DNA from: Naegleria gruberi
Taxonomy: Eukaryota
Assembly: GCA_000004985.1 (NCBI GenBank)
Contig: GG738859.1
DNA length: 64,000 bases
Strand: one strand, 5' to 3'
The notes beneath the pieces are model-generated. The model did no database searches. It had not been told where the DNA came from and worked only from the letters and a program-made list of their open reading frames with translations. The translations under genes were made by a program, and so were the position numbers. Shown in pieces: positions 1 to 64,000 of this stretch (positions within the stretch are counted from its first letter, which is position 1; the number at the start of each line of letters is the position of its first letter).

Positions 1-170
1 AAGGAATATGAAGAATCCGATTCCATCGAATATAATTTTAAAGCTGCACGTCACTGTTCTCACTAAATGAGGTGTCGTCGCATTCACATCAGTTGACATT
101 TTTTAAAAACCTTGATTATCTCTGTAAATTCTTTATGGCAATAAAAAAGTCCAATAAAAAATTACTTGTA

Positions 171-1019
171 CTATTTATTCGATATAACTTCCAATTTGAT
201 AAACCATCCTCCATCTACAGCTTGTTTTTCATCAGCAGCTCCAACAGGACATGTCCAACCACAATATCCACCCCCAGTCAATGAAATAATTTGGTCATCC
301 TTTGAGAAATTCCAAGTTCCATAACTACAATAACCGTTATGTAAAAAGCTAACACTGAATTTGAAAGGAGTACCACTCAGATCACACATTGCTCTTCCGT
401 CATCGACTGAACCCCCTTCACAACCAAAACAAGTTGCATACGAAACTTCCTTTGTTTTCCAATTATGATGATTACATACGCCAGTTGACTTGGAAAATGT
501 ATGATCTCCTGTATGAATCATTAAAGTTTCTGGATTAATTCTCAATCGATACCAACGAGTTATAATATCAGCATCATTCCAACTCCAGGGTTTTCTTCTA
601 GGAACAGTATAGGTTGAGTAATTATTAGTTGGAGAAGGCAAAATTAAATAGTAACAATTCTTGGCTCCTTGATAGAATGTATATGTTCCATAATTTGGTA
701 TTTCAAATTCTTGATATCTGTACGAACAAGAAACCAAATACCAATTCCAACAAGTCAACTGAAAACTCAAACAAGTCTCCTCATCATTCTCAATAAACCC
801 AAAAATCTCCCTCAATAAATCATCAGGAATTACAAATGTTTCCATCACTGATTTTTTATATTGTGATTCAACACTTTGGAATAATAAATCATTAATATTG
901 GAGAGGAATTGGTGGGATGATGAGGTTGTGGACGTTTCATCAGAATGATGATCCTTCTTGTTGTGATGAGAAGAGGAATTTGATGATGAATTTTTAGAGA
1001 AGAGTTTGCGAAGGACCAT
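171..1019 (-). CDS. F-box domain protein with C-terminal Cys/Trp/Gly-rich (possibly FBA-like) domain
   Basis: 282-aa ORF. A Ser/Asn-rich leader is followed by an F-box-like motif (IPDDLLREIFGFIENDEE...LTCWNWYLV). Then comes a ~180-aa globular C-terminal region rich in Cys, Trp and Gly. No intron is evident in the window. Confidence 0.5.
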   Translation of the reverse strand: MVLRKLFSKNSSSNSSSHHNKKDHHSDETSTTSSSHQFLSNINDLLFQSVESQYKKSVMETFVIPDDLLREIFGFIENDEETCLSFQLTCWNWYLVSCSYRYQEFEIPNYGTYTFYQGAKNCYYLILPSPTNNYSTYTVPRRKPWSWNDADIITRWYRLRINPETLMIHTGDHTFSKSTGVCNHHNWKTKEVSYATCFGCEGGSVDDGRAMCDLSGTPFKFSVSFLHNGYCSYGTWNFSKDDQIISLTGGGYCGWTCPVGAADEKQAVDGGWFIKLEVISNK

Positions 1020-1116
1020 GTTGGGGCAATTTTTTTAAAGTTTTCTTGATGAAACCTTGATGAACTTTATTACAATGAGTGTTCAATCAATCATTTTGAA
1101 TTCTGTTTGACAATAT

Positions 1117-1791
1117 TTAATTAGCGAATTGATCATACTGAGCTCTCACAGCAACCATTTGATCAGGATACAACAATCCAACAAATCCCAAAATACCATA
1201 ATAGGAAGCAGATAAAGCTGCAATAATCAAAGCCATCACTAATGGTTTCTTCAATTTATATCCAAGAGCAATATTCAATCCATAAATAGTATGATACAAT
1301 CCACATGCCAATAAGAATCCAAAGAATCCCAAAGCACCTACCATACCCATTTCCTTCTCAGCCACAAAAGCAATTGAAGCAAATGAAGCATTAAATGAAT
1401 TTTTAAATCTATTACCAAAAATGTGCATTGGAATAAGGAATGAAAGAATATATCCAGTAATACTGTGTAATTTCTTTGATAATGAAGCTGTTGCTGCTTC
1501 GACTTCTGCTGCCTTCTTTTGAGTGAATGAGAGAAGTGAATTGACAAACATGTGAACAGCAAGTGGAGCGAATACGACCAAACCCTCAACAATCATATTT
1601 GGTCTATAAATTCCTCTAGTTGTTTCCAGAACAGAATCATATTTCAATGGAGATAAGGCTGCAGAAATAGTTGTAGCCACGTGTAAGGTTACAAAAACTG
1701 AGAAGGTAATTCCCGACCAACGTTGCAATTGCTTCAACATTTTAGGAGGTGGTGATGGTGGAACGGACATTGACTTGGCGCTTTGAGACAT
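1117..1791 (-). CDS. multi-pass integral membrane protein, unknown family
   Basis: 224-aa ORF with about 5-6 hydrophobic helices (e.g. ITFSVFVTLHVATTISAAL, LVVFAPLAVHMFVNSLL, GMVGALGFFGFLLACGLY, LVMALIIAALSASYYGILGFVGLLY). The ATG at 1791 follows an A-rich leader. Confidence 0.5.
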   Translation of the reverse strand: MSQSAKSMSVPPSPPPKMLKQLQRWSGITFSVFVTLHVATTISAALSPLKYDSVLETTRGIYRPNMIVEGLVVFAPLAVHMFVNSLLSFTQKKAAEVEAATASLSKKLHSITGYILSFLIPMHIFGNRFKNSFNASFASIAFVAEKEMGMVGALGFFGFLLACGLYHTIYGLNIALGYKLKKPLVMALIIAALSASYYGILGFVGLLYPDQMVAVRAQYDQFAN

Positions 1792-2269
1792 TTTTTTTAA
1801 GGGTTTTTGTTGTTGAATGTGTTTGTTGAGTGGATGAGAGTGTTTGGAGAATTTTAAATGCTAATTGGAGTTTTATCAATTTAAATTCTACTGTAAAGAG
1901 GTGTGGGTGTATTAAATGGAGAGGGGTTATGTCAGGTAAATGTTGAAAAGGCCTCAAACACGTGTTTTGAATAGTATATTAAGAGAGTGTTTGCTTAATA
2001 TTGTCCATGAAAGTTCACTTTATGAATTCACAAATTTTTACAATGTTAACCATTTCACAATATCAATGGAAGCCTTATCAAAGTAAAAACTTGAAAAACA
2101 ACCATTTTCCATAACAACATTATTGTTGTAAACTATTTAAATAAATGCAAATAAAATCAAAAAAAAATGCAAACTTCAACTGATAACCCCACACAAATCA
2201 ATCAACTCTCAGAACAATTTCTGTTTGCACTTTCTCTTGAAGAATCCAATCCACATCAAATGTTTTCCA

Positions 2270-2360
2270 TGGTGCTAGCCTAAGAGTGGATGTAGTTGGT
2301 GGTGTAGCCGGTAGCCGGTTACAGCCGGATGGTAGTGCGGGTAGTCGGAAGCTGTTGAAT
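2270..2360. repeat. GC-rich degenerate short tandem repeat (GGTAGCCGG-like units)
   Basis: The sequence ggtggtgtagccggtagccggttacagccggatggtagtgcgggtagtcgg carries five or more copies of a 7-9-bp GTAGYCGG unit. It lies in an otherwise AT-rich spacer, directly 3' of the transposase-like ORF. Confidence 0.45.
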
Positions 2361-2400
2361 ACACCTTCAAAGCCAAAAATTAATAATAAAAGTTCTATTT

Positions 2401-4341
2401 TTAAAATTTAACTTTATGAAAATTCATGAAAAACGAGTATTGGTTGAACATTTCTTTGCCAGCAATATTATGAATCAAACATTTACCAATTATTTGATTT
2501 AGTGCAACATAGCCTGTTGTTACATGAATGTTTGAATCAATTAATCTATATCCAATAATTGGATGAACCGAAGAGAGACACTTTTTGATGTTGGTGAAAT
2601 ATACTTTTTGCTCTTTAACCTCAACAAATTGACCAACAAGTAAGGAACCATCCTTTGCCTTAAATAAAATAAATTCTTTGTTTTGTACAATTGGAATCCA
2701 TTTCTTGTTTTCAGATTGATTTCTTACCCAAGGATAATTGATGTTAATTTGTCTTTGAAGTTTTTCAAAATTCGCTCCTCGTTGTTCTAAATTTTTGTGA
2801 TTGGAAGAGTCATTAAATTGTTTGAAAACTTTGTGTTTCAATTCAAAAAGCAATGCCCAGAAGAACCTGGCATTTCCCCACTTCAAACAATCTTCAAAAA
2901 TATGAGAATTCCAATGAAAATTAGGATTTGTAAAATTACCATTACCATATAGGGAAATGACTTGTTTCCTGAAATTGAAATGTTTCAATTTTGCAATTTC
3001 AATGTTTGAAGGTGAAACCAAATCTTGAATCAAAGAAAGTACGTATTCTACGTGATTTGACCAACATATAATATGTTTCTTCTTCAAACTGAATGAAACA
3101 TCACAGTGATTCTTATTATTAATAAGAAAATCATAGATAATTGGGCAACTAAAAACCACGAATTCCAAAAAATGATCTGCTGAACAATCATTGTAATCTT
3201 TTGCAATCATTTTCAAAGGTTTACCATGATTGTTTGTATACTTGTCCATAACAGACTGAAAATCACTTAAAATGTTGGTGTAATTGAAATATTTGAAAAA
3301 TTTTTTAAGGTGTCTCCTTAAATCACCTTGAATAGAACCATGCATTAATTCAACAGTTGAATTTTCAAAAATATCACAATCCTTAATTTGTAAAAACGGA
3401 CACTTCATTTGAGTATTGTTACTTTGTCGAACTTTTTCTTTTACCTGTTTGGATTTTTTGGACTTGGAATCAATCTGCATATCTTTGATTTGAATATCAG
3501 CGACTGTAATAAACTTGTAGCCATTACATGAGGTACCAATTGATAATTTTTGTTGCATTTCAATTGCTTCAGTAACAGTTCTTAAAGGATAGACTAAAGG
3601 TGTTGAAATGTCATTAGGACATTTACAATAATCTCCTTTTGGGCATTTACATTTAGAACATGTATAGCTTTCAAGAAATAATGATAGCCATCTTTGTACA
3701 GAATCCCAAATCCAAGGACCTATTAGAATTCGAATCTTTTCAATTGAATCAGTGTAAGAGTTATAAACATCAATTGATTTTCCATTAATTTCATTCAACT
3801 CTTCAACTAGTTTTGTTGCTAATTTGAATTGGGAAATATTTGTTTTTGAATTTCCTAGTAATGAAATTGATTCCATATTCGAAGTAAGAAAGCTTCGATT
3901 AAAATTCAATAAGGTGAAATATAATCCTGCTGTTTTGTCTGTACCTGTTCTATGTTTTCTAAATTCATCAATATAATACATAATGACAATTGGTGTTTCG
4001 TCTGGTGAACATTTCTTTTTCAATTCTTGAAATCCTTTTGATGCGTATGGTTCATAATTGAATAATGGTTCTTTTGTTAAATCCTCTGGCTTATTACCAT
4101 TATGTATCTTTTTTGCAATAAACGGATCTGCATATAAATATTTGATACAATTTACAACACCATAGTATACATATTGGTCCTGTTCAGTATCATTTTCATC
4201 AATTATTGGTTGTTGAGTTTTGAAATATTTACATCTGGTTTGAATTTGATCGTATGAAAGACATTCTTGACCACATAATTTCAGTATTTCAGTTGTATAA
4301 TTGTATTGTTCTTTTGTAAACTGTTTGGATTTCAACATCAT
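2401..4341 (-). CDS. large Cys-cluster protein, transposase-like (KDZ/Tnp2-like CxC clusters?) or lineage-specific family
   Basis: 646-aa uninterrupted ORF with a clustered Cys motif (YTCSKCKCPKGDYCKCPND) and further CxxC pairs. The size and Cys clusters fit eukaryotic DNA-transposase-derived proteins. No recognisable housekeeping domain. Confidence 0.4.
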   Translation of the reverse strand: MMLKSKQFTKEQYNYTTEILKLCGQECLSYDQIQTRCKYFKTQQPIIDENDTEQDQYVYYGVVNCIKYLYADPFIAKKIHNGNKPEDLTKEPLFNYEPYASKGFQELKKKCSPDETPIVIMYYIDEFRKHRTGTDKTAGLYFTLLNFNRSFLTSNMESISLLGNSKTNISQFKLATKLVEELNEINGKSIDVYNSYTDSIEKIRILIGPWIWDSVQRWLSLFLESYTCSKCKCPKGDYCKCPNDISTPLVYPLRTVTEAIEMQQKLSIGTSCNGYKFITVADIQIKDMQIDSKSKKSKQVKEKVRQSNNTQMKCPFLQIKDCDIFENSTVELMHGSIQGDLRRHLKKFFKYFNYTNILSDFQSVMDKYTNNHGKPLKMIAKDYNDCSADHFLEFVVFSCPIIYDFLINNKNHCDVSFSLKKKHIICWSNHVEYVLSLIQDLVSPSNIEIAKLKHFNFRKQVISLYGNGNFTNPNFHWNSHIFEDCLKWGNARFFWALLFELKHKVFKQFNDSSNHKNLEQRGANFEKLQRQININYPWVRNQSENKKWIPIVQNKEFILFKAKDGSLLVGQFVEVKEQKVYFTNIKKCLSSVHPIIGYRLIDSNIHVTTGYVALNQIIGKCLIHNIAGKEMFNQYSFFMNFHKVKF

Positions 4342-4393
4342 GAAACTATGCCATTCTAATTCATTAGCGAATGGAGCAAACTTATTTGAAGGA

Positions 4394-4639
4394 TCAGTGT
4401 TCTTTTGTAATATGTTTCAACAACGTTTCAGATTTGACACAACTATAATCACATAAACAACATCCAAGTTTTTCCTTAGTAAAATTTTTACACTCAGAGT
4501 TTTCACAGTTACATTTAATTTGAATCTTGAATTTTGCACTTGAAATTGGTTGGTAAAATACTGTGTGTAAAGATTTCTTGCAAGAATCACAGCGTCTTTC
4601 AAAATAGATACCTTGTTCCTTGTTATTTTGTAAAGACAT
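4394..4639 (-). CDS. small C2H2-like zinc-finger ORF, possibly a 5' part of the 2401..4341 transposase-like gene
   Basis: Translated from the first ATG (MSLQNNKEQGIYFERRCDSCKKSLHTVFYQPISSAKFKIQIKCNCENSECKNFTKEKLGCCLCDYSCVKSETLLKHITKEH). It has CxxC...H and C-x-C-x6-C-x3-H-x4-H arrangements. It is on the same strand as the next ORF and 52 bp upstream of it. I found no clean GT-AG intron joining the two. Confidence 0.35.
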   Translation of the reverse strand: MSLQNNKEQGIYFERRCDSCKKSLHTVFYQPISSAKFKIQIKCNCENSECKNFTKEKLGCCLCDYSCVKSETLLKHITKEH

Positions 4640-4710
4640 TTTTTTTCGTCTAAAAACTGGCTTTCGACTGAAAATTCGAATCAAAAAAAACACAATAAAA
4701 AACACAATAA

Positions 4711-5648
4711 ATGCCAGGTAAGTAATTCAACATCAACCTTGTAACTTTTCCATCAACTGCCAATTTTACATCATTTCAGCATCATCACCATCAGTAAAAG
4801 TAAGTAGTTTAGCACCATTTATTCAACATAAATTATTCTAATAACAAAGAAGAAGACTAAATTAACCATAACATGTTTACCAGAAGCCACATATGAAAAG
4901 TTGGCTGACTGTTATCCCAAGGCTGCAGTGGGATGGAAGGATACTTAACGAGCGTAAGTAAGCAAATTGTTAGTTATTTATTTGATTTTATATAGACTAA
5001 AAAGAGAAGTTATGCAATGTATTCGAATTTACTGTAAGCGAAAAGGGATTCCCCAAAATGATACTGCCATGAGTTCATGTAAAGATTGTCTGCAATTAAC
5101 TTTTGGTGAAACATTGTTCAGAAAACATGTTAATGGATTGTCAACGGATACATATAAATACGTGCAAAGTATTGTAAGTGAAGTTTATCCTTAAATTATT
5201 TATTAATTATTTTCCAACAATTAATTAGAGCTATTGTTATGTCAGTAAGATATTCAGCAATCTGTGGAGTTCTTTTAAAAGAAAGAGTCTAATAGAATTA
5301 AAGAAAAAAGAGAAGCCAAAAAGAAAGAAGAATTCCAATGTAGAAGTTTCTAATATAGAAGGGGTTCCATCCTCAATTCAAGCAACAGATATTCAACCTT
5401 CTACCTCTTCACCAACAAGAGAACATGTCAGAGCCAACAATGGTCAATTCTCTTCATTGCAGAGCTATGTTGCAGAAGATGAACAAGTTGTTTTTTTAAC
5501 ACTTGTTAAAGATTGGATCAAAAAACCTGACACAAGAGCAACACAACCTTCAGCAGACGCAATTAATTTGCTTGATATGGAATCAGATGGTGCAGATCTT
5601 TATTCAGATAATGGTCAATCAGACTCAGAAGAAGCACAACAATTGTAA
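4711..5648 (+). other. unresolved small-exon transcription unit (micro-exons ATGCCAG / ...KPHMKSWLTVIPRLQWDGRILNE / Cys-containing exon / acidic C-terminal exon)
   Basis: ATGCCAG is followed by GTAAGT at 4718. There is a TTTCAG acceptor at 4779 and GTAAGT donors at 4800 and 4954. The terminal acidic ORF at 5457..5648 ends in TAA. The exon phases could not be joined consistently by eye. Confidence 0.25.
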
Positions 5649-5743
5649 ATAAATAAATCAGTTTTACTCAAATTATGAAAATTGTAATGGTCAACAGAGT
5701 AAATTAAGGGAAACTTTCAGTCTAATACCAACACACTAAAAGC

Positions 5744-5826
5744 CGCATAGAAACTGAATGTTCACCGAATAGTCACTGAATGTTTACCATATAATAACCG
5801 AATGGTTACTGAATATTTATTGAATA
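5744..5826. repeat. three to four degenerate tandem copies of a ~22-bp motif CCGAATRGTYACTGAATRTTTA
   Basis: The sequence is ctgaatgttcaccgaatagtcactgaatgtttacc...ccgaatggttactgaatatttattgaatagttaccc. It is upstream of the Sel1-repeat gene and may be a regulatory array. Confidence 0.5.
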
Positions 5827-6077
5827 GTTACCCACCAATTTCATTCCTTTACCCAACAATCAACCGACTACCAACCAACTAACACTGAACTAAAACGGTC
5901 AGGCGATTATGGGCTGATATTCGATTAATTTCTGGAAAATCGTTCAGTTATTTTCGGAAACAAGTTGGGGGAAATTAGGGTTGTAGTAGGGTTGTGGATG
6001 GGGTTTAGACGGAACATAGCCAACTAAAAACCAACTATAACACTGTCTATTACCCAAGTACTCCACTCTTAGGAGAG

Positions 6078-7181
6078 TTGGCCACTGTTAAGAATTATCC
6101 ACAAGCATTCAACATCATTTCGGAATGTTATCGAAATCAAGTGGGTGTTCAATATAATGAAGATAAGGTTTTCGAATATGCCATGATGGGATCAGAAAGG
6201 GGTGATTTGATTTCCACATTCTATGTTGGAAATTGTTATAATTTTGGAGTGGGAAGGGAGGTTAATGTAGAACTAGCTATGGAGTGGTATGAAAAGGCAG
6301 CTAATGCTGGTCATGGAATGTCATGCTTTCTTGTGGCAGATAAATGTCATCAGGAAAAGGATTTTGATAATGCAATGAAATGGTATTCGAAAGGAGCAGA
6401 ATTGGGATTGGATTTGTGTTTTCATAGATTAGGATACATGATTGAAAGAGGAGAAGGTTGTGAACGTGATCTAGGAAAGGCATTTGAATGGTTTCATAAA
6501 GCTGCCAATTGTGGAATACCTGTATCCATGTACAGTTTGGGAGTTTGTTACGAAAGAGGAATTGGATGTGAGATTAATGAAAAGAAATCAATGGAGTGGT
6601 ATGTAAAGGCTGCCAGGAAGGGTAATCAACAAGCCAATGCCAAAGTAACATTGAGATGTACAACTGGAATTCGAGGAGATTATGATTTCAAACTTGCATA
6701 CGAATTGTTTTTATTGGATGCAACAGTTAAGAAGACTTTCATTGAATTCTGCTCTTGTTTTGACATGCCCATCTCCAAATTCTACATTGCACAGGAGTTA
6801 TATTATGAAAATGCAAGAAATGATTCTTACAATTCTTTGGAAATTATTGAAATGCTAGAATCAACTCAACAATTATATCAAAGCCAGAATTTGCTAGGGC
6901 TTATTTATTTGGAAGGAAAGATTGTAGAGCAGAATTTTGATTGTGCTTTCAAATTAATTGAGAAAGCAGCAGAATCAAAGAAGGGAAAATGTCTCTTTGA
7001 TTTGGCCATCATGTACCTGTATGGTTATGGTTGTAAAAAGGATTCACTCGAAGCCAGATATCGATTAAAACAATTGGCAATAGAAGAATATCAACCAGCT
7101 ATTGATTTACTTGAAAGGAGTTTCCACTCTGATTTATTGAAGAATCGGCAATATTCTGATTTGATTATTGTTATGAAATGA
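6078..7181 (+). CDS. Sel1-like (TPR-family) repeat protein
   Basis: At least six Sel1 repeats with the signature A-x-x-W-Y-x-K-A-A-x-x-G (AMEWYEKAANAGH, AMKWYSKGAELG, AFEWFHKAANCG, SMEWYVKAARKGN) and repeated G-x-G-C-E/K motifs. The ORF opens at 6078 after a stop. The first in-frame ATG is at 6183, so the 5' end or an upstream exon is uncertain. Stop TGA is at 7179-7181. Confidence 0.75.
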   Translation: MATVKNYPQAFNIISECYRNQVGVQYNEDKVFEYAMMGSERGDLISTFYVGNCYNFGVGREVNVELAMEWYEKAANAGHGMSCFLVADKCHQEKDFDNAMKWYSKGAELGLDLCFHRLGYMIERGEGCERDLGKAFEWFHKAANCGIPVSMYSLGVCYERGIGCEINEKKSMEWYVKAARKGNQQANAKVTLRCTTGIRGDYDFKLAYELFLLDATVKKTFIEFCSCFDMPISKFYIAQELYYENARNDSYNSLEIIEMLESTQQLYQSQNLLGLIYLEGKIVEQNFDCAFKLIEKAAESKKGKCLFDLAIMYLYGYGCKKDSLEARYRLKQLAIEEYQPAIDLLERSFHSDLLKNRQYSDLIIVMK

Positions 7182-7415
7182 TACTTTTTTTTATTAAGGA
7201 ATTAGTTATATATTCAACATGGTGTTTGTTTCATAACTGAAATATTTTCAAGGTATTTAGAAAGATAACAATTTTACAATTTATTGAAAACTTCTTACAG
7301 AACTGGTTTCATTACTGTAATGACATTTATCACATTTCTGAGAAATAGGGCTTATGCAATAAATCCGATTTAATCTGCAATTCAATAGCATTCATCATCC
7401 ATCATTAAAAAAAAT

Positions 7416-7678
7416 TTAAACGTTTATTAATCGTATGAACCCGACGGGTTCGTCTTGATGATATTACGAATATTAAATAATAAATTCTTTCTTGTTGGGA
7501 TTGCTTTGTTCATTTCTTGTAACTCTGTGGACACAAATACTTGGCTTGAACACCCTATGCTGGAACCCCGGGTAGTATAGGGTACGGTGACTTAACCCGA
7601 CGTAAGTATTGCGGCAACACACTGTGGTCTCAGGGTCAACAGTGTAGTTACTGGGTGGTACGACATTTTTTTTGAGAC
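7416..7678 (+). ncRNA. candidate structured Pol III-type ncRNA (RNase MRP / RNase P / SRP-RNA size class), identity unresolved
   Basis: GC-rich island with several perfect hairpins: gaaccc-gac-gggttc at 7437-7451, ACCCTAT...ATAGGGT, and ACACTGT-13nt-ACAGTGT. A TATA-like TTTATTAA lies about 25 bp upstream of GGGTTCGTCTTGATG, which resembles the 5' end of RNase MRP RNA (GGTTCGTGCTGAAGG). There is a GGAACCCCGGG stretch. The element ends in a T8 run (7666-7673), typical of Pol III termination. No ORF. Confidence 0.3.
7666..7673 (+). terminator. T8 run, candidate RNA polymerase III terminator of the 7416-7678 element
   Basis: TTTTTTTT follows a GC-rich stem region and lies 20 bp before the next gene's ATG. 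Confidence 0.3.
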
Positions 7679-7693
7679 CCATCATTAAAAAAA

Positions 7694-8740
7694 ATGCAAA
7701 AATCAACACTTTTAACCGCCACATGTCTGTTGATGTGTGTATTACTGTCAATTTTGACAGCCTTCTCTGATGCCTCCTTGAGTGGAACATCATCTGAAGC
7801 TTACGCACTTGCTCACGCATCAGCCAGTAAGAATGAAGTTAAAATTGCCTCTTTCAATATTCAAATTTTTGGTTCTTCCAAAATGGAAAAGAAGAATGTT
7901 TTGGCTGTCATTTTGAAAATTCTCTCCAGATATGATTTAGTATTAATTCAAGAAGTTCGTGATTCTTCCGATACTGCCTTTGCTAATCTTGTAAAAGAAT
8001 TGTCAAATTACAATAAGAATGTCAAGTATGGCTCAGCAATTAGTGAAAGACTTGGAAGAAGTAATTCAAAGGAACAATATGGATTTATTTACAATACTGA
8101 TAAGGTAAAAATGATCAAGACTGTTCAATTTAAGGATACAAAAGGATGGTTTGAAAGACCGCCTTTTGCATTTGTTTTTGAATTGAATGCTGCCAAGTTG
8201 AAAGGTCAACAATTTGCAATTCTTGGATGTCATATTAAACCAGGTGATGTTGTCAATGAATTGAATCATCTTGTTGAAGTTTATGATTCATTCAAGAGTG
8301 AACCATTCTATAAGAATATTATTTTGACTGGTGATTTCAATGCTGATTGTTCTTACTTGTCTGATACTGAAATGAAGAAACTCAAATTGTCCACTGATGC
8401 TAGATTCAAGTGGTTGATTGATATGGACTCAACTGTTGCTGATTCTGAATGTTCATATGATAGATATATTGTTCCAGTTGAACTTTCAGCAAAGAAGCTT
8501 TCCAGTGGAGCTCTCTATGAACTCGGTCAAGCTACCGTTTATAGATATGATAAGGATATGAAGATTACTGATGAAGAATTGGTTGAAGATGTCAGTGATC
8601 ACTATCCAATCGAAATGACAATTACTAGCTCTCAAAACATTGGTCTTTCTTCCAAGACTTTGGCTGATTTGGTCTTTGATGATTTGGTTAAGGAAGAAGG
8701 TGAAGACGATTGGAGAAGAATAAACATGAATCCATACTAA
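7694..8740 (+). CDS. secreted DNase I-like endonuclease
   Basis: 348 aa. It has an N-terminal signal peptide (MQKSTLLTATCLLMCVLLSILTAFS). DNase I family motifs are present (KIASFNIQIFG...YDLVLIQEVRD, FAILGCHIKPGD, LTGDFNADCSY, SDHYPIE). Single exon, stop TAA. Confidence 0.85.
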   Translation: MQKSTLLTATCLLMCVLLSILTAFSDASLSGTSSEAYALAHASASKNEVKIASFNIQIFGSSKMEKKNVLAVILKILSRYDLVLIQEVRDSSDTAFANLVKELSNYNKNVKYGSAISERLGRSNSKEQYGFIYNTDKVKMIKTVQFKDTKGWFERPPFAFVFELNAAKLKGQQFAILGCHIKPGDVVNELNHLVEVYDSFKSEPFYKNIILTGDFNADCSYLSDTEMKKLKLSTDARFKWLIDMDSTVADSECSYDRYIVPVELSAKKLSSGALYELGQATVYRYDKDMKITDEELVEDVSDHYPIEMTITSSQNIGLSSKTLADLVFDDLVKEEGEDDWRRINMNPY

Positions 8741-8800
8741 CTGAATTGTTAATCAATTCGATTGGATTCGAAAATGTTTATTATACACGAATTAGTTTTA

Positions 8801-9400
8801 TTAATAATCAGTTAAATCTGTTAGAATTGAATCATTATCCAATTCGTCATCTGAATCGTCGTCTTGATTCATTTGTGTTTTACCCAATCTAGATGAAGAC
8901 CTAGTAGATGTATTATTAGCGGAATTGAATGAAACATTATTCATTGATTGAGATAATGGTTGTGAAAATGGATTGGAATAATTGAATGTACCAGTTTGAT
9001 AATATGAATTATTGACTCTACAATTAATATTGAAAATTATACTTGGTTGTTGATGTGCTTGTCCATTCCACAGAGATGAAGAACTCATTTCATTAGAGGA
9101 AGTTGAGGATGTGTTACTACTATTGGAGAATGAGGAAGATTGCACAGAGGATGAATCATTAGAATAATGAGGAACATTACCAGTTCCAGAATTAAAGTAC
9201 ACATGAGCCTCTCTCAGTTCTGGACTCCTCTTTACTTGTTTAGTTTGACTCTTTTCAATACCATCATATTGATTCTCACCTCTCTTTCTCTTATTATTGA
9301 ATGAGGAGGAGTCTTGATCTGTGTCCTTACTTTTGGTCATTTGATTGGTTGTTTTTTTTGATGAAATTCTTAATGAAATTGCTCTCATTAAAAAGTGCAT
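8801..9400 (-). CDS. Ser/Asn-rich low-complexity protein with acidic C-terminus, unknown function
   Basis: 199-aa ORF with long S/N/T runs and a DDDSDDELDND tail. It is tail-to-tail with the DNase gene. The true start may be the internal MTKSKD. Confidence 0.4.
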   Translation of the reverse strand: MHFLMRAISLRISSKKTTNQMTKSKDTDQDSSSFNNKRKRGENQYDGIEKSQTKQVKRSPELREAHVYFNSGTGNVPHYSNDSSSVQSSSFSNSSNTSSTSSNEMSSSSLWNGQAHQQPSIIFNINCRVNNSYYQTGTFNYSNPFSQPLSQSMNNVSFNSANNTSTRSSSRLGKTQMNQDDDSDDELDNDSILTDLTDY

Positions 9401-9675
9401 TGTGTGAAATGTCTTAAAATAACCTTACATCACCAATGAAGATTTACATCAATATCGACCATTGAACAACATCCATACAATTCTAAGATGATTGATTCAA
9501 ATTTATATTCAATACAATCTCCACACAGTTCAAGTTCTTGATTTCCCATTACCACTTGTTTCTCTCAAATTCATTTAAAAGTAATCTTTGGAAGTTTATG
9601 GTCGCATGTTCAATTCTTCCATTTATTCGCTAATTTTTTATTCAATTAAAAATTTCAAAAAAAATGTGAAAAAAA

Positions 9676-10818
9676 ATGTCCTCATCTGTCGGCGCTACTC
9701 TTGAAGCTATCAAATATACTCGTGGATCTTTGGAAATTCTTGACCAATTGCTCATTCCGAAGTCATTTATCTATGAAGTTGTTGATACAACTGAAAAGGC
9801 TTTCCATGCCATTAGAGATATGAAAGTTAGAGGTGCTCCAGCTATTGCCATTGTTGCCGTTTTGACCTTGGCTGTTGAAGCTAACCAACTTTTGCAAAGT
9901 AATGATGCTCTCTTGGCTGATGCTTCTGCTATTGCTAAATTATTTAATGAAAAATTGGATAGATTGGCTGAAAGTAGACCAACCGCTGTCAATTTGTTCC
10001 AAGCTGTTGGTGATTTTAAGAATAAGATTGCTCAATCACTTGAAACTAACAAGACTGGTACCGAAATTGTTCAACTCATCATTGATGAAGCTGAAGCCTT
10101 GATGAATAGAGATATTGAAGAAAATGCTAAAATTAGTGAATGTGGTAGTGATCATATCATTTCAACCAATCCATCGAGCACTACTTTGAAAGTTTTGACT
10201 CACTGTAATACTGGTGCTTTGGCTACTATGAAGTATGGTACCGCATTGGGTGTTATTCGTTTCTTGCAAAAGAAGAATGTTTTGGAACATGCCTTCTGTA
10301 CTGAAACTAGACCATACAATCAAGGTGCTAGACTCACTGCTTTCGAATTGGTCTATGAAAAGATTCCATCTACATTGATTTGTGATTCTGCTGTTAGTTA
10401 CTTGTTCAAGACTAAGAAGATTGATGCTATCATTGTTGGTGCTGATAGAGTTTGTAATAATGGTGATACTGCCAACAAGATTGGTACTTATCATATTGCT
10501 GTTAGTGCTAAACATCACGGAATTCCATTCTATGTTGCTGCTCCATTCACATCTATTGATTTGACTCTTGCTTCTGGTGATTTGATTACCATTGAAGAAA
10601 GAAGTGAAAAGGAAATTACTCACTATAGAAATAATGATGAACGTGCTGTTGTTGAAAATATTGGTGTTTGGAATCCAGGTTTTGATGTCACAACTGCTGA
10701 TTTAATTTCTGGTTTCTTTACTGATATTGGTGTTTTCACTCCATTGACCTGTGCCACTACTGGTAAGAAGTATTACGATTTAAAGACTCAACAAGCTGAA
10801 AAGTTGAAACAACAATAA
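9676..10818 (+). CDS. mtnA: methylthioribose-1-phosphate isomerase (eIF2B-related family, methionine salvage)
   Basis: 380 aa. Hallmark motifs of M1Pi/MRI1: LTHCNTGALAT, CTETRPYNQGARLTAFEL, IVGADRVCNNGDTANKIGTY, IPFYVAAP. Single exon, ATG at 9676. Confidence 0.9.
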   Translation: MSSSVGATLEAIKYTRGSLEILDQLLIPKSFIYEVVDTTEKAFHAIRDMKVRGAPAIAIVAVLTLAVEANQLLQSNDALLADASAIAKLFNEKLDRLAESRPTAVNLFQAVGDFKNKIAQSLETNKTGTEIVQLIIDEAEALMNRDIEENAKISECGSDHIISTNPSSTTLKVLTHCNTGALATMKYGTALGVIRFLQKKNVLEHAFCTETRPYNQGARLTAFELVYEKIPSTLICDSAVSYLFKTKKIDAIIVGADRVCNNGDTANKIGTYHIAVSAKHHGIPFYVAAPFTSIDLTLASGDLITIEERSEKEITHYRNNDERAVVENIGVWNPGFDVTTADLISGFFTDIGVFTPLTCATTGKKYYDLKTQQAEKLKQQ

Positions 10819-10855
10819 ATTATTTTCCTATTTCTTTTTTAATATTCATTCCATT

Positions 10856-10886
10856 ACTTATTATCACTTATTATCACTTATTATCA
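10856..10886. repeat. short tandem repeat (cttattatca x3) in 3' flank of mtnA
   Basis: cttattatcacttattatcacttattatca. Confidence 0.5.
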
Positions 10887-10987
10887 TGATGATGACAAAT
10901 AATTATTAATAATAAAACCGATCATCATTATTTTCTTCATGTTCAATTAATCACCATTAATTTGTTAATAATAATAAATTAAAAAAA

Positions 10988-12799
10988 ATGAATTTTCTTC
11001 AATCCTATGGCAGTGATGATGAAGATAATGTAAATAATCAACCAATACAACAACCTAAGCCATTATCATCAAATAGTAATAACAATAATACTTTTACAGC
11101 AGCACCTAATGTTCCTCTTTCCGATAAGAAACAATACATTCTCCCTAAGGATTCAACATCACTTGTATTTAATCCAAAGTATGATGAATTATATGCACCT
11201 AAAGTAGGACCTAAAAATCCATTTGCCACAAGTGATACAAAATTTGATTCGGGATTCATGTTGAATGGCGAGATTAATTCACATAATATGAATACTTATT
11301 TATTTAATAGTCAATATTATAATTACGATGTTTCAAGACAAGGTAATTTATTACCTGGAGGAAGTGCTGAAAGACCTAATTCATCATCAATTCATGTTGG
11401 ATCATCAGCAAATAAAAATAAGAAGAGGAAACAAGATCAACTGGCATCATATTCATCATCAACAAGTAATAATAAGAATGAAAAATACATTGAATTGAAC
11501 GAGAGTGAAGATGCGGAAATTATTTCTGCTTTTGGTGAGGATGCATTCATAGAGGATGAAACAGCTGAGGAACAACATGAAAATATGATTAATGAAATCA
11601 AGTCTCAACACGAGGAACAAATGGCTAGAAGAAAGGAACAAATTAAAGCCCTTAAAGATCAACAATCTGAAGAACAGGATAAAAAGAAAAAGAAGGAAGA
11701 TTTTGGAAAATTACCTGAAATTGCATTCAATGAGGAAACTGAAAAGAAAACATCAACTGAAGGAAAGGATGGATACAGTATTTACCACTTGTCAACTGAT
11801 GTGGATTATCAAGGAAGATCATTCATTTCACCTCCATCTCATCTCAAACCATGTGAATATACTGAGAAGAAATCAGTTCTTCCAAAGAAGTGTATTCATA
11901 CCTATCGTGGACATCAAGATGGTAAAATGGTCACCTCCATTGAATTTTTTCCAGAATATGGTCATCTCTTATTGAGCGGTTCTATGGATTGTACAGTAAA
12001 GATTTGGGATGTTCTAGGCAATAGGGATTGTGTGAGAACCTACGTAGGTCACACCAAAGCTGTCAGAGCATCATCATTCTCCCACGATGGAGCTCAATTT
12101 GCTTCATGTGCCTATGATAAGAGAGTTAATATTTGGGATACCGAAACTGGTAACATACTTCAAACTTTCACCTCTGGTTCGACACCATACTGTGTCAAGT
12201 GGAGTCCTCTCGAAGGCAGACAACATGAAGTTATTGTAGGGTATTCGAATAATAGAATTGTACAATGGGATACTAGGTCAGGAAAGATTGTTCGTAAATA
12301 TGATAGACATACAGGTTCAGTGAATTCTTTGTGTTTCCTTGATGGTGGTAAAAAGTTTGTTTCTAGCAGTGATGATAAATCAATAAGATTATGGGAATAT
12401 GGTGTACCAACTGAGGTTAAGAAAATTGCAGATCCAGAACAACATCCAATGCCATTCTTGGAAGCTCATCCAAATGGAAAGTGGATGATTGCTCAATCTC
12501 TTGATAATCAAATTTTGACATTTGACGCTCAATCAAGATTGAAACAACAACAAAATAAGATATTCAAGGGACATCAAATTGCTGGTTATTCATGTCAAGC
12601 TGGTTTTTCAAATGATGGAAAGTTTGTTTTCAGTGGAGATTACACAGGAAATGTTTGGTTTTGGGATTGGAAAGAGGCAAAACAAATCAAAAAGATGCAA
12701 TGTCATGAAGGAATTGTCATTGGTAGTATTTGGCATCCACTCGATCGATCTCTATTTGCAACCTGTGGTAGTGATAGTACTATTAAACTCTTCCAATAA
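10988..12799 (+). CDS. PRP17: pre-mRNA-processing factor 17 (PRP17/CDC40), WD40 repeat splicing factor
   Basis: 603 aa. An N/S-rich N-terminal region is followed by seven WD40 repeats. They are collinear with CDC40 (CIHTYRGHQDG, SGSMDCTVKIWDV, CAYDKRVNIWDTETG, YCVKWSP, DKSIRLWEYG, HPNGKWMIAQSLDNQILTF, GSDSTIKLF). Single exon. Confidence 0.9.
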   Translation: MNFLQSYGSDDEDNVNNQPIQQPKPLSSNSNNNNTFTAAPNVPLSDKKQYILPKDSTSLVFNPKYDELYAPKVGPKNPFATSDTKFDSGFMLNGEINSHNMNTYLFNSQYYNYDVSRQGNLLPGGSAERPNSSSIHVGSSANKNKKRKQDQLASYSSSTSNNKNEKYIELNESEDAEIISAFGEDAFIEDETAEEQHENMINEIKSQHEEQMARRKEQIKALKDQQSEEQDKKKKKEDFGKLPEIAFNEETEKKTSTEGKDGYSIYHLSTDVDYQGRSFISPPSHLKPCEYTEKKSVLPKKCIHTYRGHQDGKMVTSIEFFPEYGHLLLSGSMDCTVKIWDVLGNRDCVRTYVGHTKAVRASSFSHDGAQFASCAYDKRVNIWDTETGNILQTFTSGSTPYCVKWSPLEGRQHEVIVGYSNNRIVQWDTRSGKIVRKYDRHTGSVNSLCFLDGGKKFVSSSDDKSIRLWEYGVPTEVKKIADPEQHPMPFLEAHPNGKWMIAQSLDNQILTFDAQSRLKQQQNKIFKGHQIAGYSCQAGFSNDGKFVFSGDYTGNVWFWDWKEAKQIKKMQCHEGIVIGSIWHPLDRSLFATCGSDSTIKLFQ

Positions 12800-13327
12800 A
12801 CTCGAACAAAATAATTTCAATCTTAATTTATTCTAAACAGAAATATTATAATTCATCTTTCTAATAATATTTAATGAACAGGAAAGAGGGCTATTTTAAC
12901 ATGTTTTGGGAAGGTGTTTAAGTAACTTGTAAACTGTAAGGTGATTAAGGTATCTCACAATAGTTGTCAAGATCCAAAAGAGGATCATGTAGTTGTTATT
13001 TGTAACTTTACAAAAATTATCAGTCAGCACATTTAAGGTCTCCACACGAGGAGTTGGAGATGATTACAATCTAATGTGATAGTTCCTTTAATGAAACTTC
13101 CCAACATGATTTCAAATAATTTCAAATTACATGCCAAAGTGAATTAAAGTCAAAAGACAATACCATTCCAACAACATAAACACTATAATCCACTTTCTCC
13201 TTCGCCTCTTCCTTCAAGTCCTTCCTAATTGACCTCTCCAATATCTTCATTATCTTCAAAAATTAAACTCCTTAGGAAATTTCAATCACCTCAAGGATAT
13301 TTTTACATTTCCAAAACTATTAAAAAA

Positions 13328-13980
13328 ATGAACAAAATTCTTGTTGGTTTGGTTGTTGTGTTGATGATTGCTGTTGCTTCAGTTAGCGCATTGCGTCCTC
13401 TCAAGTTTGCTCCGGTTGCTCCTGCCAGAGCATTGCCAGCTAATGTATTGGCTTTTATTGAAGGCTTTGCTTTGGGTGTTGAAGCTGATAGTATGTAGAT
13501 CTTTGATTCGGATTTTTAAATAATGATATTATTCTGTTACTGATATCTCCATCTCGATTTCATATATTTTCACTACAACTTGTAGTTGGTAATGTTACCC
13601 TCTGTACTCAAGATGCTAATATTGCTTTGGGTGATTTTGAAAATGCCTTCTACTCATTGGAAAATGGTATGAAGAGATTGTCACCAAAGTTGATTGAAAC
13701 TGGTTTGAAGGAATTCGGTGCTGGTGTTCAAGAAGTTGCTATTGCTTTGAAGGCATGTAATGTTAATGAAATTGTTGCTAGAATTGAAGAAATTGCCAAG
13801 GAACTCCAATCAGGTCCTGGAGGAATTGTTAAGGTTATTGTCCATGAAATTGTCAACATTTTCCATAATGGTCGTGATATTGCTAGTGAATTCAAGAAGG
13901 CTATTTCTTTCTGGAAGCTCCAAAAGTGGGAATTGTGCGGTGTTCAAGTTGGTAAGATTGTTGGTATTTTGTTGGAATAA
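13328..13980 (+). CDS. small secreted protein (signal peptide), unknown function; two exons
   Basis: Exon 1 is 13328..13490 (MNKILVGLVVVLMIAVASVSA..., phase-1 donor GTATGT). The intron is 13491..13585 (95 nt, ends TTGTAG). Exon 2 is 13586..13980 in frame (IGNVTLCTQDANIALGDFENAFY...ILLE*). About 186 aa. Confidence 0.55.
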
Positions 13981-14110
13981 ATTGAACTCAGTTCAGTAAA
14001 TATTTTTTAAATTATTAATAGTTAATATGATTTTTACTGAAAATTGGAGAAATTGAATAAGGTCAATATCTTTTCAAACTTCATAAAGTGAGCAGCTCAA
14101 TCTCAATACT

Positions 14111-15738
14111 TCACATCACGAATTCTCTATTGCTTGTTAACTCTTCTGAAACAGACTACAAAGAACCCATCTATTATCATAATGTTAAACCACATATGTT
14201 ACAACTACAATACTTACTTGTCTTATCTCTCTTTGGATCAACTCTGACACACTTGTCGCCTACAGGTGAGCTTTCCAATCCTCTATGTTCCCATTCTGGG
14301 AAGGTATGAACAACTTCAAATGCTCCATTCGATGCCTTTAATCCCATCTCTGTGACACATTCATTTTCTTCCTCACAAACTGAGCAGGTAGAGTATGAAA
14401 TAAATTGAACATTAGGGACTGTTTTTGAAATTGTGAATCAATAATTATTACTCATAGAGAAACTTACAATTAAAGCAATGAGTAAGCAATTTGAGCTGGA
14501 ATTGTTGCAAACTGAGAAGACGTTCCTTCTTGATTGAATTTCCGTGACCAATACCACTACCAGAGCATGATGGATCCAACATGATAGCCTTGACATTCTT
14601 GAATTTTGGATCTGATGGATTTGTTTGTAAAAAGTCATCCAATTTACATTCTACGTTGCTAGCTCCAGCCAAAACCATTCTATTCTTCAATGTTTCGTAT
14701 CTATTCTTATTTCTCTCATATGCATAAATTTGATTAGAAGGGAAAAGAGCTGCCAAATAACATGTCTTATTTCCAGGAGCAGAACATGCATCAATTAAAC
14801 AATCATTCTTTCCAAGCTTTCCTCCCAATTCTTTATGAATCAAAAATGGTGGGAAACACGACGATTTATCTTGAGCAATGATTTCATAAGATTTTATCAT
14901 TTCCAAATCATGAAGTGTAACATTGGAAGGATATAATGCAAGTACATCATTAGTCAAGTGGTTATCTTCAACAATTGATTTTTCATTCTTATCAAAATCA
15001 TCAGTTTTATCCAATCCAACTGGTCTATATTCATATCCGAGTTCAGAGAATTTGTTAATTACTTCTTCCTTTGTTGTTTTAAGGGTATTCACTCTAACAT
15101 ATCTAATAAGTTCAATTTCTGGATTATCATGTTGATGTGTCTTTGATTTGGCATATTTTGGATCAACAAAACCTTCATTTGTGGTATATCCTAATTTCTT
15201 CTTTTCCTTATCCAAGAGTGATTTCCAAGTTGCATATTCAGTTCTTCCAAGTTTAAACAAATCACTATTCTAATTTAGCACACTACTAATAACACAATTT
15301 AAAACATACAAATTAATCTTATCATAACGTTTCCACAATTCCTCAATACTAGTAGAGTCACCACTCTTTTCTCCAAACAAGGCTTCAAACATGATAATTC
15401 TGAGCATTCCTTGATCCTTCTTTAAACTTGGTTTCTTTTTAAACAATCCACTCTCAGCAATAATCTTGTCAATAATTTTATGGTCTATTCCGATCATGTG
15501 ATGATATCATATTCAATTATATCAAACAATTATTATTAAAATTAAAACCAATCAGACACTCACATTTTAAAACTTCAATTCCCAAAGCAAAGGTCATTCC
15601 TTTCGACATGATAGAATTATTATTAAATGTTAAAGTTTGAATATTTCCATGTCCGGCCAGACATTTCTGAGTAATTCCCTCAACCTGACGATAGACTTTG
15701 AACAATTGTCCAGGCGACATGCGATTCTTCTTTGGCAT
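14111..15738 (-). CDS. NSUN5: NOL1/NOP2/Sun-family RNA (cytosine-5)-methyltransferase, NSUN5/Rcm1-like
   Basis: Multi-exon model on the minus strand. Exon 15564..15738 (MPKKNRMSPGQ...) has a GTGAGT donor. Exon 15306..15484. A putative 36-nt in-frame GT..AG intron spans 15270..15305. Exon 14468..15269 carries RYVRVNTLKT, DACSAPGNKT and LDPSCSGSG. A 49-nt intron spans 14419..14467. Exon 14218..14418 carries motif VI (YSTCSVCEEENE). The terminal exon is uncertain and ends near 14111-14129. Confidence 0.75.
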
Positions 15739-16097
15739 TTTGTTTTTTTTCTCAAAGTTTTATTTTACCTTTTTATTTGAACATCATCATGACGAATATT
15801 GAATTCAGTTGATGATTATTTATTATATTTAATTATGAATTGGGAATGGCATAATATTGAGTTGTAATATGGATAATTATTGATAACAATTACTATTATT
15901 AAAAACAAGCTTGTTTAATTTTTCTAATAATTAGATAGCTTTCGGACAACAAGAATGGACATGAATATACCTTTTATTCATCCTCCTAGTCCTCCTTTAT
16001 TCGAACAATCACGTCATTATCACATACAAACCCTTCACCACCATCATCAAATTCTTCCATCACACATATCTTCTTGTTATCAAGAAAAAGAATAAAA

Positions 16098-17353
16098 ATG
16101 AGTGGAACACCAACATTGAGTGAGCTGACGAGAAGTTTAAAATCAACCTCACTCTCTCAACACACCACTCCAAATAATAATGGCAATTTGGACTCTTCAA
16201 CACTATCAACAACATCATCGACCACTTCCATGATGAATGGTAGAGAGGAACATAAATTTCAGAGAATAATTATTATTCATTCAAAGACTGGTGTTTCGAT
16301 ATTTGATTATTGTTTTCCGGGAGCTTGGAATGCCAAGAAGGCAGATATTGGAGGTTTTTTGGCATCTTGTTATCAATTTGATGCAACTGTTAAAGGTGGA
16401 GGTAAGTTTTCATTGTAGTAATAGATCTCTCTTATTTATTATTATCATTAACTACAATCCATTATCATACTTACTTTTAATCACATCTATTATTAACTAT
16501 TATCATTATGAAATTAATTCATAATGTTGGATAATATATATTGTATAATGATGATCTTTTCCATCAATTAGGAATTAGAAAAATAGTATTTCAACCACCA
16601 AGTGAAAGTCAAACATCTTCCCAATCAACAAGTGGTAGAATCATTCGTCAAGCTTCGGGTACATCAACAACAACACCTGGGCTCAATCTTATAGGAGCTA
16701 GTGGAGGAAGCAAATTTAGAACCATTACACCAACACCAACTCTAGGTAATCAAACTGTTACAACTTCAAATCCAACCACACCAACATCACATCATTCAAA
16801 AACAAACAGTGCCAGTAGCATGAATATTCTATCAGGATTTAATACAATTAGAAGACGAAGTGTTCATCATCGTTCAAAACGTAATAGAAGAGCATGTCTG
16901 AATTTAAGTGATCCTATGGGTTCTAATTCTTCGAATTTAATGTACATAGTTTTTGGTCATCCAAATGATCCCATCTCTCCAACTCTCTCCAGTAGTAATT
17001 CATCAAGCCATGTAAATAATTCACAAACTTCTATAGATCCAGTGTGTCTGTGTGCAGTTTGTTTTGAAGGAGGTTCAGATGAATTGTGGACAGAAATTAC
17101 TAAAGCATTTGCTTGTGAATGTGTGAGAGAATTCTGTACACTTTACAAGGATATATTGGAAAAGCACAAGAAGAATTTTGAAAAACTCAAATCAGAAGCT
17201 AACAGAGATGATGAACTCGAAAGACAAATTGTGGAGGAATTTCAAATATATGAAGTAATAATGAACAAGACCAAACAAAAAGTATTGGATGCCTTCTCAT
17301 CTCGTATTGCAGAATCAGTCAAATTACAAAATAGCAAATTTAGTGACATGTAA
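16098..17353 (+). CDS. two-exon protein with N-terminal longin/roadblock-like fold and Ser/Thr-rich middle; function unknown
   Basis: Exon 1 is 16098..16401 (MSGTPTLSEL...QRIIIIHSKTGVSIFDYCFPGAWNAKKADIGGFLASCYQFDATVKGG). The intron is 16402..16571 (GTAAGT...AATTAG). Exon 2 is 16572..17353 in frame (GIRKIVFQPP...). The C-terminal region is Cys-containing and coiled-coil. Confidence 0.5.
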
Positions 17354-17365
17354 CTTATATTTAAT

Positions 17366-18988
17366 TTATTTAACACTATGGTATTTCAAGATGAATTGAG
17401 AAACTCTAGCTTTGTTTTCCAACTTTTTACGGTAGGCAATTAACAAATCTACCAAATCTTCAGCATCAGTATCAGATTGATCAGGCAGTAGTTTTCTCTT
17501 CTCTTTCTCGTAAAATCTAATTTCCCTTTCTGTATATTCCTTCATTATCAAACTGCTGAAATTTGAATAAATCTGATTAATGCTTTGTGCGTCATTCAAT
17601 GCAATTATTCCATAAATTCTATTAATGATATTATTGTCAGATCCACAGGAAAGATACATTTCACTATTGCTCTTTTTGATTTCTAAAAGGGTTTGTTTGG
17701 GAATGAGTTGTGAGATTGGATAATCCTTCATTTTCGAATTGAATAATAACCATGGAAAGAGTAAATTCTTTCTATCAATAGGAGGTGTATATTTCGTACT
17801 AGTGTTCGAATAATCAAGCCATGGAATAAAATAGTGGCGAGACAAATGGCCAATACTTTCGAGAGTGAGAGGAATATTTGGTGGGTTTGTTACAATTTTG
17901 GGATAGGTTGCATGCCTTATTCGAGATGGAATTTCACTGAATTGATCCAGATTATCTATTTCTTGTTGAACGATGACATAGTCAACTGCTCTAAGATATT
18001 TTAAATATTGCTCTTTGAAAGTTTGGGAAAATAGAGGATGAAATTCTTTTTTCACTTTCTTCTTTTTTTCCTTAAGGCTGAGGAGTCTCCTTATTTCATA
18101 CAGAACCATGTCAATGGTGAGTGTAATTTGTTCATCCTCTCCGCATAATTGTCTATAGAAATCATTGGCTTGTTCCTCTGTTTGAATATATCCAAACGTC
18201 GCCTCTTTTAAATTATCGGAAAGAGATTTTTCATTGAGAAACGGTCTCAATGGCCCTTGGAGTAGATTCTGAACGAATGGTTTTACATCCTCCTGAATTC
18301 TCAAATGAAAAGAAGATATCATTGCCTTACTTCTTGCAATATTTCGTTCTCTCCTCAACGGGTCAATATGCTCAGAATTTTCCACTCGGAGTGGTAACTC
18401 TGTATCCTCACTCGAAAAACATTCAAATCCCTCATCATCCTTTTCAATGTGTAAATTTTCATTCTTATGTTTGTAAAATGTGTTAAATTTTGGCAAATAG
18501 AGAGGGACATATTCAGAGGAATTTTCGTCATTCATCGAAATTTGATTAGAATCAACATTAGATTTTCCCTTCCTCGTTTTCTTTCCCTTGAATGGTTCTA
18601 CAAATTCCTGATTAAATATAAAATCTTCCAATTCTTCCCAATTATTCTTCTCATTCCCTCCTCCCAAATTATAATTTCCATTATTATTCATTACATTTGT
18701 TTGTTCCGAGAAAATTCTACTTTGAAACTTGGCAATCCGTTCATCATACAAAAACGAAATTAAATTATCAATTCTCTCCTCTTGCAACTTTTCCATTTCA
18801 TCACTATTATTTACTTTATTTGCCTTATCATTATTACTAATATTATTATCATTATTAATATCGAAAAGAGAATCAACGAGAAATTTCGGAAGAATTTGTT
18901 CTAATCGTAATCTGTGTGCAGAAGACAACGTTCCGGATATCATTTCATTTTTTCTTATTGTTTTTTGTAATCTAATCCAAAAACTCAA
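17366..18988 (-). CDS. hypothetical protein (540 aa), no recognisable domain
   Basis: Long uninterrupted ORF with N-rich tracts. It is tail-to-tail with the preceding gene. Confidence 0.5.
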   Translation of the reverse strand: MSFWIRLQKTIRKNEMISGTLSSAHRLRLEQILPKFLVDSLFDINNDNNISNNDKANKVNNSDEMEKLQEERIDNLISFLYDERIAKFQSRIFSEQTNVMNNNGNYNLGGGNEKNNWEELEDFIFNQEFVEPFKGKKTRKGKSNVDSNQISMNDENSSEYVPLYLPKFNTFYKHKNENLHIEKDDEGFECFSSEDTELPLRVENSEHIDPLRRERNIARSKAMISSFHLRIQEDVKPFVQNLLQGPLRPFLNEKSLSDNLKEATFGYIQTEEQANDFYRQLCGEDEQITLTIDMVLYEIRRLLSLKEKKKKVKKEFHPLFSQTFKEQYLKYLRAVDYVIVQQEIDNLDQFSEIPSRIRHATYPKIVTNPPNIPLTLESIGHLSRHYFIPWLDYSNTSTKYTPPIDRKNLLFPWLLFNSKMKDYPISQLIPKQTLLEIKKSNSEMYLSCGSDNNIINRIYGIIALNDAQSINQIYSNFSSLIMKEYTEREIRFYEKEKRKLLPDQSDTDAEDLVDLLIAYRKKLENKARVSQFILKYHSVK

Positions 18989-19098
18989 ACAACCATATGA
19001 TATTCTTTTCTCTCAAATAATACTAACAACTATTGAAATATGATGAAGTTGGAACACAAACGAATTCTCAACCAATTGAAAACAAATATCCTAAAAAA

Positions 19099-20219
19099 AT
19101 GTTACAATGCTTTACTGATTGCGCTCAAAATAATTCATCATCATCAAATAATAATTCGGTGGACAAGAACAGTAAATATCAAGAGGATATTGAATTTTCC
19201 AAACAAGAGCTGAATCATGGAATTGAAGTTCTTGCAGAGAAGATTCGGAATATTGATGATCATTCGATTGTGGTTTTGACTGGAGCTGGTAGGTATTATT
19301 TATGATTTTAAATTGTTTCATGTTGGCTGACAATGGATGATTGGATTAGGATTGTCGACTGCTAGTGGAATTCCAGATTTTAGGTAAGTTTCGGGTAATT
19401 GTTTTTGAAATAATTAAGAAATGTAGAACTCCTGGAAAGGGATTGTTTGTGAATGGAAGTTTAGAGAAATTTAATCTTCCTGATCCAATGGCTATATTCG
19501 ATTCTGATTATTTTCAAACTAATCCTGAACCATTCTTTGAATTAACCAGAGATTTCGTCACCACAGGATATAAACCATCCAAAGCTCACTATTTCCTCAA
19601 GTTATTAGAAAAGAAAAACAAGTTACTGAGATTATACACTCAAAATATCGATGGATTAGAAACTAAATCAGGAATATCTAAAGAATTACTTGTGAATTGT
19701 CATGGCATGTATGATACAGCCAAATGCCAACATTGTAAAAAGGAATATCTTCTTCCAACAGTGATTGAAAAACTGGGAACTGACAAGGATGTCAAAATTC
19801 CAAAATGTGACGATTGTGGAAATGTAATCAAGCCAGATATTGTGATGTATTCAGATGATTTACCAGAAAAATACTTTTCATGTTTAAAAGATGATTTGAA
19901 AACAACTCCTAAATGTCAACTCTTCATTTGTATTGGAACTAGTTTATCTGTCATGCCAGTCTGTCGAATGCCATACTTTATACCAGAAGGAGCCACTCGA
20001 GTTTTAATCAATCGTGAAAGATGTGGTGTTTTTACACATATCAAATCACCAGTGAGAGAAATTCATGAAAAGCACAAACATTTAGATTTATTTCTTGGTG
20101 GGAAAACAATGACAATTGACCAGGCTATTGAAAAATTAGCAAAAGCTTTGGGGTGGAAATCTGAATTGAATGCTCTTGTAAAGAAAGGACCTATCGATTT
20201 ATTAAAACAATCTCAATAG
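19099..20219 (+). CDS. NAD-dependent protein deacetylase, sirtuin (SIRT2-like class I)
   Basis: Three exons. Exon 1 runs from ATG 19099 (MLQCF..., 5' end uncertain) to 19288 (...VVLTGAG). The first intron is 19289..19349. The 34-nt exon 2 is 19350..19383 (GLSTASGIPDFR). The second intron is 19384..19426 (43 nt). Exon 3 is 19427..20219 (TPGKGLF...YTQNIDGLE...CQHCKKEY...CDDCGNVIKPDIVMY...). The GAGxSxxxGIPDFR and QNIDxLE motifs and the zinc-binding CxxC...CxxC module are all present. Confidence 0.85.
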
Positions 20220-20431
20220 ATTTTATTGTAAACATCAAACTCTAAGAAACCAAGCAATAAAAATCTCTCTCTTTTCAAAAACATTCACAACAATACATGT
20301 CGAAAAGCAGAAAAGGTCTTGATAAGCAGAAAACTTCATTCGAGAGACAATATTAACTCCACTTCATCATCATCAGTAACAATTTTTTATTAAGAAGAAT
20401 TTCAATGATGGAAATTTACAGTTAGAAAAAA

Positions 20432-22648
20432 ATGTCTCGAAAGACACCCAACAGTAAACAACAACAGAAGAAGGTTACGTTCAAGGTTGATGAACATAAT
20501 ACTCCCGAGTCTGTTTTGGTTGAATATATTAAAGTGGGGCAAACTGAGGATATTGAGCAATTGTTTAAGGACTTTTTGATTGATCCTAACTTGCCAATCT
20601 ATGATAAGAATGCTCCTCCTCCATCGGAAAATGATGAACAACAGCCACCGACTAAGGTTGTTAGTGATTATCCATTCCTGTTGGCTACAAGGTTGGGATT
20701 TGTTGATGTTGTTAATATACTTGTAAAGAATAGGGCAAATATAAATATTAGATTGAATGGAGATAATGCCTTCCACATTGCAGTTTTAAATAATGATGAA
20801 CCAATGCTAAAGGCTTTGTTTGAAGTGGAGGCACCCCATCAAATCAAAAAGGGAGCTATGAAAAGAATTGACATTGATTGTGAGAATGATAAGGGATTCA
20901 GACCAATTGATATTGCAATTCAAAACAATAATGCTAGTGTAGTGAGGATTCTGTTGGAAGCAGGGGCTGATTTTGATTTTGATGAGTTAGGGCATGATGA
21001 TCACACTCTCCTCCATCAATCGGCAATAGATGGTGATATTAAGAGATTTAACTTTTTATTGGAATTGAAACAATCACCATACAAGAAGGATGTTAAAAAT
21101 GGAAAGAACATTTTGCACTATGCTGTACTGCATAACAGGAAGGAATTTATTGAGCATTATTCAAAATTGAAATTGGACGAAAACTTAATTTATGGAGAGG
21201 ATATGATGAGAATGACTGCTGTACATGAAGCATGTTTAGCTGATAATTGGGATATTGTCAAGCTATTGACAACAAAATTCAACTTTGACATTAATATGAT
21301 ATTCACTGATAGTATGGCTCTATTGCACAGATTTACCTATTTAAAGAAGCTCGATATTTGTGAAAAAATTATTGGTTTGAAAGCTAAAGTAAACGGAGTG
21401 GACAAGTACGGTAATACACCATTGCATTGGGCTTGTAGTTCAGGTTCTTTGGAAATGGTCAAGTATTATATTGATAAGAAGCTGCCTATCACTGATGTCA
21501 ACAATTTGGGAAATACACCTCTTCATATTGTGTCTCATCTAGGATTTTTTGAGATTGCTGAATTCTTAGCAACTGACAAAAAGATCAATGTGAATGTACT
21601 TAATAAGGAAAATAGAACGCCTCTAATGGAGGCTGTTTCAAAGGGTCACATCAAAGTTGCAGAGCTATTGATGATGAAGGGAGCAAATATTACATTAGAA
21701 GATTCAAAAGGTATGACTCCCCTTCAACTAGCCCTCAATGACAGACAAGAGTCTTGTTGTATCCTTCTCGTTACCAAAGGCGCAGTTGTAAATAGAAAAT
21801 TCGTTCCGTTCATGAGGGAGGCAAGTTTGAGCGACATTAAACAGTACATGTTCCACAACACTGAAGAATGTGCGACTCTATCCAATTACGAGCAAACAAT
21901 GGAGAAACTGAAGCAAGCAGATCCAGGTTTCAAAACAATTTTCCAACAAGCTGTTGCTTACAATATGACCTCCCTTGTTAGAGAAATGGTTAAGAAACAT
22001 GAATGTCCTCTAGACGAAATTGATGTGAATGGCTATACACCACTCATGAATGCTGTCAGAAATCAGAATAGAGAAATTGTAAAAATACTCACAGCTGCAG
22101 GAGCTAATGTACATTATCATGAACCAGTGTGTGGAATTACACCACTGATTCTCTCTACCAAGCTAGGAAATTTAGATATTTGCTCTCACTTAATTCACGA
22201 CTGCAAGGTTCCAACAACTGATGTTGATGAATGCTCTAAGAAAACAGCTCTTCATTATGCATGTAAAGTTGGCAATACAGAAATAGCGAGATTGCTCCTT
22301 ATTAATGGCTCTAAGGTGGACCAAGCTGATTCCCATTCTAGAACTCCTCTCTTTGAGGCTTGTGAGAGTGGTTATCCATCCGTTTGTGAATTGCTATTGA
22401 ATAATGATTCAGATATTGAACATAGAGACAAGGAAGGATTCACCTGTGTTCACATGTGTTGTTTCAGTGGACAAGTCGAATGCTTACAGGTCCTTATTGA
22501 TTATGGAGCCAATTTAAATTCTAAAGACAATGCAGGAAGAACTCCGTTAATAGTGTCTTCTCAAAGTGGGCATACCCTATGTGGCAGATCACTGGTGCAA
22601 GCTACAGCAAGAAAAAACATGATCCAACAACAAGCTTTTTTTGATTAA
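20432..22648 (+). CDS. ankyrin-repeat protein (about 20 ANK repeats)
   Basis: 738-aa single-exon ORF with many ANK signatures (GNTPLHWACSSGSLEMVKYYI, NRTPLMEAVSKGHIKVAELLM, KKTALHYACKVGNTEIARLLL, GRTPLIVSSQSGH). Confidence 0.85.
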   Translation: MSRKTPNSKQQQKKVTFKVDEHNTPESVLVEYIKVGQTEDIEQLFKDFLIDPNLPIYDKNAPPPSENDEQQPPTKVVSDYPFLLATRLGFVDVVNILVKNRANINIRLNGDNAFHIAVLNNDEPMLKALFEVEAPHQIKKGAMKRIDIDCENDKGFRPIDIAIQNNNASVVRILLEAGADFDFDELGHDDHTLLHQSAIDGDIKRFNFLLELKQSPYKKDVKNGKNILHYAVLHNRKEFIEHYSKLKLDENLIYGEDMMRMTAVHEACLADNWDIVKLLTTKFNFDINMIFTDSMALLHRFTYLKKLDICEKIIGLKAKVNGVDKYGNTPLHWACSSGSLEMVKYYIDKKLPITDVNNLGNTPLHIVSHLGFFEIAEFLATDKKINVNVLNKENRTPLMEAVSKGHIKVAELLMMKGANITLEDSKGMTPLQLALNDRQESCCILLVTKGAVVNRKFVPFMREASLSDIKQYMFHNTEECATLSNYEQTMEKLKQADPGFKTIFQQAVAYNMTSLVREMVKKHECPLDEIDVNGYTPLMNAVRNQNREIVKILTAAGANVHYHEPVCGITPLILSTKLGNLDICSHLIHDCKVPTTDVDECSKKTALHYACKVGNTEIARLLLINGSKVDQADSHSRTPLFEACESGYPSVCELLLNNDSDIEHRDKEGFTCVHMCCFSGQVECLQVLIDYGANLNSKDNAGRTPLIVSSQSGHTLCGRSLVQATARKNMIQQQAFFD

Positions 22649-22939
22649 AGAGTAACATTTTTAAATAAGGAAATGACTTGGATTTTAACCTTAAAGATAA
22701 AAAAATTTACAGTCACATATAATTTTTTCAATTCACACTTATCGACTGCAAGGTTCCAACAACTGGAATGATGAATGCTCTTCCCCATATGCAACACCAC
22801 ATATCAACATGTAGCTTTTCCTTCACAAATCACCGACATTCATTTGTCTTCGCGTTTCCAAGTTCACCTCAAGTCCGCCTTTGGGACGGTTTAATCCTAC
22901 ATCACTGATAAAAATAAAAATAAAATTAATAAAAAAAAT

Positions 22940-24687
22940 ATGTCTAACACTACCCAACGTTTAAAGTCTAGAGGAACTTCATTCCTTAGACAAATGAAGG
23001 ATATTGGAACGCTAGCCGTTTCATCATTTGATGATGTAAAGAAGAGTTTAGCAAAAGCAACAAATCAAGACCCTGTACCACCAAAGGAAAAACACGTAAA
23101 GAGTAAGTAGTATAGTAAAATCCTTGCTAACAACATGATGATTTTACAATGATGGTGGTTTATTGTGGTTGTTTAACTAAAATCAATGTAATGATGATGA
23201 TAATAATGAATATTTGTTGGATCTTTAGAATTGATTATTGCTACGGAAACAAATCGTGAACTTAATATGGCGGAATTTGCAAAGGCAGTTTGTAGAGTTT
23301 ATAGAAAGAGTAGTGATTGGCTTACTGCATCAAAAGGATTGCAATTACTTCATAGAATTATTCAAGATGGTTCTGCAGAATTCTGTGATGCAATTGTTCA
23401 AAACGATCCTGAAAAACGTTTCAACATGAGTAAATTCAAGGACAGAAACACTAGTGAAGCAATGGACCAAACTCCATTGGTTAAACAATATTGTAGATAC
23501 TTAGAAGAAAGACTTATCATATATCGTATTTATCAACTCAAGTCACTCCTCCCAGATATGACATTGGATGCCTATGTTACTACGGGTGACATTACTGGAT
23601 GGTTGGATTTGACAGAAAGTTTACTGAGAGCAAGCAATGAACTTGTGGAGTGTTTCGAAATTGTTAGAGCTAAAAAGTCTGTGCTCGGCAATGGAGCTGC
23701 CATTGGATGTTTTACTTTGTGTTTGGATGACAGTTTCGTTTTATACAAATTGTTGGGTGTTTGTGCTACTAAAATTTTGGGTATGTTTTATTTTTGTAAA
23801 TGGATAACGGTTAATTAACATTTTTAGATGAATTTTACAAGGTCTCCATAGTTGATGCTAAGAGAGCTCTCAAAGTTTATGAAAAGTATTGTGAAAGTGC
23901 CAAGCGTCTCGAAAGTATGTTTGAATTCAGTAAGAGTGTACCACAAATCTTCCTCAAGGCTAAACCACCATCCCTCAAATTCAAACCAGAGAGTGTTATT
24001 GAACCAATGAGAGAATATCTTCAATCTAATGGAGGATCTAAAAAGAAACTTGCAATGGAGGATGTTCCAGTAACAGAATTATCATCAATTCTTTCAAAGA
24101 ATGAAATTGATCTCATCAAGGTTTCTTCAGATTTTGACGAAGCACCAAACGGGGGAAGAACAAGTCGTTCATCTAGCATTAAACAAAGAAAGTCTTCAAT
24201 TCTCAGCTCTGAAGAAAAGCCAAAGCCTTCACCATCTAAACCTGCCGTTGATTTGGATGATTTACTTTCATTTGATGCTCCCCCTGCCACCAATATTCCT
24301 CATTCTAACAATGGATTCAATCAACCTACAATCAATCAACCTTCCCGTCAAGATGCTGCCCTTAACATTTTGAGTCAATTCGATCAACCAACCAACAACA
24401 ATTATGGATATGGAAATAATAATCAAATGTGGAACAATAATCAATATGGTGCTAACAACAATCAATATGGAAACCAACCACAATACGGAAATAATCAATG
24501 GAACAATGGAAACCAACAACAATACGGTAACAATCAATATGGAAATCAACCATATGGTAACAATAATGGCTACCAAAATAATAATCCATACTCAAATCCA
24601 TACGGAAACAATCCTTATGGAAATAGTAATCCTTATTCTCAACAGCAACAACCTAACAATAATAACAGCAATAATCCATACTTCTAA
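22940..24687 (+). CDS. ANTH-domain clathrin assembly protein (AP180/CALM-like) with Asn/Gln/Tyr-rich C-terminal tail
   Basis: Three exons: 22940..23102 (phase-1 donor GTAAGT), 23229..23780 (donor GTATGT) and 23828..24687. ANTH-like helices are present (EFAKAVCRVYRKSSDWL..., KRALKVYEKYCESAKRLESMFEF). The C-terminal 120 aa is an NNQYGNQPQYGNN... repeat. Confidence 0.75.
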
Positions 24688-24743
24688 GAAACCAACAAAA
24701 TAAAATAATTTTTTGATTAGATAATGATTCCAATAAGAATTAT

Positions 24744-26111
24744 TTACTGATTAGACATGTAAAAATTTACAAAATCCATAGTGTACAGACTAGTTCTGTA
24801 TGCAAAAACACTGAGATTATCAGGATTTTCAATCCTCAATTTTTTGAAATCCTCATCCTTTAAGAAAAGTTGTCCATCTCCTTCGCCTTGCTCTTTGTAC
24901 AGAGCTATCATCTTTTTCAGTTTGTACTTGTCTTCAAAGGCCCGTGCTAGTACAAATGTATTTCCATTATAATTTACACAATCGGCTGGTTTGAGTTTGA
25001 ACACAGTTTTGGATCTAGATTTTACAATTGGGCGAGGAGAGGCTCCACTGTCACTAGGCGTACCTGGAGGAGTTGGAGTACCTGTTGGATCTGATTGGTC
25101 TGATGAGCTAGAGGCTGTTGATTCTGAGGATTTTCTCTTCTTGGCCTTATTTGGTCTGTCTATTACTTGAGGAGAGTCCATCTCAGGTCGCTTGATCAAC
25201 TTGGTTTGTAGTGGTGGTGGAGGTGTTGCTGGAGGTGTCATTTGTGGATTAGTTTGTCTATTTGGTCTTGGACTAGCCTGTTGTTGTTCAACATAGGTTG
25301 AGGAAGTCGAAGGGTTTTGTTGGGCAAATGCATTGGAGGATAAATGTGGCGACATTCGTTGTCTGAGAGTATGTTCATACCTCTCAATTTGTTTCACCAT
25401 TTCTGAGAGTTGGAGTTGTAATTTGGTAATTTTTTCATTCTTCTTATTTACAATTTCTTGCAATTTCTTGTTTGATTTGGTTAATGTTTCAATTCTTTCC
25501 TCATGTCTGACTACTTGAGCGTATAAAATCTTTCCAAAACTATCCATACTCTTAGAGAATGCACTAGTTGTCTGCTCACTAGCTAATTGAATATCCTCAT
25601 CATTAACTGTGTTTTCTGATGATTCACCCTCAAAAAATGATTTAATTTCCTCATTGTACTTTTGCTCCATTTCTTCAATTTCTTGTTGAGTGAGTATTTT
25701 ATGTTGTTGAGATTGTTCTGTTTGTTGTTGATCCAATCCTTCTTGCTGTTCTTCGATTTCTTCTTGTTCCTCTTCAGAGTTTAGTTTCTCTTGTTCCAAA
25801 CTTCGCATATAATAACTATTATCCTCCAGTGAATTCTTAGCACTTAGATGACTAATGGCTGAAATGTTCAAATCGTCCTCATCATCAGCCATCATTTCAT
25901 CATTGTTATCATCATTTTCCGCATCAGACATTTCATCCTCAATAACTTCTCCCAATTCTCCTCCATCTTGTTGCTTCTCGGAGGCTTCTTCAACTTTATC
26001 AACAATATTTTGTATTGCTGTTGTTATTTCCTCCTTACTTTCTATTTGTCCATTCGGATTCTCTTCGTCTTGTGGTTGAGTAGGAATAATACTTTCATGA
26101 TCAGAGGAATT
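24744..26111 (-). CDS. acidic coiled-coil protein, unknown function (possible 2-codon first exon at 26224..26229)
   Basis: The ORF is open from 26111 to the stop at 24744. The N-terminal half is D/E-rich. There is a heptad-repeat region (LTKSNKKLQEIVNKKNEKITKLQLQLSEMVKQIERYEHTL), a Pro/Thr-rich linker and a conserved-looking C-terminal ~90 aa. There is no ATG in the 5' extension. A candidate ATGGAG micro-exon has a GTTTGT donor at 26223, an acceptor ATAG at 26112, and a 112-nt intron. Confidence 0.5.
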   Translation of the reverse strand, partial: NSSDHESIIPTQPQDEENPNGQIESKEEITTAIQNIVDKVEEASEKQQDGGELGEVIEDEMSDAENDDNNDEMMADDEDDLNISAISHLSAKNSLEDNSYYMRSLEQEKLNSEEEQEEIEEQQEGLDQQQTEQSQQHKILTQQEIEEMEQKYNEEIKSFFEGESSENTVNDEDIQLASEQTTSAFSKSMDSFGKILYAQVVRHEERIETLTKSNKKLQEIVNKKNEKITKLQLQLSEMVKQIERYEHTLRQRMSPHLSSNAFAQQNPSTSSTYVEQQQASPRPNRQTNPQMTPPATPPPPLQTKLIKRPEMDSPQVIDRPNKAKKRKSSESTASSSSDQSDPTGTPTPPGTPSDSGASPRPIVKSRSKTVFKLKPADCVNYNGNTFVLARAFEDKYKLKKMIALYKEQGEGDGQLFLKDEDFKKLRIENPDNLSVFAYRTSLYTMDFVNFYMSNQ

Positions 26112-26682
26112 CTATTCATCAACACACCAATATCAATTCATACATTAAATATCAACGTAGTAATTATTAAAATCGAACAACATTTTCCAATTTTGTTAAT
26201 TTTTTCTTCTGTAAAATACAAACCTCCATTTTGGCGGGAAAGTTTTCAAGTTCTTGCAAATTGCAGAGAAAAGTATTCAGATGTGATGATTAATTTCGGA
26301 TAGAGTGGTATAATTGTAATAAAAAGTATGAAAATGGCTAATGATGATTTCAAGTTGTTGATGATGATAAGTTTCGGAAAGTTCGTGAAATGTTATTAGA
26401 AAGTAAATTAAATTACTTGCTTGATGCCTCTAAAACTTACCCTAGTAGTAATTTTACAAGTAGTGTTAATAAAGCAGAAGTGTATGTGCAAGGTTTCTCC
26501 CACTTTATTTTTAAACAGCCTTGATGATGTAAAGGTTGTCAAAAGTCTTATTTTTTTAATTTTTTTTTAACCACCCCAAACAATGTAAATCTACTTCCGC
26601 ATGGTGCTTGTGAATCCCTTGCAATGACGACAATAAGACTAAAATCAGATCCTCCATTCAAATGAAGATGTGTTATTGTCTT

Positions 26683-27897
26683 TTATTCATCATCAGAAAT
26701 AATGATTGAAGGTTTAAAACGAAGTAAATTGACAGATTCCAATAGGAATGGTTTGTTTTCGAGTTGAGATTGTCTTTCCAATTGAATAACAGCAAAATTA
26801 CCTTCCATTAAGGATCCTATTTCCAAATTAACAACCATTAACAATTTAAAAATAGTGTAATTTGTTAAATATTAAAGATAGATAGTAACACCTTACCTGG
26901 ATTAACAATTGGTAAAGTTCCAACAAGTGATGATCCAGCTCTAAACAAATGAGTATGACCATGAATATGACAAAGACACTTGTTTTGTACTTCATCTTGT
27001 TCAACGAATGCTCTGAGAGTTTCAGATCCTGATGTAATTCCTGGACTGTGAATATTTACCTTTTTGAAGAAGGTAGTATCACATGAGAATGGTCCATTGT
27101 GAGTCATGAAAATGATTTGTTGATTATTGTTGACCTCCTTCATGGATGAAATGATTGATTCCAATTCCTTACCAAATGATTCATCAGATGTGAATGGATA
27201 ACCTTTCCATGCTCCTGAACCTGCAATTTCAGGTGGAGAGACGTGGAATGATGGCACACTTCCTCCGAATCCAGCCAAAACTAATCCATCACATAATTTT
27301 ACAATGGAATTGTGAATAATTGAAACTCCTTCAATTGGACCATTAGAAAATTCATTCTTGAAAAGTGCATCAGGATCGTGCTGTTATTTTTCATTCCAAT
27401 TATTTGTAAATCATTTCATATAATTAATATTCAATTAATATTCGAGTCCATTGAATGGAGTGGATAATGATTATCTCCATTTTGAAATTATCAATAAAAC
27501 ATACATTTCCAGGAATGAGATAAACTTTTGGAGCAAAATTTAACATTTGCTTGGCCATTTCTTCAACATCCTTCAATGATTTCAATTGATATTCCTCACT
27601 TTGATATTGTTCCTTTGTTTTAATATTAACAATATCTCCAGGACAAAGTACAATATCAATCTTTAATTGATTCTTTTCAATAATTTCCTTTACAATACTA
27701 AAATATTGACTATAATTATGTATATCACTCATAATCAAAATATTCAAATGATCCACAACAGATTGTTCCGATTCATCATTCTTTTGTTTTTTACTTTCAC
27801 TTTCCACAATAGTATCCTCTTGTTTTCTCTTGAGTGGATTTTCCGATAGTGTTGATGAAAAAGTTTCTTCGTGATTGCTGGTACTAGGTGAGGACAT
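26683..27897 (-). CDS. calcineurin-like metallophosphoesterase (MPP superfamily)
   Basis: Three exons: 27505..27897, 26897..27380 and 26683..26816. The introns are 27381..27504 (GTATGT..CAG) and 26817..26896 (GTAAGG..ATAG). Metallophosphatase motifs are present: ILIMSDIHN, IVLCPGD, IFMTHNGP, CHIHGHTH. Confidence 0.75.
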
Positions 27898-28058
27898 TTT
27901 TTATTGTGATTGTTACAATTAACAATTAGCTAAGTAATTCCACTTGCGATAGTGACATCCATCTCAGGTAATATGCTCTTGTTGTGATGACATACAAGTT
28001 CTCTATTCATTAACTCTCCAATTCCGATCAAAAAGTTAAAAAAGATAAGAGGAGTATC

Positions 28059-29099
28059 TTATTGTTCTGAATTTGTTGTAGATTGATTCTTTTTGGTATT
28101 GTCAAACTTAATCTTCTTTCCCATGAATTGGATATCTTTGAGTGGCATCTTTTTCAATTGTTCTCTGTACATTTTTTGTTGTTTTTGAATGGCTTTCTTT
28201 CCTCCCTTCGTCTTGGGATTTGAAAAGTTATTGTTTTTCTTGTTATTCTTATTATTGTGTTTGGATGAATTATTGAGAACTGTATTCATTTGTTGCTTTC
28301 TTTGGTGTTTTTTGGATTGATTGAGTTCTTTGAGAGCTTGTTTGTATTCGTTCATATCTTGGCCCTTAATGACAATTTCTTTCTTTTCTTCTTCTTCTTC
28401 ACTGGATGAATCATCTTCACTACTACTGCTTGAAGATGAGTCAGAATCATCTTCACTGCCACTACTACTGCTTGAAGAATCGTCCACAATCTTTTTAACT
28501 GTCTCCTTCTTTTCCTCAATTTCGTCCACATTCGATTTTGCAATTATTACTTTATCCTCATTCTGCATCGACTGCTCAACTTGTGGTTTGGTGAATTTGA
28601 TAGATTTTGCCTTGCCATTGAATTTCTCTTTAAATTTTTCCAATTTTTGTTGTTCTATCGATCGATTAATGATTGAATTCTTCCAAGAAGGATGAATAGT
28701 ATCAATTGGAACCTGAATATTACTCTTTGTCAATTCGAATGGTGTATGTGAAGGTGTAATGAAAATGATGGATGGTGTTGAATCTTGCATAATGACATCC
28801 TCCTTTTCGACAATTAAATTAGATGGTGTATCATCAACAACTTGCTCTTCCTCTATAACAGGTGTGTCCTCCTTTTCATCGTTTTCGACATTGTCATCTC
28901 CCATGGAGGTCATGAAAAAGTTATCATTTTCTTCCTCTTCTGATTTTTCCGATTTTGGACTTGATATGAAAAAATCATCTTCATCCTGTTGTGCTTGTTG
29001 ATTTTTCTTTTCTTCCTCCTCATCAATAAATTGTATCTTTTCCTCTTCTTCCTCTTCCGATGAATAATCATCTCCCAAACTAGTAATAAATGAACTCAT
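28059..29099 (-). CDS. highly acidic Glu/Ser/Asp-rich protein with basic C-terminus (nucleolar/chromatin-type low complexity)
   Basis: 346-aa ORF. There are EEEEEE runs and SSSSSSGSEDDSDSSSSSSSEDDSSSEEEEE. A KKHQRKQQ...KNNKKNNN basic tail follows. Confidence 0.5.
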   Translation of the reverse strand: MSSFITSLGDDYSSEEEEEEKIQFIDEEEEKKNQQAQQDEDDFFISSPKSEKSEEEENDNFFMTSMGDDNVENDEKEDTPVIEEEQVVDDTPSNLIVEKEDVIMQDSTPSIIFITPSHTPFELTKSNIQVPIDTIHPSWKNSIINRSIEQQKLEKFKEKFNGKAKSIKFTKPQVEQSMQNEDKVIIAKSNVDEIEEKKETVKKIVDDSSSSSSGSEDDSDSSSSSSSEDDSSSEEEEEKKEIVIKGQDMNEYKQALKELNQSKKHQRKQQMNTVLNNSSKHNNKNNKKNNNFSNPKTKGGKKAIQKQQKMYREQLKKMPLKDIQFMGKKIKFDNTKKNQSTTNSEQ

Positions 29100-29246
29100 T
29101 TTTTTTGAAGTTTTCTAATTGCAATATTTAATTTTATTTACAAATTTAATATTAATTTAAATAATAATAAATAATCATAATATTGTAGGAATAGATGTAA
29201 AATAAATTATATTTTCCTAGAATTAAATCTTAGATTAATTTTTCTC

Positions 29247-29972
29247 TTATTTAGTTTGAGCATTTGCCTTTTTAGCAGCAATTTTAGCTTGTAATTTTTG
29301 TTTGACATCGTCAGCTGTTGCTTTAACAGCTCTATTGGAGACTCCCATCCTTGATAAGTGAGATTTTGTGTTGCAATGATCGATATAGGCATGTGAATCT
29401 CTAAAATTCCTGTCACATACTTTGCAATAAAAGCCAGCCATCTTGGTTGGATCTACAGATTCTTCCTTTTGTTTTGATTTTACCTTTGTTTTGGAATTTG
29501 GTAATAATTGTTTTCCATCGGAAGTAACATCAACAATACCCTTCTTTCCCACTTGGTTATCAGTTAGCAGTTTACCTTCTCTAGCTTCGAGTGGCTTTCT
29601 TTGAAGTGCCTCCGATCTAGAAATGCTAGGCTTTCTCTTCTCATCCGAATCAAAATTGGCTCCTCTATTCATTCTATCCATTGCTCTTTGTTCATAGGTA
29701 TGATCATCCCATGCTCTTCTTCCGAACATGCCTTTTTTAATTCCATTATTATTATCATCATCACTTGATACTTGATCGGAAACTACATGTTGTTTTGTCC
29801 TATTATTATTAGTATTTTCGTCCACTTCTTCCGAATATTCCTGTTGTTCTTCTTGTTGCTCCAAAATTGTTTGTAAATTATTTTCTCGATCAATTGATTC
29901 TTCCTCCTTCATAATCAAATTATTGTCATGGTGTTGGTGTGATGATTGCTCTTTATCATTTTGTTCAGTCAT
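29247..29972 (-). CDS. U1-type C2H2 zinc-finger protein, ZMAT2/Snu23-like (tri-snRNP component)
   Basis: 241 aa. GRRAWDDHTYEQRAMDR is followed by a matrin/U1-type finger (YCKVCDRNFRDSHAYIDHCNTKSHLSRMG). It is collinear with ZMAT2/Snu23 (RRTWDRDEYE...[25 protein letters not shown]). Confidence 0.7.
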   Translation of the reverse strand: MTEQNDKEQSSHQHHDNNLIMKEEESIDRENNLQTILEQQEEQQEYSEEVDENTNNNRTKQHVVSDQVSSDDDNNNGIKKGMFGRRAWDDHTYEQRAMDRMNRGANFDSDEKRKPSISRSEALQRKPLEAREGKLLTDNQVGKKGIVDVTSDGKQLLPNSKTKVKSKQKEESVDPTKMAGFYCKVCDRNFRDSHAYIDHCNTKSHLSRMGVSNRAVKATADDVKQKLQAKIAAKKANAQTK

Positions 29973-30665
29973 TTTTTTCTGGTTATTAATAAGTCAATTA
30001 AGAAACATGGATTGAGACACCATGCTGTAGATTGAATCTTGTACTACTAAATTGGATTTGATACCAACAAACTTCCAGATATTGAGCTGGGATCGACTGA
30101 AAATCTTCAAAGTCTATGGTCGTCTAGAGCTAGGTTTGATACAGAATGATAAACTTCTGTAAATGTATTTAGCAGGAGTGTATTTTCTTGACTATTCAAT
30201 GTTGTGATTCGAGGAAATAAGTTCATTGAGCCATTTATTGAGGAGTTGTTATTTACTGTCATTTTTCTCTCCAATGGAAAACTAACCATTTCTTAATGTG
30301 AATCAGCAGTATTATCCAACAACTCTGGTTCTATAACTGGACAACTATCATTTGGTTTTCAATAACCTCGAAGCACCAAAAACAGGACTCTGAGAACTAA
30401 GGAAGGTTAATGACATGTCCATCTACAACATACTTCATCGCTTGTACTTGATCATTTTATGATTGTTATTGTCTGTTTTCTTCACATTTTTTCTTGTTCC
30501 AATAACTTTTAATAAGGTTCATTAATGAATCTCACGCCTGAGATTACTTTTACATAATTGAAAAATGCCATCGACCATATTAGTTCACTGTTTAAACTGT
30601 TTTGGAATTTTTGAGATCCATACAGCATCTTAATTGCTTCAAAAAACAAACACAAGAAGAAGAGA

Positions 30666-33600
30666 ATGAAAGCCAAACCCTCCTTAAAATCGCAAAAATC
30701 TCCCAATTCATCATCATTCCCCTTATTAACATTTACCAACACAATTAACAATAGAAATAAGCTTAATAACTTGTTTATTGAAGAGGAGGAATTACAGGAT
30801 ATCACCCCTTCAATGTTAAAAAACAAACCTCCAATCTCGAATGAATACAATGACTCATCTAAATATGATAATACTAGTACTTGTAGTAGTAGTATTAGTA
30901 GTGTAATAACAACAAATTCAACATTGGCCAAAAAACCAACCTCACCCTCATTCGCTAAGAGATTTCTCAATCAATTCTCCCTCCCGAATTTATTATCCAC
31001 CCCAACAAAAACCAATGAAAAATCAATAAGAACACCTCCTCCCAATTTTCCTCGACATTATGCTCACTTTGATTCACCAGATATTGTCGATTCAATGGAA
31101 GTGAGACCTTCATCTGTTAGAGGTTCAAAAGATAACAGAAACCCTCAGCAAAATACCCCTACCATTGCTGGGGATGAGAAGAACTTCTCCACTATCACAC
31201 ACGAAGAGACACTGAAAAGAAAAATCAACAATTCTTCACCACTCTCATCATCAATAATTGATAGCATTGGTATTGGTCAATTAAATTCTGATCGCTCACT
31301 TCTTCCTCTTGAAAGCCAACGAGCCAAGAGTAATAGTCGGACACACGAAATACCAATAAGCAAAAAACAATCATTACAATCATCATTGTCAAATTTGAAG
31401 GAAGCTCTTTTAAAGGTTGATGATTGTTGTGAAAGGGATTGTAATCATAAAACATCATCAAATCACCAAGAAGAAGAAACAAAACAATATCAACCATTAG
31501 ATTCTTCCTATTGTTGGTGTGATAGGTCAAATCTATTAAATTGTAGTTGTGGTAGCACTGGTAGTCATCATCACAACATCAACAATTCAACTAGTATTGA
31601 CAATAATATTATTAATATTAGTAATACTTTAGGAACAACAAATACTACTGCTTTTATTTTCTCTCCGTCAAGAGAAGCATTATTTCATCAATTTAAACAC
31701 TACAATATTAAATCACTCTTGAATACTCCTTCTTCACTAGCATCAAAATCGGTAGATAATTTAATTAATTTAATGACTGAAAGTGAAGCACATTCAAGTA
31801 GTAGTACCACCACAAATAACAATTCAACAAGTGGCAGTACTGCCACTCAACAGCAGCAACAACAGGATAATCAATCATCATCAGTGCTTTTGGAAAATTT
31901 ATGTAGTAGATATAGACGAATAATAGAAGATGTTTGCATTCTTTCATTGAACACTACACAGATAAACGAAATAATACAAACCAAGTTTGGTGAATGTTTA
32001 AAAGCTACATTAGAATCTCCACCATCAACTCCCTCTTCACCAGCAGAAGAAGAAGAAAAGAATGCTGTGGAAGAAACTGCCAACAACAAACCATCCAATG
32101 TAATTATTCATGTAAAAAGAGAGGCAACACTGATTGACAATTATCCGAAAGAGAAGAAGAAGAAATCGTCTAATCAGTCTTCCGAGCAGCATCAACAACA
32201 TTTTCAGGAGGATTCTTTTCTGGGTGGCTCAGATTTGACACCACTGAGCTTGCAATTTTTCACATTTCCAAATGATATTATTGCACAATTAATTGCATGC
32301 AAAAAGTCAAATGACAGTCCCCTGTTAGAAGATCAAGACAATAATAATGAGAATAGTCAGGAAAATACTTCTTCACCATTAGAATTCGAGTTAAAGTGTA
32401 TCGATGCTAGGAAACATACACTGCTGAAAGACATATTTTCTGGAGAGGAACAACTTGAATCATTGGAAAATAACAATTCCAATGATCAGGAAGAGGATCA
32501 AGAGGAGGACTATGAAAATTTCATTGAACAGTCCAAAATTCACCCTCCAGCTCGATCCTATCACACTTTTATCAATACGGATGCATATGGATTTAAATAT
32601 TATGGATTTTGTTATACTAAATTTTTCACATACCGAGTGTGTAATGTGACAAGAGATGGAAAACCAATCCATAATGATAATGTAGAGTTTTTCATTAGAT
32701 ATCCATCATGTATTTGTATCCTTTCTAGATATGCCTTCCATTCTACCTTTTTAAAATTCTACTCTTTCCTAGATCAATATTTGTTCGAAAATAATGATGG
32801 ATTCTTTTGTAGCGATTGTGGATATTTCACTTTCAATGAGGAATTATTGAAATACATGTACGATTTTTTCAATAATACTGATCCGAATGCTACGCCTGCC
32901 ACTCCCTCTGGTTTGGACATGAATTTGTCACTGCCAGCTCTTTATGATAAGCTAGTTGTACATTTCCCTTCTATGGCTATCACATCTCCTTCTGACTATG
33001 TATTCACATCAAAAACCTCCACAGATCCTTCCAGTAATTGTATTAATGAAGTGAAAGTTGAATTTGACAAGATGCTCTTTGTGGGCACAAAAGAAGAACA
33101 CTTCAAAGAGGCAAGCCCAATCGATAAACATCACCATCAACCTTCCTCCCCTAATAGTAATTCCCCTAGTGATCCTTTTGATGATGCCTCCAAATCAACC
33201 GAAAAAGCTCCCAATTTTCCAATGTGTGACTTTGATTACTCAATTCTGACAACATGTTTGAGTATTGACAATATTATAACAATTGTAAATTACCTTTCCC
33301 TAGAAAAATCCTTAATCTTCCACAGCGTTAATTTATACAGAATGGTAATGGTAATGGAGAGTTTGAGACATTTAATTTATCCTTTCAGAATGACCTCAAT
33401 CTACATTCCAATTGCCCACGAAAAAATCATCAACTTTTTAGAAGCACCTTTCCCCTATATGGTTGGAACACATAGTGAAGTCATGTGGAACCATTTTAGA
33501 ATTGGATTCGAGAAGAAATCATCACCATTCAGAAGAACTCTCTGTTCACAATTTGAGGCACCCTCCTCTTCACATAAAGTGAACGTTCTCAATCTGAATG

Positions 33601-35690
33601 AAACCAAATTTTCAAACAAGGACAATATGGACTATGAAATGATTAATATTCCAGAAGGAGTTTGTATTGTAAACTTGGATGAAGATGTTATCAGATTTGT
33701 TGGAGAAGAGAGTGATGTATTATCATCAAAGAGTCAGTGGAAATGGTCTAGCGCTCTAATGCAGTACATTAAAGACGCAGTTGAAAAGAGTAGATCTAAT
33801 TTTGAAAAGAGCAATAGTGAATATATGAATCAAATCATCAAGAAGAGAGACGCTCAAATTCCCTCCCTCACCAGGAGAGGCAGTAGCTTCTTCTTCAAGG
33901 GCAGAAAGAAGGGTTCCTCAACTTTTATCAAAAATTCACCCTCAGTGAAGAATATTCTCGAGTCGTCTGAGGAAGTTGAAGTGACTGGAAAGGATCCACT
34001 CTCGAGTGGCTTATTTTCTCCATCAGCAAATAGCAATGATCATTATTTGAACCCTTCTCAAACTAGAAAAAGATCTGCAGCAGTTAGACCACTTGCAAAC
34101 CTCACTCAGAAAGAGCCACCACCAACCTCCACCCTTACCACTCCAAGACTTTCAATTTCAAACTCTCAAGCAATCATTTCTAAAAGGAAAAAGTCAGTAA
34201 TGGCTGTTGCTCAGGAAAATCAAGTGAGTCCACTTCTTACAGTTCACCCAATTAGAGAAATATTCTTGAATGTATTTATTAGATTACTTACTTGTTATGA
34301 AATATTTATTCAATTTGACAAGTTTGATCCAAAGAATGATATGAATATGACTGACATTTTTAATATTGACAAGTTTTTGAGTCTTGATAATTATGGAGGT
34401 TTTACTCCAGGATCTTCCCAAGTATCTCAAAATTTTAACCCATTCCAATTGAAGGACAAGACCATCAATAAGAAATTATTGATGGCTCTAACTCATTATG
34501 GAAATTATGGTGGTCATGTAGATTCTGTATTTCTCCGAGAATTCTTTAAAACTCAAATATTCCACTACTTTATCCAAAAGAAATGCGAGCTCTTTTGGAA
34601 TATTAGTAATTCCTTCAAGTCAAACACCCCAGAGGGAAATATGCCAATGAAGAGAACAGACTTTGCACAATCACTTCCTGATCTATTCGTTCAACATGAC
34701 AATATGCTCGAGCAAAACAAGCAATTGTCAGAGCATGTTCTTGCTTCAACAGTGACCAATACTTTCTACAAACTCTTTGATTACAAGATGCAACAATCTA
34801 CTGAAAGATTTTCACTCAATCTCTCCCTGATGCAAACCTCATACAGAAGATCATTCCTCTATAAACGAGGACGTTTCAGAAAGTCATGGAAGAAGAGATT
34901 CTTTGTTTTGAGAGATGACAATACAATGCTTTACTATGAAGGAGCAGAAGAAACTCAACTCAAAGGTTCAATCAAGTTGACTACCGATGGATTGACAAAG
35001 GTTTTCTCTGTCAAGGTCAATGAAAAGCGCATCTTTGAAAAGAATAGTGAATCTGAAGATGATTCATACTTTACATGGACAAAGAGCCAACAACTCGAAC
35101 TTGCTAGTTTATTGAAATTTGCTAGAGCCATGAATCAATCAGAGGATTCTGGAAGTGCTACCAATAATAATGAGGAAGAGGGAGTTCCTTCCACCTCTGA
35201 ACAATTCCCAACACCTTATGTTTTTGTGGTATTTGTGCCGGGTGGTAGATTGCTCTACTGTTGTGCTGAAAGTGAAAAAGCCAGAGAAGAATGGATCAAA
35301 GTTTTGAGAGCCAAGGTTATGCAATCAAATGTTACTTCCTCACTTCAGGATTATCTCAACAGATTGAAATGGCAACAAAGCAAGAAGAATTTCAACAAGA
35401 AGATTATTATCAATAGTGTTGGACATATAATCAACCATCAACCAAGTACTTCATCTATTTCCCATATCCAATCATCTCCCAATTTAGTGAATTCACCAAC
35501 ATCACCAGTCACTGCTATTCATCAACAACCTCTTGTTTTACACAAAATATTTGATTTTGTACCAATTGCTTTTAGAAATTCCAGCGAGCGTTACAAGGAA
35601 AGAAATGCAGACCTTGACATTCAAAGTATCAGTACAAGAATGCCTCTAGAGGAGTTCACACTAAGATCTTGTCTTGAAGTTATAAATTAA
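30666..35690 (+). CDS. DENN-domain protein with C-terminal PH domain (Rab-GEF family)
   Basis: 1674-aa single ORF. There is a long S/N/T-rich N-terminus. A uDENN/cDENN/dDENN region follows (FIRYPSCICILSRYAFHSTFLKFYSF...LYRMVMVMESLRHLIYPFRMTSIYIPIAHEKIINFLEAPFPYMVGTHSE). A PH domain is present (YKRGRFRKSWKKRFFVLRDDNTMLYYEG...WIKVLRAKV). Confidence 0.8.
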   Translation: MKAKPSLKSQKSPNSSSFPLLTFTNTINNRNKLNNLFIEEEELQDITPSMLKNKPPISNEYNDSSKYDNTSTCSSSISSVITTNSTLAKKPTSPSFAKRFLNQFSLPNLLSTPTKTNEKSIRTPPPNFPRHYAHFDSPDIVDSMEVRPSSVRGSKDNRNPQQNTPTIAGDEKNFSTITHEETLKRKINNSSPLSSSIIDSIGIGQLNSDRSLLPLESQRAKSNSRTHEIPISKKQSLQSSLSNLKEALLKVDDCCERDCNHKTSSNHQEEETKQYQPLDSSYCWCDRSNLLNCSCGSTGSHHHNINNSTSIDNNIINISNTLGTTNTTAFIFSPSREALFHQFKHYNIKSLLNTPSSLASKSVDNLINLMTESEAHSSSSTTTNNNSTSGSTATQQQQQQDNQSSSVLLENLCSRYRRIIEDVCILSLNTTQINEIIQTKFGECLKATLESPPSTPSSPAEEEEKNAVEETANNKPSNVIIHVKREATLIDNYPKEKKKKSSNQSSEQHQQHFQEDSFLGGSDLTPLSLQFFTFPNDIIAQLIACKKSNDSPLLEDQDNNNENSQENTSSPLEFELKCIDARKHTLLKDIFSGEEQLESLENNNSNDQEEDQEEDYENFIEQSKIHPPARSYHTFINTDAYGFKYYGFCYTKFFTYRVCNVTRDGKPIHNDNVEFFIRYPSCICILSRYAFHSTFLKFYSFLDQYLFENNDGFFCSDCGYFTFNEELLKYMYDFFNNTDPNATPATPSGLDMNLSLPALYDKLVVHFPSMAITSPSDYVFTSKTSTDPSSNCINEVKVEFDKMLFVGTKEEHFKEASPIDKHHHQPSSPNSNSPSDPFDDASKSTEKAPNFPMCDFDYSILTTCLSIDNIITIVNYLSLEKSLIFHSVNLYRMVMVMESLRHLIYPFRMTSIYIPIAHEKIINFLEAPFPYMVGTHSEVMWNHFRIGFEKKSSPFRRTLCSQFEAPSSSHKVNVLNLNETKFSNKDNMDYEMINIPEGVCIVNLDEDVIRFVGEESDVLSSKSQWKWSSALMQYIKDAVEKSRSNFEKSNSEYMNQIIKKRDAQIPSLTRRGSSFFFKGRKKGSSTFIKNSPSVKNILESSEEVEVTGKDPLSSGLFSPSANSNDHYLNPSQTRKRSAAVRPLANLTQKEPPPTSTLTTPRLSISNSQAIISKRKKSVMAVAQENQVSPLLTVHPIREIFLNVFIRLLTCYEIFIQFDKFDPKNDMNMTDIFNIDKFLSLDNYGGFTPGSSQVSQNFNPFQLKDKTINKKLLMALTHYGNYGGHVDSVFLREFFKTQIFHYFIQKKCELFWNISNSFKSNTPEGNMPMKRTDFAQSLPDLFVQHDNMLEQNKQLSEHVLASTVTNTFYKLFDYKMQQSTERFSLNLSLMQTSYRRSFLYKRGRFRKSWKKRFFVLRDDNTMLYYEGAEETQLKGSIKLTTDGLTKVFSVKVNEKRIFEKNSESEDDSYFTWTKSQQLELASLLKFARAMNQSEDSGSATNNNEEEGVPSTSEQFPTPYVFVVFVPGGRLLYCCAESEKAREEWIKVLRAKVMQSNVTSSLQDYLNRLKWQQSKKNFNKKIIINSVGHIINHQPSTSSISHIQSSPNLVNSPTSPVTAIHQQPLVLHKIFDFVPIAFRNSSERYKERNADLDIQSISTRMPLEEFTLRSCLEVIN

Positions 35691-35731
35691 TTTATTCTCT
35701 ATTTAAAATTTAATTTTGAATGAATTTAAGG

Positions 35732-38229
35732 TTAAAGCTCACAAGTTTGATTATCACAAAATCTTTCTGGTGAAGGTTCTTGTTTGATTCTATGTTCAGA
35801 AAGTGGTGATGTTGTTTTCAGTTTTGATCTCATTTCATTGTAAACTTCCTCCGTAATGCTCTCGTATGGCATTTGAGGATAAGGTGATGTATCTTGATCC
35901 ATCATTGGTAAAAAGCTAACTCCTTTGAGTTGATATTGGAAATAGTCAAGAGCATATTGAATCTGTTTACCTTCTGTTTGAGGATTGAAAGTAATAGTTG
36001 CACTGACCTGATTATCAGACCAATACTTTTGTAAAAAGGAAGCCAAAGATAATTGTTCCCACATTGAGAGCTCCTTTGCTGTTCTTATACCCTCTCCACA
36101 ATCTATTGGGAATTCAATAATGGTGGTATTTGGATCAGAGACTGCTGGTTCAGTTTTAAAACCTGCCTCTCTCAATGTTTCTACGAGTGGAGAATTATTA
36201 GCCAATCTCAATCGTCTAATGTAGAATCTCGAAATTGGATAATGCATTCCAGGTGTTGCTCCAGCAAGTAAACTCACAGTACCACTTGGCTTGATAGAGG
36301 TTGTTTTGATGGATCTTGGAATGGCCAACCAATCACTGAATTTCTTATCAAAATCTTGAATACTTTCATAACCCACCGAAGCCCATTTCTTCAATTCATC
36401 AATTCCTCTCTTGGTAATAAATTGTGCGATACCACTCATTGAACAACCAATTCTTCTATTTCTGAGCATTACTCTATTCACATCAGGCCAATGAGTCTTT
36501 CCCAAAGTTACAGTCTTGGCGAATAGGAAGGCATACTTGAGAGTTCTCTGGAAATCTTCCAATGACTCATGATTAGTTGGGAATGTCTCAACAAGACAAC
36601 ATAATTCATAACTTTCCAAAGTTTGTTCCAAACATGGATTACCTCCAGTAGCTCTGAAATCCTTGTTATCCTCAATTCCATTCATTCTAGAGAATTTTCT
36701 CATATTCTCCAAAAAGGCAATACCTGGTTCTCCATTAATTTCCATTCTCTTGGAAACCTTGGTATAATCCATGCCAATATTAGCAAATATAGAGTTGTTT
36801 GAGGTCCAGCCATATGACATTCTATGTGGATTCTTTTCATAATTTTTCAAATCAATAAATTCCTCATCATTAGCTTCACCAAAAGCAATTTCTGCTGATC
36901 TTCTAATATTTCCAGAAACTACACATTTTCCAATATAATTCATCAAATCCACAATATTTGTCACTGTAATTGGTTGTCCAGAACTCTTATCCAAAATAGA
37001 TTTGATATTTTCATGCAATTCTTTAAGAGATTCAGGTCCACTACTAACACCTCCAAATCCTCTAATAATTGCACCAGCTGGTCTAATCTTGCTGTAATCG
37101 AAAACTTGTGGTGCATTTCCGTTGAAATACGAATCTAACAACACTTTTACACTTTCAACCCATCCTTCTCTTGAATCGGCAATTATATTCATTGTTGGTT
37201 GTTTGGAATTGTCAATTCCCTTAATGACTGATATGTTAAATAAATTGAGTTAACAATATTGTTAAATATCAAAAAATAAACATATGAGCAGATTTCAAAA
37301 AACAACTTACCAAAACTTCCAGCTCCCTTTGTATCAAATCCAACTCCTACACCCAACATACTCATATCCATCAAAAAGACAAATGGCTTCAGAGGATCTT
37401 CTTTCATTGATTCTGTACTGACAAATGCACAATTATTAAGAGCTGCATAGAGACCTCTCTGTTCAGTCAATGGTGTTCCCATTCCCCAGAGACCTCTTCC
37501 AGATGGTAAGAATTTCATATTGAAAATTCTGTCATACATTTCCTGAGCAGATCTTTGAGCTTTTCTAGGATTCCAACCCAATTTATGATGCTCAATCCAA
37601 TTCCTTTGCATATTATAAGTACCATTCACAACTCTCTCCACAGTTTCATACCATTCTTCATTTCTATTCTCTTCCTCAATGACTCTTGAATAGGTTCTTT
37701 TATAAACCACTTCTCCGAGTCCATTAAAACCAAATGGTGGAGGTATATTCTTGTACTTTTCCACGAAAGCCTTACTCAACTTGAATCGATGCATATTTGA
37801 ATCATTGGTTACAGTTGTATCAATGGTCATACTGGTAGTTTCCAAATTACGTAGTTTTTTATATAATGTACTAATGTCAGCAGCCACTGATGATGATGTA
37901 TTACCTCCCATCACATCATTCATTAATTGAATATTTGTATGATAATTAAATCCCGAACAAGTCTTTATATTATTCAACATTAGAAATTCGTCATGATTTG
38001 ATTTCCTCCTCAACACAACTCCACCTTGTTTCCTACCAACACTACCCAACAAATATGTTGTTGAAGAGGTAGTAGTTGAGGAAACAACAGATCGTAAAAC
38101 AGTCTTTTGGCACGGTGATGATTTAAACATTTTTTCAAAAAGTTTGATAATTGGTTTTAAATACAAAGAGATTGAATTTTGATTAGGAAGAGATTTTAAA
38201 AGAAAGAGGTATTCTTTTTTGATTCGCAT
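35732..38229 (-). CDS. class II (adenosylcobalamin-type) ribonucleotide reductase, NrdJ-like, with ~150-aa N-terminal extension
   Basis: Two exons: 37311..38229 and 35732..37227. The intron 37228..37310 is 83 nt (GTAAGT...TATCAG). The RNR class II core has the active-site Cys region GGNPCLEQTLESYELCCLVETF and the C-terminal redox Cys pair (CDNQTCEL). The N-terminal region (MFKSSPCQKTVLRSVV...) may be a targeting or regulatory extension. Confidence 0.8.
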
Positions 38230-38391
38230 AGATCACACAGAGTATTTTGATTGAGCAGAGAGAGGGACTGGAATATTTGTGTGAGATTCTCAATTTTGAT
38301 TGGATTCAACAAGAGTTGAACCTTAATGAATAGTTTGGATAATATTGAGTGAATTGTTCTAATTGATTGAGGCAAAGAAGAAAAGAATAAT

Positions 38392-39708
38392 TTATTGAAT
38401 TTTAGCACCTTTTGCTTGACCTCTTTTCTTTTGATTCGGATTTAATAAACTCTTTGGTGCCTTTCGTTTTGGAGCTGAATTCTTTCGTTCCTGATCACTG
38501 GATGAGCTACCATCATCTGCAGCTGCACCAAGTCCTCCCAAATCGTGAGCTCCACTCGTAGTTGAAGGTTGATAGAGAATTAAACGATCTTGAGCTTGCC
38601 TCAATTTTTGACGTGTCTCTTGGAGCTCATTCCTCAGATCTGAGATGAGTTTGGCATCTTTGAGGGCACGAATTTCACTCAGTGCATTTCCATGACAAAC
38701 CAAATCCAAGAGTAATTGTTGCAATTTTTGTGTGAAATCACTAATGTGTCTGATGGCATATAACTCGAAAAGGAATTTGAGACGAATATTGAGGAGGGCA
38801 CTACTACCAGCTGTATTACTGGAAGAGGAATGTTGTGAATTGTCTTGTTGCTGATCTGAAGAAGAAGATTGTGGAATGGATTTGAGTGGTGAATAAATTA
38901 CAAGTTGGAGAACATCCTTTGATTCCTTATTTTCCTCATCAAATTGAAGAACAATATCACTCTCAGAAGGATCATCCATTCCAACACTCTTCTCACCTCT
39001 CTTATAAATAAACAATCCGTTTCTCAAGTATTGTAAATAATTGGCCCAAGAGATGTGATTCATACTAATCTTTTTACGATGTTGCTGCAAATCGTCAAAT
39101 CCCAAATCAGCTTCATAATATTCATCACCTCCATTAGTACAGGTCAGTAACAATCTCAATGCCTGTTGCTTAATTCTATCATTGAGTCGATCCAGATTCT
39201 TCAATTGTTGAACATCATTGGCCAGTGATTGTGTAAAACTTCCAACAACTGAAGCTGCTCCATTATTAGCTCTCCCTCCGTCAGTAGCCAAAACACAACT
39301 ATTAGAAATATCACCTCCTGCATAGTACTGTTCACTCGGAGCTCCAGCAAAATTATTCAATAATGAAATGGTCGTCTGATTTGGTAATTGATGATCGTGA
39401 GGATGATTGGCCTGTTGTTTTTGTGGATGATTCAATAGAGCACAATGATTTGATGTTGTCACACAGTGTTCCTCACTTGTGATGGCATTCCTAAATGGCC
39501 GAATAACTCTCATACTCACCACGAAGGGAACTCTATCTAGGTAGACAATCTTGTGAGTGGATTCCAATTTGGAGAGTTGTGTAATATAATCAATAAAATC
39601 CAATTTATCAACTTCATGTTCTTCTAAATCTTCCAATTGTTCTTCTCTTGTTGTTGATTGCAAGGAAGCTGATGATGATCCCGATAGAGAAGAGGATGTC
39701 GATTTCAT
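38392..39708 (-). CDS. hypothetical protein (438 aa), Ser/Gln-rich, no recognisable domain
   Basis: Uninterrupted ORF with an N-terminal acidic region, a central conserved-looking block (ISWANYLQYLRNGLFIYKRGEKS) and a C-terminal basic tail. Confidence 0.5.
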   Translation of the reverse strand: MKSTSSSLSGSSSASLQSTTREEQLEDLEEHEVDKLDFIDYITQLSKLESTHKIVYLDRVPFVVSMRVIRPFRNAITSEEHCVTTSNHCALLNHPQKQQANHPHDHQLPNQTTISLLNNFAGAPSEQYYAGGDISNSCVLATDGGRANNGAASVVGSFTQSLANDVQQLKNLDRLNDRIKQQALRLLLTCTNGGDEYYEADLGFDDLQQHRKKISMNHISWANYLQYLRNGLFIYKRGEKSVGMDDPSESDIVLQFDEENKESKDVLQLVIYSPLKSIPQSSSSDQQQDNSQHSSSSNTAGSSALLNIRLKFLFELYAIRHISDFTQKLQQLLLDLVCHGNALSEIRALKDAKLISDLRNELQETRQKLRQAQDRLILYQPSTTSGAHDLGGLGAAADDGSSSSDQERKNSAPKRKAPKSLLNPNQKKRGQAKGAKIQ

Positions 39709-39813
39709 TTTTTTTAATCTTGGAATATTCTAAACGTAAACTATTTCAATCTTTTTCTATTTAATAATAATATTATGATATTTAATATATTTAATATTTA
39801 TAAAGTTTTACAA

Positions 39814-40606
39814 TTATTCTTCATCAACATCTGGCACTTGGAACATTCCTGGAGCATTCTTATCAACCAATCCGAAATACTTTTGAATACAAGTCTTGAA
39901 ACTATTACTACACAAAATGTAAATGAAAAGCATTCCACAATCAGTAAAGTCGGAACCTGGAATGTTTCTGTGAGTGAACATGTGGAAGAGGGAGATTGGT
40001 TCGAATGGTAATTTGGCAACAACTCTTCCATCGAAACTGTTAATTTATTCCGAAATTTAATATGATGATGATTAATTTAAATAATATATATATTCAACAA
40101 GTAGAGTTTTGTTCCAATTATAATTCCGTAACACATCCACAAAGATGACAATGATGACGTAACAAATTAATATATGATATAATTATAAATTAATAATAGT
40201 TAATATAATATGAAAAGTTGTGGATAGTGTTGAGAGAGAAAACATACGTATTATTCAATAAACCAAAAACACCAATCATGATAATACCAACAATAACGGT
40301 ACTCTTCATCTTGAACATGGACAATTCTTGTTGTTTAGCCTTGAGTTGTTCTCTTTCTCTTGTCAACATATCCTTCTTTCTCTTCAAAGACTTTTGATCT
40401 TCCTTTGAATTGTTAATACTTCCTCCTTTATGAATAATAATTGTTTCCTTCTTGGCATTATCAATTCTCTTTTGAATTTGTTCAACACTTTCTTGTAATT
40501 CTTGATATTCACTCTTCCGATAGACGAATACCCACTCGACAAAGGTTGTAAGGACAGATGTGCCCAAAGCAACCAACATTACCAAAACAGCATTTAGCAT
40601 ATTCAT
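39814..40606 (-). CDS. TMCO1: TMCO1 / calcium load-activated calcium (CLAC) channel, ER Ca2+ leak channel
   Basis: Two exons: 40248..40606 and 39814..40036. The intron 40037..40247 is 211 nt (GTATGT...TTAACAG). The product is collinear with human TMCO1: N-terminal TM helix, coiled-coil, then LLNNTFDGRVVAKLPFEPISLFHMFTHRNIPGSDFTDCGMLFIYILCSNSFKTCIQKYFGL. Confidence 0.85.
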
Positions 40607-40769
40607 TTTTTTTAATTTTCTTAATTGTAAATTAAAAAGTATTAAACTTTTAAATTGAATTTTATGTAATATTTAATAAGTTTAAATTTAAGCATTTCTA
40701 GTATTAAATAATTACATAATATTAAATAATATTTATAATAGTTATTTAATTAAAATTTGATTAAAAAAA

Positions 40770-41816
40770 ATGTCATCATATCTTACCTCTTCGGAATTGT
40801 TTACTATTGGGTTTGTTGGAAATGAAAAGAAGAATAAGCAATTTTTTGAACCATTTGTAAATTACTGTAATACAATCAAGAAGGAAATTTGTAATTGTGT
40901 TGAAATTAAAATTGAAAATTCCGATCAGATGAATGAACAGCCTTGTGTTGATGTTTTGTTTTTCAAAGTTACTGATGATATGGTTATTGAAAGTTTGGAT
41001 ACGAGCGCTCATCAACGATTGGAAAATCTTCGTCAATACATTTCCAGAGAGGACATTTCTAACAAGACAGCAATTGTCGAATCATTGGAAGATACAAATA
41101 GATTTTTGGATCGTACAGTCATTCATAACTTTTTGGAGCAACAATTGCAAGATAATGATTATGTAAAGGTTCCAAAGATGTATTTTATCAATTCAAAGGA
41201 TGAGGATTTATCGAGAGTTGACAGTAAGAGTTTTCCTCTTGTTTGTAAAACTGTGGCTGCCTGTGGAAAGTCTGAAACTCATCATATGGCCATTGTTTTC
41301 AATCAGGATCAATTTGAAAAGGTTGTAAGAGGGGAAAATACTGATTGCAAGTTTAATGTTGCTACTCCACTCGTAGCTCAACAATTTATCAATCATGACA
41401 GTACACTCTATAAGGTGTATGTGATTGGTGAGAGAGTTTTTTATCAAATTAAGCCATCACTGAAAAATTTTGATCTGGAAGCTGAGCAGTCTATCATTAG
41501 CTTTGATAGTCAAAAGCCATTTGAATCAGCTGTTAGTGACTCTACAATAACGGAAAGCAAATTGCAAGAAGTTGACTATTCAAAACTCAATCAAGAAGGA
41601 TTTGACAAAATGTTTAAACAAGTTAGTGATCAATTAAGAAAGGCCCTCAATGTTTCTCTTTTTGGATTTGATTTAGTAAGAGATACTAATAGTAAGGCCT
41701 ATCATGTTGTGGACGTTAATTACTTCCCAAGTTATAAGGGTGTTTCTAGAGAAATTCTTTTCGATTATCTAATTGAACATTTATCTCAAAGAGTGCAAGA
41801 AAAGCGTAGAAATTAA
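40770..41816 (+). CDS. ITPK1: inositol-tetrakisphosphate 1-kinase / inositol 1,3,4-trisphosphate 5/6-kinase (ITPK1, ATP-grasp)
   Basis: 348-aa single exon. It has the ITPK1 N-terminal domain and an ATP-grasp C-terminal region. The signature LFGFDLVRDTNSKAYHVVDVNYFPSYKGV is present. Confidence 0.8.
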   Translation: MSSYLTSSELFTIGFVGNEKKNKQFFEPFVNYCNTIKKEICNCVEIKIENSDQMNEQPCVDVLFFKVTDDMVIESLDTSAHQRLENLRQYISREDISNKTAIVESLEDTNRFLDRTVIHNFLEQQLQDNDYVKVPKMYFINSKDEDLSRVDSKSFPLVCKTVAACGKSETHHMAIVFNQDQFEKVVRGENTDCKFNVATPLVAQQFINHDSTLYKVYVIGERVFYQIKPSLKNFDLEAEQSIISFDSQKPFESAVSDSTITESKLQEVDYSKLNQEGFDKMFKQVSDQLRKALNVSLFGFDLVRDTNSKAYHVVDVNYFPSYKGVSREILFDYLIEHLSQRVQEKRRN

Positions 41817-41926
41817 ATATTGTTATTTATTGATTCATAACGAGTAATAGTGCACTAGTCATGATTGATTGGAGGCTGTACAATGTGGAGAAACTTATTC
41901 AATTCCTCTCATCAGGTGGTTGACGC

Positions 41927-43312
41927 TTATTCACAAGCAATCTTATTATCAAAGGAAGAAATAGCTATCGAGAAGGCTTGAAGGGCAGTAAGTGGATATT
42001 TAAAGTCAATATTGAATCTATCTTCATCAACCTTACCAAATTGGAGGAAAACCTTGTTTGGATTATTTGGTTCAACAAGTTGGAAGTTTTTGACAGAGGC
42101 CATTGTAACTCTACCATTAAAATTCAAAACATAGGCCTTCAATCTTTCATTCCACACAGGGAATTTGTTCTTGAGAACTTTAAGGTGATGCCAGTCACCA
42201 GTTTTGAATTTAGAAATCAGAGAAGTGCCATTATCAGGGAATTGATATTGTTCTCCATCTTCATTAGCATCTGGAACGACGAGAGTGAATTTTCTTGGTC
42301 CCTTACTTCCAAATAAATTGGTTTCATATACAACTGAGGCCAGATTGGTTCTCAAGTGAGCTCCAGGTTTCAACTTTGATGCCTTTTCACCGTTATCAAA
42401 TAATTGGAATTCAGTTCCCAAAAAGTTACTTCTCAATTTTCCGATAAATGAATCGCTGCTTCTACTAATATCCTCCTTGCTTAGGGAGAGACAATAATTT
42501 GATGATTTGTTTGCTTTTCTCTTCTTACCTGAAAGGAGGAAGGTTGATCCTCGTTCTGCGTACAGATAGTATCTTGGGAATACCTTATTCATCTTGGATG
42601 TATCTCTGAGAATGTAGCATCTTACCCATTCGTTGCGATTTGGGGGAGGTTTACTAACAAAACTCTTAATATCCTTAATATTTAAACCTGCTACACTTTC
42701 AAAATCTTCTTCATTTTCTTGTTCGTTAAGAGTTCTGCCAGAGGCAGATTGTGGTCGTTCTTCTTGGATTTTTGGTGGTTTCATTTGTGGTTCAGATAAT
42801 GGATTAAATGTGTGGGTAATGCCTCTATCTCTCAAGTCTCTCTCGAGTGCAGCAGCACTTGTTGGTCTACTTCCTTGTTGTGATGAAGATCTAATTTGTT
42901 GTTGTTGTGGTTGTGCCTTATAACCCTCATCAACATCATCAATTTCATCTTCAAGGGCACGTCCTCCAAAATTTTCACCAGAACCTGTTGATCCTAATGA
43001 AGAGCTGAGAGAACTTGGCGTATTAATTGATTGTTGTCCTGAAACTGGTCTCGACCCTATCGATGAAGAAGTTGTGGTAGATCCAGAACGATAACCACGA
43101 GAACTGATTGGTCTGGATGATTGAATCATATTCATACCTCTACTACCTTGTTTTGTTGTTCTTTCAGCAGCTTGTCTCATAATATCAAATTTTGCCTTCA
43201 TAACCTTATCTTGAGAGTTGTTGCCTAACACTCCAGGAAGAGCATCATCAAAACTGTCAAGAACATCGGCATCAGTTCTTGGCTTATCGTCTCCAATGTA
43301 AAATAAGGACAT
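41927..43312 (-). CDS. Tubby-like protein (C-terminal Tub domain)
   Basis: 461 aa. The N-terminal half is disordered and S/Q-rich. The C-terminal Tub domain carries WVRCYILRD, FLLSGKKRKANKSSNYCLS, GKLRSNFLGTEFQLFDNG and the ending FQLVEPNNPNKVFLQFGKVDEDRFNIDFKYPLTALQAFSIAISSFDNKIACE. Confidence 0.9.
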   Translation of the reverse strand: MSLFYIGDDKPRTDADVLDSFDDALPGVLGNNSQDKVMKAKFDIMRQAAERTTKQGSRGMNMIQSSRPISSRGYRSGSTTTSSSIGSRPVSGQQSINTPSSLSSSLGSTGSGENFGGRALEDEIDDVDEGYKAQPQQQQIRSSSQQGSRPTSAAALERDLRDRGITHTFNPLSEPQMKPPKIQEERPQSASGRTLNEQENEEDFESVAGLNIKDIKSFVSKPPPNRNEWVRCYILRDTSKMNKVFPRYYLYAERGSTFLLSGKKRKANKSSNYCLSLSKEDISRSSDSFIGKLRSNFLGTEFQLFDNGEKASKLKPGAHLRTNLASVVYETNLFGSKGPRKFTLVVPDANEDGEQYQFPDNGTSLISKFKTGDWHHLKVLKNKFPVWNERLKAYVLNFNGRVTMASVKNFQLVEPNNPNKVFLQFGKVDEDRFNIDFKYPLTALQAFSIAISSFDNKIACE

Positions 43313-43781
43313 TGTACTGTAGTGAGTTGGGAAAACTTATCAAAAATAACGACGGGTCTATTGAGGCAAAAGCGAATATATTTATTCCTCAAGAGCAGCA
43401 AGGAATTAGTTTTTGCGTTTTTTTTGAAAGTATTATTTTTGTATAAAACAACTTGGCGCCTACTTGTAACGTTTTGCATAATCATAGTTCGAGCTGTTAG
43501 TTTGCGCGCCATTTCTTAATTGGAAGTGAGGTCCAATCTTTGTTGCCATTGCATATTCCCTTGCATGTATGAAAGGAAATGAGAGATATTACAATTTTTA
43601 CATTTGTTGATGGATAGTTAAAAGCTTGAGATGTAGTCATGCCAATGAAAAAGAAAGATACTAAGCATTATCAGTTTAGCATCTTTTGTAGTTTGGCAAT
43701 AGATTTTTACAATAATCAACGATGAATAAAGAGGTGAGTATTGGCCAACATCTGTTTAATATTTATTTAATATGTTTGCAG

Positions 43782-44384
43782 TTAATGTTGTTTGAAAAGC
43801 AACTTTCTAACAGCACATTGAGTTGGGCAGGCAGTACATGGACAGGACAATAAATTGGTCAAGAATTGATTTTCATTCTTTGTCTTTTCAAAATCTCTTG
43901 ATCTCTTAATTTGTCTGCTGTACATTTCCAAATGTTCTCTAATGGATTGAGTAACAGCATCAGTGTTGGTGGTGGATTTCAATGACATGGCTTGCAACAA
44001 TGGTTGACTCTTTTCTTCAATAACCTTTGAAACCATATTTCTCAATTCAACATGATGTTGAGCACATTCACTAGTTTTACAAGTCCAATCAACTGAATCA
44101 ACAATGGTGTTCAATGTTTGGATTTCATCTCTTTGGTCAATGGTAGATTGCTCAACGGATGCCAAGAAGGCACAACATGGCAAACAGGCAGTGCATGGAG
44201 GACCAGTTGTCTTGACTTTGGATGGGAGGGTAGTATTGCCATGCATGTGGTTGTACATGAGCTTGACCATTGCAGGAGCGAACAAGACGTTATCATTGCA
44301 CATTGGAGGACCACATGCAGCATTGATTTGTTGACAAGCAAGAATACAAACAACAAGACAGATCAAGGAAAGGATTCTCTTCAT
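43782..44384 (-). CDS. secreted Cys-rich protein with internal repeat (PPCTACLPCCA / CPCTACPTQCA), unknown function
   Basis: 200 aa with an N-terminal signal peptide (MKRILSLICLVVCILAC). There are 16 or more Cys. A duplicated C-T-A-C motif lies near the middle and the C-terminus. Confidence 0.55.
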   Translation of the reverse strand: MKRILSLICLVVCILACQQINAACGPPMCNDNVLFAPAMVKLMYNHMHGNTTLPSKVKTTGPPCTACLPCCAFLASVEQSTIDQRDEIQTLNTIVDSVDWTCKTSECAQHHVELRNMVSKVIEEKSQPLLQAMSLKSTTNTDAVTQSIREHLEMYSRQIKRSRDFEKTKNENQFLTNLLSCPCTACPTQCAVRKLLFKQH

Positions 44385-44550
44385 TTTTTTTCGTTATTTA
44401 TCCTCAGATCCCACGCAGTTTGCCCTTTATTTTTCCACCAATCATGTTGAATCTCCTAGGAGTTTCATTACAAAAATATAATCGAATCATTGAGCTGTGG
44501 CATTTACCAATCTTTTTGACAGGTTACTTTTCGAATTGTTTTTGAAGCTA

Positions 44551-45752
44551 TTACAAAAAAATGTCTTCAAAACAAAAAGGTTTGTCTTTTTCACTTGTGG
44601 CAGCTTGATCATGAAGTAGTAGAATTCTCACTCTCCGAAGATGAAATGGATGAGCATTTAAATGAAAATTCCTCTTTAGAACCTCCATCAAAGAAAGTGA
44701 AATTATCTTCATTTCTATCCGAATTTATGGATAAACTGGAAGAAAATAACATATTGCAACGTAAAATTCTCCAAACTCTGCAAGAAAACAATGAATTACA
44801 ATCTAAAATTCTTAACAAACTAACTGTAAAAAAGGTTTCTTCAATTGCAAAAGCAGCTGATTCGTCTGATTCATCTGAAGAAAAGAAGAAACCAAAAACC
44901 ACAAAAAAACCATCCAAACAATCCGATGATGAATTGTGTATAACATACGAAGGAAGCTCCTCTCAATCCATTTTCGTTAGGAAAGATCTTCTCAAAGGTC
45001 CTGTTTTGAAAGCAGCAGTCTCTGGAAATTTCCTGGAAGAATCCACATTCACACTTCCAAGTGAATCTATCAAACTCTCAAATATTAACAAATCCATGAA
45101 ACAATTGAAGAAATTCTTCCACAATGAAAAACTTGACAAGATTAATGAAGAGGTGAAACGTGACATGATTAGCTTGGCAGATTTCCTCGTGTTGCCAGAG
45201 CTTAAATTGGAGCTGTTGAAAATTCAAATTAATGAAATTCCAAATCTCAAATTTGAAACTCCAAAAAAGAGTAACAAGAAGAAGACATGGATTCCATACA
45301 CTGCAGATACTGAAAAGAAAATTAAAAACTTTGCAGAAGTTCAAAGCAAGATCGAAGAAATTTGCAGATCTCTCACATTTATTTTATCAGAAATTGAAAG
45401 TACTGAAATTCTTCAAGTGTTGGAAAGCTTTAGTGAATTTTTAATGAGTGTTGAAGTGTTGCCAGTGATTAGTGAATATGCATGGAAATACACATTCAAA
45501 GTGAGACCTGTCATATTATTGGAAGGTTGTACCTCATTGGATCATTTGAAGAGATATTTCATTGAGGAGTGGATTGATGACGAAGATTGTGAATTGGACA
45601 TGGATAAAATTAAACTGATTGTGGAATCAATGGAGAATGTTGAATTGCAGAACAAAGTTGAATCCATTATCAATGCTTGTATTAAGGAGAATGATACTGA
45701 AGTATCGAATGATGGCAGTGAAAGTGAGGAATTTGATTATGTCAGTGAATAG
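44551..45752 (+). CDS. acidic protein, unknown function; 5' structure uncertain
   Basis: The ORF 44595..45752 (385 aa) is E/D/K-rich with a coiled-coil N-terminal part. A candidate first exon ATGTCTTCAAAACAAAAAG (ATG 44551) can be joined in frame through a 37-nt GT..AG intron. Alternatively translation starts at the internal MDEHLNEN. Confidence 0.45.
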
Positions 45753-45824
45753 TAAACATAACAACCTCCTTTAGTTTTTCATCACACAAAATTTCAATTA
45801 CATATTACTCTGAAGAGCTTCCAG

Positions 45825-45968
45825 AGTTCAAAAATTGCTCCCCACTCCCGTTAGAGAGTGGTAAGCGGGGTAATTGGGACAGTTTGCAATCAGCAATCAC
45901 GTGTTTCACTTTGACGATCAATAACAACGCGAAGTCCCTGGACAAGAACTGTTTTTTCATAAGAAGAG
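45825..45968 (+). ncRNA. second candidate small structured RNA (GC-rich island ending in T6)
   Basis: There is a perfect hairpin CCACTC-ccgttaga-GAGTGG. The sequence GGTAAGCGGGGTAATTGGGAC follows. The motif GAAGTCCCTGGAC resembles the RNase MRP/P CR-I box GAAAGUCCCCGGAC. A TTTTTT run lies at about 45963-45968. A TATA-like TACATATTA is about 28 bp upstream. Confidence 0.2.
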
Positions 45969-46813
45969 TTCGAACTGAATATATGAAGCTCATTAATAAT
46001 GAAAAATCAATTGTAAATATTATGGGATGAAAAATGATGCACAAATAAAAATATTTGAACATGTAGCATTGGTAAGGCATTGTGAAGAGCAGATAAACTC
46101 CCTTATGATTGAATCATAATCTTGTGGAATGATGCATCATTCTATGTTTTGTTAACATTTCAATTATTTCCAAGAATATGATAAATCCTTTTTTTCGATG
46201 ATTCCTGACAAATTCACTCAAATAGATAGTTGGACCTTTTATTTGGTTGGAACACAAAATGGTCTAATTGCTTCAAGACTTTAACATGAAATATTGTCAT
46301 CTATGCAACATCTTCCCAATATTCATTATCATTTACAAATAATTTCACTGAACATTAAACTTCGAACATGATTCTCACAAGAAGGAAATTCTTGAATGAG
46401 AAGTAAATTTTCAATAGTTTTTCTGTTTACAATCAACACAGGGCAAAAACAACCATAACGCAACTACCACAAATATCACCCATCAATAGTCATCAAACAA
46501 TTTTTGTCAAAATCGACTATCTTTGAGTCCTTCTTTCCATTCGCAACCAACATTCGAATAAGAGTTGTGAAACAACTTTGCATTCTTTCCTAACCATCAG
46601 AAAAATTGTCAAGATAATTGTTACTCTCACTTGTTGTTCCTTACCCAACAGTTTCGTCTTGAAACAATAATTTAGTAGAATCGAATAATACAAGTTAGAT
46701 CTCTCTTCCATAAAATTTTATCGTCGTCATCATTGACAATAATCTAAAGAAAATTGATAACCCAACTTCCTAAATAATTTTCTCTCAGAAACACACTTTG
46801 TTCTAATAACAAA

Positions 46814-48766
46814 ATGTCATCGGTTGAATCTTCGACATCACCTACATCAAGTACTCCAGGCATCACTTCCACCACATCATCATCAACAACAAACACTACC
46901 AATAATAATAATAATACAAATGGAGTTTATAATTTCTATGGAAATAATCAGAATATTAAAATTCAACACTACTTTAACTATTCAACCATCATGAGGGATA
47001 GGGAGGCCTGTAGTTCATTTCTCGACTATTTGACCAATGTTACTCATTGTGATGAGAATTTACTCTTCCTTCTCCACTTGGATAATATTAAATTTATGAA
47101 AACCGTTCCAATTATGATGGAACAGACACAGGTTGTGATAGATACCTATGTGAAATTGGAATCTAGCAAGGAATTGAATATAACAGATAAGATTAGAAGT
47201 TCTGTGATTCAACAATATGAAGAGTTGAAAAGTTTATTTCCCAATGGTGATTTTAAAAGTAATCATGACATGACACAAGAATTTATCCAAGGAAAAATTC
47301 AACAAATTTTCAATGAATTGGTTGTACAAATCAATTTACAGTTGAAACAAGATAGTTTCGAATCATATCTTTCCTCAGAAGTATTCGAAAAGTTTATTAT
47401 TAAAAAGATACGAGACAAGATGCAACATCAACAAGAAAAGGAAAAACATCAAGAAAAACAGAAAAAGAAACGAGCTTCTTCTCTCTTTCCAGCAAGTCCT
47501 AATACTTTTGATATGGATAATTATAGTTTTAGAGATAGTGATGCAGCTGATGGATATAACATGTATGAAGATGCTGATTCAAGTAGTGGACTTGGAGCCA
47601 ATTTAATGAAACGATTTGTAGGTGGACTATTGAAAGGTGGTGCTGCTCTTCAACAGGCTGTCAATAATCATACAAATTCTTCATCTACTTATAATGTGAG
47701 TGCTAGTGGATCTTTTGATGATGTTTCCTCCACTTCCTCAAATTCATTGACCAATTCAACAGATAATTTGAGTTGTAACAGTGCAGTTACAACTTCAACA
47801 ACAACAACAACTAGCTCTACACCAAATAATAATAACTGTTCAGAGAGTGACGATCAACATGTAGGCAATTTTCACATCAAACATCATCGTATAAAATCCC
47901 TCTCCAATCAACAACCTCAGGAAAATGCCAATGATACAGTTGAAATTATGAAGAATATTATTCAGGACTTGTACAAACAACTCATTCAGAAAGATCAGGA
48001 AATTAAGAAACTTCACGATGCAATCAAACAACATACCCAATTGATGGGACTTGGAGGTGAGAGAAAGTCTAAACCTCTCCCAACAGCTCCAATGTCTCCT
48101 CAACCTGGATCTCATTCTCATCACACCAATACATCGACCCTACTGTCTGAACAATTGACATCCCCTAGAAAAGTTCCAAAACCTCTCCCTTCCACCCACA
48201 GTAGAATGTCCCTCAATGCCGAACAATCAAAGGATATTAAGAATATGAATTTTAATCCAACCAACAATAGCTCCGTAGCCACTCCATCTCACGAACATTC
48301 TAAATCCCTACATCAACTCTACTCGAATCCAAGTTCAAATTCTACTGGCAATACTAGTAATGGAAGATTTGTAACAAGTGCTGCTAAGAATCTTACACTC
48401 TCCACGAGTAGTGCAACTCCACAACAGAACAGTGCAGTAAAGAAGGATGTTTCCACTCCAACAAGTACCAATAATAAGGAAGAAACAAGTGGATCTCCAC
48501 TCATTCGTCGTCAAACAACTCAGACACTCATTGTAGGAAATAAGAAACTTGATAGCTCTGATCCCAATACACCATCATCACCATCAAAAACAAAGAAAGT
48601 TCTCGATATTTCCTCTTCGAGTGAAAATCTCAAAGATGACAGCAAGTTACCAATCACACAAAGATTACAATTCTTTGAAAAACTCAATGCTGCCTCTTCA
48701 CCAACAAATAGTCCACCAAAAGATTCTACTATTAAGAGATTTTCTCAAACTGTATCCAATAAGTAA
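46814..48766 (+). CDS. RGS (regulator of G-protein signalling) domain protein with long Ser/Thr/Asn-rich C-terminus
   Basis: 650 aa. After an N/T-rich leader there is an RGS-like ~120-aa domain (IMRDREACSSFLDYLTNVTHCDENLLFLLHLDNIKFMKT...VIDTYVKLESSKELNIT...SYLSSEVFEKF). The rest is low complexity. Confidence 0.6.
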   Translation: MSSVESSTSPTSSTPGITSTTSSSTTNTTNNNNNTNGVYNFYGNNQNIKIQHYFNYSTIMRDREACSSFLDYLTNVTHCDENLLFLLHLDNIKFMKTVPIMMEQTQVVIDTYVKLESSKELNITDKIRSSVIQQYEELKSLFPNGDFKSNHDMTQEFIQGKIQQIFNELVVQINLQLKQDSFESYLSSEVFEKFIIKKIRDKMQHQQEKEKHQEKQKKKRASSLFPASPNTFDMDNYSFRDSDAADGYNMYEDADSSSGLGANLMKRFVGGLLKGGAALQQAVNNHTNSSSTYNVSASGSFDDVSSTSSNSLTNSTDNLSCNSAVTTSTTTTTSSTPNNNNCSESDDQHVGNFHIKHHRIKSLSNQQPQENANDTVEIMKNIIQDLYKQLIQKDQEIKKLHDAIKQHTQLMGLGGERKSKPLPTAPMSPQPGSHSHHTNTSTLLSEQLTSPRKVPKPLPSTHSRMSLNAEQSKDIKNMNFNPTNNSSVATPSHEHSKSLHQLYSNPSSNSTGNTSNGRFVTSAAKNLTLSTSSATPQQNSAVKKDVSTPTSTNNKEETSGSPLIRRQTTQTLIVGNKKLDSSDPNTPSSPSKTKKVLDISSSSENLKDDSKLPITQRLQFFEKLNAASSPTNSPPKDSTIKRFSQTVSNK

Positions 48767-49062
48767 TACTACTGAAATAACTTCCAATAACTCATTTATT
48801 ATATCGAGAGAAAGATGCATGCCCTACCATGTATGTCAATTATATTGTAAATAATTGTGTGTGCTTAATAAAACAGGTTCACTCTTCATCAATTGCTTAT
48901 TCATATTCTTCACTACCATTTCATCATTAATAATTTTGCAATCATCAAGTAATTCTCTCGAATAATACCCATCATGTTGACCCTAATTTCTTCCTAAATC
49001 ATGAAGAAAAAACTGAATGAAAACAAAATTTAAAAAAATAAAAATTTGAATTTTAAAAAAAA

Positions 49063-50172
49063 ATGTTGTCCAGAACCTTTCAACACACAAGACGTGTTCG
49101 TCCATCTAAAGTCTTGTCCATTCAACAACGCTCCTACAAGACACACCAATTTGAAAATGACGAACTTAACTTGAGTGAAGAAAACCAACATCAACTCACT
49201 AGAGCTTTGAGAACAATGAGAAACGAGGAGAGAAAACTCTACCAAGAAGCCAAGAAGGTTAAAGATACAACAGAACAATATAAAAACGCTAAAGTTGAAT
49301 TAGATGAAAACGGAAAATTCACCATGGAGTTACCAAAGGAAAAGGGAATTACCTTTGATGAGTATATTCAAGTTGTACAAGAAAAATCATCAGGTTATCC
49401 TTGGGTTCTTGGACCAAAAATCCGTCAAGCACTTCACCACGTCGAACAGGGAGCTGCTGAATCTTATACTCCTCTCCTCAAATATCGTCAAGAAGATTTA
49501 CGTGTTTATCAAGTTGCTAAGAAATTGCATACCATGTGGCAAGAAAGCGACTCGGAAAAGCCAATTACATATGATGATATTGAATTTGCCTTCAACTTGT
49601 ACAAAGTACATTGCGAAAATATGAAAATGATGAAGAGTGAATACTCTCTTGAATATACCAAGTTGATGAAGGTTCTCATTAATATTGTTTTGGTAAACAG
49701 AGAATATTGCAAGGTTGCCAAACAAGTTCTCAATGAATCAACAAAGAAATACAAGAAGGATATTTCATCAATTGAATCGGCAATTGAATCTAAATTGAAG
49801 GAATATGAATCAACTCAAAGTAATCAAGACAAACTTTTAATGCTCAGACTCTCCTCATACACCATTCAATCTATTTCTAAATTAGACTCTGATTTGGATG
49901 CTTATGAAAATATGGTTGTCCAATGTGTGAAATTGATGTATCCAGAAAGATGTATTATCTATGATTTGGACCTTTGTAAAAAACTTCTTTACATTTGCCG
50001 TACTACAACAGCTTCTTCCCTTTTGGAAAAGAGAAAGGAAATTATGGATGTTTCCTCAGTTCACTATGATAGAGAAAAACTCTTCCAACAAGCTATTGTC
50101 ATTTGTAAGGAATCTGAACAAGACTCTAAGATTCTTTCTCATCCATACGAATTGGAAAGACCAATTTTATAA
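49063..50172 (+). CDS. hypothetical protein with mitochondrial-presequence-like N-terminus
   Basis: 369 aa. The N-terminus is Arg/Ser-rich and amphipathic (MLSRTFQHTRRVRPSKVLSIQQRSYKT). The remainder is alpha-helical with no recognised domain. Confidence 0.5.
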   Translation: MLSRTFQHTRRVRPSKVLSIQQRSYKTHQFENDELNLSEENQHQLTRALRTMRNEERKLYQEAKKVKDTTEQYKNAKVELDENGKFTMELPKEKGITFDEYIQVVQEKSSGYPWVLGPKIRQALHHVEQGAAESYTPLLKYRQEDLRVYQVAKKLHTMWQESDSEKPITYDDIEFAFNLYKVHCENMKMMKSEYSLEYTKLMKVLINIVLVNREYCKVAKQVLNESTKKYKKDISSIESAIESKLKEYESTQSNQDKLLMLRLSSYTIQSISKLDSDLDAYENMVVQCVKLMYPERCIIYDLDLCKKLLYICRTTTASSLLEKRKEIMDVSSVHYDREKLFQQAIVICKESEQDSKILSHPYELERPIL

Positions 50173-50323
50173 TCGATTCATTTTGGAAAATTAAATTAAT
50201 TTGTTTTATTGAATAATAACAGAGACATTTTTGGTTTACTCTTAGTTTTGTTGTTATCTTAGTTGGTTACTGTACACTATATATAAATTAATCGTTGTTG
50301 GGAGAGGGATGGTGGTTATTGAA

Positions 50324-52145
50324 TTACTCAACCTTATTAATTACAATTTCACCAAATGGTTCGCTTTGGCTTACATCAATGAGACCCTTACTCTTAAGGA
50401 CCAAAGTTTCATAAAAACATCTTGCAGCAGTTTGTCTCTTTTTACCCTTCAACATTTCTGTTAAACTCAAAGAATCTGAATCAGCTTGTTTGAAACCTTC
50501 TTCTAACATGGACAAAACCTTAACAGTTCTATCAGTAACACCAGCGGCTGAAGGAGCACCACGTGCTTGTGAAGGTGTTGAAGCTCTTTCTCTCAATTCT
50601 TGCTCAATTCTATTTCTATCTTCAATGATTTGTTTCTTTTGTTGATCAGTGAGAGGAGTGGCACTCTTCTTTTTCTTAGCTGTGGAAATTAACATATCCT
50701 CAATATCTTCATCAATTAAAATATCGGCAGCAATTGGACTCAATTCTCCTGGACCAAGAGTAGTTCTTCCTCTGATACCAGTTGTTGGTTGTTCGAATGG
50801 TTCTGTTGGAGCAATATCCAAATCAGCATCCAAACCACCAATTTCAGTTGGCATTTCCATAGGTGTAATTCCAGGTGTAACAAAGACAACTCCAGGAGTG
50901 GAAGCAGCTTGTTCTCTCAATTGTTCTCTATCTCTTTCTTCTTCAGTGAGTGGCTTCTTATCCTTTGCATTTACTCTATCAATGGCTGTGGAGAAGAAAT
51001 CAATAAATCCAATTGGAAGATCCATTCCAAATGGTGTTTGTTTCCAAATATCCTTAGAAACACCTCTTTGGGCATGTCTTTCAAATTCTTCTCTTGTTGC
51101 TGGAGCATTTCCTCTTTCTGTAATTAATTCTGCTGGAGTTTTCTTCATTCTCTTTGTATAATAACCTTTAGAATAATTTGCAGGTTCATCAAAGATTAGT
51201 TTACCTGGTTTTCTCTTTCTCTTCTTGGTTGGTTGTTCTTCTTCCTCTTCTTCTTCTCCAACAGTTGGAGTTGATATTACAGGTTCTACAAGACCTGGAG
51301 TGGTAATTAGACCTTGATCAAATCCTGTGAAACCAATGTCACCAACATCAATACCACCTAATTCTCCCATTGGAGAACCTGGAACACCAGGTGTTGTGAC
51401 ATCGAATGGTAGAATATCTTGAATATCAACACCACCTTCGAATACTTTATCGGTACCAATAGTTGTGATACCTCCAGATGTGTGAATACCAGTACCACTT
51501 TGAGCAGCTCTTACACCTTCAATAGAGGTTGGTGTAGTTGTTGTTGGTGTTGTAGCAATCATGTCATCAATTTTTCCTTCCAATGAGGTCTAGAAACAAT
51601 TTCATTTAACATTTAGAAACATTACTCCAATAATACTATTAAAATCACACACTTACTGGTTCGAATGATTCTTCAGTGGTCCAAGCAGCAAAATCTATCA
51701 ATGTAATATCTTTAATATTGCTTTGCCAATTATCTCCAAGTTCCAAAGTGATGGCAGCAGCATTAGGAAGAAGAAGCAAATCCAAATCACTAACTTCAGG
51801 AAGTGTAATTTGATTCTTGGTAGCTGTTGTGTGTTGAGCTGGCATGTTAATATTTTCATCGGTAACATCCTTTGTCTTGGCTTGAAGTTTGATCTTGGTA
51901 AGAGTTTCATTACATTCGGCCAAAACATATTTTACTTTTCTAGAGTAAATCTTGACTACACCCAACAACAAGTGACCATTGGTTCTCAAGGCGATAGGAA
52001 TGGTAGGATCAACAATGCTCTTTACCGATTTTTCCAAATTTAAACCAGCAATAGCTTGCTTGTTCAACTTTTTATCCCAATGCGCGGCCAGCCAAACTTT
52101 TGCTAGAGGACCCTTCTTGGTGAGGATAAATTCAGAGTAGAACAT
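50324..52145 (-). CDS. RAD21: cohesin kleisin subunit Rad21/Scc1 (Rec8 family)
   Basis: Two exons: 51657..52145 and 50324..51589. The intron 51590..51656 is 67 nt (GTAAGT...TTCTAG). The N-terminal Rad21/Rec8 domain is MFYSEFILTKKGPLAKVWLAAHWDKKLNKQ...HLLLGVVKIYSRKVKYVLAECNETLTKIK. The C-terminal winged-helix domain is RQTAARCFYETLVLKSKGLIDVSQSEPFGEIVI. Confidence 0.85.
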
Positions 52146-52273
52146 TTTTTTTTAACTTTGAAAGATGAGAAATATATTAGTTTTTGGCGGGAAGTTTATT
52201 TTTGCCAGTGTTTTAATGAATAAAATTTTTTGAATGTGTGGAGAGTTTGTATTTATTTACAGTATTTGCAGTA

Positions 52274-55200
52274 CTAAATATCTGTAATATGAAGTTCGTG
52301 TGATGATTCATCAAAACTTTCAGACATTTCTTCAGAATTACTTGTTTGGCTGTCTAAGGAGATAGCAGAGGAAGTTCGTTTTTTAGTGAGGTAGTCTGAG
52401 TTGTTGTTAGGTGAAAGATTCGAGTTGGACAATACATTGGAGTCCTCTGGAGATTGATCGTTGGTTGTTGATACAGCTGTTGTTGCAGTTGAAGAGACTG
52501 CTGCTGAGGAGGTGGTAGAGCTGTCATCTTCATCATATACAATGACTTTCTTCTTCTTTTTCGTTACTTGTGGTGGAACTTCGAGTTTACAACTAATTTC
52601 ATACAATTCGTCCATAGGTCTATAAATGAGATGGTTCAATCTCTGGTGAAGGAGTGGAATAATTTCAATTTGATAGAAACCTTGTTGATAGGTTTGAATT
52701 TGACGAATGAGTTGACCTAAGAGTCTTCTCTTTGAAAAGTTAATGAGATTTCCTTCCTTTGTAAAGTCAGTATTTCCTTCCTCAATGAATAACAAATCCG
52801 TCAAAAACATGCCGATATATGGTAGAACAGTCTTATCTGCATTGTTGGAGAGTGCCTCTCTCATGGCATGATAACTCTTCTTTGGGTTGGTCAATTCGAG
52901 AAGTTCTTGGAATCTAGTCTTCCACTTTTCAGGAATGAGATCCCACGTCTTTTTAAGTCTGTGAATTGGATTTGAATTCAATCCTGCTACAATATCATAC
53001 ATGGTATTGTAATTTCTAATCTTTTCACATTCTGATGCAATCTTGATGAATTGTTTCAAAACATAGGCTCTTTCTTTGACATCTTCATAGGAAAGTATAT
53101 CTGTTGCTACCCACATTCCGATTTCATTGGATCTATTAATCATGGCATAAATATTTGGTGCCTTCTTACTTCTGGTTTCTTTCATCCAGTTTTGATTCAA
53201 AAATTCTTTTGGACGCAATTTTTCAAAGAGTCTATAACTGATCAATGTCAATTGGAGACATAATCTATTATTTCCCAAATGAACTAGTGGTATATTCTTC
53301 AAATTTTCCTCACTATTTCTATTGAGAAGTTTGAATTTCTTGAGTGAGAGAAGTGTTCCACTTCCCTTACTTCCACTAGTCTTCAAATTTTCCTGCAGCT
53401 CGTGTCTGTGTTTGACTTCTTCGAGTTGTTGAACCTTGAAAGTTTCCTTTCTCTTTGAAGATCTTTGGAGGAGATTTCTCAAAGTTTTAGATAGAGTTTT
53501 CATTCCAATTTCATACATTTCATCAATGAAACTGTCCAATTTGAATTTCAACTCGACATCCTCACGGAAATCATAAAAGTGATTCTGAATCCAATTGCTC
53601 AACACTTGGCCAACTCTCAAACGCATAGGCGTAAGAATTTTAGATGAAAAGTTTTGGAAGGTAGCTTCCATTTCTTCCATCTTATTATCCCTTTCCAGTG
53701 ATAAACACTCTTGAGGTGGTGGCGTATTGAATCGGAGAATTAACTTTTCCAATAAATCCATTGGTGTTGTAAAAGATCTGTAGGTCAATAAGAAGAGGTA
53801 CATGTACTCATTCTCAAATTCTTCATTAGAAGTCAGTAACACTATCAACTTATCAAGGGTAGCAGCTCTTACAACATTCGACGTAGGATCTCTCACAATA
53901 TTAGATGGTGATTCCTCCTCATTAAATCCAACATACTTATCCAAATTGTCAGATTTAAACAGTGGCTCCAGACATTTCTCCTTAAGACAAATGAAATAAT
54001 TTTCAAATGGTTGTAATGTTGGTGCCACTGAAGAGGATGGTTGGTTCGAGTCATTTGTGGTATCAGTCTTTGAAATTGTATTATTTCTATTCTTTGAAAT
54101 TCTGGCCTTCTTTGAAAGATCGCTAGCTGTTAGAATGAGTGAAGAAGAGGCAGATTCCAAGTCAAAATCCAAAGTTGCCAATATTTGAGCCTCCTGAAAA
54201 TCATACTTCTCATAAATTGGATCCACATCAGGATATATTCCTTTGAAGAAGAATGATTCAACCTCTTGCAAGCCATACAATTGATTATTTGTAATATCAT
54301 CATAGTCTGACAGTAAATTATTTGATATATCAATGACTTTTGAGTCCACATTTGGGCTGTCAATAAATAATTGATTATTTCTCTTTCTTCTATTAGAAAG
54401 GGTTTTAATATCTTCATCAGTTAATTGAGTAATATCACCAGGTGATGAAACAGATGATGTAGCAGATGAGGATCCTAGCCTTTCTCTCAATCCTCTTGGT
54501 GTTCCTATCAATTCCAATCTTGGTGAACTCAACATGACATCTTCTGCTGCTGTTGTTGTTGTTGTTGATGAAGTACCTTCAGAGAGACTTGATTTTCTAA
54601 AAACTGGTCTCTTTACCTCTTCCGTTGGAGTTGTTGATTGATTATCATTTGTTGTTACTGGACTAGAATCAGCTGTTGGTGCTTTACTCGATTTTCTAAT
54701 TACAATCTTCTTTTTAAAACTCTGCACTCCACTATTGACAAATGGTGATGAGGGAGTTGGAGAATTGGAAGAATGTAAACTAATTGATTGATTAGTACTT
54801 GTTGTTGGAGGAGACAAACTCAATTCAGAGCCTGTATTAGGAATGGTTGAAGGAGATAACAATCTTTCTATCTTTTCATTATCATCGTCATCATAATTAT
54901 CACTCAGTGATTCATAATCTTGTTGTTGCTTATGAATGGTCAATCGTAAAGATTTGATCAATTCGTCCTTCTCCAGCAAGTTTCGTTTAGCTCTGACTAA
55001 CTTTTTATGTAAATCAAGAATGGTATTTCTCAGAGTATCCACATCAGATATATCCTCCACGTCAAATAACAGTAAATCATCATCTAATTGATTACAGGAA
55101 TTTGACTCATCATCGGAATAGGGTGATGAATTTCTTCGATTTTTAATTTGAGAGGCATGAAGATAATGTGATGTTTTTCTTGGTGAGAGGGAGAGTGGAG

Positions 55201-55393
55201 AAAGGGATCTACTATTTTGTTGTTGTACTCGATTGTTATTATTGGATGATGATGGTGATGAATAATTCTTGATATTGATAGTTGGAGTGGGATTTGAGAA
55301 GGTATCTTCATCATAGTATTCATCTTCATTGTAGACTATCTTATCAGAAGTGGAAGGAGAAATTATGATGGGAGTGGTGCTTGTAGTGGTCAT
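52274..55393 (-). CDS. Ras guanine-nucleotide exchange factor (RasGEF N-terminal + CDC25-homology catalytic domain)
   Basis: 1039-aa single ORF. There is an S/N-rich N-terminus, then a REM/RasGEF-N domain (VVRAATLDKLIVLLTS...LFLLTYRSFTTPMDLLEKLILRF). The CDC25 domain follows (NIYAMINRSNEIGMWVATDIL..., YNTMYDIVAGLNSNPIHRLKKTW, LPYIGMFLTDLLFIEEGN). Confidence 0.85.
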   Translation of the reverse strand: MTTTSTTPIIISPSTSDKIVYNEDEYYDEDTFSNPTPTINIKNYSSPSSSNNNNRVQQQNSRSLSPLSLSPRKTSHYLHASQIKNRRNSSPYSDDESNSCNQLDDDLLLFDVEDISDVDTLRNTILDLHKKLVRAKRNLLEKDELIKSLRLTIHKQQQDYESLSDNYDDDDNEKIERLLSPSTIPNTGSELSLSPPTTSTNQSISLHSSNSPTPSSPFVNSGVQSFKKKIVIRKSSKAPTADSSPVTTNDNQSTTPTEEVKRPVFRKSSLSEGTSSTTTTTAAEDVMLSSPRLELIGTPRGLRERLGSSSATSSVSSPGDITQLTDEDIKTLSNRRKRNNQLFIDSPNVDSKVIDISNNLLSDYDDITNNQLYGLQEVESFFFKGIYPDVDPIYEKYDFQEAQILATLDFDLESASSSLILTASDLSKKARISKNRNNTISKTDTTNDSNQPSSSVAPTLQPFENYFICLKEKCLEPLFKSDNLDKYVGFNEEESPSNIVRDPTSNVVRAATLDKLIVLLTSNEEFENEYMYLFLLTYRSFTTPMDLLEKLILRFNTPPPQECLSLERDNKMEEMEATFQNFSSKILTPMRLRVGQVLSNWIQNHFYDFREDVELKFKLDSFIDEMYEIGMKTLSKTLRNLLQRSSKRKETFKVQQLEEVKHRHELQENLKTSGSKGSGTLLSLKKFKLLNRNSEENLKNIPLVHLGNNRLCLQLTLISYRLFEKLRPKEFLNQNWMKETRSKKAPNIYAMINRSNEIGMWVATDILSYEDVKERAYVLKQFIKIASECEKIRNYNTMYDIVAGLNSNPIHRLKKTWDLIPEKWKTRFQELLELTNPKKSYHAMREALSNNADKTVLPYIGMFLTDLLFIEEGNTDFTKEGNLINFSKRRLLGQLIRQIQTYQQGFYQIEIIPLLHQRLNHLIYRPMDELYEISCKLEVPPQVTKKKKKVIVYDEDDSSTTSSAAVSSTATTAVSTTNDQSPEDSNVLSNSNLSPNNNSDYLTKKRTSSAISLDSQTSNSEEMSESFDESSHELHITDI

Positions 55394-55704
55394 TTTGTTT
55401 TTTACGTGTTGATTTTGTTGACAGATGTCAAAGCGAGATGTAGGGATGATTATTTCTTGTTTGGAAGTGGTTGTAAATGTATGGCTCTTTGTGTATGATT
55501 GACCTTTTGAGGTTTGCTTGGACGGTCCATTATAGAGAATGATATTCTATATTTCAAGGTGCAAGGAATATTATGAGAAACAATGCTCAAACACTCGGAA
55601 ACCTATCAATTTTTGACAATTCTTTGGCATCTATTCAGAAAAGCCAAATTAAACTGGCTATCTTTAGCTAGGTTGATAAAATTGTAATAAACTGAATTAG
55701 TTTA

Positions 55705-58122
55705 TTACAGTTTGGAATTTCTGAAATTTTTAATCTTAAAGTGTAAATTATTCTTTCCTTGTAATGTCTTGTTCTTTTCTTCTTCCTCTAATGCAATTCG
55801 AATTCTCATTTGTTGAGCCCTGTGTTGCTGTTGTTGTAAAGGAATGAATTGTGGCTCTTCTTTAAGGAAAAATCGTTGAATACCATAACAGAAAAGTTCC
55901 AAATACTCGGTCCAATCAAAGTCGAAATCTAAATTGAAAACACTTGTTTCTCCATATGAATAGTCTCTTTCATTTTGTTCAATCTTGTCATAAGCTTCCA
56001 AGACATGACTATTATCAAAGAACCATTCATTCATTGTAAAATGGTAAAAGTGTTCTCCAAGTGTTTGAGCTCGTTGTTCGACTTTGAGAAGGTCTGCTGC
56101 TAATTTCGAATACCTTGTAGGTATATTTTGTACGGGTGTTGGTGATGATGAATTTGTATCATTGGAAAATATACTCTTAATTAAATTTCCTAAGAGGTCA
56201 TTGTTTCCATTCAACATGGAAACGGAATTTTGATAATGATAAGAAAGTCTATCCAATGCTTTGAACAATTGTGACCATGCAGTATATCTCAAGAAAAATT
56301 GGGTATTATAATTAATTGGATTATCAATCATAAGAATGTTTGGACTCATACTTGGATCAATCTTACGTTTGGATGGACATTTTCTCCAATATTCAGCAAC
56401 TCTGGTAGCTGTTGTTCTCCAAGGAGCTGGATTTGATGTTGAAGTTCCACTGTGATAAATTCGTAAAAGGCCTCTTTCATTACCATCTTTGGAAGTGGTG
56501 ATAGCTCTTTGTCTGGTTTGTCTTTTCACTACATCTACAGGAGACATTAAAAGTGTATTCACTACAAAATCTACAGGTATTTGATCTGAAATAGAGTCGT
56601 ATTTTCCTGGAATTATTCTCAAAACGCAAAGCCCAATAAATAAGTATACAGCTGCACCAGCTGAAACAGCATCAATCCAACCTGGTTGTGGTTCTTTGAG
56701 AGCTGCACCAACAATAGTTGGTCTGACAATGGATATTGGAACTCTTCCATGATATTTTGCAACAAGCTTTTCAGCCAAATGTTTGGTTAATGTGTAAGTG
56801 TTTGGGAATTTGGTATTTTTAAGGACCGTATTGGTGAATTGGGTCATGAAATTTTGGTCTTCCTTATTGTGAACATCTGGTTTGTAAGTATTTGACAATG
56901 GTGACATGTCAAAAAATCTATCAAAAGAAAAGTCAGAGAAAATTCTTTCACAAAATTGTTCAATTTCATCTAATTCTTCCTCAGAACCCTGTGTATATTC
57001 TTGTGTATTGGTATATCCAGTGACAAGTTTTCTAATTCTATGCTTCTTTTGTTTCTCTCCAACAGTTGAGTTCTGTAAATAGAGTGGATAAAATCTCTCG
57101 AAAATTTTTGATCCACTTGGTTGATTAGAATTAACGTAGGCAGTTGAAACATGTGTAAAGCATTGCACATTTGGACAGTGAAGAGCAAAACGTAACATAT
57201 TCAGTGTACCAAATACATTTAAACGTAAAGCATCTGGTAATGGTTCTGTAAATCCAACAGTGGCAGCTACGTGTATCACAATATTGACTTCATTCTTGAT
57301 TTCACAAAGTCTCTTGCAATTTTCCTCTGCCTTTTGTGTATTGTCATAATTTGGAAAGAATAAATCAGTGTCAGTGACATCACCTTCAACACAGATTAAT
57401 TTTGAAAGAGCATACTCTTCGAATTGAGTACGATCTCCCTTAAATCTTTCATCAATGAGTCTATCCATGATTGGTGACCTTATAATCTCGTTTAACATTC
57501 TGTCATATCCCGATATTAATCTTGGTTCAGAGGTTCCTGATGAAGTCTTTCTTTCGACCTTTTTCTTGGATCTGATTAAAAGGTATACCTTGTTTACATT
57601 TGGAAGGCAACGAAGAATCTTTTCGGCAAGTGTTTTTCCAATAAATCCAGTGCAACCTGTACACAATAATGTCTTGCCATCATAAAACTCCTTCATACTA
57701 AACAAATGATTATTATCGAGGGAGGAAGCATTAAAAAGGTCATCATCACCAACATTATTATAATCAGTATTTGGTGGTAATAAATTTGATTTTTCATCCT
57801 CTTGTTTGTTATTCTGTTCGAGAGCAAGGTCATCATTGATTTTTTCAATCGTTATTGTTGTTGAATTATTGTTGTTATTAATATTATTATTTTTTGAATG
57901 TTGTTCTTGTTGTGGCTGTTGTTGTTGATTTGACAGAAGGCTTGATGATGATAGTTGTTGTTGTTGTGGTTGTTTAAAAGGACCAACAATAGGTTGTTGT
58001 TCATTACCAAAGAATGTTCTCTCAATTTTGTCATCAGAATCGACGTGTTGAAAATTTGTCCACGTCGATGAGACAATATTATGTGTCAGGGTCGAATTTG
58101 TTGCTGCCAATGAATGCATCAT
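55705..58122 (-). CDS. fatty acyl-CoA reductase (alcohol-forming; NAD-binding Rossmann + sterile domain) with Gln/Asn-rich N-terminal extension
   Basis: 805 aa. The FAR Rossmann motif is LLCTGCTGFIGKTLAEKILR. It is followed by NVYLLIRSKK, the YTLTKHLAEK active-site region and a C-terminal FAR_C-like region. Confidence 0.85.
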   Translation of the reverse strand: MMHSLAATNSTLTHNIVSSTWTNFQHVDSDDKIERTFFGNEQQPIVGPFKQPQQQQLSSSSLLSNQQQQPQQEQHSKNNNINNNNNSTTITIEKINDDLALEQNNKQEDEKSNLLPPNTDYNNVGDDDLFNASSLDNNHLFSMKEFYDGKTLLCTGCTGFIGKTLAEKILRCLPNVNKVYLLIRSKKKVERKTSSGTSEPRLISGYDRMLNEIIRSPIMDRLIDERFKGDRTQFEEYALSKLICVEGDVTDTDLFFPNYDNTQKAEENCKRLCEIKNEVNIVIHVAATVGFTEPLPDALRLNVFGTLNMLRFALHCPNVQCFTHVSTAYVNSNQPSGSKIFERFYPLYLQNSTVGEKQKKHRIRKLVTGYTNTQEYTQGSEEELDEIEQFCERIFSDFSFDRFFDMSPLSNTYKPDVHNKEDQNFMTQFTNTVLKNTKFPNTYTLTKHLAEKLVAKYHGRVPISIVRPTIVGAALKEPQPGWIDAVSAGAAVYLFIGLCVLRIIPGKYDSISDQIPVDFVVNTLLMSPVDVVKRQTRQRAITTSKDGNERGLLRIYHSGTSTSNPAPWRTTATRVAEYWRKCPSKRKIDPSMSPNILMIDNPINYNTQFFLRYTAWSQLFKALDRLSYHYQNSVSMLNGNNDLLGNLIKSIFSNDTNSSSPTPVQNIPTRYSKLAADLLKVEQRAQTLGEHFYHFTMNEWFFDNSHVLEAYDKIEQNERDYSYGETSVFNLDFDFDWTEYLELFCYGIQRFFLKEEPQFIPLQQQQHRAQQMRIRIALEEEEKNKTLQGKNNLHFKIKNFRNSKL

Positions 58123-59041
58123 ATATTTGAATCTATTGTTTTTTCCTCTTCAATCTTTTCCGGAATAATTATTCAGATCGTGTGAATTTGGAAGGCAATC
58201 CTCTTCTCGCCGCGTTTTTTTCTCTTTTTTTCAACTTTTGCAAGGACGTGTTTCAACAAGTATTGAAAGTACAAGAATTTGTTTCATATCTTGTTAATTC
58301 TATTCTGGATTTTAGTCATCAACAACTCTAACCAGCACCAGCAGGAGTGGAATGAGAATGTAATATTATTGATGAGAATTAAAAATCGATTGCCTCGGAT
58401 TATAAATCGGAACTAAATAATGAACGAATCAGATAATACGTCGACGATTGATTATTTACTATGCAGCTCTCTTTAAAATCTTATTACAAATAATTTACAG
58501 CTATCACAGTTTTGCCTTATTTGAAATTGTTGAAGAGGTCAATGAGGAAATTTCCTCTTGAAAAAAATCCTTAAAACTTCAAGATCTTCCACTTATTTTC
58601 CCGTTTCTGTTCAACATGTTACTTCCTCGTGTTAAGGTTTTTTTTGATTGCCAGAATAATGAAGGAGAAAGCAAGTAATATATCTTCAACTTGTTGATTG
58701 AAACTTTGGAAAGAAGAATTCTAATTCTAGCTTCTCGTTGGCGATTTTCAAACAAAAATTCGACAATATTTGAAATCAAGAGTTCACGCAGAACGTTCTT
58801 TGAGAATGAGTTATACTTGGAAACAATCATACATGAGGAAATTGTGTTGATTCTTTATTGGTAAAATATTTCAATGAGCGTAATCCACCAAATACATGAC
58901 ATTTTCCAATTTCAGTGATTTCTTTTAAAAGAAAAATTAAAAAGAAGAGAATTGATCAACTAATTCAACAGGTAAAGTTAGTTATTTAGAACAAACTGCT
59001 ACTCAATTCAAGAGAGAAAAAACAGCAACACCTTCCTCACT

Positions 59042-60253
59042 ATGAGTTTTGATGTTACTAAACAAACTGGTCAACCAAGAAATTCCGGCGAATGGTCCTT
59101 CTCTAATCATGCATTGAATCCAAAGGGTAACGAATTTTCTTTCCTTCCTCCCATACAAGGTTCAATTGATGAAGATTCTATTGAGTCTTCAAAGAATGGA
59201 AGTGCTGATTCGTTCCCAACGATCAATGAGCAAGCAAAAAGCAACACCAATGATCAAGGCGGAAATGGACACAGATTACCATCTATCAAAATGTTGACAG
59301 AATTACCACTTCAACAAACAACATACACTGCAAATTATGTTCCAATTAACTTGGAAGGGCAACAGTCAACAACTCCTCACATTGGTATTCCACCACCATT
59401 GAATAGTCCTTCATGTTTGAATTTAAGTGCCTGGTCCCTTAATTCCCCATCAATGAATGGAGGCATTGCTTATCCATCCAATAATACTGGACCAGATTCG
59501 TACTCAATCTTGGGTGGAGCAGGCACTTCAAGAGTTCATGGTCCTTCAAATTTGTCACCATATGCTTTCAGGCCAATTCCAACAAGTGCTGGTTTGCCAG
59601 GGTTTCCTTCCATGAATAACTCGCACAATTATGTTAGTAGTTCCACCATCTCAACCTTCAATAGCACCACTGCAAACTCTCAATTCAATTCATTTGTAGA
59701 CCAAGCACAACCTTCCAAGAGAAGATCCATTGATGGTTATGAGGCGTTCGAACCATATTCTAGTAGCTCAAGAACAAAGCGATACTCCTTCTCCTCGTAC
59801 AGTCCTCAGATTCAATCAAAAAAAACAAATTCTGATAAGAGAAGCTCTTCAGAGGAGGATGATACAATTATTCAAAGAAGAAGCAGTTTCAAAGAAATTC
59901 CAATTCAATCCATTGTCCAACACTTACATCTCTCACAACGTGATGCTGCAAAAAGTCTTGGTGTTAGTGTCAGTACTCTAAAGAGAAGATTCTACAGTGT
60001 CAGAGATCAGATTGGAATTGAAAAGTGGCCAACAATTACCACAACCACAATTCAAAGTTCTCAGCAATCCCTTTCTAATGTTTTAATCAAATATCCCATC
60101 ATCAATCCAGTCCCAACCACAACCTCAACAACATTAGAAACCTCCCAAACAAATCCTCCTCTAATATTGCAAAATGTAAAGGAAGAGGATTCGTCAAGTT
60201 CCACAAATGGAATTTCTTCCTCTGCTTCGTGTGCACCTTTGCAAAACCAATAA
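59042..60253 (+). CDS. RWP-RK domain putative transcription factor
   Basis: 403 aa, S/N/P-rich. The C-terminal RWP-RK-like motif is IQSIVQHLHLSQRDAAKSLGVSVSTLKRRFYSVRDQIGIEKWP. Confidence 0.6.
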   Translation: MSFDVTKQTGQPRNSGEWSFSNHALNPKGNEFSFLPPIQGSIDEDSIESSKNGSADSFPTINEQAKSNTNDQGGNGHRLPSIKMLTELPLQQTTYTANYVPINLEGQQSTTPHIGIPPPLNSPSCLNLSAWSLNSPSMNGGIAYPSNNTGPDSYSILGGAGTSRVHGPSNLSPYAFRPIPTSAGLPGFPSMNNSHNYVSSSTISTFNSTTANSQFNSFVDQAQPSKRRSIDGYEAFEPYSSSSRTKRYSFSSYSPQIQSKKTNSDKRSSSEEDDTIIQRRSSFKEIPIQSIVQHLHLSQRDAAKSLGVSVSTLKRRFYSVRDQIGIEKWPTITTTTIQSSQQSLSNVLIKYPIINPVPTTTSTTLETSQTNPPLILQNVKEEDSSSSTNGISSSASCAPLQNQ

Positions 60254-60517
60254 CCATTGAGAATTTATCAACCTCACTAAACAATGAATGTGATATTCCA
60301 TTGTATGGAAATGTCTTGTAAATAAAGAGTGTAAATATTTTGAATAACTTCATTTGAACTGTTAACAAGATGAACATTTTCAAAAACCTGAACATTCTCT
60401 ATATTCATAACATACATCTAATCCTGAATTCCTTATTGACACCTGACAACTTCACAAACAAAGGATTCTTAATTACTTTAACCGTATCCTAAGGGTAAAT
60501 TTCTACTGTTTTAAAAA

Positions 60518-63500
60518 ATGTCAGAAAATGAAGTGGACCTCGATTTCTTCAGGCGTAACTTTCAGCAGTATCAACAACCACAACAACAGCAACAAAAACA
60601 CATTGAAAGCAACACATCAAACATAATCATTACGCTCGGAGTACAAAATAATTCTCATCACGGTGATGGCAATTCAAACAGTTCCAATGAAGATGATGAA
60701 ATTATTTATGGAATTTCGAGTTGCCAGGCCTTCAAGTGGAATTTCATTATGGAGGTGATCTTTTGGTTCGTTTGTATTGCTTCTCTCGGATCACTGCTCT
60801 TATTGTGTAAATGGATTAATTGGTTAAAGTTGTATTTGACTTGTGTGAAGATTTCCACCACTTTTAAACAAGCTGATTTTTTATTGATAGAGTCGAATTG
60901 TAGTATTCATGGAATGGATGGATCATTTGGTAGATATACAGTGGTGCCTATTTGTCGTGATTTGGAACGAGAATTTAATGTGAAATTTATCAAATTTAGA
61001 ACTGTTTCTTTTGTGTATTGTGAAGAGAGGGATGGTTTCATTCCGTGTCGATTTAATATTGGAAATAATTTTAATCAACTTCATGAAAAGATTGATCAAT
61101 TTGTGGAGAATCAAAATCTCTCTAAATTTCACAAGTTACTGAATCAGATTTTTGGAAAGAATATTATTGAAACACCTGTGAAACCAATCTTCTCCTTGTT
61201 GGTTGATGAAGTTTTTCACCCATTCTACATTTTTCAAATTGTCAGTGTTGTGATTTGGTGCATGATTGATTATTGGATTTATGCTCTTGCTATTGCATTT
61301 ATTAGCACATTGAGTTGTTTGATTAATCTTCATTCTACAAGACAATCAATGGTAAAACTGAGAGAAATGACTGGAAATCAAGTTATTCAATTGAATAGAG
61401 TCAAATTATCTCAGGATCAAGCCATCTCTCAACCCAATTCAATTCACAAGTATCACATTGATAAGAGGGAACGTGTCTCGTCGAGTGAGTTGATTCCTGG
61501 TGACTTTGTAGAGATTGAAAATGGAATGAATGTTCCTTGTGATATGATTCTAATGAGCGGGCAGGTCATTGTCAATGAATCCATCATGACTGGTGAAAGT
61601 ACACCTGTTAAAAAGATGCACATTCCAAACAAGTCGAATCATTTTCATCAACATGGCGAGATTTCTAATATTTTCGAGGGACATACACTCTATGCAGGCA
61701 CTAATGTCATCATGATTAAGCATCAAGTGATTGGTATGGTTATTAATACAGGATTTCAAACTATGAAAGGAAAATTAATTATTCCAATCATTTATTCCAA
61801 GCCAAGCAATTTCCAATTATATAGAGATTCATTCAAGTATATGATTATCATGTTTTTCTTTGGATGTGCAGGGGTTGCTGGAACTTTTATCAATTTGTAC
61901 AATATTCACGTGCCAATTCCTAGAATATTTTTGGAATGTTTCGTCTTGATGACTATTGTGATTCCTCCAGCTCTTCCAATTGCAATTGCCACCACTTTGT
62001 CCTTTGCAATTTATAGATTGAGATTTTGGAATATATTTTGCATTGCGCCTCAAAGAATCAGCTTGTCAGGTATTGTGAAAAAGTTAGTTTTTGACAAGAC
62101 CAATACCTTGACTTGTGACCACCTTGAACTACATCATGTGATACAGAGTAATCATTTGGATACCAACTCAGGTGAACTGTTAGAAAATCCAAACTCACCT
62201 GTTGGTGATATAATGCATTGGGCAATGTCAACTTGCCATGAATTGACACTACTTCAAAATGGTCAATTAGTTGGTGATCCACTCGATATCAAAATATTTG
62301 AAGCCACCCCTTTTAAATTCATTGAAGATCACCCAACAAGTGGACATTCACAAGTTCAATCTGAAAATGAGGAAACTAGTTTTGAAATTCTCAAAATTTT
62401 CCCTTTCAAATCTTCACTCCAAAGAATGTCAGTCATTGTGAAACATCAAAGTGGAAAGATTTTCTGTTTTACAAAAGGATCAGGTGAAATGATCAAACAG
62501 CTATGCGATAATTCACAAAGTGTTCCATTCGATTTCTATCAAACTCTGTATAGTAATTCACATAAGGGATATAGAGTAATTGGGGTTGCTTTTAGAGAAT
62601 TATTTATTGATGATTTGGAAATGATTCAAACAATAGATAGAAATCAAGTGGAATGTGATTTAAAATTTATTGGCTTAATATGTTTGGAAAATAAGCTCAA
62701 AAAGGAAACTCCACAAGTCATCAAAAAGTTATTGAAATGCAATCTAGATGTTGTGATAGCCTCTGGAGATAATCCATTCACAGTGACCAGTGTTGCAAGA
62801 CAAATTGGATTAATGACGAGTGAAAAAATTTACCTTGGCGAATTGGATTTGTCAAGAACGAATGAAAATTGGATGAATAGTTTAGTTTGGAGAAATGTAG
62901 ATTCTGAAAAGGACATAATTACCACTGAACAATTAATTGAGGAATCACATTTATATGCCAATTTGGTAGAATTCGCCCTGACTGGACCAGTTTTCAATTA
63001 TATTTTACAACATGCCTCTGATTGCACAATCTCTATCAATAACCAATTGGAATTATCTTTCATCAAGTTTATTCTAATGAATTGTAAAATCTATAGTCGA
63101 TTCTCTCCCCAGGACAAGATGAAATTAGTGGAAATTTTACAAAACGATTTGAAATACTCGTGTCTCATGTGTGGAGATGGTCAAAATGATATCAAAGCTC
63201 TCAAACTAGCTCATGTTGGTGTTTCTCTGAGCAGTGATCAAGAGGCATCTCTTGCTGCACCGTTCACAAGTCTGAAACCTTCCATTGAGTGCGTTCTTTC
63301 AGTACTCAGAGAGGGAAGATGTGCTCTGTGGTCCTCATTCCAAGTATTCAAGTACATGTCTCTCTACTGTCTGATTCAATTCTATACTGTGGTGATTCTA
63401 TTCCAGAAGAATACGAAAATGTCTGATTTTCAATATCTGTTTGTGGACTTGTTTATTGCATTGCCAACTCTCTTGCTCATGACTAGGACCAAGTCAACGA

Positions 63501-64000
63501 ATCAGTTGAAGAGAAAAAAACCACCCACCACACTATTCTCTAAGCAAGTACTCTTGAGTTGGTTTTCTCAGATATTTCTCAGTTTTCTAACAATTTTACT
63601 GGTTTGGATTGAAATTCATTCAGGAAAGTTTAATTGGATTACTCTATTGGACCATCCGAGTGAGGATGTGACTCAGAATTATCTGAGCTATGAATCAACA
63701 ATCATGTTTTTCATGTCCACATTGTGTACAATTAATTGTTGCATCAGTTTTAGTATCAGCAAACCTTATAAGAAATCGTTGTGGAGTTGTAATATTATGT
63801 ACATTTGCTGTTTGGTTGCAATTTACTTGTACACATGTTATGTTATTCTAATTCCAGCCCAAGTGTGGAAATCCATATTTTTACTAGTGAACATGCCAAT
63901 GTTTTACAAGATTCGAATACTAATTTATGGAATGATTCATTTAATCATTAGTTATGGAATTGAGTATATTCTTGTGGCTGATTCTTTCCTCAAGATTTTG
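60518..64000 (+). CDS. P5-type cation-transporting P-type ATPase (ATP13A-like), 3'-truncated by window end
   Basis: Continuous ORF from ATG 60518 to the window end (over 1160 aa). It contains TGES, PPALP, the phosphorylation-site region LVFDKTNTLTCDHLE (DKTNT in place of the canonical DKTGT) and GDGQNDIKALK. The protein is multi-pass TM. Confidence 0.85.
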   Translation, partial: MSENEVDLDFFRRNFQQYQQPQQQQQKHIESNTSNIIITLGVQNNSHHGDGNSNSSNEDDEIIYGISSCQAFKWNFIMEVIFWFVCIASLGSLLLLCKWINWLKLYLTCVKISTTFKQADFLLIESNCSIHGMDGSFGRYTVVPICRDLEREFNVKFIKFRTVSFVYCEERDGFIPCRFNIGNNFNQLHEKIDQFVENQNLSKFHKLLNQIFGKNIIETPVKPIFSLLVDEVFHPFYIFQIVSVVIWCMIDYWIYALAIAFISTLSCLINLHSTRQSMVKLREMTGNQVIQLNRVKLSQDQAISQPNSIHKYHIDKRERVSSSELIPGDFVEIENGMNVPCDMILMSGQVIVNESIMTGESTPVKKMHIPNKSNHFHQHGEISNIFEGHTLYAGTNVIMIKHQVIGMVINTGFQTMKGKLIIPIIYSKPSNFQLYRDSFKYMIIMFFFGCAGVAGTFINLYNIHVPIPRIFLECFVLMTIVIPPALPIAIATTLSFAIYRLRFWNIFCIAPQRISLSGIVKKLVFDKTNTLTCDHLELHHVIQSNHLDTNSGELLENPNSPVGDIMHWAMSTCHELTLLQNGQLVGDPLDIKIFEATPFKFIEDHPTSGHSQVQSENEETSFEILKIFPFKSSLQRMSVIVKHQSGKIFCFTKGSGEMIKQLCDNSQSVPFDFYQTLYSNSHKGYRVIGVAFRELFIDDLEMIQTIDRNQVECDLKFIGLICLENKLKKETPQVIKKLLKCNLDVVIASGDNPFTVTSVARQIGLMTSEKIYLGELDLSRTNENWMNSLVWRNVDSEKDIITTEQLIEESHLYANLVEFALTGPVFNYILQHASDCTISINNQLELSFIKFILMNCKIYSRFSPQDKMKLVEILQNDLKYSCLMCGDGQNDIKALKLAHVGVSLSSDQEASLAAPFTSLKPSIECVLSVLREGRCALWSSFQVFKYMSLYCLIQFYTVVILFQKNTKMSDFQYLFVDLFIALPTLLLMTRTKSTNQLKRKKPPTTLFSKQVLLSWFSQIFLSFLTILLVWIEIHSGKFNWITLLDHPSEDVTQNYLSYESTIMFFMSTLCTINCCISFSISKPYKKSLWSCNIMYICCLVAIYLYTCYVILIPAQVWKSIFLLVNMPMFYKIRILIYGMIHLIISYGIEYILVADSFLKIL

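What the first reader, a model, noticed from the sequence alone, without database searches (positions are those of the whole stretch)
2270..4705. Transposase-like Cys-cluster ORF plus upstream zinc-finger ORF, with a GC-rich mini-tandem repeat at its 3' flank: possible domesticated or recently inserted DNA-transposon gene
The 646-aa ORF has no housekeeping domain. It carries clustered CxC-type Cys motifs (CSKCKCPKGDYCKCPND), as seen in KDZ/Tnp2/Plavaka-type eukaryotic transposases. A separate 82-aa C2H2-like zinc-finger ORF sits 52 bp upstream on the same strand. The 3' flank (2270-2360) contains an unusual GC-rich GTAGCCGG-type tandem array in an otherwise AT-rich spacer. Together these look like the coding core of a DNA transposon or a domesticated derivative.
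Basis: inference. Interest (0 to 1): 0.55.

Follow-up and report, generated by a model that had tools for sequence, protein, structure and literature searches.

The report
Deleted RAG1-like DNA transposon in Naegleria
The two reading frames are the broken halves of one transposase gene inside a complete 3.8-kb cut-and-paste DNA transposon that recently jumped into a Sel1-repeat gene of the amoeboflagellate Naegleria gruberi; this is an ordinary though previously unlabelled mobile element, not a domesticated gene.

Summary
A 646-aa ORF (2401-4341, minus strand), an 81-aa C2H2 zinc-finger ORF 52 bp upstream, and a small GC-rich repeat patch at 2293-2348 are all present. The host is Naegleria gruberi, not a dictyostelid.

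The element spans 2279-6073. It has perfect 12-bp terminal inverted repeats (CCTAAGAGTGGA), a 2-bp AG target-site duplication, and inverted subterminal TAGYYGG repeats. Removing the element restores a 405-aa Sel1-repeat ORF.

Three other N. gruberi genes are about 99% identical in protein. A related 4,392-bp element sits at six N. lovaniensis loci, with a similar TIR and 2-bp duplications.

The window copy has an out-of-frame internal deletion that splits the zinc finger from the catalytic core, so it is probably non-autonomous. It is a new member of a known kind, of modest interest.

The parts
2167..2278 (+). 5' piece of the interrupted host Sel1-repeat gene (37 codons plus 1 nt). Its last 2 nt, 2277-2278 (AG), are the left copy of the target-site duplication.
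   Evidence: Joining 2167-2278 to 6076-7184 gives one continuous ATG-initiated 405-aa ORF.
2279..2290 (+). Terminal inverted repeat CCTAAGAGTGGA, at the end of the element that lies downstream of the transposase gene. It extends imperfectly to about 21 nt.
   Evidence: It is a perfect 12-nt reverse complement of 6062-6073 and matches the N. lovaniensis TIR CCTAGGAGCAGA at 9 of 12 positions.
2293..2348 (+). Subterminal repeat cluster: four TAGYYGG units (TAGTTGG, TAGCCGG, TAGCCGG, TAGTCGG).
   Evidence: The window holds 21 matches against 9.7 +/- 3.4 expected (0 of 100 shuffles reach 21). Eight of the 21 lie in the two subterminal regions, in mirror orientation.
2401..4341 (-). Transposase catalytic core ORF (646 aa, NAEGRDRAFT_65790). 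Key codons: D125 (3967-3969), D213 (3703-3705), C228 (3658-3660), C231 (3649-3651), H476 (2914-2916), H480 (2902-2904), E500 (2842-2844). A C-terminal beta-barrel covers aa about 557-632.
4342..4416 (-). Continuation of the core reading frame upstream of the annotated ATG, with no start codon. It encodes ..KNTDPSNKFAPFANELEWHSF, which is homologous to paralogues, and it overlaps the end of the zinc-finger ORF in another frame.
   Evidence: tblastn of P0099 aa 75-100 matches window 4404-4327 at 96% identity.
4394..4404 (-). Junction of the internal deletion, where the frame shifts. ZnF frame: ...KEH-TGA. Core frame: KNTDPSN...
   Evidence: About 75 aa of P0099, and about 130 aa of the Willaertia homologue P0008, that lie between the first finger and 'NKFAPF' are absent from the whole window.
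4394..4639 (-). N-terminal zinc-finger ORF (81 aa plus stop). It is the first C2H2 finger of the ancestral transposase.
   Evidence: It aligns to the N-termini of the homologues P0008 (E 9e-13), P0016 and P0005. The family profile's N-terminus matches tandem C2H2 proteins in the PDB.
4640..5863 (.). 5' internal region of the element, function unknown. A speculative three-exon gene on the + strand (4893-4957, 4996-5173, 5229-5651; 220 aa) can be drawn with GTAAG donors.
   Evidence: There is no Pfam hit and no similarity to the N. lovaniensis element, so this model is unverified.
5864..6037 (-). Subterminal repeat cluster at the other end: four TAGYYGG units on the minus strand (5864, 5875, 6020, 6031).
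6062..6073 (-). Terminal inverted repeat (TCCACTCTTAGG on the + strand), at the end of the element that lies upstream of the transposase gene.
6074..7184 (+). Right copy of the 2-bp target-site duplication (AG, 6074-6075), followed by the rest of the interrupted Sel1-repeat gene (6076-7184).
   Evidence: Pfam Sel1 E 1.7e-42. The annotated model P0116 is 331 aa and starts at an internal Met.

Best explanation
Window 2279-6073 is one complete copy of a young cut-and-paste DNA transposon of Naegleria gruberi. Its transposase belongs to the DDE group that contains EnSpm/CACTA (Pfam Transposase_21/Tnp2 and DUF4218), Plavaka, Mirage, Chapaev, Transib and RAG1. This group is called the 'CMCT' clade.

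In the full-length family the protein has five parts:
- two N-terminal C2H2 zinc fingers, inferred to recognise the transposon ends, probably the subterminal TAGYYGG repeats;
- a linker;
- a RAG1-like RNase-H-fold catalytic core with D125, D213 and E500;
- a structural zinc site, C228/C231/H476/H480;
- a small C-terminal beta-barrel.

The enzyme is inferred to excise the element at its 12-bp terminal inverted repeats and to reinsert it with a 2-bp staggered cut.

The window copy inserted into the 5' coding region of a Sel1-repeat gene and duplicated an AG dinucleotide. It carries an internal, out-of-frame deletion that removed the second finger and the linker. That deletion leaves an 81-aa zinc-finger ORF and a 646-aa core ORF in different frames. 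This copy is therefore most likely unable to make a working transposase. Because its ends are intact, full-length copies elsewhere in the genome could still move it.

Shown here: homology, fold, motifs, TIRs, TSD, copy number and the deletion. Inferred: catalysis, which DNA the fingers bind, and mobilisation in trans.
For: Identity and copy number
- The 646-aa ORF is NAEGRDRAFT_65790.
- Its 90% identity cluster holds three more N. gruberi genes on other scaffolds, 99.2% identical where they overlap: 382/385 and 243/245 for the two fragments P0098 and P0100, and 5 differences in 646 aa for P0099.

Family membership
- An exhaustive HMMER scan finds 76 relatives, 33 of them at E <= 1e-10.
- The only transposase-related Pfam families among the 79 aligned members (the 76 hits, which include the window's own record, plus the window ORF and 3 added relatives) are DUF4218 (6), Transposase_21 (4), Plavaka (3) and DUF1258 (3).
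- hhalign of the family profile against a Tnp2-positive protein that is not in the profile gives probability 99.5%, E 6.8e-23, over 426 columns. The D, D, CxxC, MH, HxxxH and FE columns are in register.

Motifs and fold
- Invariant or near-invariant columns are D125, D213, C228, C231, H476, H480 and E500. [quoted passage not shown]
- The AlphaFold2 model has pLDDT 85 and pTM 0.84.
- The top 22 Foldseek hits are all RAG1 or HzTransib, best E 3.5e-11.

Element ends
- A perfect 12-bp inverted repeat lies at 2279-2290 and 6062-6073, flanked by AG on both sides.
- TAGYYGG clusters sit in mirror orientation at both ends.
- Excision restores a 405-aa Sel1-repeat ORF. The annotated Sel1 model is N-terminally truncated.

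Related mobile family
- The N. lovaniensis relative occurs at six loci with unrelated neighbours. It is a 4,392-bp unit, 99.7-99.95% identical between copies, with TIR CCTAGGAGCAGA and 2-bp TSDs in all six copies.
- Its transposase frame is open for 888 codons and includes both fingers.

Deletion
- The zinc-finger ORF aligns to the N-termini of homologues.
- The linker present in P0099 and in Willaertia P0008 is absent from the window.
Against: - Pfam gives no hit on the window protein itself, even at E <= 1. The link to named transposase families is therefore indirect, through relatives, a profile and structure.
- A 12-nt inverted repeat in the search space used has a chance expectation of roughly 0.2-0.3 on its own. 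One unrelated A/T-run 12-mer was found in the same search. The boundary call rests on the combination with the TSD, the resemblance to the N. lovaniensis TIR, the subterminal repeats and the restored ORF.
- The termini are 5'-CC..GG-3', not the 5'-CA..TG-3' usual for the clade.
- The DNA of the other N. gruberi copies could not be fetched, so the ends were not confirmed by aligning copies within N. gruberi.
- No paralogue of the Sel1 gene spans the junction, so there is no true 'empty site'.
- No expression or activity data are available.
Confidence: 0.9

Rival explanations
1. The 646-aa ORF is a domesticated, transposase-derived host gene kept by selection for a cellular function. The zinc-finger ORF is a separate host gene.
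For: The 646-codon frame is fully open and all catalytic and zinc-site residues are intact even though the DNA-binding N-terminus is lost. Related sequences occur in three Naegleria species and in Willaertia.
Against: Copies about 99% identical in protein lie on other scaffolds. Perfect TIRs and a TSD are still present, and the insertion interrupts a host ORF. The closest N. lovaniensis relative of this sub-family is split into three fragment genes. The core frame continues upstream of the ATG without a start codon, which is what a fresh deletion would leave. An open frame is expected in a copy this young and needs no selection to explain it.
Confidence: 0.04
2. The copy is still autonomous. 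Either the finger and the core are joined by +1 ribosomal frameshifting at CAC-UGA-U (4399-4393), or the two products work together as separate polypeptides.
For: The two frames overlap over 4394-4416, and a +1 shift at the UGA stop gives ...KEH-DPSNKFAPF.... The TIRs are perfect.
Against: The 99%-identical paralogue P0099 and the Willaertia and N. lovaniensis homologues carry about 75-130 more residues (second finger plus linker) in one frame at this position. The junction therefore looks like a deletion scar, not an evolved recoding site. No stimulatory structure was looked for or found.
Confidence: 0.04
3. The element is a KDZ (Kyakuja-Dileera-Zisupton) type transposon. The Cys cluster is a CxC domain, as the first reader suggested as one option.
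For: The sequence contains a run of cysteines, CSKCKCPKGDYCKC.
Against: No KDZ or CxC Pfam family is hit by any of the 79 family members. Only C228 and C231 are conserved. The TSD is 2 bp, whereas KDZ elements make 7-8 bp (PMC12730594). The fold and motif order match RAG1, Transib and EnSpm.
Confidence: 0.01

Closest known systems
CMCT clade of DNA transposons (EnSpm/CACTA, Mirage, Chapaev, Transib, Plavaka, ESTA, Lanisha; RAG1 derives from Transib), as defined in Kojima 2025, PMC12730594
   Same: [quoted passage not shown] TSD within the 2-5 bp range (2 bp here). Short TIRs. Sequence link to Pfam Transposase_21, DUF4218 and Plavaka through relatives and a profile. RAG1/Transib-like fold.
   Different: The termini are 5'-CCTA..TAGG-3' rather than 5'-CA..TG-3'. 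The window protein itself is below every Pfam threshold. The N-terminus carries twin C2H2 fingers, and the C-terminus is predicted to be an Sm/Tudor-like beta-barrel. Which sub-lineage it belongs to was not resolved.
Plavaka transposons of fungi (Pfam PF18759)
   Same: Three of the 79 family members, including P0030 (phmmer E 1.5e-13 to the window protein), pass the Plavaka Pfam threshold. PlavakaA also makes 2-bp TSDs.
   Different: Plavaka termini are TGT..ACA or CATCA..TGATG. Plavaka is fungal and often carries TET/JBP genes; no such gene is present here.
RAG1 and RAG1-like (ProtoRAG) and Transib transposases
   Different: Sequence identity is 9-11%. Transib and RAG make 5-bp TSDs. There is no RAG2-like partner and no heptamer/nonamer ends.
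CMC-EnSpm repeats reported by RepeatModeler in the Naegleria lovaniensis genome (Liechti et al. 2018, PMC6125883, Table 3: 38 pieces, 69.8 kb)
   Same: Probably the same or sister families. The 4,392-bp six-copy element characterised here is in that genome.
   Different: That paper gives only an automated class label. It does not describe termini, TSDs, protein architecture or N. gruberi copies.

Membership tests
CMCT clade (EnSpm/CACTA-Mirage-Chapaev-Transib-Plavaka) DNA transposon | DDE catalytic triad on an RNase-H-like, RAG1/Transib-type core | tested here: met
   [not shown]
CMCT clade (EnSpm/CACTA-Mirage-Chapaev-Transib-Plavaka) DNA transposon | [quoted passage not shown] | tested here: met
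   C228-x2-C231 and H476-x3-H480 are conserved. The definition is from PMC12730594.
CMCT clade (EnSpm/CACTA-Mirage-Chapaev-Transib-Plavaka) DNA transposon | Direct match of the protein to a curated family model (Transposase_21, Plavaka, DUF4218) | tested here: not met
   Pfam hmmscan finds 0 families at E <= 1. The link is made only through relatives and by hhalign at probability 99.5%.
CMCT clade (EnSpm/CACTA-Mirage-Chapaev-Transib-Plavaka) DNA transposon | Terminal inverted repeats and a 2-5 bp target-site duplication | tested here: met
   A 12-bp perfect TIR and a 2-bp AG TSD in the window. Six of six 2-bp TSDs in the N. lovaniensis relative.
CMCT clade (EnSpm/CACTA-Mirage-Chapaev-Transib-Plavaka) DNA transposon | Termini 5'-CA..TG-3' (true 'in most cases') | tested here: not met
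   The termini are 5'-CCTA..TAGG-3' in both Naegleria families.
Mobile (non-domesticated) element | Several near-identical copies at unrelated genomic sites | tested here: met
   Three further N. gruberi genes at about 99% protein identity on other scaffolds. Six N. lovaniensis copies with different neighbours. The DNA of the other N. gruberi copies was not obtainable.
EnSpm/CACTA sensu stricto | 3-bp TSD and CACTA/CAC termini | tested here: not met
   2-bp TSD and CCTA termini.
Plavaka | Termini TGT..ACA (A) or CATCA..TGATG (B), with 2 or 2-3 bp TSD, and a PF18759 match | tested here: inconclusive
   The 2-bp TSD fits. The termini do not fit. PF18759 is hit by 3 of the 79 family members but not by the window protein.
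Transib / RAG1 | 5-bp TSD | tested here: not met
   2-bp TSD. The fold resemblance is strong, so the protein works like RAG1 and Transib but is not a member.
KDZ (Kyakuja-Dileera-Zisupton) | KDZ transposase and CxC domains; 7-8 bp TSD | tested here: not met
   No KDZ or CxC Pfam hit in 79 members. The TSD is 2 bp.
Domesticated transposase gene | Single copy, loss of TIRs, conserved syntenic orthologues | tested here: not met
   The family is multicopy and the TIRs and TSD are intact. Synteny is not testable with these tools.

The most novel reading that the evidence does not exclude
Probability: 0.2. Interest if true: 0.5.

Novelty: new member of a known kind. Interest (0 to 1): 0.3.

Why it matters
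1. It puts a name and a mechanism on a set of Naegleria 'predicted proteins' that have no Pfam domain: NAEGRDRAFT_65790, 51042, 71659, 76741, 76420 and 64044, and many N. lovaniensis C9374_ genes.

2. It corrects two gene models:
- The transposase is split by a deletion.
- The Sel1-repeat gene model is truncated because a transposon sits in its 5' coding region.

3. It shows that young, probably still mobile RAG1-like cut-and-paste elements exist in Heterolobosea. These could be of practical use as transposon tools in Naegleria, and they add a data point on the spread of the RAG1/Transib/EnSpm group.

4. It is a caution that 'no transposase HMM hit' does not exclude a transposase.

None of this overturns current understanding.

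Tried and rejected
- **Pfam and PDB sequence searches of the 646-aa ORF.** No hits.
- **Word-index homology search.** It found only the protein itself. Repeating it with the family alignment added one unrelated-looking hit, so that search was wasted.
- **Intron joining the two ORFs.** The only upstream GT is at 4424. The possible introns of 23, 44, 69 and 79 nt are too short, out of phase, or would delete the finger's histidines (reasoned). Rejected.
- **Paralogue or repeat inside the 64-kb window.** None by tblastn or blastn.
- **RNA gene or structured RNA in the GC-rich patch.** No tRNA in the whole window. In 1700-5400 Rfam's only hit lies outside the patch: sno_ZL63 at 3751-3808, 23.1 bits against a gathering score of 50. 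Fold z-scores of -0.45 and +0.33 are no better than shuffles. Rejected.
- **TIRs in the first 1800-5400 scan.** Only A/T-rich chance pairs appeared.
- **TIRs on metagenome contigs L001-L003.** None convincing.
- **DNA of the other N. gruberi copies.** Not on record.
- **Exact scan of metagenome contigs for the terminal 20-21 nt.** No match.
- **Second gene on the opposite strand.** A three-exon 220-aa model can be drawn. It has no Pfam hit and no similarity to the equivalent region of the N. lovaniensis element or the metagenome loci. A model starting at ATG 4712 never gives an open frame. Left as speculative.
- **Reconstruction of the annotated 187-aa N. lovaniensis gene.** Failed.
- **TIR-like 11-mer CTACGAGTGGA at 36181, 38551 and 41366.** It lies inside ordinary coding regions with no further similarity. 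About 20 such triple 11-mers are expected by chance in a window this size. Rejected as related ends.
- **hhalign of A1 against P0030.** Not independent, because P0030 is part of A1. Not used as evidence.
- **afdb50 fold library.** Unavailable.
Full report
**What is there.** The window is Naegleria gruberi. The 646-aa ORF at 2401..4341 (minus strand) is 100% identical to the NCBI 'predicted protein' NAEGRDRAFT_65790 / XP_002679140.1.

- The Cys-rich string CSKCKCPKGDYCKCPND is present at aa 228-244.
- A second ORF at 4394..4639 (minus strand, 81 aa) lies 52 bp upstream. It ends in a canonical C-x2-C-x12-H-x4-H finger.
- The 'GC-rich array' is small. TRF reports 2.3 copies of GTAGCCG at 2304-2319. 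GC is 0.415 for 2201-2400, against 0.34 for the whole window.

**The protein is a transposase that standard models miss.** Pfam gives no family at E <= 1 for the 646-aa protein. PDB sequence search gives nothing. The word-indexed homology search returns only the protein itself.

An exhaustive HMMER scan of 1.84 billion representatives finds 76 relatives, 33 of them at E <= 1e-10. Full-length relatives are 830-930 aa and match the query from about their residue 220-400 onward. Named sources include N. gruberi, N. lovaniensis, N. fowleri and Willaertia magna. The rest are short metagenome contigs.

I aligned 79 sequences: the 76 hits (one of which is the window's own record), the window ORF, and 3 added relatives. 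The only transposase-related Pfam families among them are DUF4218 (6), Transposase_21/Tnp2 (4), Plavaka (3) and DUF1258 (3). No KDZ or CxC family appears. A profile of the family aligns to a Tnp2-positive protein that is not in the profile (P0067) with hhalign probability 99.5%, E 6.8e-23, over 426 columns.

**Motifs and fold.** In a 16-sequence alignment the invariant or near-invariant positions are D125, D213, C228, C231, H334, H476, H480, W495, E500 and H503. The order is D..D..C(2)C..H(3)H..E, with E 20 residues after the second H. [quoted passage not shown]

The cluster is therefore not a KDZ-type CxC domain.

An AlphaFold2 model built on this alignment is confident (pLDDT 85, pTM 0.84).
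- Foldseek against the PDB: the top 22 hits are all RAG1 or Helicoverpa Transib, with best E 3.5e-11 over about 620-640 columns.

**The two ORFs are one broken gene.** The zinc-finger ORF aligns to the N-termini of homologues whose C-terminal parts match the 646-aa ORF: Willaertia P0008 residues 1-84 (E 9e-13), P0016 and P0005. The family profile's N-terminus matches tandem C2H2 proteins in the PDB.

The frame of the 646-aa ORF stays open upstream of its ATG to 4416. There it encodes KNTDPSNKFAPFANELEWHSF, which is 96% identical to residues 75-100 of the paralogue P0099. This stretch overlaps the end of the finger ORF in a different frame.

P0099 (741 aa, NAEGRDRAFT_51042) differs from the 646-aa ORF at only 5 residues (99.2% identity). 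It carries about 75 additional upstream residues. These align to the linker of the Willaertia protein and are absent from the whole window. In Willaertia about 130 residues separate the first finger from 'NKYFPF'.

No plausible intron joins the frames (reasoned). The simplest reading is an out-of-frame internal deletion with its junction at about 4394-4404.

**It is a complete, bounded element.** I first defined a related family. The N. lovaniensis protein P0086 is about 28% identical to the window protein. It is encoded at six loci on six contigs with unrelated neighbours.

- The shared unit is 4,392 bp at 99.7-99.95% identity.
- It ends in CCTAGGAGCAGA / TCTGCTCCTAGG and is flanked in all six cases by a 2-bp duplication: AT, AA, TT, TT, AA, TT.
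- Its transposase frame is open for 888 codons and includes both fingers.

A perfect 12-nt inverted repeat, CCTAAGAGTGGA, lies at 2279-2290 and 6062-6073. Four further observations support it as the element's ends:
- It matches the N. lovaniensis TIR at 9 of 12 positions.
- It is flanked by AG at 2277-2278 and at 6074-6075.
- It extends imperfectly to about 21 nt.
- It is followed on both sides by clusters of TAGYYGG in mirror orientation: four at 2293-2348 on the plus strand and four at 5864-6037 on the minus strand. The window holds 21 matches in total against 9.7 +/- 3.4 expected, and 0 of 100 shuffles reach 21.

A 12-mer inverted repeat alone is not significant in this search space. My estimate of the chance expectation is about 0.2-0.3, and one A/T-run pair of the same length was also found. 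The conjunction of all these features is what makes the case.

**Insertion site.** Deleting 2279-6075 (the element plus one AG) joins 2167-2278 in frame to 6076-7184. The result is a single ATG-initiated 405-aa Sel1-repeat protein (Pfam Sel1 E 1.7e-42). The public gene model for this locus is only 331 aa and starts at an internal Met. That is what one would expect if the annotation pipeline met a transposon in the 5' coding region. No homologue spans the junction, so this supports the boundaries but does not prove them.

**Age and mobility.** Three other N. gruberi genes on different scaffolds are 99.2% identical to the window protein where they overlap: P0098 382/385, P0100 243/245, and P0099 with 5 differences in 646 aa. 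More distant paralogues also exist (P0077 and P0002, about 35-38% identity). This, the perfect TIRs and the still-open halves of the disrupted host gene all point to a recent insertion, not to a domesticated gene.

**How it most likely works.** By homology, the full-length protein binds the ends through its C2H2 pair and cuts and rejoins DNA with the DDE site. The C2-H2 zinc site holds the core together, as it does in RAG1 and Transib. Insertion uses a 2-bp stagger.

The window copy cannot make that protein. It encodes a free 81-aa finger and a finger-less 646-aa core, and the core is translated only if the internal Met at 4341 is used. It is probably a non-autonomous deletion derivative that full-length copies could mobilise. 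These functional steps are inferred, not shown.

**Comparison and novelty.** The element meets the protein-level and TSD criteria of the CMCT clade. It fails the usual CA..TG termini and has no direct Pfam match. It is not EnSpm in the strict sense (3-bp TSD, CACTA ends), not Transib (5-bp TSD) and not KDZ. Its relation to Plavaka and Mirage, which also make 2-bp TSDs, is unresolved.

RepeatModeler already lists 38 'CMC-EnSpm' pieces in N. lovaniensis (PMC6125883), so the presence of this class in Naegleria is not new. The termini, TSD, protein architecture, the N. gruberi copies and this gene-disrupting insertion were not described in the papers I could search.

Verdict: a new member of a known kind, well supported, of modest interest.

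Noticed in passing
window 6076-7184 (+) with 2167-2278 (+): The public gene model for the Sel1-repeat protein (P0116, 331 aa) starts at an internal Met. The ORF restored by removing the transposon is 405 aa. The reference annotation is probably truncated by the insertion.
   Followed up: partly
L004-L009, locus coordinates 8327-12718 (N. lovaniensis GCA_003324165.2): A 4,392-bp transposon is present in six copies, 99.7-99.95% identical, with TIR CCTAGGAGCAGA and 2-bp TSDs. The annotated 742-aa protein starts at an internal Met of an 888-codon open frame that also encodes two C2H2 fingers. A 187-aa gene is annotated on the opposite strand in two of the copies (locus 8778-9480).
   Followed up: partly
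[not shown]
   Followed up: no
window 4893-5651 (+): Several GTAAG(T) donor-like sites and open frames on the strand opposite the transposase allow a three-exon 220-aa model with a Cys/His-rich start and an acidic tail. It has no Pfam hit and no detectable similarity to the same region of the N. lovaniensis element.
   Followed up: partly
window 36181, 38551, 41366: The 11-mer CTACGAGTGGA, which resembles the TIR, occurs three times, each time inside an ordinary coding region and with no further similarity. I judged this to be chance.
   Followed up: yes
window 35732-37192 (-) and 37189-38229 (-): Two long ORFs of 486 and 346 aa abut with a 4-nt overlap. The downstream one contains a GGNPCLEQ...CCL motif that I recall from B12-dependent (class II) ribonucleotide reductases. 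This may be one gene split by an intron or a frameshift. I did not test it.
   Followed up: no
window 171-1019 (-), 1117-1791 (-), 7694-8740 (+): The neighbouring genes look like ordinary host genes: a protein with a GON-domain hit just above Pfam's cutoff and sub-threshold F-box hits, a small membrane protein with sub-threshold succinate-dehydrogenase-cytochrome-b-like hits, and a secreted DNase I-like Exo_endo_phos protein.
   Followed up: no
L001 (JGI 3300038658), the P0004 contig (GCA_041447075.1), L002: The metagenome contigs that carry the closest full-length relatives (863-883 aa) have small ORFs on the opposite strand just upstream of the transposase. This is the same layout as in the Naegleria elements. 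L001 is extremely AT-rich. The source organisms are unknown.
   Followed up: no

What the first reader, a model, noticed from the sequence alone, without database searches (positions are those of the whole stretch)
35732..38229. Eukaryotic class II (B12-dependent-type) ribonucleotide reductase with a novel N-terminal extension
The two-exon gene encodes a monomeric-type class II RNR core. Its active-site region is GGNPCLEQTLESYELCCLVETF and the C-terminal redox pair is CDNQTCEL. Class II RNRs are overwhelmingly prokaryotic. Their eukaryotic occurrences (Euglena, dictyostelids) are attributed to horizontal acquisition. Here the gene has a spliceosomal intron and a ~150-aa N-terminal extension of unknown function (MFKSSPCQ...), which may be a targeting peptide or a regulatory domain. 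Coexistence with a class I RNR and B12 dependence in this organism would be physiologically informative.
Basis: partly seen in the sequence, partly recalled or inferred. Interest (0 to 1): 0.55.

Follow-up and report, generated by a model that had tools for sequence, protein, structure and literature searches.

The report
Naegleria B12 ribonucleotide reductase with presequence
This is the already catalogued vitamin-B12-dependent (class II) ribonucleotide reductase gene of the amoeba Naegleria gruberi; the one feature not described before is a roughly 115-residue N-terminal leader, missing from the public gene model, that looks like a mitochondrial import signal.

Summary
On the minus strand, a two-exon gene (exon 1 37311-38130, GT-AG intron 37228-37310, exon 2 35732-37227) encodes a 771-aa protein. 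It passes the curated model for monomeric adenosylcobalamin-dependent ribonucleoside-triphosphate reductase and keeps every catalytic cysteine of the Lactobacillus leichmannii enzyme.

The gene is not new. The window is Naegleria gruberi nuclear DNA. The protein is XP_002679146.1 (NAEGRDRAFT_32325), already placed in a published eukaryotic class II tree (Crona 2013). Class I NrdA/NrdB of this species are also published (Lundin 2010).

The N-terminal extension is real, but it is about 115 aa, not 150. The RefSeq model starts at internal Met113 and omits it. It lies in the same ORF as the catalytic core, and orthologues in N. fowleri, N. lovaniensis and Willaertia keep it open under purifying selection. 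Every eukaryotic relative examined has an extension; their phage, bacterial and archaeal relatives have none.

Its composition matches experimentally supported N. gruberi mitochondrial presequences, including a conserved [FY]-H-T motif. I infer mitochondrial import (about 0.6). That would place the enzyme where adenosylcobalamin is used. It is untested, and the enzyme is absent from the held part of the published N. gruberi mitochondrial proteome.

The nearest non-eukaryotic relatives are uncultivated T4-like phages.

The parts
35732..38130 (-). Whole coding region of the class II RNR gene: ATG at 38130 (MFKSS...) to the stop at 35732-35734, 771 aa after splicing.
   Evidence: TIGR02505 RTPR scores 386.9 bits against a cutoff of 340. 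Residues 113-771 are 100% identical to XP_002679146.1.
38131..38229 (-). In-frame stretch between the first ATG of the ORF (38229) and the MFKSS ATG. Probably 5' UTR rather than coding.
   Evidence: The ATG at 38229 has T at -3, whereas the ATG at 38130 follows AAAAA. The added 33 aa (MRIKKEYLF...) put an acidic residue at position 6 and have no counterpart in orthologues. This is inferred, not shown.
37942..38130 (-). Putative mitochondrial presequence, aa 1-63 (MFKSSPCQKTVLRSVVSSTTT...GFNY).
   Evidence: There is no acidic residue before D47. Eight K/R precede it, and net charge over the first 40 aa is +5. These are the same values as the medians of 24 experimentally supported N. gruberi mitochondrial presequence proteins (first acidic 44, net +5). 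Window ORF controls give 10 and -1. AlphaFold gives pLDDT about 26 with no secondary structure.
37936..37944 (-). Y63-H64-T65, the candidate processing-site motif. It is conserved as [FY]-H-T in all five heterolobosean orthologues.
   Evidence: Alignment A1 shows N. gruberi FNYHTN, P0002 RRYHTN, N. fowleri and N. lovaniensis CGYHTC, and Willaertia RSFHTN. The motif [FY][HS][ST] occurs in 16 of 24 N. gruberi mitochondrial N-termini and in 3 of 27 controls (Fisher p = 5e-5). This is its only occurrence in the extension.
37816..37863 (-). Conserved block Y90-T105 (YKKLRNLETTSMTIDT) in the part of the extension that would remain on the mature protein. Its function is unknown.
   Evidence: It is conserved as [YF]K[KR]xRxL[ED]T[TS]S[ML]T[IL] in N. 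gruberi, P0002, N. fowleri, N. lovaniensis and Willaertia. Amoebozoan, phage and bacterial sequences lack it.
37311..37785 (-). Exon-1 part of the catalytic core, from F116. It includes the RNR_Alpha domain (aa 118-219, 37474-37779) and redox Cys234 (37429-37431).
   Evidence: Pfam PF17975 E = 8.9e-45. F116 aligns to residue 5 of 1L1L, and C234 aligns to L. leichmannii C119.
37228..37310 (-). Spliceosomal intron, 83 nt, GTAAGT...CAG, phase 1, between codons 273 and 274.
   Evidence: The intron is absent from N. fowleri and from the P0002 organism (gene length equals 3 x aa + 3). Willaertia has a 74-nt intron at a different site.
35732..37227 (-). Exon 2: the dimer-mimicking insertion domain, the barrel, the C-terminal tail and the stop codon.
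   Evidence: Pfam PF21995 and PF02867. 1L1L alignment domains 2 and 3.
36581..36646 (-). Finger-loop/active-site segment GGNPCLEQTLESYELCCLVETF. It contains N470, thiyl-radical C472, E474 and redox C483.
   Evidence: These align to L. leichmannii N406, C408, E410 and C419. They are invariant in 31 homologues. Coordinates are verified.
35735..35758 (-). C-terminal CDNQTCEL. C764 and C769 form the CxxxxC shuttle pair that receives electrons from thioredoxin.
   Evidence: Both cysteines are nearly invariant across eukaryotic and phage homologues. The equivalence to L. leichmannii C731/C736 comes from established knowledge. The pairwise alignment did not reach this tail.

Best explanation
This is a bona fide nuclear gene of Naegleria gruberi for a monomeric, adenosylcobalamin-dependent class II ribonucleotide reductase of the RTPR (L. 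leichmannii) type.

Mechanism, by homology: homolysis of the coenzyme's Co-C bond generates a thiyl radical on Cys472. That radical abstracts the 3'-H of a ribonucleoside triphosphate. Cys234 and Cys483 supply the reducing equivalents and form a disulfide. The C-terminal pair Cys764/Cys769 re-reduces that disulfide, and is itself reduced by thioredoxin. An internal insertion domain replaces the dimer interface and forms the specificity-effector site.

Inferred: the protein is made with a leader of about 115 aa that the public N. gruberi gene model omits. The first ~63 residues act as a mitochondrial matrix-targeting presequence, probably cleaved near Y63|H64. A tail of about 50 residues carrying a Heterolobosea-specific conserved block would remain on the mature enzyme. 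The enzyme would then make dNTPs directly from NTPs inside the mitochondrion. That is the compartment where N. gruberi's other adenosylcobalamin enzyme, methylmalonyl-CoA mutase, is found. It would work independently of the O2- and iron-dependent cytosolic class I enzyme.

Shown: gene structure, family membership, catalytic residues, conservation and translation of the extension, and its likeness to presequences. Inferred: import, cleavage site, substrate and physiological role.
For: Identity:
- TIGR02505 scores 386.9 bits (cutoff 340), against 20 bits for the class I model.
- Pfam finds RNR_Alpha, RNR-II_ins_dom and the barrel domain.
- 1L1L matches at E = 1e-98, with N406/C408/E410/C419/C119 all matched.
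- The protein is 100% identical to XP_002679146.1.

Nuclear and eukaryotic:
- Neighbouring genes encode DENN/PH, inositol-trisphosphate kinase, Tubby, RGS and ankyrin proteins.
- The gene has a spliceosomal intron.

The extension is translated:
- It is in one ORF with the core. The chance of no stop in 115 codons at this base composition is 1.5e-4.
- The ORF is open for 105-161 codons in N. fowleri, N. lovaniensis, Willaertia and P0002, with two conserved blocks.
- dN/dS between N. fowleri and N. lovaniensis is 0.42 in the extension and 0.04 in the core, at equal dS.

Presequence character:
- The first acidic residue is at position 47 and net charge over the first 40 aa is +5. Both match the medians of 24 proteins from the experimental N. 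gruberi mitochondrial proteome. Window controls give 10 and -1.
- The motif [FY][HS][ST] is enriched in that set (16/24 against 3/27). In the extension it occurs only at the conserved YHT.
- All 14 eukaryotic relatives examined carry basic, S/T-rich, acid-poor extensions of 41-161 aa. They span Heterolobosea, Amoebozoa (including the dictyostelid Cavenderia) and Rigifila. The sister phage clade (30 sequences read or aligned, several hundred by length) has none. The Bacteroidota and Asgard genes match the core and have core-like lengths.
- The D. discoideum ORF begins MLTIKRLLLN, read from the cloning primer.
- Methylmalonyl-CoA mutase is in the N. gruberi mitochondrial proteome with 40 unique peptides.
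- No Pfam domain is found in the extension, and it is predicted to be disordered.
Against: There is no localisation experiment, and no trained predictor (TargetP, MitoFates) could be run.

The protein (searched by accession, by name and by its N-terminal peptide MHRFKLSKAF) is absent from the held part of the published N. gruberi mitochondrial proteome table. That includes the complete DNA/nucleotide-metabolism category. The stored file is truncated, and the enzyme may be poorly expressed in axenic trophozoites; Dictyostelium NrdJ protein was undetectable.

N. gruberi lacks Arg at -3 of the putative cleavage site, although P0002 and Willaertia have it. The amphipathic-helix signal is modest (hydrophobic moment 0.96). 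AlphaFold predicted no helix, but that model was poor overall (mean pLDDT 58).

The positive control set was chosen with TargetP >= 58, so it is enriched for canonical presequences. Substrate (NTP or NDP), B12 dependence and monomeric state rest on homology only.
Confidence: 0.62

Rival explanations
1. The enzyme is the same, but it is cytosolic. On this view the extension is a fast-evolving disordered N-terminal tail. It could be a linker, a regulatory or protein-interaction segment, or a degradation signal, and it only resembles a presequence in composition.
For: The enzyme is not found in the held part of the N. gruberi mitochondrial proteome. Low-complexity S/T/N-rich tracts are common in Naegleria proteins generally, for example the neighbouring ORFs. 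dN/dS of 0.42 shows only weak constraint. A conserved block (Y90-T105) lies outside the putative presequence, so the extension does something beyond targeting.
Against: Low-complexity tails in the window's other ORFs are not acid-free; only 1 of 29 reaches position 47 without D or E. Independent lineages (Rigifila MSGLRRILSVPWLPSIRLLAARSSSS, P0041 ...TTMRLRYLSSTAS, Cavenderia, Balamuthia) carry unrelated sequences with the same biased composition. That pattern is what targeting peptides show and what functional domains do not. The conserved YHT coincides with a motif enriched in genuine N. gruberi mitochondrial N-termini.
Confidence: 0.27
2. The public gene model is right. Translation starts at Met113 (MHRFKLSK...), and the upstream 112 codons are untranslated leader that happens to be open.
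For: RefSeq and GenBank annotate a 659-aa product starting at this Met, which sits exactly at the start of the bacterial-like core.
Against: The chance of 115 stop-free codons is 1.5e-4. The Met is not conserved; orthologues have Y, H or G-H at that position. Four other Heterolobosea keep the upstream frame open with in-frame indels only, two conserved peptide blocks, and dN/dS of 0.42. Annotators of N. fowleri and Willaertia included the extension.
Confidence: 0.06
3. The gene is not part of the amoeba genome. On this view it is contaminating bacterial or phage DNA, or a very recent insertion.
For: The closest non-eukaryotic relatives are abundant environmental phage genes at 65-68% identity.
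Against: The gene has a spliceosomal intron and host-like GC content (0.35). It is flanked by typical eukaryotic genes within 41 and 261 nt. Orthologues occur in four other Heterolobosea, with conserved RRM-RNR-HDAC synteny in the three whose downstream flank is held, and they form a 100%-supported clade.
Confidence: 0.01

Closest known systems
Lactobacillus leichmannii ribonucleoside-triphosphate reductase (RTPR; PDB 1L1L), the archetypal monomeric class II RNR
   Same: Same family (TIGR02505 above cutoff). The match runs over residues 116-741 in three aligned segments at E = 1e-98. N406/C408/E410, C119/C419 and the dimer-mimicking insertion domain are all conserved, and there is a C-terminal CxxxxC.
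   Different: The Naegleria protein carries an extra N-terminal leader of about 115 aa, is nuclear-encoded with an intron, and lacks some L. leichmannii insertions (core about 657 aa against 739 aa). Substrate and cofactor use are untested here.
Dictyostelid NrdJ (D. discoideum DDB_G0292654; Cavenderia fasciculata P0145)
   Same: It belongs to the same eukaryotic clade (98% NJ bootstrap) at about 65% identity. It coexists with class I RNR. It also has an N-terminal extension (Cavenderia about 130 aa; D. discoideum begins MLTIKRLLLN).
   Different: The extension sequences cannot be aligned with the Naegleria one. The D. discoideum gene has no intron. Its role is described as 'enigmatic', and the protein was neither detectable in vivo nor soluble when expressed in E. 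coli.
Orthologues in N. fowleri (FDP41_000484, 818 aa), N. lovaniensis and Willaertia magna (757 aa)
   Same: 75-80% identity. They share the [FY]HT and YK+xRxLETTSMTID blocks in the extension.
   Different: They are intronless, or have an intron at another site, and they sit in a conserved RRM-RNR-HDAC neighbourhood that N. gruberi has lost. Their annotations include the extension, whereas the N. gruberi annotation does not.
RTPR genes of uncultivated T4-like phages (P0010-P0120; at least 596 IMG/VR contigs)
   Same: 65-68% identity over the whole core. They form the sister clade of the eukaryotic enzymes (100% support for the joint clade) and share all catalytic residues.
   Different: They have no N-terminal extension (656-677 aa). 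They sit in a phage replication module with a gp32-like SSB, UvsX, a DnaB-like helicase, PolB and a sliding clamp.
Euglena gracilis class II RNR
   Same: The literature places it in the same clan of eukaryotic monomeric class II enzymes.
   Different: It was not retrieved here, so its N-terminus was not examined. From my own knowledge, in Euglena it is regarded as the cell's principal RNR, whereas Naegleria also has class I.

Membership tests
Monomeric adenosylcobalamin-dependent class II RNR (RTPR, NCBIfam TIGR02505) | Whole-protein score above the curated family cutoff, and higher than for the dimeric NrdJ and class I models | tested here: met
   386.9 bits against a cutoff of 340. NrdJ_Z scores 76 bits (cutoff 400) and NrdE_NrdA 20 bits.
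Monomeric adenosylcobalamin-dependent class II RNR (RTPR, NCBIfam TIGR02505) | Finger-loop thiyl-radical cysteine with flanking Asn and Glu (L. leichmannii N406, C408, E410) | tested here: met
   N470-P-C472-L-E474 aligns to NPCGE of 1L1L and is invariant in 31 homologues.
Monomeric adenosylcobalamin-dependent class II RNR (RTPR, NCBIfam TIGR02505) | Active-site redox cysteine pair (L. leichmannii C119/C419) | tested here: met
   C234 aligns to C119 and C483 to C419. Both are invariant.
Monomeric adenosylcobalamin-dependent class II RNR (RTPR, NCBIfam TIGR02505) | C-terminal CxxxxC pair that shuttles electrons from thioredoxin | tested here: met
   C764-DNQT-C769 lies 2 residues from the C-terminus and is nearly invariant in the family alignment. 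Equivalence to L. leichmannii C731/C736 comes from established knowledge.
Monomeric adenosylcobalamin-dependent class II RNR (RTPR, NCBIfam TIGR02505) | [quoted passage not shown] | tested here: met
   Pfam PF21995 RNR-II_ins_dom scores 48.5 bits against a cutoff of 27. The oligomeric state itself was not measured.
Monomeric adenosylcobalamin-dependent class II RNR (RTPR, NCBIfam TIGR02505) | Adenosylcobalamin-dependent reduction of ribonucleoside triphosphates | not testable with these tools
   This requires an enzyme assay. The only support is homology. N. gruberi does have another AdoCbl enzyme, methylmalonyl-CoA mutase.
Proteins imported by a cleavable mitochondrial matrix presequence | N-terminal 20-60 aa that are basic, hydroxylated and free of acidic residues | tested here: met
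   The first D/E is at position 47, preceded by 8 K/R, with 14 S/T in the first 40 aa. These values match the medians of 24 experimentally supported N. gruberi mitochondrial proteins and not those of window controls.
Proteins imported by a cleavable mitochondrial matrix presequence | Processing-peptidase motif (R-2/R-3 type; in N. gruberi R-x-[FY]-[HS]-[ST]) | tested here: inconclusive
   The YHT motif is present and conserved. However, N. gruberi has N rather than R at -3; Willaertia (RSFHT) and P0002 (RRYHT) have the Arg. The cleavage site has not been determined.
Proteins imported by a cleavable mitochondrial matrix presequence | Ability to form an amphipathic helix | tested here: inconclusive
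   The maximum 18-residue hydrophobic moment is 0.96, which is modest. AlphaFold shows no helix, but at pLDDT about 26 in a poor model.
Proteins imported by a cleavable mitochondrial matrix presequence | Experimental presence in mitochondria | tested here: not met
   The protein is not found in the held part of Supplementary Data 2 of PMC8134430, searched by accession, name or N-terminal peptide. The DNA/nucleotide category is complete there. The stored file is truncated and expression may be low, so this weakens the inference without excluding it.
Class I RNR large subunit (NrdA/RNR1) | Match to the NrdA/NrdE model; ATP-cone; partner R2 radical subunit | tested here: not met
   TIGR02506 scores 20.4 bits against a cutoff of 341. 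No ATP-cone or any other Pfam domain is found in the extension.

The most novel reading that the evidence does not exclude
Eukaryotic monomeric class II RNRs (Naegleria, Willaertia, dictyostelids, Balamuthia, Thecamoeba, Filamoeba, Rigifila and others) are organellar enzymes. On this reading they form a dedicated, B12-dependent, O2- and iron-independent mitochondrial ribonucleotide reductase that makes dNTPs for mtDNA in situ, in the compartment where adenosylcobalamin is used. This would explain why these organisms keep a second RNR whose role has been called 'enigmatic'. The gene family would share a single origin with a clade of T4-like phage RNRs. I found no mention of such targeting in the held literature.
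Probability: 0.5. Interest if true: 0.65.

Novelty: already known. Interest (0 to 1): 0.3.

Why it matters
As a gene, it matters little. It is a deposited and published member of the small eukaryotic class II RNR clade, and its coexistence with class I is on record.

Two modest points have value. First, the public N. gruberi model is truncated by 112 codons. That removes exactly the part that would determine localisation, and it may bias proteome-wide targeting predictions. Second, every eukaryotic relative examined carries a presequence-like leader, while the phage, bacterial and archaeal relatives do not.

If import is confirmed, it would be the first dedicated mitochondrial ribonucleotide reductase. 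It would also give a concrete answer to what the 'enigmatic' second RNR of amoebae is for. It could further explain why full-length Dictyostelium NrdJ was insoluble in E. coli. This is testable with a simple leader-GFP fusion.

Tried and rejected
- **Pfam on the isolated extensions** of N. gruberi, N. fowleri and Balamuthia at E <= 10 gave only noise, with no ATP-cone or other domain.
- **AlphaFold2** with a 31-sequence alignment gave a poor model (mean pLDDT 58). It is usable only to say that residues 1-112 are unstructured at low confidence, and no fold search was attempted.
- **Cultured phages:** the best match is 45% identity (Actinomycetia phage DSL-LC01, Mycobacterium phage Gaia), so they are not the close relatives.
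- **Mitochondrial proteome papers** (Andalucia, Euglena, Acanthamoeba) do not mention RNR or B12 enzymes in the text held.
- **N. fowleri genomics supplements** contain only a lysosomal cobalamin transporter hit.
- **Literature searches** for mitochondrial or organellar class II RNR returned nothing relevant.
- **Alternative initiation at Met113** as a conserved dual-targeting device was rejected, because the Met is unique to N. gruberi.
- **ER signal peptide** was rejected by reading the sequence: there is no hydrophobic core in the first 30 residues.
- **Conserved intron as an ancient feature** was rejected. N. fowleri and P0002 lack introns, and the Willaertia intron is elsewhere.
- **Vertical Asgard ancestry** of the eukaryotic enzyme is not supported by the NJ tree. 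Asgard sequences group apart from the eukaryote+phage clade. The tree is distance-based and thinly sampled.
Full report
**1. What is in the sequence**

The feature lies on the minus strand. ORFs 37189-38229 and 35732-37192 are joined by an 83-nt intron (37228-37310, GTAAGT...CAG, phase 1). This gives one frame that ends in CDNQTCEL-stop.

From the ATG at 38130 (MFKSS...) the product is 771 aa. The first ATG of the ORF, at 38229, would add 33 residues. Its context is poor (T at -3, against AAAAA before 38130), and the added peptide is acidic and has no counterpart in orthologues. I therefore take 38130 as the start. That choice is inferred, not shown.

**2. What the protein is**

- NCBIfam's equivalog model for adenosylcobalamin-dependent ribonucleoside-triphosphate reductase (TIGR02505) scores 386.9 bits against a cutoff of 340. 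The dimeric NrdJ model scores 76 bits and the class I model 20 bits.
- Pfam finds RNR_Alpha (aa 118-219), the class II insertion domain, and the barrel.
- The best solved structure is L. leichmannii RTPR (1L1L, E = 1e-98). Residue 5 of that chain aligns to residue 116 here.
- The catalytic residues correspond one to one: C234 = C119, N470/C472/E474 = N406/C408/E410, and C483 = C419.
- C764 and C769 form the C-terminal CxxxxC. All of these are invariant or nearly so in 31 homologues.

**3. Whose gene it is, and is it new**

The window is Naegleria gruberi. Residues 113-771 are 100% identical to XP_002679146.1 / EFC46402.1 / NAEGRDRAFT_32325 / UniProt D2VAC0, a 659-aa 'predicted protein' that UniRef names ribonucleoside-triphosphate reductase.

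The neighbouring genes are typical of a eukaryote: DENN/PH, inositol-trisphosphate 5/6-kinase, Tubby, RGS and ankyrin. GC content is uniform at about 0.35.

- Crona et al. 2013 (PMC3605638) already place the N. gruberi enzyme in a clan with Dictyostelium, stramenopiles, Euglena and Capsaspora, and attribute the clan to horizontal transfer.
- Lundin et al. 2010 (PMC3019208) include N. gruberi NrdA and NrdB in their class I trees.

So the gene, its class, its horizontal-transfer interpretation and its coexistence with class I are all on record.

**4. The N-terminal extension is real and translated**

The core begins at F116, so the extension is about 115 aa, not about 150. It lies in the same uninterrupted ORF as the RNR_Alpha domain. 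The upstream gene ends separately at 38392, 261 nt away. It is therefore not a mis-joined gene.

The chance of 115 stop-free codons at this base composition is 1.5e-4. The RefSeq model starts at Met113, but that Met is unique to N. gruberi.

Four other Heterolobosea keep the frame open for 105-161 codons upstream of the core: N. fowleri (818 aa), N. lovaniensis, Willaertia magna (757 aa) and an environmental Naegleria-like contig (P0002, 776 aa). They share two conserved blocks, [FY]-H-T-[NC] and [YF]K[KR]xRxL[ED]T[TS]S[ML]T[IL].

Between N. fowleri and N. lovaniensis, dS is equal in the extension and the core (0.56 and 0.55). dN/dS is 0.42 in the extension and 0.04 in the core. That means the extension is translated, only weakly constrained, and changes length by in-frame indels only.

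**5. What the extension is**

No Pfam family, including the ATP-cone, matches it. AlphaFold gives no structure there, with pLDDT about 26 in a generally poor model.

Its composition is that of a mitochondrial presequence. No acidic residue occurs before D47, eight K/R precede it, and there are 14 S/T in the first 40 residues.

For a species-specific yardstick, I took 24 N-termini from the experimental N. gruberi mitochondrial proteome of Horvathova et al. 2021 (PMC8134430, Supplementary Data 2). I compared these with 27 long ORFs from this window.

| Measure | RNR extension | 24 mitochondrial proteins | 27 window ORFs |
|---|---|---|---|
| Position of first acidic residue | 47 | median 44 | median 10 |
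| Net charge, first 40 aa | +5 | median +5 | median -1 |
| Motif [FY][HS][ST] present | once, at Y63-H64-T65 | 16 of 24 | 3 of 27 |

The motif enrichment gives Fisher p = 5e-5. The motif's single occurrence in the extension is exactly the block conserved across Heterolobosea. Willaertia (RSFHT) and P0002 (RRYHT) also carry the Arg at -3 expected of a processing-peptidase site.

The pattern extends beyond Heterolobosea. Thecamoeba, Filamoeba, Luapelamoeba, Balamuthia, the dictyostelid Cavenderia, Rigifila and several unnamed transcriptome or metagenome sequences all carry unrelated but similarly biased leaders of 41-161 aa. One example is Rigifila, MSGLRRILSVPWLPSIRLLAARSSSS. The closely related phage proteins are 656-677 aa and begin at the core. 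The Bacteroidota and Asgard genes match the core and have core-like lengths.

The D. discoideum ORF begins MLTIKRLLLN (primer sequence). The same paper reports that the full-length protein was insoluble in E. coli and calls the enzyme's role 'enigmatic'.

**6. Most likely mechanism**

Chemistry, by homology: AdoCbl homolysis produces the Cys472 thiyl radical, which abstracts the 3'-H. Cys234 and Cys483 carry out the reduction. The disulfide passes to Cys764/Cys769 and is then reduced by thioredoxin. The insertion domain provides the allosteric specificity site in a monomer.

Location, by inference (about 0.6): the protein is imported into the mitochondrial matrix and processed near Y63|H64. 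A tail of about 50 residues with the conserved YKKLRNLETTSMTIDT block, of unknown role, would remain.

This location makes biochemical sense. N. gruberi's other AdoCbl enzyme, methylmalonyl-CoA mutase, is an abundant component of the mitochondrial proteome (40 peptides). NTP substrates are plentiful in the matrix. A class II enzyme needs neither O2 nor a di-iron partner subunit.

**7. Evidence against, and rivals**

The enzyme is not in the held portion of the N. gruberi mitochondrial proteome table. I searched by accession, by name and by N-terminal peptide, and its DNA/nucleotide-metabolism category is fully held. The stored file is truncated and expression may be low, but this is a real negative.

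Further weaknesses:
- N. gruberi lacks Arg at -3 of the putative site.
- The amphipathicity signal is modest.
- My positive set was pre-filtered on TargetP score.
- No trained predictor was available.

The main rival, at about 0.27, is a cytosolic enzyme with a disordered tail that only resembles a presequence. The RefSeq short model (about 0.06) and contamination (about 0.01) are poorly supported.

**8. Evolutionary context**

- **Introns.** N. fowleri and P0002 are intronless. Willaertia has a 74-nt intron at a different codon, after GFGGV. The introns are therefore lineage-specific gains.
- **Synteny.** N. fowleri, N. lovaniensis and Willaertia share an RRM-RNR-HDAC neighbourhood. The short P0002 contig shows the RRM gene on the upstream side. 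N. gruberi does not have this neighbourhood.
- **Closest non-eukaryotic relatives.** These are 656-677-aa proteins at 65-68% identity. They sit in T4-like phage replication modules with a gp32-type SSB, UvsX, a DnaB-like helicase, PolB and a clamp. They recur on at least 596 IMG/VR viral contigs. Cultured phages reach only 45% identity.
- **Cellular relatives.** Bacteroidota are 50-53% identical and many Asgard archaea are 46-52% identical.
- **Tree.** I built neighbour-joining trees from 637 aligned columns with 200 bootstraps. The eukaryotic clade, including Cavenderia, has 98% support. Heterolobosea have 100%, the phage clade 100%, and eukaryotes plus phages against Bacteroidota and Asgard 100%. 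The tree is distance-based and unrooted, and it lacks Euglena, stramenopiles and Capsaspora. The direction of transfer cannot be read from it.

**9. Verdict**

The gene is already known, and interest in the finding as written is low. What remains is a gene-model correction and a testable hypothesis, not found in the literature held here, that this clade of eukaryotic class II RNRs is mitochondrial.

Noticed in passing
L033-L072 (for example L038:3001-4923, L069:3001-4944): Dozens of Asgard archaeal MAGs (Promethearchaeota, Hod-, Hermod- and Thorarchaeota) encode monomeric RTPR-type class II RNRs 46-52% identical to the Naegleria core. In the NJ tree they form their own clade, separate from eukaryotes plus phages. 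The published horizontal-transfer discussion (2010, 2013) took all archaeal class II RNRs to be dimeric.
   Followed up: partly
L081:10089-12824 (also L082:6799-9534): In the T4-like phage contigs, the gene directly downstream of the B12-dependent RNR encodes a 911-aa protein resembling a TonB-dependent receptor (CarboxypepD_reg plus Plug; weak SusC/RagA match). This may be a phage-borne outer-membrane uptake gene, conceivably for corrinoids, and it hints at Bacteroidota hosts. A radical-SAM/SPASM gene lies two genes upstream.
   Followed up: partly
L167:1501-3687 (N. lovaniensis PYSW02000014.1): The N. lovaniensis orthologue's ORF stops after 374 codons. The deposited 687-aa model skips conserved segments, including the finger-loop neighbourhood. 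This suggests an assembly frameshift patched with artificial introns rather than a real pseudogene.
   Followed up: partly
window 35732-39708 compared with L084, L165, L166, L167: In N. fowleri, N. lovaniensis and Willaertia the gene lies between a divergent RRM-domain gene and a histone-deacetylase gene. The short P0002 contig shows the RRM gene upstream. In N. gruberi the neighbours are an unannotated 438-aa S/Q-rich protein and a convergent DENN/PH gene, so the gene has been relocated in this species.
   Followed up: partly
window 35690-35732: The stop codons of the RNR gene and of the convergent 1674-aa DENN/PH gene are only 41 nt apart. Their 3' UTRs must overlap or be extremely short.
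   Followed up: no
P0008 (Rigifila ramosa transcript): The Rigifila protein contains an exact internal repeat of about 100 residues (IRRVLIGKDSPLL...QVSC appears twice). This is almost certainly a transcriptome-assembly artefact, so the sequence was left out of the tree.
   Followed up: no
PMC8134430 Supplementary Data 2, parts 1-3: Many experimentally supported N. gruberi mitochondrial proteins have unusually long (30-75 aa) S/T/N-rich presequences that end in R-x-[FY]-[HS]-[ST]. Examples are RNFSSS, RLFSTL, RNYHTT and MMFHTA. This looks like a species-specific processing consensus that could be used to re-annotate truncated gene models.
   Followed up: partly
P0009, P0126, P0127, P0125 (Balamuthia mandrillaris): Balamuthia carries at least two near-identical full-length copies or alleles (809 and 812 aa), plus a 675-aa 'variant 2' that keeps the same N-terminal leader.
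   Followed up: no
window 38392-39708 (-): The 438-aa ORF immediately upstream, on the same strand, has no Pfam match. It is rich in S/Q/N tracts and ends in a basic KRKAPKSLLNPNQKKRGQAKGAKIQ tail that looks like a nuclear localisation signal.
   Followed up: no
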